Origin: Elusimicrobiota bacterium
GTDB lineage: Bacteria; Elusimicrobiota; Elusimicrobia; UBA1565
NCBI GenBank assembly: GCA_043819795.1
Contig: JBDREN010000223.1
Coordinates: 1-25,113, forward strand
Length of the DNA: 25,113 nucleotides
Direction of reading: 5' to 3'
Shown one piece after another: positions 1 through 25,113 of the stretch. The position numbers and the translations under genes were made by a program. Every line of letters starts with the position of its first letter. The first letter of the stretch is position 1. The notes under the pieces are model-generated. The model searched no databases, was not told the origin of the DNA, and saw nothing but the letters and a program-made list of their open reading frames with translations.

Positions 1-6
1 TGAAGG

Positions 7-433
7 CCCGCGCGAGAGAGGTGCCGTGCTCGCGCGGGTGCTCTCGCTGGGGGCTTCCGCCCCCTCGCGCCCGCAAGGCCCACATCGACTTAGTGGGCCT
101 TGCGGGTCACCCCCACTAAGGTGCGCCGGCCATGCGGCGCACTGAATATGTCGCATCCGGCCATCAGGCCGGAGGCTACGGCCCGGCCGAGGTCAACAAC
201 CCCGTAGCCGCGCCTTTCGGCGCTGAGGGGCCGGGCCCGCCCCTCGCTCCGAGAGGATAAGTCCTCCGCTCGGTGCTCCCCAATAGGGGGCTCTGCCCCC
301 TGTCGGCGCGCGGCTTTCGCCCTTCGGGCGACGCCTCGCTGTCACCCCCGAAGGGGAGTTCCCGTGGGTCGCACCCCTTCGTGAGGCCGGCGGGCCATGC
401 CGCCGGTCCTGATATCCGGTCCTTACGCCGGAA
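7..433. repeat. Hairpin-dense non-coding array containing two diverged copies of a structured unit (candidate REP-like element or structured ncRNA)
   Basis: More than 10 near-contiguous stems, e.g. 7-16/29-38, 49-64, 70-83/93-106 (14 bp), 121-142, 210-223, 317-331, 387-406. Units ~37-149 and ~272-415 share GGTGCTC, GGGGGCT..GCCCCCT, a GCCATG hairpin loop and CTGA(A)TAT. Confidence 0.6.
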
Positions 434-434
434 T

Positions 435-508
435 TGGAGCGGGCGATGGGAATCGAACCCACGTAACGAGCTTGGAAGGCTCGTGTTCTACCACTGAACT
501 ACGCCCGC
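435..508 (-). tRNA. tRNA-Gly (anticodon TCC)
   Basis: Reverse complement GCGGGCGTAGTTCAGTGGTAGAACACGAGCCTTCCAAGCTCGTTACGTGGGTTCGATTCCCATCGCCCGCTCCA forms a cloverleaf: anticodon arm CGAGC-CTTCCAA-GCTCG, T-loop GTTCGATTC, encoded CCA. Confidence 0.98.
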
Positions 509-604
509 AAACGAAAACGACTCTAGATATTTCATGCCGGCGACATGAGATATCAAGGGTCGTTTCCAGGAATCGTCCAGGAAAAGACTCCGTAAGATTC
601 TTGA

Positions 605-634
605 ATTGTATCGCAAACCTCGGGGCTTTGTCAA
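605..634 (-). promoter_or_regulatory. sigma70-type promoter for tRNA-Gly
   Basis: TTGACA (634-629), 18 nt, TACAAT (610-605) on the minus strand, about 100 nt upstream of the tRNA. Confidence 0.7.
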
Positions 635-689
635 ACCCGATTTTCCGCCGCCGGGGGGCGCGTCGCGGCCCGCGGCGCGGCGGCCGGCG

Positions 690-1442
690 TCACCCTCCCT
701 CGGGCGGCACCAGCAGCGGGAGGATCTCGCCGGCCTTGCCCCGCAGGGAGACGTCAGCCACCGCCGTGAGGGCCGAGGGCTGCGGGTTCACCTCGACGAC
801 GAACGCGCCCGCCTTCTTGGCGATCCGGGCCAGAGAGGCGGCGGGCTCCACGGCTCCCGCCGTCCCGACGATGAAGAATATTTCGGCACTCTGGGCCGCC
901 GAGAAGGCCCGCTCGAAGGTCCCGGGCGGCAGGCTCTCCCCGAACCAGACCACGTCGGGACGCAGCAGCCCCCCGCATTCCGGGCATCGGGGGGGTATCT
1001 CCGGCAGCGGGGTCGTGCGGTCCTCGAGGGCGTGCGCGCAGGAGATGCAGCGCATCCGCCAGATATCGCCGTGCAGATACAGGATGCGCCGGTTCCCGGC
1101 CAGACGGTGCAGGCCGTCCACGTTCTGGGTGATGAGCCAGAAGTCCCGGCAGCGCGCCTCGATCGCGGCCAGGGCTTTGTGGCCGGGGTTCGGCTCGGCC
1201 TTGGCGATGAGCCCCCGGCGCCAGTCGTACCACTCCCAGACGAGGCGCGGGTCGCTCGCGAAGGCCTCGGGCGTTGCGAGCTCTTCCGGGCGGAACTTCC
1301 GCCAGAGCCCGCCGGGGCCGCGAAAGGTCGGCACGCCGCTTTCGGCCGAGATGCCGGCGCCCGTCAGCGCGCAGAGCCGGCTTTTCCCGGAGAGTTCGGC
1401 CCGGACCCGTTTTACCGCTTCTTGCATGAAAGGCGCATCCAT
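690..1442 (-). CDS. cobB: NAD-dependent protein deacylase, Sir2 family (class III, CobB-like)
   Basis: GAGISAESGVPTFRG, WEWYDWRR (class III YxxR), ITQNVDGLH, LHG, two CxxC zinc pairs, RPDVVWFGE. Start placed at ATG 1442 (alternative 1427), not the track's 1559. Confidence 0.93.
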   Translation of the reverse strand: MDAPFMQEAVKRVRAELSGKSRLCALTGAGISAESGVPTFRGPGGLWRKFRPEELATPEAFASDPRLVWEWYDWRRGLIAKAEPNPGHKALAAIEARCRDFWLITQNVDGLHRLAGNRRILYLHGDIWRMRCISCAHALEDRTTPLPEIPPRCPECGGLLRPDVVWFGESLPPGTFERAFSAAQSAEIFFIVGTAGAVEPAASLARIAKKAGAFVVEVNPQPSALTAVADVSLRGKAGEILPLLVPPEGG

Positions 1443-1687
1443 AGCCGACAGTATATATAGTCGGGAGGCCGCCGTCTTGTGCATGCCGACGGAATCATGA
1501 CCACGGCCGCCGACTCCCGGAGCGACAGATGCGAGTCGGACTATGCGGGCGTAGGACAAGGGAATTGCCCATCCGGCCGGCCAGGAATTTCTTTAAGTTC
1601 AACGCCACAGCGGCATAGCACATATAAGAACTTTGAGCGAATAGAAGCCAAAACGAACTTGTAAAATAGGCCTTTTTATTAAGGAAT

Positions 1688-1756
1688 ATGTAACAAACAA
1701 TGTTACATGCAGCAACATGCTTGTTAATTGACAAAGCTCGGCAGCAGGGGCACAAT
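1688..1756 (+). promoter_or_regulatory. Operator-like palindrome plus sigma70-type promoter in an AT-rich patch
   Basis: ATGTAACA-N5-TGTTACAT (1688-1708); TTGACA (1728-1733), 17 nt, CACAAT (1751-1756). Confidence 0.5.
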
Positions 1757-1796
1757 GATACGGTAGCCCGATTATGGGCGGGATGATTGTGAAATC

Positions 1797-2037
1797 CATT
1801 CCTGTCCGGTTAAAGTTGGAGGCATAGCTGTAGGTCTTGACGATTGAGCCTGGCGAGCCGGGCCTCGTTGAGATTGAGCAGGTCCATCAGGGAGGCGCGG
1901 TCGAGCAGGGTTTCGCGGATCAGCCGATGGAGGTGGAAGAGGGAAAAGCGGCAGCGAGACTGGAATTTGATGTAGGCCAGCAGCAGGTAGTAGCACATGG
2001 CCACCCATATCTGGGTCAGCACGGCGTTCTTGGAAGC
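1797..2037 (-). mobile_element. IS4-family remnant: transposase C-terminus and probable terminal inverted repeat
   Basis: [24 protein letters not shown]...LIRETLLDR resembles the C-terminus of IS4-family transposases (GTSxNAVxTQIW type). The stop at 1810 overlaps TTAACCGGACAGGAATG, which resembles an IS4-type end. Confidence 0.75.
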
Positions 2038-2043
2038 GCCGCC

Positions 2044-2183
2044 GCGATAGCTTTCTCCAACTCCTCCGGCGAGCAGTAGACCACGAGCTTCACTCGTCCC
2101 TTGATTTTCTTGTTCACCGCCTCGACTTTCCCCTGGGTCTGAGGATGGTACGGCCGCCCGAAGATGTGCCGGATGCCCTGCAG
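2044..2183 (-). pseudogene. Fragment of a DDE integrase-core (rve) transposase, IS481/IS3-like
   Basis: [26 protein letters not shown]...[10 protein letters not shown] matches the PxxPQxxGKxE catalytic-Glu segment; only about 47 codons remain. Confidence 0.75.
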
Positions 2184-2446
2184 CCCGGCGCCCGCCCCTC
2201 CGCCACATGCGATAGAATCTCCTGTCCGCGGGGTTCCTCGGCGCATACCCGTTCACCTCGGCCTGAAAACATGGCCCCATGAACCTCCTGGATCGGCGCA
2301 TCGCAGGCGTCCACGCGGGGCTCGCCTTGTATTCCCCCTCATCGTGGGGGCGGCGGGTCTGATCCAGATGTCCGGGTGAGGAGCCCCGCGCGCGCCATGC
2401 GTGCCCGGATCGTCGTCTGGGCGGGAAATATTCTATACTCCATCGT

Positions 2447-3508
2447 ATGAATCAAGGATTTAACGACCTGCTTCAGTTGAAGTTCCTGGGCAACACCGTC
2501 CAGGCCTATGGGACCGCGGCGCTCACGTTCGCCGGGGTGCTGGCGGGCGCCTACATCGCGCACAGGATTCTGGTCGGCCGCCTGCGCAAGCTGGCCGCCA
2601 AGACCGGGGGCGGGTTCGACGATTTCCTCGTGAATCTGCTTGCCAAGATCAGCTCCTTGGATTTCGCCGTAATCGCCCTGTATCTGGCCACCCATCCGCT
2701 CCAGGCGAACCCCACCTTCCACAAGATCATCCACGTGGCGTTCGTGATCGTGCTGAGCTGGAGGGCCGTGACGCTGGCTCAGGAACTTCTGGGCTACGTC
2801 TTGCGCAACGCGACGGAGAAGGTCGGGATCGAGGACGCGCACGCTTCGTCCGCGCTCAGGAACATCCAGCACCTGCTCAACGGGGTCATCTGGGTCGGGG
2901 CGCTCCTGTTCGTGCTCGACAACCTGGGCGTCAACATCACCGCGGCCGTGGCCGGGCTCGGCATCGGCGGCATCGCGGTGGCGATGGCGGCCCAGCAGAT
3001 CCTTGGCGACCTCTTCAGCTCCTTCGTCATCTTCACGGACAAGCCGTTCAAGGTCGGGGACTTCATCATCGTCGGGGACATGATGGGGACCGTGGACTAC
3101 GTGGGCATCAAGACGACCCGCATCCGCAGCCTGGGCGGGGAGATGCTGGTCTTCTCGAACTCGGACCTGACCAACTCGCGCATCCGCAACTACAAGCTCA
3201 TGAAGGAGCGCCGCGTGGTCTTCGGGTTCGGGGTCGTCTACCAGACGCCCTACGACAAGGTCCGGACCATCCCGGACATCGTGAAGGATGTCGTGGGCGG
3301 GGTCAAGGAGGCACGTCTCGACCGGGTGCACTTCAAGGCCTTCGGCTCTTCCAGCCTGGATTTCGAGGTGGTCTACTACGTCCTGTCGGGCGACTACAAC
3401 CTGTACATGGACATCCAGCAGACGATCAATCTGGGGCTGATGAAGCGATTCGAGGAACAGAAGATCGAGTTCGCCTACCCCACGCAGACCCTCTACCTCA
3501 ACAAGTAG
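2447..3508 (+). CDS. Small-conductance mechanosensitive channel, MscS family
   Basis: Several TM segments, AGLGIGGIAVAMAAQQILGDLFSSFVIFTDKPFKVGDFI, GTVDYVGIKTTRIRSLGGE, C-terminal IEFAYPTQT. Confidence 0.95.
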   Translation: MNQGFNDLLQLKFLGNTVQAYGTAALTFAGVLAGAYIAHRILVGRLRKLAAKTGGGFDDFLVNLLAKISSLDFAVIALYLATHPLQANPTFHKIIHVAFVIVLSWRAVTLAQELLGYVLRNATEKVGIEDAHASSALRNIQHLLNGVIWVGALLFVLDNLGVNITAAVAGLGIGGIAVAMAAQQILGDLFSSFVIFTDKPFKVGDFIIVGDMMGTVDYVGIKTTRIRSLGGEMLVFSNSDLTNSRIRNYKLMKERRVVFGFGVVYQTPYDKVRTIPDIVKDVVGGVKEARLDRVHFKAFGSSSLDFEVVYYVLSGDYNLYMDIQQTINLGLMKRFEEQKIEFAYPTQTLYLNK

Positions 3509-3536
3509 CGGCGGGGCTTCCGCGGACCGTCGTTAA

Positions 3537-4538
3537 TCAGGGGCCCGGCCGGCGTGCGCTCACGGACGGCGAGGAGCGCTGCCTCGCCAGGCGCTGCTGG
3601 TCTGTCCGCCACTCCGAGTAGCGCGCCCGGGCGGCGTCGTAGTCCCCCTCGTTGTCTATGTCCACGGCGCAGCCCCCCATGTCCGTCGGGATCAGGCGGA
3701 AGGACGCACCCAGCAGGCGGCCCACGTGGCTCTCGACTCTCGCTATGGGGAGGCTCCGGCGGATGAGGTCCGCCGTCCGGCGCCAGCCCTTCCTGTCGGC
3801 GAACGACGCCAGGTGAAGGTGGAGAAAGACCAGGAGGGTCGCTATCCCGCTTTCCTCGGCCAGAAGCACGTGCAGGGCCAGCCGGACGATATTGGTGAGC
3901 CGCTTCTGGTAGCGATGCTCGAACGTCTCCTCGATCCGGCGCCAGCGGGCGATCCGCGCGAGCTTGACGAGGTGGAGGTTGCTGTGGCGGAAGCGGCCTT
4001 CTTTGAAGTTCGAGCACATCATCCGAATGCCCGGCCCCCCGGGCGACTTCGGGTGGAAGGGCCGCATCGCCTCGGCGCCGACCATGCCGATGGCGTAGTC
4101 GCATCTCGCGCGGCCGGCGCGGCGGATGAACTGCGTTATCTCCTCGGGGGTGGCGAAGGGGAGGTCTCCCGACAGGTAGAGCGCGCGGGTGTCATAGTCC
4201 TCCGGCTTGGGGTCCCTCCCCTCGGGTCCGGCTCCCGGGAGAAGCATCCGGAAGGCCCCCCATGCGTTCTCGAACAGGCTCCAGCGCTGCGGGACGATAT
4301 GGACCGGCGTTCCCGGCTTGCCGGGGAGGTATTCTTCGGCGAGGGCGGCCTTCAGGCGCTTCGGATCGCCGACGACCCATATCTCGGAGACCTCGGGGAC
4401 GCGCCGGAGCGCCGAGACCAGGTGCGCGACGAGCGGCCGGCCGTCGAGCTCAAGGTAGACCTTGTTTCGGCCGTAGACCGTCTTGGCCGAGCGTCCTTCG
4501 CCGGCGAGCACGACAGCGGGAAAGGCGAGGTCCTTCAA
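3537..4538 (-). CDS. Nucleotidyltransferase-like (MobA/NTP_transf_3 type, GT-A fold) protein, substrate unknown
   Basis: N-terminal AVVLAGEG...NKVYLELDGRPLVAHLVSAL, central SGDLPF, C-terminal DIDNEGDY; GGAGG before a TTG start; TATAAT upstream (4581-4576). Confidence 0.75.
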   Translation of the reverse strand: MKDLAFPAVVLAGEGRSAKTVYGRNKVYLELDGRPLVAHLVSALRRVPEVSEIWVVGDPKRLKAALAEEYLPGKPGTPVHIVPQRWSLFENAWGAFRMLLPGAGPEGRDPKPEDYDTRALYLSGDLPFATPEEITQFIRRAGRARCDYAIGMVGAEAMRPFHPKSPGGPGIRMMCSNFKEGRFRHSNLHLVKLARIARWRRIEETFEHRYQKRLTNIVRLALHVLLAEESGIATLLVFLHLHLASFADRKGWRRTADLIRRSLPIARVESHVGRLLGASFRLIPTDMGGCAVDIDNEGDYDAARARYSEWRTDQQRLARQRSSPSVSARRPGP

Positions 4539-4703
4539 ATTCGGGAACCTCCGGCATCGAACCGGGCGTAAACCTATTATAGAGCATTTGGCCGGGGGAA
4601 ATAGCTATCAGCACGCTATTCCGGGCCTTGCCGGGATTTGAAAGCGGGAAGAAAAATTATACAATTATCCCGAATTGATCCTAGACCGCCGGAGGCTAAC
4701 GAC

Positions 4704-5225
4704 ATGGCGAATCTATACACGATCCTCAAGTCCGAGATCGTCCGCTTGGCACGCCGGGCCACGCGCCCGACGTTCGCTAAAATGAAGAAAGACGTGGTGG
4801 TGCTCAAGCATCAGAACGCCGAGTATCGGCGCATCCTGACGCAGCTTCAGCGCGACAACACCCATCTCATGACCGATCTGAACGCAAAGCTCAAGGCCCC
4901 GCCGAAAGCCTCCGAGAAGGAGCTCGAGATCGCGCGGCTCAGCCCGCGCCTGATCCGGAGCCAGCGCAAGCGCCTGGGCCTGTCCCGGGAGAGCTTCGCG
5001 AAGCTGCTGGGCGTGAGCGCCGGCTCGGTCGTCGGCTGGGAAGGCGGCAAGGCCAAGCCGCGCGCGGCCGCCAGGGGCGCTTTGATCGGCATCCGGAAGC
5101 TCGGCAAGCGCGAGGCGCGCAAGCGGCTCGAGGTGATCGGGAAAGAGGGGAACGGCTCGACCAAGCACCACGTCAAGAAGCACAAGCGGATCCACGTGCA
5201 GGCGAAGCAGGTCTCGGTCAATTAG
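4704..5225 (+). CDS. XRE-family HTH DNA-binding protein with N-terminal coiled coil
   Basis: GGAGG RBS before ATG 4704; IRSQRKRLGLSRESFAKLLGVSAGSVVGWEGGKAKP is a Cro/C1-type HTH; TTGAAA-N16-TACAAT at 4638-4665. Confidence 0.85.
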   Translation: MANLYTILKSEIVRLARRATRPTFAKMKKDVVVLKHQNAEYRRILTQLQRDNTHLMTDLNAKLKAPPKASEKELEIARLSPRLIRSQRKRLGLSRESFAKLLGVSAGSVVGWEGGKAKPRAAARGALIGIRKLGKREARKRLEVIGKEGNGSTKHHVKKHKRIHVQAKQVSVN

Positions 5226-5252
5226 TCCGGCCGTATCACGAGTCGCGGCCGC

Positions 5253-5288
5253 AAGGCCTGGCCCGGTCTCCGGGCCAGGCCTTTTGTT
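5253..5288 (+). terminator. Rho-independent terminator
   Basis: AAGGCCTGGCCCGG-TCT-CCGGGCCAGGCCTT perfect stem running into a T-rich tail, about 27 nt after the XRE gene stop. Confidence 0.8.
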
Positions 5289-5308
5289 AAGGTGCGCCCG
5301 GACGATAA

Positions 5309-5569
5309 ATGAAGCTCATTGCGATCCAGGTACGCTGCAGCGCCGGCTACAAGGCCGGCGAGGCTCCCCTGAGTTTCCACCGGGATGACCGCTGGGTGCG
5401 GGTCGAGGAGGTCCTGGAGCGGTGGTGCGAGGGCGGCCGTGAACCCAGGCAGCCGATCTCGGATTATTTCAGGGTCATGGGCGACGACGGTCGCCCGCGC
5501 CTGCTCAAGCGCGATCGCGGCGCGGACGAGTGGTATCTGGTTGACGAGGGCTTCGGCCGTCGCCCGTAG
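5309..5569 (+). CDS. Small conserved hypothetical protein (possibly DUF6504-like)
   Basis: 86 aa with V-x-C-x-AGY...P-x-x-F...VEEVLERW...YFRV-x-G-x-DG...W, a pattern recalled from a small bacterial family; host-like codon usage. Confidence 0.65.
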   Translation: MKLIAIQVRCSAGYKAGEAPLSFHRDDRWVRVEEVLERWCEGGREPRQPISDYFRVMGDDGRPRLLKRDRGADEWYLVDEGFGRRP

Positions 5570-5630
5570 GCCCGTCTCCCGACTGTGCCGCTCCTCTAAC
5601 TTAACAGCAAAAGGTGCGGGCCCTACCCGC

Positions 5631-6059
5631 TCAGTATCTGGATATCTCGGCGGTCCCGCGCGCGAGGCGTGCTCGCGCGGCGGCCGCGCCCAGCGCGTCG
5701 ATGAGGACGTCGGACCACCTGCCGAGACGGCCGGGAACGAAGCTCTGGTGCCATTCATCCGTCACGGCGTAGAGCACGCAGAACGCGAAGGCGGACAGGC
5801 TCGCCAGACGCCCGTCCGCGAAGACGGTCCCGGCCAGCGCGCGCCGGGCCAGGGCGTAGAGCACGGCGTACTCGACCAGATGGCAAAGCTTGCGGAAGGC
5901 GAGGCCGAGGTAGAAGAGGGGGTCCCGGAACTCCACTGGCGTGGTCCCGCCTCCGGGAAGAGACGATAGGCCGAAGATGACGGCGCACCACAGGGCGAGG
6001 GCGATCCACGGCCCGGCGGCGCTCCGGCCTCGGGCGGGAGCGGACTCTTGCCGGCTCAC
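5631..6059 (-). CDS. VanZ family membrane protein
   Basis: IFGLSS, RKLCHLVEYAVL, YAVTDEWHQSFVPGR, DVLIDALG; GTG start overlaps the upstream stop (GTGA). Confidence 0.9.
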   Translation of the reverse strand: MSRQESAPARGRSAAGPWIALALWCAVIFGLSSLPGGGTTPVEFRDPLFYLGLAFRKLCHLVEYAVLYALARRALAGTVFADGRLASLSAFAFCVLYAVTDEWHQSFVPGRLGRWSDVLIDALGAAAARARLARGTAEISRY

Positions 6060-6550
6060 TTCGGGAATTCGACCTCCAGGATCTCGATCGTCGTCTCGCC
6101 CGCGGGCCGAAGCCAAGTCGCCTTGTCTCCCGGCTTGGCGCCCAGCACGGCCTCGGCCAGGGGCGAGGACCAGCTGACGGTGCCGGCCTCCGCGTCGGCC
6201 TCGTCGTGGCCGACGATAGTGAAGGCGCGGGTATTCCCGTCCGGCTCCCGAGTCTTGACGCTGGCCCCGAAGCGGACGACGCCGGGCTCCTGTTTGGCGG
6301 GGTCCACCACGATCGCGCTCTCGAGCCTGGCCTCGAAATAGCGAAGGTCCCGCTCGACCGGCCTTCTCTGCTTGGCGGTCGTGACGTCCCCCGAGACTAG
6401 ACGCTTGCGTTCCGCCTCGAGATCGAGGACCCTCTCGCGCAGGAGGGTCTTGCCCCGCGGGGTAACGTAGTTGGGGCCCGGCGGGACCGGGCGCTCGGGG
6501 AGCTCGTCCCCGTATTGATCCCCTTCCTCTTTGACGAAAGCTCGGCTCAT
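6056..6550 (-). CDS. GreA/GreB family transcription elongation factor
   Basis: MSRAFVKE...NYVTPRG N-terminus; VRFGASV, FTIVGHDEAD, VSWSSPLAEAVLGAKPGD C-terminal domain. Confidence 0.9.
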   Translation of the reverse strand: MSRAFVKEEGDQYGDELPERPVPPGPNYVTPRGKTLLRERVLDLEAERKRLVSGDVTTAKQRRPVERDLRYFEARLESAIVVDPAKQEPGVVRFGASVKTREPDGNTRAFTIVGHDEADAEAGTVSWSSPLAEAVLGAKPGDKATWLRPAGETTIEILEVEFPK

Positions 6551-6632
6551 CGGTCGGTCGGCTCGACGCGGAGCGGTCCGCTCGAGCGGCGTTGGTAGGT
6601 TAGCACCCATCGGGCCTCGTTGTCCACTCGTA

Positions 6633-6736
6633 CGCGTCCCTCCCCCGCGGGGAGGGACGCGGGGATAGGAGGGGGGCAGAGGCATCTGCCCCCCCGCATG
6701 GGCGGCCCCCCGCGGGGGGGGCCGCCGACAGGGGGC
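6633..6736. repeat. Cluster of three perfect GC-rich hairpins in a divergent intergenic region
   Basis: Stems 6633-6645/6649-6661 (13 bp), 6671-6680/6685-6694 (10 bp, GGCA loop), 6701-6711/6716-6726 (11 bp). Confidence 0.6.
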
Positions 6737-6785
6737 CGCCGAAATGCGCGCGCCGTCTGGAATTTACTATGATTGAACCCTGCTT

Positions 6786-7571
6786 ATGACCCAGAACGCC
6801 TCCGAGAGGGAACTCCGGACCGAGGTCGTCCGCTACGCCAAGCTGCTCGCCGCGAAGGACTTCGCGCCGGGGACATCCGGCAACATCAGCGCCCGCCTGG
6901 ACGCGCGGCGCGTCCTGATCACCCCGAGCGGCATCGGCAAGGGGGATCTCCGGACCGAGGACCTGGTGGTCGTGGACATGGGCGGCCGCCGGCTCTCGGG
7001 CCGGCACGCGCCCACATCCGAGTCGGCGATGCACAGGATGATCCTGCGGGCCCGCCCCGACGTCCAGGCCGTCGTCCACGCCCACCCGGCCACGGCCACG
7101 GGCTTCGCGTGCGCGGGCGTCGCTCTCGACCAGCCCCTGGCCTCCGAGTTCATCCAGGCGCTCGGCTGCGCGCCCCTGGCCCCCTACGGCACGCCGGGGA
7201 CCGAGGAGCTTCCCGAGTCCCTTCGGGGCCTGGTCAAGGACCATGACGCCATCCTCCTGGCGAACCACGGCGTCGTGACGTTCGGGGGTGACCTTTTCGA
7301 CGCCTTCGCGAAGATGGAGCTTGTCGAGCACTACGCGCGCATCCTGCTCGTCGTGAGGCAGCTCAAGCGCGAGCAGCCGCTGCGGGAGGAGGAAGTGGTG
7401 AAGCTCCTCGAGGCGCGGGCCCGCTACTTCGGCCTCGATAAGCCCCCCGAGCGCCAGCCCCGATGCCCCACCCGGGGAACGGGAGCCGCCCCCGTCGCCG
7501 CGCCGGCAGGGAAAGGGGCGTCCCGGCGGGACCTCGAGCGGATCATCGAAGAGGTCCTGAAAAAGCTCTGA
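6786..7571 (+). CDS. Class II aldolase/adducin family protein (FucA-like)
   Basis: GTSGNISAR, ITPSG, PTSESAMH, VVHAHP, LLANHGVV metal-binding motifs. Confidence 0.92.
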   Translation: MTQNASERELRTEVVRYAKLLAAKDFAPGTSGNISARLDARRVLITPSGIGKGDLRTEDLVVVDMGGRRLSGRHAPTSESAMHRMILRARPDVQAVVHAHPATATGFACAGVALDQPLASEFIQALGCAPLAPYGTPGTEELPESLRGLVKDHDAILLANHGVVTFGGDLFDAFAKMELVEHYARILLVVRQLKREQPLREEEVVKLLEARARYFGLDKPPERQPRCPTRGTGAAPVAAPAGKGASRRDLERIIEEVLKKL

Positions 7572-7631
7572 GCGCCGGCGAGGCGCCGGAAGATCGCCCC
7601 AAAGAATTGTAAAATAAGAGCACCGACCGTC

Positions 7632-8669
7632 ATGCTGCAGGAGCGTAAATTCAAGCACCTGAAGATCTGCGCCGAGATGGACGTGGAGTTCAGGGACACG
7701 ACCACCTTGCTCGAGGACGTTCATCTCGTGCACGAGGCTCTCGCGGAAATCTCGTTCGACGAGATCGACACGCGGACGAGCTTCATGGGTAAGCCCCTGC
7801 GGGCGCCCCTGATGATAAGCGCCATGTCCGGCGGGGTGAAGGAGGCCGCGGCCCTGAACAGGGACCTCGCCAAGGCGGCCCAGGAACTCGGCATCGCGTT
7901 CTGCCTGGGAAGCCAGCGCCCCATGCTCGAGGACCGCAAGCAGGCGCGGTCCTATCAGGTCCGCCGTTACGCCCCCGACGCGCTGATCCTCGGCAATCTG
8001 GGCGTCCAGCAGGCGGCGGCTACCGAGCCGGAGCGGATCGTGGAGCTCGCCGAGGACGTCCGGGCGGACGGTATGGCGATCCATCTCAATCCCGCCATGG
8101 AGCTCAGCCAGCGAGAGGGCGACCGGCGCTTCCCCGACGGTTACCGGACCCTGAAGGCCTTGACCAAGCGCATGCCCGGCAGGATTATGGTGAAGGAGAC
8201 GGGCTGCGGCATCTCGCGGACCGTGGCCGCCAAGCTGAAGAAGGCGGGGGTCAAGACGCTGGACGTGGCGGGGGCGGGAGGGACGTCGTGGCCCCGGGTC
8301 GAGCATCTGAGAAGCGGCATGAAGCCCTCCGAAAGGCCGTGGATGGACGAATGGGGCATCCCCACGGCCGCCTCTCTCCTCGACGTTTCGGGCATGGGTT
8401 TCCAGCTCGCAGGGTCGGGCGGGATACGGACGGGGCTGGACGCGGCCAAATGCCTCGTTCTGGGCGCAGATGTCGCCGGCGCGGCCCTCCCGGTCCTCCG
8501 GGCCTACCGGAGCGGCGGCTACAAAGGCGCGCTCGCCTATCTCCGGAATCTCATCAAAGAGCTTAAGTCCGTGATGCTTCTGGTCGGGGCCAAAGACATC
8601 CGTTCTTTGAAGAAGCATAAACCGATGATCACAGGAAGACTCAGAGAATGGCAAACGCGCAGAAAGTGA
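7632..8669 (+). CDS. fni: Type 2 isopentenyl-diphosphate Delta-isomerase (FMN-dependent)
   Basis: RKxxH, SAMSGG, GSQR, NLG, HLNP, VKETGCGIS, DVAGAGGTSW, WGIPT, SGGIRTGLD. Confidence 0.95.
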   Translation: MLQERKFKHLKICAEMDVEFRDTTTLLEDVHLVHEALAEISFDEIDTRTSFMGKPLRAPLMISAMSGGVKEAAALNRDLAKAAQELGIAFCLGSQRPMLEDRKQARSYQVRRYAPDALILGNLGVQQAAATEPERIVELAEDVRADGMAIHLNPAMELSQREGDRRFPDGYRTLKALTKRMPGRIMVKETGCGISRTVAAKLKKAGVKTLDVAGAGGTSWPRVEHLRSGMKPSERPWMDEWGIPTAASLLDVSGMGFQLAGSGGIRTGLDAAKCLVLGADVAGAALPVLRAYRSGGYKGALAYLRNLIKELKSVMLLVGAKDIRSLKKHKPMITGRLREWQTRRK

Positions 8670-9985
8670 TGGAGGAAGCGCCGGAGAAGCAGAGGACCTC
8701 CCGCTTCCCCGGGTTCTACAAGTTGGACGTCTGGGAGCGCCTCGACAAGCTCGACGAGTGGCTCCGCCTTTCGACCAAGGAGAAGTGGATCCTCAAGAAC
8801 GAGACGCTCACGGCCGAAAAGGCCGATACGCTGATTGAGAACGTCATCGGCGTATTCGGGCTGCCCCTGGGGCTCGCGGTCAATTTCAGGATAGACGACA
8901 AGGACTACATCGTGCCCATGGCCGTGGAGGAGACCTCCATCGTCGCCGCGGTCAGCTACGCCGCGAAGCTCATCCGGGACCACGGCAAGATATCCTCCAC
9001 CTCCTCCGCCCCCATCATGGAGGGGCAGATACAGCTGGTCAACGTCAAGAACCCCGACGAGGCCGTCAGGCAGCTCAAGAAGGCCAAGCAGAGGCTCCTG
9101 CGCCTGGCGAACAAGCAGGACCGGATGCTGGCGAAGCTGGGCGGAGGGGCGAAGGATCTCTACGTCCGCAAGCTCAAGACCAAGAGCGGCCCCATGCTCA
9201 TCGTCCATTTGTCGGTGGACGTGGTGGACGCGATGGGGGCCAACGCCGTGAACACGATGGTCGAGACCCTGGGCCCCATCGTCGCCGAGATATCGGGAGG
9301 GGAGCTTCTCTGCCAGATCATCACCAACCTCTGCGACAAGTCCCTCGTGACGGCGCGCTTCGAGGTGCCGGTGGATTGCCTGGCGAAGAGCGGCTTCTCC
9401 GGCAAGGATGTCGCCGAGCGGATCGTCAAGGCGTATCATTTCGCGGACGCGGATCCCTACCGGGCGACGACCCATAACAAGGGCGTCATGAACGGCATCG
9501 ACGGCATCCTCATCGCCACGGGCAACGACTGGAGGGCCGTTGAGGCGGCCTGCCACGCGTTCGCCGCGAGGGACGGCCAGTATCGCCCTTTGACCGAGTA
9601 CAGGATCAGCGGCGACAAGCTGATCGGCAAGATCACGCTGCCCCTCGCCGTCGGCACGATCGGCGGGGTCACGAAGCTGCATCCGGGCGTCGAGATACTC
9701 CTCAAGCTGATGGGGATCACCTCGAGGCGGGAGCTGGCCGAGGTCATGGCGGCCTCGGGTCTCCTTCAGAACCTGGCGGCGGTGCGCGCCCTGGTCACCG
9801 AAGGGATCCAGCAGGGGCACATGAGCCTCCACGCCAGGAACGTGGCCTACTCGGCCGGCGCGTGGGGCAACATGGCGATCGAGGTCGCGGACCAGATGGT
9901 GCAGGAAGGGCGGATCCGCTTCGACCGGGCGAGGGAGATCGTCAAGAAGATGCTCGCCCAGCGCCAGAACGGCAAGAAGGGCTAA
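8648..9985 (+). CDS. mvaA: HMG-CoA reductase, class II
   Basis: SRFPGFYK, IENVIG, PMAVEETSIVAA, DAMGAN, RATTHNKGVMNGIDG, TGNDWRAVEA, EGIQQGHMSLHARN. Alternative start ATG 8669 overlaps the fni stop (TGATG). Confidence 0.95.
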   Translation: MANAQKVMEEAPEKQRTSRFPGFYKLDVWERLDKLDEWLRLSTKEKWILKNETLTAEKADTLIENVIGVFGLPLGLAVNFRIDDKDYIVPMAVEETSIVAAVSYAAKLIRDHGKISSTSSAPIMEGQIQLVNVKNPDEAVRQLKKAKQRLLRLANKQDRMLAKLGGGAKDLYVRKLKTKSGPMLIVHLSVDVVDAMGANAVNTMVETLGPIVAEISGGELLCQIITNLCDKSLVTARFEVPVDCLAKSGFSGKDVAERIVKAYHFADADPYRATTHNKGVMNGIDGILIATGNDWRAVEAACHAFAARDGQYRPLTEYRISGDKLIGKITLPLAVGTIGGVTKLHPGVEILLKLMGITSRRELAEVMAASGLLQNLAAVRALVTEGIQQGHMSLHARNVAYSAGAWGNMAIEVADQMVQEGRIRFDRAREIVKKMLAQRQNGKKG

Positions 9986-10045
9986 CGACCTTCCCGGCTC
10001 GCCGGCGGCGCATCGCCCGCGGCCGTCTTTGATACCGGTGGCCGC

Positions 10046-11014
10046 ATGAGAGCAGCGACGGGAAGAGCCCCCTCGAAACTTATCCTCCTCGGAGAACACG
10101 CGGTGGTCTACGGCCACCCGGCCGTCGCCGTCCCCCTCCAAAAGCCCGGCGCCGAGGCCTCGGTCGTCGCGACGGAGGGCGACGCTCCCGTGGCCGTGGA
10201 GCTCAAGGATTTCGACATCCGGTGGTCCCGCGGGGAGGACATCCCGGCGGACGAGGTGCGGCCCTTCGCGGAGCTCGTCGGCTCGGTGAGCCGCCGCTAC
10301 GAGAGCATCCCCGAGAACGGCTGGAGCCTTTCGGTCAGCTCCGAGATCCCCATCGGCTGCGGGCTCGGCAGCGGCGCGGCCGTCTCGGTCGCGGCCTTCC
10401 GAGCCGTGTTCCGGTGCTTCGGCGTGCCCCACACCCCGCGGGAGCTTTCCGACAGCGCGTATGAGATCGAGAAGATACACCACGGCACGCCCAGCGGTAT
10501 CGACAATACCGTCATCGCCACGGGAAGACCGGTGCTTTTCAGGAAGGGCGCGGCACCGGATTTCTTGAACGCGCCCGAGGCCCCCGTCTTCCTGGTCGTG
10601 GGATACACCGGGGTACGGCATAAGACGGTCGAGATCGTGTCGGACGTCGCCAAGGCCCGCGCGGCCGACAGAGCCGCCTACGACGCGATGTTCCGCGAGA
10701 TCGGGGACATCGCCCGGCGGGGCGCGGAGGCCTTCGAGAACGGGGCGTTCGAGGAGCTGGGCGGGCTCATGGGCGCCAACCAGCGGCTTCTCGAGAGGAT
10801 CGGCGTTTCGTCGCCGGAGCTGGACGGACTGGTCCGCGCGGCCCAAAAGGCGGGGGCTCTCGGGGCCAAGCTGAGCGGCGCCGGAAGAGGAGGCTGCATG
10901 GCGGCGCTGGCCGCCGACCGCGCCTCCGCGGAGAGGCTCAAGGGAGCGCTCGAATCGGCGGGAGCGGCCGCCGCCGTGGTCGCCACCGTTCTCGAAAGGG
11001 GGAAGGGATCATGA
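10046..11014 (+). CDS. mvk: Mevalonate kinase (GHMP family)
   Basis: APSKLILLGEHAVVYG, PIGCGLGSGAA, EKIHHGTPSGIDN, GAKLSGAGRGGC. Confidence 0.95.
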   Translation: MRAATGRAPSKLILLGEHAVVYGHPAVAVPLQKPGAEASVVATEGDAPVAVELKDFDIRWSRGEDIPADEVRPFAELVGSVSRRYESIPENGWSLSVSSEIPIGCGLGSGAAVSVAAFRAVFRCFGVPHTPRELSDSAYEIEKIHHGTPSGIDNTVIATGRPVLFRKGAAPDFLNAPEAPVFLVVGYTGVRHKTVEIVSDVAKARAADRAAYDAMFREIGDIARRGAEAFENGAFEELGGLMGANQRLLERIGVSSPELDGLVRAAQKAGALGAKLSGAGRGGCMAALAADRASAERLKGALESAGAAAAVVATVLERGKGS

Positions 11015-11565
11015 GGGCGATCGTCGGGATAACCGGGGCCTCGGGGGTCGTCATCGGGATCAGGCTGGCGGAGGAGCTCCTCGCCCGCGGCAACGAGGTC
11101 CACGCCGTCGTCACCTCCCCGGGTCGGGACGTCATCAAGCACGAGGTGGGCAAGGGCTTCAAGTTCCCGGCGAAGGTCCGCGTCCACGAGAACGACGATC
11201 CGCGCTCGCCGCTTAACAGCAGCTCGTTTTTGGCCGACGCGATGGTGGTGGCGCCCTGCTCTATGAAGTCCTTGGCCGGCATCGCCGCGGGCTACGCCGA
11301 CGATCTCCTGGTGCGGGCGGCGGACGGCATGCTCAGGACGGGGAAGAGGCTCATCCTCGTCCCGCGGGAGACCCCCCTGTCGCTCTCGGCCCTGGAGAAC
11401 ATGGCGGCATTGCGAAAGGACGGCGCGATCATCATGCCCCCGGCCGCGGCGTACTACCATCGCCCCAAGACGGCGGACGACATGACGAATTTCTTCGTGG
11501 GAAAGATCCTGGACCTGCTCGGCGTCGAGAACAGCCTGTACCGGCGGTGGGGCGATGTGCGCTAA
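11011..11565 (+). CDS. ubiX: Flavin prenyltransferase (prFMN synthase)
   Basis: VGITGASG, APCSMKSLAGIAAG, RAAD, LVPRETP, YYHRP; ATGA overlap with mvk. Confidence 0.95.
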   Translation: MRAIVGITGASGVVIGIRLAEELLARGNEVHAVVTSPGRDVIKHEVGKGFKFPAKVRVHENDDPRSPLNSSSFLADAMVVAPCSMKSLAGIAAGYADDLLVRAADGMLRTGKRLILVPRETPLSLSALENMAALRKDGAIIMPPAAAYYHRPKTADDMTNFFVGKILDLLGVENSLYRRWGDVR

Positions 11566-11568
11566 AGC

Positions 11569-11606
11569 GGTTCGCGCGGAAAATCCTCGGATTTTCCGCG
11601 CGAACC
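11569..11606. repeat. Long perfect inverted repeat between ubiX and the UbiD-family gene
   Basis: GGTTCGCGCGGAAAATCC-TC-GGATTTTCCGCGCGAACC, 18-bp arms, no U-tract. Confidence 0.85.
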
Positions 11607-11622
11607 AAGACCGTCTCCAGAT

Positions 11623-12912
11623 ATGATGGATATCCGATCGATCATCAAGAAGGACTCGGCCTCGGGGAAGCTCCGGGTCGTGAAGAAGAGGGTGAAGCCC
11701 GTCCTCGAGGCGGCCAGGCTGATCAACGACGCGGAGCCCGCCCCGGTCCTGCTCGAGAACGTGCGGGGAAGCAGAGTGCTGGCGAACGTCTTCCCCACCC
11801 GGGACGATTTGGCCCGGCGACTGGGAGTGGCTCCAAAGCGTTTCCTGGCCGAGCTTTCGGCGATCGTCGACGGTCCCGCCAGGCGCGGGCGCAGGGGGAT
11901 CGTCCGCAAGGAGGGATGCTACGGGAGCGTCGAGGTGCCCCGCTCGGAGATCTCCCGGCTGCCTTTCCTCACCTATTACCGCGGCGACGGAGGCCCCTAC
12001 CTCACCGCGGGCGTCTGGATCGTCCGCGATCCGCGACATGGGGTGAACCTCTCCTATCACAGGCTGATGATGACCGGGCCGCGCGAGGGCACCGTGCGCG
12101 TCGTGGAAAGGCGGGGGACCGACACGGCGCTCAAGAACAGCGGGGGGAGCCTCGAGGCCGCCATATGCGTCGGGGCTCCGGTGAACGTCCTGTTCGCGGC
12201 GGCCCTCTCGCCCGCTTCCGGCGTCAACGAGCTCGACATCGCGGCCAGGTTCGCGCAAGTGGAGCTCGTCCGCTGCAAGAGCGTGGATCTGGAGGTCCCC
12301 GCGTCCTGCGAGATGGTGATCGAGGGGAGGTTCACCGGGGAGACTGGCCCGGAGGGGCCCTTCGTGGACATCACCGGGACGATGGACATCGTCCGGCGAC
12401 AGCCGGTCTTCGAGATCACCCGCGTCGCCTGCGGGAAGGACCCCGTCCATTACACGATCGTGCCGGGCAAGATGGACCACAAGACGCTGATGGGCGTCCC
12501 GAAGGAGCTCGACATCTTTAGGGAAGCGGGCAAGGTGTGCCGATGCCTCGACGTGCGCATCACGCCGGGAGGCTCCTCCTGGCTGCACGCGGTCGTCAAG
12601 ATCGCCAAGCGGTCCGATAGGGACGGCCGCGAGGCGCTGAAGGCCGCGTTCCGGGCACATCGCTCGCTCAAGCACTGCGTGGTCGTAGACGAGGATGTGG
12701 ACATCGCCGATCCCGTCGAGGTCGAATGGGCGCTCGCCACGCGGTTCCAGGCGGACAGGGACATGATGGTCTTGACCGAACAGCCCGGGAGTTCCCTCGA
12801 CCCTTCGGCGTGCCATGTGGAAGGCAAGGGGAGCCAGGGAACGAAGCTGGGGCTCGACGCCACGATCCGGACCGGCGCCGACAGGTCGCTTTTCAGGAAG
12901 GTCCCCGGGTGA
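11623..12912 (+). CDS. UbiD-family prFMN-dependent decarboxylase, probable anhydromevalonate phosphate decarboxylase
   Basis: DGGPYLTAG, NLSYHRLM, EMVIEG, EGPFVDITGT, VVVDEDVD, VEWALATRFQ, GSSLDPS, TKLGLDAT. The specific function is inferred from operon context. Confidence 0.9.
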   Translation: MMDIRSIIKKDSASGKLRVVKKRVKPVLEAARLINDAEPAPVLLENVRGSRVLANVFPTRDDLARRLGVAPKRFLAELSAIVDGPARRGRRGIVRKEGCYGSVEVPRSEISRLPFLTYYRGDGGPYLTAGVWIVRDPRHGVNLSYHRLMMTGPREGTVRVVERRGTDTALKNSGGSLEAAICVGAPVNVLFAAALSPASGVNELDIAARFAQVELVRCKSVDLEVPASCEMVIEGRFTGETGPEGPFVDITGTMDIVRRQPVFEITRVACGKDPVHYTIVPGKMDHKTLMGVPKELDIFREAGKVCRCLDVRITPGGSSWLHAVVKIAKRSDRDGREALKAAFRAHRSLKHCVVVDEDVDIADPVEVEWALATRFQADRDMMVLTEQPGSSLDPSACHVEGKGSQGTKLGLDATIRTGADRSLFRKVPG

Positions 12913-12913
12913 G

Positions 12914-14152
12914 ATGAGGCTGTCTCCGGAGGAAGACGCGATCCTCGGCGGAAAGCTGGGGGGCGGGGCCGCGAAGGCCATGGAGATCCTCGCCGCCTTG
13001 CGCGAAATCAACGGCGCCCCCGATATGGTGGAGATCGGGTCCGTCCAGGTCTCCGGGGTCAGCTACAAGAACATCGGCGAGCACGGGCTCGCGTTCCTCG
13101 AGGAGTGGGCCGCGCAGGGCTCGAAAGCCGTCGTGCCGGCCTACATGAACCCCGGAGGCTCCGACAGGAAGCTCTGGAAAAGTCTCGGGTTCCCCGCCGA
13201 TTTCGTCGAGAAGCAGGAGAGGGTGATCTCCGCTTTGGAGCGGCTCGGGATCCAGCCGACGCTGACCTGCACTCCCTATCATGCCGGCCTGACCCCCGGG
13301 TTCGGGGAGCACGTGGCCTGGGCGGAGTCCTCCGCGGTCTGCTTCGCGAACTCGGTGCTGGGAGCGAGGACCAACCGGGAGGGAGGGCCCTCCGCGATCG
13401 CCGCGGCCCTTACGGGCAGGACCCCCAGACACACGCTGCACTTAGACGAGGGCAGGCTGCCCACCAGGATCGTCAAGGTCGAGTGTCCGGTGGAGGCCGG
13501 CGCGGACGCGGGCGCTTTGGGATACATGATCGGCCGCATCCTCGCCGCCGACAAGAAGGGCGGCGTGCCCTATATCACGGGCGCCAGACCGCCGGAAGGC
13601 CCGGCCCGGCTGAGCTGGCTCAAAGCGCTCGGCGCGGCCATGGCGGCGTCCGGCTCGGTGGGACTCTATCATCTCGACGGGGTCACGCCCGAGGCCGTTC
13701 AGGAGGGCGCCGCGCTGGCCTCGGCGGCGGGAAGCGAGACCGTTATCGACAGCATCGAGGAAGGGCGCAAGGCGCTTGGGTCAGGGCACGGCGGGATCGA
13801 CATGGTGGCGCTAGGGTGTCCGCACGCGTCCTCCGAGGACCTGGCGCGCATCGCGCGCATGCTCGGGGGCCGCAAAACGAAGGTGCCGCTCTGGGTCTTC
13901 GCGTCGGATGAGGTCCGGCGGAGGGCCGAGCGGGACGGCACGGCCGCGGCGCTCAAGGGGTCGGGCGCGGCCTTGGTGGCCGACACCTGCATGGTGGTGG
14001 CTCCCCTCAAGGAAATGGGAATACGGAGCGTGGCCACGGACTCCGGGAAGGCCGCGTTCTACCTCCCCTCCCACCAGGGGGTCGGGGTCTATTTCGGGAC
14101 CACGGAAGAGAACGTCGAGGCCGCGGTGAGAGGCGCTTGGAGCGCCGCATAG
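12914..14152 (+). CDS. Aconitase X large subunit, probable phosphomevalonate dehydratase large subunit
   Basis: QVSGVSYKNIG, TLTCTPY, AWAESSAVCFANSVLGARTNREGGPSA, ALGAAMAASG, LGCPHAS, DTCMVVAP (three candidate Fe-S Cys). Start set at ATG 12914. Confidence 0.92.
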   Translation: MRLSPEEDAILGGKLGGGAAKAMEILAALREINGAPDMVEIGSVQVSGVSYKNIGEHGLAFLEEWAAQGSKAVVPAYMNPGGSDRKLWKSLGFPADFVEKQERVISALERLGIQPTLTCTPYHAGLTPGFGEHVAWAESSAVCFANSVLGARTNREGGPSAIAAALTGRTPRHTLHLDEGRLPTRIVKVECPVEAGADAGALGYMIGRILAADKKGGVPYITGARPPEGPARLSWLKALGAAMAASGSVGLYHLDGVTPEAVQEGAALASAAGSETVIDSIEEGRKALGSGHGGIDMVALGCPHASSEDLARIARMLGGRKTKVPLWVFASDEVRRRAERDGTAAALKGSGAALVADTCMVVAPLKEMGIRSVATDSGKAAFYLPSHQGVGVYFGTTEENVEAAVRGAWSAA

Positions 14153-14153
14153 G

Positions 14154-14552
14154 ATGGGTAAAGCGCGGATCCAAGGCAGGACCATATTTCGAGGAACGGC
14201 CTCGGGCCCGGTGCTGAGGTCCGACGAGCCCGTCGGGTTCTTCGGACACTTGGACCCCGAGACCGGCGTATACCGGGAGGCCGGGCATCCCCTGGACGGC
14301 AAGTCCGTGAAAGGCAGCATCCTCGCGTTCCCGCGCGCCAAGGGCAGCACCGTGGGGTCCTACGTCATCTACGCCCTCAAGAAGACCGGCCGAGCCCCGG
14401 CGGCCCTGGTCATCGGGGAATGCGACACCATCGTGGCCGTGGGCGCGATCATCGCCGAGGTCCCGGCCGTGGACGGGATCGACATATCGAGGCTGAAGGA
14501 CGGAGCGGCGGCGCGGGTGGCGGACGGGGAGGTCATCGTTGAAGAAAGCTAA
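14154..14552 (+). CDS. Aconitase X swivel (DUF126) subunit, probable phosphomevalonate dehydratase small subunit
   Basis: FFGHLDPETG, GHPLDGKSVKGSILAFPRAKGSTVGSYV, APAA, IVAVGAIIAEVP. Confidence 0.92.
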   Translation: MGKARIQGRTIFRGTASGPVLRSDEPVGFFGHLDPETGVYREAGHPLDGKSVKGSILAFPRAKGSTVGSYVIYALKKTGRAPAALVIGECDTIVAVGAIIAEVPAVDGIDISRLKDGAAARVADGEVIVEES

Positions 14553-15348
14553 CGTCTTCGTGAAGCTGGGCGGATCGTTCATCACGGACAAGGCGGTGGC
14601 CTACAGGATGCTCGGCTCGCGCATCGTGTCGGCGGCCCGCATGATCCGCAAGGCCCTGGACCGCGCGGCCAAGCGGAAGGGCGGGCTCTCCCTCGTGCTC
14701 GGGCACGGGGCCGGCTCCTTCGGGCATGTCGAGGGCGTGAAGTACGGCGCCGTGAAGGGGGTCCATCCCGACTACGGATGGGAAGGGATGGTCAGGATCC
14801 GCCAGACCATGGCTAAGATGAATTCCCTCTTCCTGCGGCATTGCGGCGAGGGGGGGCTTTCCCCCGTGACCGTCTCGCCGTTCGCCGTGGCCACGGCGAA
14901 GGGGGGCGCCGTCACCCGCATCGACGTCAAGAACATCTCGGAGCTTTTGAGGATGGGGCAGATCCCCTTGGTCCACGGGGACATCGTTCCGGATACGAAG
15001 CGGGGCTTCACCATAGCCTCCACCGAGGACCTCCTGGCGGCCCTGAGCCGGCATCTGCGCTTCGACAGGGTCGTGATGGTGTCCAACACCGGCGGCGTGC
15101 TGGACGCGAAGGGCTCCGTCATCAAGCTCATCAACCGCCGCAACATGGACCGGATCGCCGGCCTTCTGGGCGGATCGGATTCGCCCGACGTCACGGGCGG
15201 CATGCGGCGGAAAGTGGAGAGGCTGTTCGCGCTCGTCGTCTCCGGCCGCGCCGGCGAGGCCCGCATCATCGGCTGCGTCCGGAAACCGGAAGACCTTTGC
15301 CGGGCGATCCTCGGAACGGGCGGCGGCGGGACGCTTATCAAGCCGTAA
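14539..15348 (+). CDS. ipk: Isopentenyl phosphate kinase (amino-acid kinase superfamily)
   Basis: VKLGGSFITDK, GHGAGSFGH (IPK signature His), PLVHGD, DVTGGMRRK; GGAGG before a TTG start that overlaps the upstream gene. Confidence 0.92.
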   Translation: MKKANVFVKLGGSFITDKAVAYRMLGSRIVSAARMIRKALDRAAKRKGGLSLVLGHGAGSFGHVEGVKYGAVKGVHPDYGWEGMVRIRQTMAKMNSLFLRHCGEGGLSPVTVSPFAVATAKGGAVTRIDVKNISELLRMGQIPLVHGDIVPDTKRGFTIASTEDLLAALSRHLRFDRVVMVSNTGGVLDAKGSVIKLINRRNMDRIAGLLGGSDSPDVTGGMRRKVERLFALVVSGRAGEARIIGCVRKPEDLCRAILGTGGGGTLIKP

Positions 15349-15402
15349 GGCGAGCGTTCGAGCCGCGCCGGCCTTCATCTATTAGGTGGTCATCCCGTAT
15401 CC

Positions 15403-15431
15403 TTGAAAAGTCCGGAGAGGCGGCCTACACT
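15403..15431 (+). promoter_or_regulatory. sigma70-type promoter
   Basis: TTGAAA-N17-TACACT, followed by a GGAGG RBS and ATG 15471. Confidence 0.6.
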
Positions 15432-15470
15432 ATCCCGATTCCGGGGACAACAGCTCAACGCGGAGGCGAC

Positions 15471-16055
15471 ATGAATATAAAATCCATCCTATATCTGGAC
15501 AAGCCCGGCAAGGCCGGATGCCCCGCGTGCCTGGCCGCCGCGGCCGCAAGGGCCGTCGAGCTCAAGCTCGAGCACGCGGTCGTGGCCAGCAGCAGCGGGC
15601 GGACGGCGCTGGACCTCGCCGCCGCGCTGAAGAAGGCGGGGAGCAAGGCCCGCGTCATCGCCGTAAGCTACGCGGCGAACTACGCGGCCAAATGGGTCCG
15701 GTTGGATCCGCGCATCAAGGCCCGGGCCGGGAAGCTCGGCGTGACGTTCATGACCGCCGGCCACGCCATGAGCGGCATCAATACGGCCATCCAAGAGGAG
15801 TTCGGCGGATGGACGCCCAATAAGATCGTCGCGGGCGCCTACTACACCATCGGCCACGGCTTTAAGGTCGCCTTGGAGGTGTCGGTGATGGCCGCGGACC
15901 AGGGCCTGGTCCCGACGAACAAGGAGATCCTGGCTCTGGGCGGGTCGGGCAAGGGCGCCGACACCGCGCTGGTCCTCACCCCGGCCTGCTCATCGGAGTT
16001 CTTCGGCCTGCACGTGCACGAGATCGCCTGCATGCCGCGCATAGCAAAGAGCTAG
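15471..16055 (+). CDS. Pyruvate kinase C-terminal-like alpha/beta domain protein (COG1751/MTH1675-like)
   Basis: YLDKPG...VVASSSGRTA...HAMSGI...GHGFKVALEVSVMAADQG...GGSGKGADTALVLTPA...EIACMP. Confidence 0.85.
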   Translation: MNIKSILYLDKPGKAGCPACLAAAAARAVELKLEHAVVASSSGRTALDLAAALKKAGSKARVIAVSYAANYAAKWVRLDPRIKARAGKLGVTFMTAGHAMSGINTAIQEEFGGWTPNKIVAGAYYTIGHGFKVALEVSVMAADQGLVPTNKEILALGGSGKGADTALVLTPACSSEFFGLHVHEIACMPRIAKS

Positions 16056-16079
16056 CCGCGCGCGAAGAGTATCCGCCGC

Positions 16080-16970
16080 TCACTCCGCGATCGTCACGAA
16101 CACCCGGTGCGTGGCGCTGACCGGCGTCCCGATCGGAAGGCTCAGCTGCACCACGAACACGACCTTCTTGCCTCCCAGCTCCTTCGGGGGGGTGAGGATC
16201 AGGCGGATGTCCTTCACGCGGCCCCCCTTCACCCGGACCTTTTCGGGCTTGAACCTGATCCAGCTAAGGTCTTCGACCACCTCGTACCCGGCGGGAGGGG
16301 TGGATACGGGCCACTGGATGGCCTTGACCGTCAGCTCCAACGCTTCATCGTCGCGGTTAGTGAGCTTGAGGACCTTCTTCTCCTTGCGCTCGACGTCATA
16401 GCGCTTGCCCGCCTTGGCCTTCACGACGTGCAGAGCGTGGGGCCAGAGATCGAAGTTCAGCGTGGCCATCGCCTTGCGGGTCCGCTCTCTCTCGAGGGCC
16501 TCGGGGCCCGGGCCGATGGAGAACCGCAGGCGGCTCTTGACCCCGGCGGCCAGGAACCCTGTCCCCACCGTATGCGCCCAAAGCATCGCCTGGAAGTGGC
16601 GCCCCGCGAGTCCGGGCTCGTCCGGGATCGCGATGACGATGTCGGCGAAGCCCATGGATTCCGGCTCGATTAGCATGCGGGTGGGGTTGAGGGTTATCCA
16701 GGATGGATCGGGAATGGCCTCGTACGACGGCACGATCTTCTGCGGCGCCGGGACGACCGCTTCCACGACCACATCCACCGGCGCGTCCCCGCGGTTCTTG
16801 ACCGTGTACGGGACGCCCTTGAGCTCCCGGATGTTGTAGGTCCTCCCGAGCTCCAGGTTCTGGAAGGCGACGTCCACGAACTGGGAGGAGATCCCCACCC
16901 TGCCCCAGGCCGCCTGCGCCCCCAAGAGCCCCGCAAGCCACAAACCCAAGAAAAGCCGAATCACCCGCAT
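16080..16970 (-). CDS. Secreted hypothetical protein, probably two beta-sandwich (Ig/PapD-like) domains
   Basis: Signal peptide MRVIRLFLGLWLAGLLGAQAAWG; two internally similar halves (VKNRGD...SYEAIPDPSWI vs LTNRDD...GYEVVEDLSWI). Confidence 0.75.
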   Translation of the reverse strand: MRVIRLFLGLWLAGLLGAQAAWGRVGISSQFVDVAFQNLELGRTYNIRELKGVPYTVKNRGDAPVDVVVEAVVPAPQKIVPSYEAIPDPSWITLNPTRMLIEPESMGFADIVIAIPDEPGLAGRHFQAMLWAHTVGTGFLAAGVKSRLRFSIGPGPEALERERTRKAMATLNFDLWPHALHVVKAKAGKRYDVERKEKKVLKLTNRDDEALELTVKAIQWPVSTPPAGYEVVEDLSWIRFKPEKVRVKGGRVKDIRLILTPPKELGGKKVVFVVQLSLPIGTPVSATHRVFVTIAE

Positions 16971-17135
16971 GCCCGCCCCCCCGCGCCTCGGCCCGCGCCT
17001 TCGGGCCTCCCAGTAGCATAACCGCATCGGCCGGTTTTTGCCAGACTCCGCGCCGGGACAACGCGTGCGCGCGTCGCTTGCGTCGGCCGATTCAATAGGG
17101 GCTCATTTTTGCCTCCCGAAAAGGCATTTCCCTTA

Positions 17136-17170
17136 TTGACCGGCTTTCATGTAAAGACCTACTATATAAT
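17136..17170 (+). promoter_or_regulatory. Probable sigma70-type promoter of the giant secreted-protein gene
   Basis: TTGACC-N18-TACTAT with an overlapping TATAAT (17165-17170); AAAGGAGG RBS before 17320. Confidence 0.45.
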
Positions 17171-17319
17171 TAGAAAATCCTATCTGGCACCTTCGATTAG
17201 GCATTTCTCCGAAGGCGCGAACATGAGCCGATATTGACCACAGGGACACGGAAACCGGACAATTCGGACGCCGAGTCGTATTTATGCATTCCTGACGTGC
17301 AATCGCAAAGGAGGGCCGT

Positions 17320-20300
17320 ATGATGAAAGCGAGGGATATTCTTTTTGCCGTGATATTGGCGATGCTTGGCTTGAGCCTGGCTTTGCCGGCAAGCGTCTTG
17401 GCCGCGGATGCCGACGACGACGGGATCGAGGACGAGGTCGACAACTGCCCGGCCATATACAATCCGGATCAGGCCGACAGCGAGTACGCCTGCATGGCCG
17501 GCGCGGAGCAGGGAGACGATTTCTGTATGGACGCGCACGAGCATGGCGGGGACGCGAGCTGGTTCGAGGCCACCGACTATTGCGCCGGCCAGAGCAAGAG
17601 GTTGTGCTCCAAGGAAGAATACATCTACGCCTGCGATCACGGCCTGGATATTTACTGGAACGAGCAGGGCCAGAACGAGGAATGGCGGGTCGATGACGGA
17701 AGCTGCAAGACGGGCGACAAGCCGAGAGTGGACTATATCGGATGCGATAATCCCAACTTTGACTGCTATAAGGAAACCGCCGCCAGGTCCTTCAGATGCT
17801 GCTCGGAGCCCATGTTCCCCGATGGCGTGGGCGACGCGTGCGACAACTGCCCGGCCATCCCGAACCCGGGCCAATCGGACGCGGACGGCGACGGGCTCGG
17901 CGACGCCTGCGACAACTGTCCCAGCGTGACTAATCCGGAGCAAATAGACGCGGATGAGGACGGGATGGGAGATCTTTGCGATGTCTGCCCGGACGATCCG
18001 ATGAACGATCCTGACGGCGACGGCGTGTGCAACGGCGGGGACAATTGCCCCGGCGCGCATAATCCCGATCAGTCGGACATCGACGGCGACGGGGTGGGCG
18101 ACGCCTGCGACAACTGCCCCGAGGAGCCCAACCTCTCGCAGAAAGACCGCGACGCTTTCGTCTTCGAGGACCGCTTCGCCGACAACAACATGTCGGGCCT
18201 TTGGAGCACGCACGCTTCCGCCGAGGCGTATTTCGCGGAGAAGGACGGGGCGATGCGGATAAGCGCCAACGGCGTCGATATCTGGACCGATAACGACGAG
18301 TACGGCGCGGTGTACACTTCCGTCACGGGGGACTTCGACGCGATCGTCAAGGTCGAGAGCCAGCAGAACACGGACGCGTGGGCGAAGGCCGGCATCATGG
18401 TCAGAAACGACATGGCCGCGGCCGGGGGCTCTTCGGGCTATGTTGTGCTCGTCGTCACCCCCGGCAACGGATACGCGATGCATTGGGATTCCGACGGCAA
18501 CGGCTTCCTGGAGAGCAACGTCAATATGGGCGCGTCGGTGTATCCCAGCTGGCTGAGGCTCGAGAAGCGAGGAACGACGTTCAAGGGCCTCTACGGTACG
18601 GAGGGCCCGGAGGGCCCATGGGTCAAGGTCGGCAAGTTCGACGTGGGGACCGCCGCCCCGACTCAGCATGTGGGGATGGCCGTCACGTCCCATAGCGGGG
18701 GCTCCATCAGCAAGGTCGTATTCGACGACTTTATGCTGTTCGGCCAGAACATGGGGGACGGGCTGGGAGACGCCTGCGATAACTGCCCGTTCTATCCGAA
18801 TCTCGAGCAGGGGGACTCCGACTCCGACGGGGCCGGGGACGCCTGCGACAACTGCCCGGAGGGCGAGAACCCGGGTCAGGAAGACGGGGACGGGGACGGG
18901 GCCGGGGACGCGTGCGACGCCTGCCCCAATGACCCGGATAACGACGCGGATAAGGACGGGCTGTGCGTGGAGTCCGATAACTGCCCCGTCACGTCCAACC
19001 CGGCGCAGACGGATTCGGACGGCGACGGCCTGGGGGACGCGTGCGACAACTGCCCCTATCACCACAACCCCGACCAAGCGGACACCGACGGCGACGGCAT
19101 CGCGGACGCGTGCGACGCGTATCCCTACGACAGGGACAATGACGGCGTCGAGGACGATCCCGACAATTGCCCGGACGCTCACAACCCCGATCAAGGCGAC
19201 GGGGATGCCGACGGTCTGGGAGACGCCTGCGACAACTGCCCCGCCGACCACAACCCGGACCAGGCGGACACCGACGGCGCGCCGGGCAAGGTGTCTTATT
19301 GGAAGCTTGATGAGGCTTCCGGGACGACCGCGGACGATTCCGCCGATGATAATCCGGGGACCCTCGTCGGCGGGCCCGTATGGACATCCGGTCAGATCGG
19401 CGGCGCGCTGGAATTCGACGGCAAGGATGATTACGTCGATGTCGGGGATGACGCGAGCCTGCATGTTCTCGACGATGTCTCCAGGGAGTTTACGGTCGCG
19501 GCGTGGGCGAAATATGACGCGATAGCCGGCAACGACATCATCGCCGGAACGAGCGTGGTGGGACATGACCAGTGGAGCTTCACGTCCTGGTATCTGGGCT
19601 GGTGGACGACCGGGACGACCGAGATAGCCTTCCATATCTTCCGAGACCCTGATAACGCGGGGCTCACCGCCAATTCTCATGTCGTCCCGGAGGTCGGGAA
19701 GTGGTACCACGTGGTCGGCACCAGGGAGGGCGGCGAGCACAAGATCTACATCAACGGCGAGTTGAAGGACCAGGTGCCGACCGCGAAGGCGTGGGACATC
19801 ACCCACACCTATATCGGAAGGACCTCGCAGGGCTACTTCCACAACGGCCTCGTCGACGAGGTCGCGATCTATGACCGGGCCTTGAGCGCCGAAGAGGTCC
19901 AGGCGGCCTATCAGGCGGGATCAGCGGGCCATGGCTATATGGGCGACGGCCTGGGCGACGCTTGCGACAACTGCCCGGCGGTCGGGAATCCCGATCAGGC
20001 GGATCCCGACTCCGATGGGCTCGGAAGCGCGTGCGACAACTGCCCCGATGCGTCGAACTCCGACCAGGCGGACGCGGACGGCGACGGCGCCGGGGACGCG
20101 TGCGACGCCTGCCCCCATGACGCGGACAATGACGCGGACGACGACGGGGTATGCGGGGGCGTCGACAATTGCCCCGATACGCCTAACCCGGAACAGGCCG
20201 ATCCGGACGGCGACGGCCTGGGGAACGAGTGCGACAATTGTCCCGATGACCACAACCCGGATCAGGCGGACACGGACGGCGACGGCATCGGTGACGCGTG

Positions 20301-23300
20301 CGACGAATACCCTTACGACAGGGATAACGACGGAGTGGATGACGGTTCCGACAATTGCCCGGACGCGCACAACACCGATCAAAGCGATTCGGACGCCGAT
20401 GGATTGGGGGACGTCTGCGACAACTGTCCCACCGACCACAATCCCGACCAGGCGGACACCGACGACGCGCCCGGAAAGGTGTCGTACTGGAGGTTCGACG
20501 AGGGCTCCGGCACGACGGCCGGCGATTCCGTCGGCGACAACCTGGGGACTCTCGTCAACGGGCCCGCATGGGCGCCCGGCAAGGTCGGCGGCGCGCTGAG
20601 CTTCGACGGCGTGGATGATTATGTCGATTTCGGGGACGTGCTGGAAAGCGATACGGGCACGATCTCGATGTGGATCCAGCCGAATATCAACGCCGACGAC
20701 AGGACACAGAATGAGTATCTGTGGTCCAATGGGAAAGGAGAGGGTTCCACCGGGGCGTGGTTCTTGAAGGCCAGGAACGCCTACGGGAATCCTCACGACC
20801 TGATCTTGTATATCTACGAAGTCGGCCAGAACTCCTACCCCGGCAGGGGCACGGAGTGGGACGACAACCATTGGCTCTCCGGGCAGTGGTATCACGTGGC
20901 CGTGACGTGGGATACGGGGCCCGGGGGATTCTTCCGGATATATAATGACGGCGCTCTTGTGTCGTCGTCCGTCTGCGATTCTCCCGGCAAGCCCGAGAGG
21001 CCGACGAGATTCGTGGCGGGGAGCATATGGGGGTATGAGAGTTTCAACGGCCTCATCGACGAGGTCTCCGTCTACGACCGGCCGCTGAGCGCGGAAGAGA
21101 TTCAAGCGGGCTATCAGGCGGGATCGGGCGGCCAGGGCTATATGGCCGACGGCGTCGGCGATGTCTGCGACAACTGCCCCGCGGTCGCCAACCCCGATCA
21201 GGCCGATAGCGACGGCGACGGCTCGGGCGACGTCTGCGACACGGATGCGGACAACGACGGCATCGACGACGACCTCGACAACTGCCCGTCGGTCCCGAAT
21301 CCGGGCCAGGAGATGACCGACGAGAGCGCGGAGTACGTGTGCTTCAACTTGAACGAGAACAACGCGGGAGCCCCGCTTGCCGTGACCAGCTTCGCGGACA
21401 ACAACACGATCTCCGTGAGCGGCGTGGGCCCCGTGCTGACCCTCGACCGGGGGCAGACGGGGACGGTCGCCGCGCCCCGGGGCGCGCCCATCGTGGGCGC
21501 GGGATTGTTCTACGCGGACACCACGGCCGATGGCGGCGCCCCGTGCGCCCCGCCGGGGTTCGCCGGGACCGAATTCATCTATAGGAGCGACCGGCACGCC
21601 GACGCGTTCTCCGTGTACGCGTTCACGGGCGCGCAGGTCGGCATCTACGACGGCGGCAAGCTGGTCGGAAGCGAGTCCGTCCGGCGGGGGGGCGTGAAGG
21701 TGGTCGCCCAGGACATTCCCAACGGGAACACGGTGAGGATCGTCTCCGACGCGCCCGTGCTCGTCTCCCGCTCGTCGAGCGAGGACGGCGACGGCTACAA
21801 CTTCTATCCCGCGGGCACCGACTGGTACGGGGTCCCCTCCCAGAACCTGGAGATCGGGGCCGGGCCCGACGGGGCTAACGTGACCATCTACTACAGCGAC
21901 GGGACGAGCCGCAACGAGTCGATTGGGCCTGACGGCGCCTTAAAGCTCGGCGGCCACGGCAACCATGGAGGGAGCTTCGCCGCCCACGTGGTCTCGGACA
22001 ACCCGATCGGCGTCCATCAGCTGGCGGACGGCGACGGGAGCGATGCGACGACCTTCCTTCCGGCCAAGGAGATGAGCTCCGAGTACTTCGTCCCTCAGGC
22101 GCTGCAGTATGTCGCCGTGGCTGCGCCGGCCGCGGGGACGACATGCACGCTCTACAGCCGCGACGGCAGCGCCTTGGAGACGCGGACGGGCGGAGCCCTA
22201 TCCGACCCCTACCCGAACTTCATCCTGTTCGGGGGATCGTCGCTGTACGCGGCGCGGGGCGCGCGGATGGAATGCGACCACCCCGTGTTCGCGTACTACG
22301 AGCAGGAGCTCAACGGCCAGGAGACGAACCTGTTCGGCGCGGCGCAGATGGGCGCCGCCACGGTCTTCTCCAACGGCTTGGGCGACGCGTGCGACGTCCA
22401 ATGCGGGGACGGCGTGGTGATGGCCTGGGAGATGTGCGACGACGGGAACGTCGCGGACCATGACGGATGCGATTCGCTGTGCCGGACCGAGGTCTGCGGA
22501 AACGGCGTCACGCAGCCGCATCTCGGGGAGCAGTGCGACGACGGCAACGAGACGGCGTGGGACGGATGCAACGCCGCGTGCCAGTCCCAGTGCGCGACTC
22601 CCCCTCCGGACATGATCAGCTGGTGGGACGGGGACGCCGCCGACGCGACGACCGTGTACGACATCCGGGACGGGAACCACGGAAGCCCGGCCAACGGCGC
22701 GGCGACCGCGCCCGGCAAGGTCGGGAATGCGTTGAGCTTGGACGGCGTCTCCCAATACGTCGAGGTGCCGGACAGCGAGAGCTTGGATATCTCCTCCGCG
22801 ATCACGATCGAGGCATGGATCAACGTGAGAGAGTTCCCGGTCTCGGGCGTGGACAGGATCGCGCATAAGCACCAGGCATATACTTTGGGGATCCAAGACG
22901 ACCATCTGTACGCCGGTTTTTGGAAGACGACGGAACCCGATACGATCGCTTCGGCGGCCACGCTGGAACCCGACAGGTGGCATCACGTGGCGGTGGTCCG
23001 CGGCGCCGTGGGCGATGTCGCCAGGTTGTACGTCGACGGCGTCGCAGCCCCGTTCACTTCCACGGCGGTGTCCGATATGCCTGTCTCTGAGAACGCTCTT
23101 TTCATCGGGATCGACGAAGACCTCGCTACCCGCGTCTTCAACGGTCTTATCGACGAGCTCGCCGTCTACAACCGAGTCCTGAGCGCGGAGGAGATACGAG
23201 GCGTCTACTTCGCGGGGGGCAACGGCAAGTGCAAGAACCGGCCACCCACGGCGGTCTGCCGGGATATCTCCGTGGCGCTCGACGCCTCGGGCCATGCCGC

Positions 23301-23841
23301 CATCGCCGCGGCCGACGTGGACGGCGGGTCCAGCGATCCCGACGGGGACGCGCTCGATATCAGCGTGACGCCCGCGGCCTTCGCTTGCGGTGACATCGGG
23401 GCGAACACCGTGACGCTGACGGTCGCCGACCCGATGGGCGAGTCGGATTCCTGCGTGGCGACGGTCACGGTGGCCGACGACGCGCCGCCCGTCATCGCGG
23501 GCGTGAGCGCCGATCCGGCCGCGCTCTGGCCGCCGAACCACAAGATGGCGCCTGTGTCGGTGTCCGTGGCGGCGACCGACAACTGCTCGGCCGCGCCCGC
23601 GTGCTCGATCGCGGGGATAGCGAGCGACGAGCCGGTCGACGGCTTGGGCGACGGCGACACCTCGCCCGACTGGGAAATCACCGGCGGCCTGTCGGCGGAC
23701 ATCCGGGCCGAGCGCTCGGGCGAGGGCGACGGCCGGGAGTACACGGTCCAGGTGAGCTGCGAGGACGCCTCGGGCAACAGCTCGTCGGGGACGGCGACCG
23801 TCGCCGTGCCGCACGACCAAGGCAAAGGCGGCAAGAAATAG
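17320..23841 (+). CDS. 2173-aa secreted modular protein: thrombospondin type 3 repeats, FGE/CLec-like domain, ConA-like domain, three LamG-like domains, IgGFc-binding-like region, Myxococcus-type Cys-rich repeats, C-terminal LWPPNHKM domain
   Basis: Signal peptide; many DNCPxxxNPDQxDxDGDGxGDACD repeats; ALxFDGxDDYV...WYHV...NGLIDEV LamG signatures; CGDG...CDDGN...DGC repeats (~22402-22593). Confidence 0.92.
18754..21144 (+). repeat. Tandem ~1.2-kb intragenic duplication (TSP3 block plus LamG)
   Basis: Units 18754-19941 and 19942-21144; both TSP3 blocks are 522 nt and colinear (e.g. [26 protein letters not shown] in both). Confidence 0.85.
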
Positions 23842-23926
23842 CCGTCGAGCATCCGCCGGGGCCGCTGATCGGGCGCGCGGGAGGCTTGAGCCGCAACGGG
23901 CGGCGGCCGCAAGGCGCGGCGCGGCC

Positions 23927-25006
23927 ATGAGGCGAGCGGAGCCCCCCTCCTTATCGCGGTCCGAGGGCTGCCTCCTCGGGCTCATGGCGGGAGACTGCCT
24001 GGGACTTCCGCGCGAGGGCCTCACGCCCCGCAGGGCGGACCGTCTATTCGGGGACGAGATCCGCCACCGCCTGATTCTTGGCCGCGGGATGGCGAGCGAC
24101 GACACCGAGCTCGCGAGCTTCACGGCCCAGTCCTACTTGAGGTCCCCGGACGATCCGTCCGGTTTCGAGCGGGCCCTGGCCTGGAAGCTGAGGCTTTGGC
24201 TCCTGAGCCTGCCCGCCGGCATCGGCCTGGCCACCCTGCGCTCCATCCTCAAGCTCTGGGCGGGGTTTCCCCCGTCCAGGAGCGGCATCCGCTCCGCGGG
24301 GAACGGCCCCGTCATCCGGAGCCCGGTCCTCGGCGTCGCGTGCTGGGACGATCCGGCTAAGCTCCAAAAGCTCGTCCAAGCCTCTACCCGGCTCACCCAT
24401 ATCGACCCGCGGACGGAGAGAGGGGCGCTCGCCGTGGCGATGGCCGCTCAATACGCGGTCACGCGCCACTCGGGGAACTTCTTCGTCAAAGACCTCCTGC
24501 GCCATCTGGCCGCCGTTTTCCCGGAGGACGACGCCGAGGCGCGGCGGTGGCTGGAGGTCCTCGACCACGCGCTCGAGAAGGGGCAGAGCGGCGACGCCTT
24601 CTCGCGGGCGATGGGATTCAGGAGGGGCGTCTCCGGATACGTGTATCAGACCGTGCCCGCGGTCCTATGGGCGTGGCTGGCGGATCCGTTCGATTTCAGC
24701 GGCGGCATGCGGCGCGTCCTGAGCCTGGGTGGAGACGCCGACACCACCGGGGCGATTTACGGCGCCCTCGCCGGGGCCTCGGCCGGGGTCGAGGCCATCC
24801 CGGCGGACTGGCTGGAAGGGATAGTGGAGTTCCCCAGGACCGTGTCCTGGATGCGCGCCTTGGCCCGGCGCCTGCATTCGGCCGCCGTGGAGAAGCGCGC
24901 CTCTGAGCCGCTCGGCCTCGTCTGGCCGCTCTTGGCGGTGAGAAATCCCTTGTTCTTGGCCGTCGTCCTGGCGCACGGCTTTAGGCGCCTGTTGCCGCCC
25001 TACTGA
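23927..25006 (+). CDS. ADP-ribosylglycohydrolase family protein
   Basis: GCLLGLMAGDCLGLPREG, SDDTE, SAGNG, TRLTH, LGGDADTTGAIYGALAG. Confidence 0.92.
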   Translation: MRRAEPPSLSRSEGCLLGLMAGDCLGLPREGLTPRRADRLFGDEIRHRLILGRGMASDDTELASFTAQSYLRSPDDPSGFERALAWKLRLWLLSLPAGIGLATLRSILKLWAGFPPSRSGIRSAGNGPVIRSPVLGVACWDDPAKLQKLVQASTRLTHIDPRTERGALAVAMAAQYAVTRHSGNFFVKDLLRHLAAVFPEDDAEARRWLEVLDHALEKGQSGDAFSRAMGFRRGVSGYVYQTVPAVLWAWLADPFDFSGGMRRVLSLGGDADTTGAIYGALAGASAGVEAIPADWLEGIVEFPRTVSWMRALARRLHSAAVEKRASEPLGLVWPLLAVRNPLFLAVVLAHGFRRLLPPY

Positions 25007-25113
25007 GTCGGGGCCCAGCAGCCCGTGGCAAAAGTCTTCCGGGGCCTGCAATCGCCTGGAAGCGGCCTGCGCCTGCGTTGCTCCTCGGTCACATCCCGTC
25101 GAGGGATGCTCCC

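Follow-up and report, generated by a model that had tools for sequence, protein, structure and literature searches.

The archaeal mevalonate (MVA) pathway of Aeropyrum pernix and Methanosarcina mazei combines a type IIb aconitase X (AcnX) as phosphomevalonate dehydratase (PMDh) and UbiD with UbiX as trans-anhydromevalonate phosphate decarboxylase (AMPD), together with isopentenyl phosphate kinase (IPK) (PMC10040528, PMC8184944, PMC12547664, PMC11052028), at two thirds of the ATP cost of the route through phosphomevalonate kinase (PMK) plus diphosphomevalonate decarboxylase (DPMD) (PMC12547664). In the parts of the literature available to us it is described as restricted to archaea or as common to the Chloroflexota alone; the MVA clade of that phylum already used an archaeal-type MVA route (PMC6107057), whereas the Elusimicrobiota have a MEP background in which displacement is visible within genera. 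Both MEP and the classical MVA pathway are present in 2.42% of 4,249 species, Streptomyces, Listeria and Mycobacterium marinum being examples (PMC13001223); these bacteria resemble the system described here in having two routes, an MVA operon and within-genus variation, but they use PMK and DPMD in place of the AcnX/UbiD route.

The window, a 25,113 nt stretch from a member of the Elusimicrobiota, carries an eight-gene operon that resembles the archaeal systems in its enzyme set, two-subunit AcnX, Fe-S and substrate ligands, lack of PMK and DPMD, and upper-pathway trio of HMG-CoA synthase (HMGS), thiolase and DUF35 genes. It differs from them in its bacterial host, in the gathering of eight lower-pathway genes into one operon (in no archaeal locus that was fetched do all eight lie within 10 kb of acnX), and in that MEP coexists with it or has been replaced. 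Kanno et al. are said to have reported in 2024 the archaeal mevalonate pathway, with enzyme activities, in Candidatus Promineifilum breve, a bacterium of another phylum, the Chloroflexota; the first-pass annotation had mentioned bacterial cases there. The pathway is thus a known one, and the host phylum and the displacement of MEP are the new part. No title or abstract opening among the papers listed linked Elusimicrobiota to mevalonate; a term search of a preprint on groundwater Elusimicrobia (10.1101/765248) gave no mention of mevalonate, a figure legend naming the MEP pathway, and PMC13001223 and PMC6107057 do not mention Elusimicrobia.

Our preferred reading, to which we give a probability of about 0.9, is that the eight proteins encoded by the operon (Table 1) are predicted to turn HMG-CoA into IPP and DMAPP by the archaeal route through trans-anhydromevalonate phosphate, beside an intact MEP pathway in the source genome (G000), and that the operon is likely the only source of IPP in 10 relatives in which dxr, ispG and ispH were not found. 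HMG-CoA reductase (HMGR) would form mevalonate and mevalonate kinase (MVK) mevalonate 5-phosphate, which a [4Fe-4S] AcnX heterodimer would dehydrate to trans-anhydromevalonate 5-phosphate; UbiD, with prFMN from UbiX, would decarboxylate this to isopentenyl phosphate without ATP, after which IPK would make IPP and Fni DMAPP. The identity, ligand residues, order and distribution of the genes and the joint absence of MEP genes were observed; all of these activities, the expression of the operon and the division of flux between MEP and MVA in G000 are inferences.

Table 1. Features of the operon and its surroundings (positions in the window)
Feature	Position	Strand	Length and evidence
Class II aldolase	6786..7571	+	60 nt upstream of fni
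fni, type 2 IPP:DMAPP isomerase	7632..8669	+	345 aa; TIGR02151 343 bits vs cut-off 281
hmgR, class II HMG-CoA reductase	8669..9985	+	438 aa from TGATG overlap; TIGR00532 399 vs cut-off 260; PF00368
mvk, mevalonate kinase	10046..11014	+	322 aa; TIGR00549 247 vs cut-off 163
ubiX, flavin prenyltransferase, predicted prFMN supplier	11011..11565	+	184 aa; TIGR00421 201 vs cut-off 109
Perfect 18-bp inverted repeat, 2-nt loop, in ubiX-ubiD gap	11569..11606	.	One copy genome-wide
ubiD family, predicted AMPD	11623..12912	+	429 aa; TIGR00148 312 vs cut-off 245
acnX large subunit (acnX-L), predicted phosphomevalonate dehydratase	12914..14152	+	412 aa; PF04412 E 1e-134
acnX small subunit (acnX-S, swivel)	14154..14552	+	132 aa; PF01989 E 9e-31
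ipk, isopentenyl phosphate kinase	14539..15348	+	269 aa, TTG start; archaeal IPK NF040647 143 vs cut-off 120

Profile searches assign the ORFs to the families named, and the co-orientation of the eight genes and the tightness of five of the seven junctions, both claimed at first pass, are borne out. The fni and hmgR genes overlap at TGATG (8667-8671; by 22 nt if an alternative in-frame ATG at 8648 is used), mvk and ubiX overlap at ATGA, single nucleotides separate ubiD from acnX-L and acnX-L from acnX-S, and acnX-S overlaps ipk by 14 nt; the other two gaps are of 60 nt (hmgR/mvk) and 57 nt (ubiX/ubiD). The ipk product keeps His63 and has an IPK, 3K4O, as its best PDB match (E 4e-30). Scanning for promoters turned up no consensus site on the plus strand directly upstream of either the aldolase gene or fni, and that strand showed no terminator. 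The aldolase gene adjoins the operon in five other carriers, once co-oriented and four times divergent, so that it is probably not part of the pathway. The same eight-gene order is present in 14 of the 17 carrier genomes, contig ends interrupting it in the other three.

The best PDB match of the AcnX large subunit is 7CNR, the type II AcnX of T. kodakarensis (E 6e-89, vs 2e-60 for type I), chain B of which matches the small subunit (E 2.5e-39). Three Fe-S ligands, C119, C302 and C359 (sites A, 1 and B), are present in the large subunit, with V361 and no Cys at site C, and the subunits are encoded by two separate genes. In TkAcnX, MVA5P is bound by G48/V49/S50/N53/N79, E129/S130/S131 and K361/Y365 of the large subunit and S62/T63/V64 of the small (PMC8184944); the operon protein keeps G48-V49-S50, N53, N79, E138-S139-S140, K379 and Y383, and its small subunit has the catalytic Ser in S65-T66-V67, equivalent to Ser62-Thr63-Val64 and unlike the Ser-Cys-Thr of type I. 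Two residues differ from the archaeal reference (Ala47 to Ser, and Leu27 of the small subunit to Phe), Ser47 and Phe/Tyr27 occurring also in archaeal or Chloroflexota homologues. In both its two-subunit form and its ligands, AcnX agrees with archaeal phosphomevalonate dehydratase. Type I AcnX (hydroxyproline dehydratase) shares the superfamily and the catalytic Ser, Glu and Lys, but was rejected: it is a single fused gene with a Cys-x-Cys [2Fe-2S] site, Asp203, Ile206, Trp35 and Thr72, beside proline epimerase genes in a hydroxyproline context, none of which holds for the operon AcnX (269 vs 700 bits).

The trees of AcnX and UbiD do not include the enzymes characterised from A. pernix, M. mazei and P. 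breve. In the former, eight Elusimicrobiota and Planctomycetota sequences form a 100/100 clade, sister to three KSB1/Zhuqueibacterota sequences (99/95) and far from the type I outgroups, with no grouping with hydroxyproline dehydratases; the operon thus belongs to a lineage distinct from that of Ca. P. breve, and the same lineage is found in Planctomycetota. The tree does not resolve how the type II clade branches at its base, and therefore no donor can be named. A sample of 301 genomes of the phylum also gave 62 weak AcnX matches, below cut-off, short and mostly confined to profile positions about 280-370, which are probably other aconitase-family proteins. The operon UbiD groups with acnX-linked UbiDs of Anaerolineae and archaea (98) and shares the motif EGPF-x-D with all 18 displayed archaeal and Chloroflexota acnX-linked UbiDs (one has EAPF); gene context, motif and tree together predict that it is an AMPD. 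A role in ubiquinone, menaquinone or aromatic-acid metabolism was rejected, the UbiD, MqnL, VdcC and phenylphosphate carboxylase equivalogs all scoring well short of their cut-offs (in one case 116 against 788 bits). Nine distant UbiDs (30-33%; family f5) are not the operon gene.

No PMK or diphosphomevalonate decarboxylase had been noticed at first pass, and for the decarboxylase this extends to the genome. No member of the GHMP decarboxylase family (DPMD/PMD) was found in any of 101 genomes of the order, controls in Lactococcus, Haloferax and Sulfolobus being positive, which rejects the classical and the haloarchaeal/Roseiflexus pathways, both of which require such an ATP-dependent enzyme. 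For PMK we relied on the window MVK, which in tblastn against G000 (E<=1e-5) matched only itself, therefore indicating no close PMK paralogue, and which scores 48 bits against the PMK model TIGR01220 (cut-off 166), rather than on a genome-wide PMK model. The operon, first annotated as a complete pathway, is complete from HMG-CoA to IPP and DMAPP; thiolase and HMGS lie outside it, in an archaeal HMGS-thiolase-DUF35 trio on contig C95 (HMGS 527 bits vs cut-off 353) that is joined to leucine-catabolism genes, and this one cluster could supply HMG-CoA both from the trio and from leucine breakdown. Archaeal HMGS is present in 10 of the 101 genomes, all of them carriers, and was not found in 7 of the 17 carriers; a weak HMGS-domain match in one of these, G269, proved to be FabH.

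Carriers of the operon make up 17 of the 101 genomes. The genes dxr, ispG and ispH are jointly absent from 10 of them and from none of the 84 non-carriers, and dxs (above cut-off) and ispF are also missing from all three MEP-less genomes tested. These are metagenome-assembled genomes (MAGs), the 10 MEP-less ones being 84-97% complete, and gene dropout is common, since rpoB was found in only 70 of the 101 (E<=1e-150); after correction for kinship there are six independent pairs, about four concordant and none discordant (sign test p about 0.125). Relics of IspE in G072 and G350, with the N-terminal PAKxN/GYH motif lost, fit the decay of an ancestral MEP pathway, and in G178 and G277 the operon lies divergent from dxr. 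Thus it is likely that the archaeal route replaced MEP in many operon-bearing relatives without detected MEP genes, and there is strong, if indirect, evidence that the predicted pathway works and has displaced MEP repeatedly. For the source genome the original proposal, isoprenoids made by the archaeal route, stands as to the gene set of the lower pathway (PMDh/AMPD/IPK) but is not established as to their source, because all seven MEP steps are there and intact; sole reliance is indicated for the 10 relatives instead. GGGP synthase (PcrB family) was not matched in any of five genomes tested (G000, G072, G350, G269 and G370), so there is no sign of archaeal ether lipids. A below-cut-off IPK-like match in G144 (30%) has no operon around it.

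Since MEP is complete in G000, the operon could be secondary or conditional there, and the most serious alternative, which we nonetheless think unlikely, is that the enzyme assignments hold but that G000 can do without the operon or makes little use of it. MEP would then carry the flux and the operon would be on its way out, as is perhaps the case in G305, a MEP-bearing genome whose fni, hmgR and ubiD contain frameshifts or stops. Seven of the 17 carriers do retain dxr, ispG and ispH, and fni is frameshifted in G351, which is MEP-less. Against disuse, G000 has eight intact frames with all ligand residues, and its nearest relative by RpoB among the genomes in the tree, G313, is MEP-less; moreover G000, with its HMGS trio and mccB-liuC, gave no match to HMG-CoA lyase, leaving HMGR as the only exit from HMG-CoA found. 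A catabolic role might be read from the label 'degradative' of TIGR00532 (oxidation of mevalonate to HMG-CoA) and from the clustering of HMGS with liuC and methylcrotonyl-CoA carboxylase genes, which recalls the AIB route of Myxococcus, where HMG-CoA is pulled back via LiuC to isovaleryl-CoA. Two ATP-dependent kinases and Fni fix the direction as biosynthetic, however, the lyase that catabolism requires is missing from 10 of 15 mccB-bearing carriers (vs 1 of 70 non-carriers), and MEP loss goes with the operon; backward flow through LiuC might occur alongside, yet the operon would still be unexplained, and we consider a catabolic operon very improbable.

That the AcnX/UbiD pair acts on another substrate and only sits among mevalonate genes, AcnX being of type IIa or IIc-f and UbiD decarboxylating an aromatic or other acid, is comparably improbable. 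While types IIc-f have no known functions (PMC10040528), and the closest solved UbiDs are other decarboxylases in a comparison that included no characterised AMPD, all 16 displayed Elusimicrobiota and Planctomycetota large subunits carry the phosphate-binding and Fe-S ligands of type IIb (Ile for Val49 in four), acnX and ubiD are enclosed by mvk and ipk wherever a carrier's contig extends over the stretch, and the MEP-less carriers have no alternative decarboxylase route among the families searched. An assembly or binning artefact, an archaeal contig or a chimera, is more improbable still and is largely refuted. The genome is a MAG of 241 contigs and public contigs cover only short pieces of the region, one bridging the 3' end of ipk, two, which come from a relative, crossing the fni/hmgR and acnX-S/ipk junctions, and none spanning the operon; the data set that matches best may be the source sample itself, and no RNA data set was listed as containing the sequence. 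Yet 13 other genomes have the same order on contigs of up to 320 kb. RpoB places the host in the Elusimicrobiota, the flanking genes are bacterial, contamination is 1.14%, and the closest named AcnX homologues are from Elusimicrobia (64-73%). Set against 525 chunks of the genome of equal length, the operon has a median tetranucleotide distance, and its GC3 is 0.85-0.93 (0.90 for rpoB), so the earlier argument from high-GC style and bacterial flanks holds against a chimera; it does not hold against transfer, as the distribution is patchy (an RpoB tree of 41 genomes requires at least seven changes) and the lineage is common to Planctomycetota, therefore implying transfer and/or repeated loss.

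On the preferred reading, of an archaeal route beside or in place of MEP, a second lineage of bacteria has the pathway, in a compact operon, and its genomes show each stage of the swap: MEP alone, the two routes together, and MVA alone with a decayed ispE. How and why cells exchange one isoprenoid pathway for another, a question of the lipid divide, thus becomes testable within single genera. The reading would also explain genomes that routine annotation would class as isoprenoid auxotrophs, and offers for engineering a translationally coupled, bacterial and probably mesophilic version of the ATP-saving pathway, an oxygen-sensitive dehydratase being a stated concern for work in E. coli (PMC12547664). 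More tentatively, and with the odds somewhat against it, the operon may be a mobile plug-in whose entry point is HMG-CoA because leucine breakdown in the order already yields it (mccB is present in 85 of the 101 genomes), carriers then dropping HMG-CoA lyase and MEP. G072 (97% complete) and G269 (93%), with neither MEP nor HMGS detected, would in that case draw all isoprenoid carbon from scavenged leucine, making them bacteria that rely wholly on an archaeal mevalonate pathway that saves ATP and is fed by leucine. The leucine genes of G269 share a contig with the operon and run into the gene for undecaprenyl diphosphate synthase.

The window holds eight co-oriented genes of the families named in the first-pass annotation, with five of the seven junctions overlapping or showing a 1-nt gap, as it had described, and the remaining two spanning 60 and 57 nt. 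Its argument from bacterial flanks and host-like composition is also borne out: the operon is flanked by MscS, GreA/B-like and tRNA genes, its tetranucleotide distance equals the median of 525 equal-length chunks of the host genome (G000), and the GC3 of its genes equals that of rpoB. This genome (4.99 Mb in 241 contigs, 90.3% complete, 1.14% contaminated) is bacterial rather than archaeal, the best named relatives of its RpoB being from Elusimicrobia, at up to 86% identity. The observation is confirmed, and its interpretation partly supported. The predicted pathway is the same as the archaeal mevalonate pathway of A. pernix and M. mazei, as presented in excerpts of PMC10040528, PMC11052028 and PMC12547664. 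Chloroflexota are the sole bacteria named with an archaeal-type route in the excerpted text of a 2026 review, which cites Kanno et al. 2024, and our literature search, which did not extend to Kanno et al. 2024, returned no report of the pathway for Elusimicrobiota. What is new is the host phylum, not the pathway, an extension that a specialist would find moderately surprising.

Features of the window
Position	Strand	Feature	Remarks
438-508	-	tRNA gene	
4638-5225	+	HTH_3 protein	Weak MqsA-like match
7632-15348	+	Fni, class II HMGR, MVK, UbiX, UbiD-family, AcnX large, AcnX small, archaeal IPK	Family matches of eight ORFs
11569-11606		Perfect 18-bp inverted repeat	Between ubiX and ubiD; one copy in the host genome
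15471-16055	+	194-aa protein directly after ipk	ESM Atlas match to a stand-alone pyruvate kinase C-terminal (PK_C) domain (score 0.95, TM 0.94); no Pfam/NCBIfam match; not seen adjoining the operon in relatives
16080-17027	-	315-aa protein	No family match; paralogue 79% identical on another contig of the genome, C185
17320-23841	+	2173-aa ORF; a large surface or secreted product is likely	Thrombospondin type 3 repeats, three LamG-like domains, DUF4215/myxobacterial cysteine-rich repeats, weak FGE-sulfatase match
23927-25006	+	ADP-ribosylglycohydrolase	

The first-pass annotation had also raised the alternative that AcnX belongs with the cis-3-hydroxyproline dehydratases (type I) and UbiD with the aromatic-acid decarboxylases. 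The best solved relative of the AcnX large subunit is the type II enzyme of T. kodakarensis (7CNR; E 6e-89, versus 2e-60 for type I), and the small subunit matches 7CNR chain B. The large subunit retains C119, C302, C359, G48-V49-S50, N53, N79, E138-S139-S140, K379 and Y383, all among the Fe-S and mevalonate 5-phosphate ligands listed in the excerpted text of PMC8184944, and the small subunit retains S65-T66-V67; the type I marks Cys-x-Cys, Asp203, Trp35 and Thr72 are all missing from the window AcnX. Since the purified T. kodakarensis enzyme was without activity, according to the same excerpts, 7CNR is an assigned rather than an assayed phosphomevalonate dehydratase. The same ligand pattern is seen in the 15 other Elusimicrobiota and one Planctomycetota large subunits displayed. 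In a careful tree of 32 rows, hand-picked from 99 loci and 120 proteins, Elusimicrobiota and Planctomycetota AcnX form a 100/100 clade with KSB1/Zhuqueibacterota as its sister (99/95), set apart from the three outgroups of type I; we name no donor, as branching at the base of type II is not resolved. The best named AcnX relatives are Elusimicrobia (64-73%), followed by a Planctomycetota protein (68%) and then KSB1, Anaerolineae and Altiarchaeota (50-54%). The window UbiD scores far under the cut-offs for aromatic-acid UbiDs and groups in a tree with acnX-linked archaeal and Chloroflexota UbiDs, with which it shares EGPF-x-D, as against EGPF-x-E in the best PDB match. IPK keeps the catalytic His63. 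Each of the quick trees made for UbiD, IPK, HMGR, MVK and Fni has a single clade of Elusimicrobiota plus Planctomycetota, and that of UbiX a single Elusimicrobiota clade, which argues that the operon moves as a unit.

AcnX exceeded its cut-off in five of 301 sampled genomes of the phylum and operon-type UbiD (61-71%) was found in 16 of 393 genomes of the class, every one in the order of the host. Among the 101 genomes of that order, AcnX is present in 16 and IPK exceeds its cut-off in 16; with G368, in which acnX-S and ipk lie on a 3-kb contig, we count 17 carriers in all. All eight genes occur in identical order in 14 of the 17, the other three being cut by contig ends.

The proposed use of the archaeal route for isoprenoid synthesis in this bacterium stands as to the genes; as the source of isoprenoids in the host genome the route is not shown, because both routes are present, with dxs, dxr, ispDF, ispE, ispG and ispH all found, above cut-off and stop-free. 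Searches of this genome gave no DPMD-family gene, in line with the first-pass annotation, and no PcrB/GGGPS match. The strongest evidence here for a functional operon comes from the co-absence of MEP genes in other carriers. Across the 101 genomes dxr is missing from 15, ispG from 13 and ispH from 15, absences that are not fully independent, given the linkage of ispG to ispH in some genomes. Ten of the 17 carriers (84-97% complete, seven genera) lack all three, versus none of 84 non-carriers; the remaining seven carriers keep all three. In three of three such MEP-less genomes tested, neither dxs (above cut-off) nor ispF was found.

Against a reading of MEP loss, these genomes are MAGs, of which only 70 of the 101 yielded rpoB itself under a strict threshold, the operon is broken in G305, and fni is frameshifted in G351. 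An RpoB tree of 41 genomes (15 carriers and 26 of the 84 non-carriers) calls for seven or more changes in the operon and six or more in the MEP-less state, and six independent pairs gave a mean of 3.9 concordant and no discordant (p about 0.125), too few for significance. The pattern still speaks for a working operon: cells cannot do without IPP, and the families searched revealed no alternative way of making it. ispE remains at its locus in MEP-less genomes, with the N-terminal catalytic motif lost in G072 and G350 and the gene intact in G269; ispE was not found in G309. The homologues in G072 (L198), where synteny of the locus is seen, and G350 (L200) are still long frames with the rest of the MEP pathway absent, and are possibly relic or repurposed proteins. 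At two loci, L039 (16123, G277) and L040 (15616, G178), the operon and dxr, the committed MEP gene, are divergently oriented about 90-250 nt apart.

Upper-pathway genes of the host genome lie on contig C95 in the order birA-mccB-liuC-mccA-biotin carrier-HMGS-thiolase-DUF35, the HMGS being of archaeal type (527 bits, cut-off 353), and no HMG-CoA lyase match was found in this genome. In the order, mccB is present in 85 and HMG-CoA lyase in 84 of 101 genomes; among those bearing mccB, the lyase is missing from 10 of 15 carriers, including the host, versus one of 70 non-carriers. Archaeal HMGS occurs in 10 of the 101 genomes, all of them carriers. Neither the MEP pathway nor HMGS was found in G072 and G269, which possess mccB, liuC and HMG-CoA lyase; assembly gaps could account for the missing HMGS. 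Gene content suggests that the operon begins at HMGR because its host may already have had a leucine-derived HMG-CoA pool. Of more interest are the repeated swap from MEP to archaeal mevalonate genes and the possible feed from leucine, both of them directly testable. G269 has its leucine genes, an acyl-CoA dehydrogenase gene and uppS in the same orientation, at a distance of about 7-14 kb from the operon. Two carriers, G313 (L174) and G309 (L176), have a second archaeal HMGS-thiolase-DUF35 trio, which is more divergent (HMGS identity 56-58%).

The RpoB of G354 (L217) groups with family f1, although this genome carries the label f3 and has an operon that falls with genus g114; a misbinned contig is possible. 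Anaerolineae loci L079, L080, L092, L105, L141, L152 and L154 encode the AcnX large subunit, with no small subunit or UbiD detected within the locus. A contig labelled Candidatus Nanopelagicaceae (Actinomycetota; L137) carries hmgs-hmgR-ubiD-acnX-mvk-ipk-fni-ubiX, a cluster that falls with Promethearchaeota in those trees where it is represented, reflecting either misbinning or transfer from Asgard archaea. Seven of the eight operon genes, at 50-68% identity, occur on a named Planctomycetia contig (L078), on which ubiX was not found and hmgs-thiolase-DUF35 is divergent; dxs and ispF are also present in that genome. Extra ORFs lie within the operon at L063, L073 and L078, some between ubiX and ubiD; in the Planctomycetia locus the insertion separates acnX-L from acnX-S and encodes a four-helix 23S rRNA-IVP protein.
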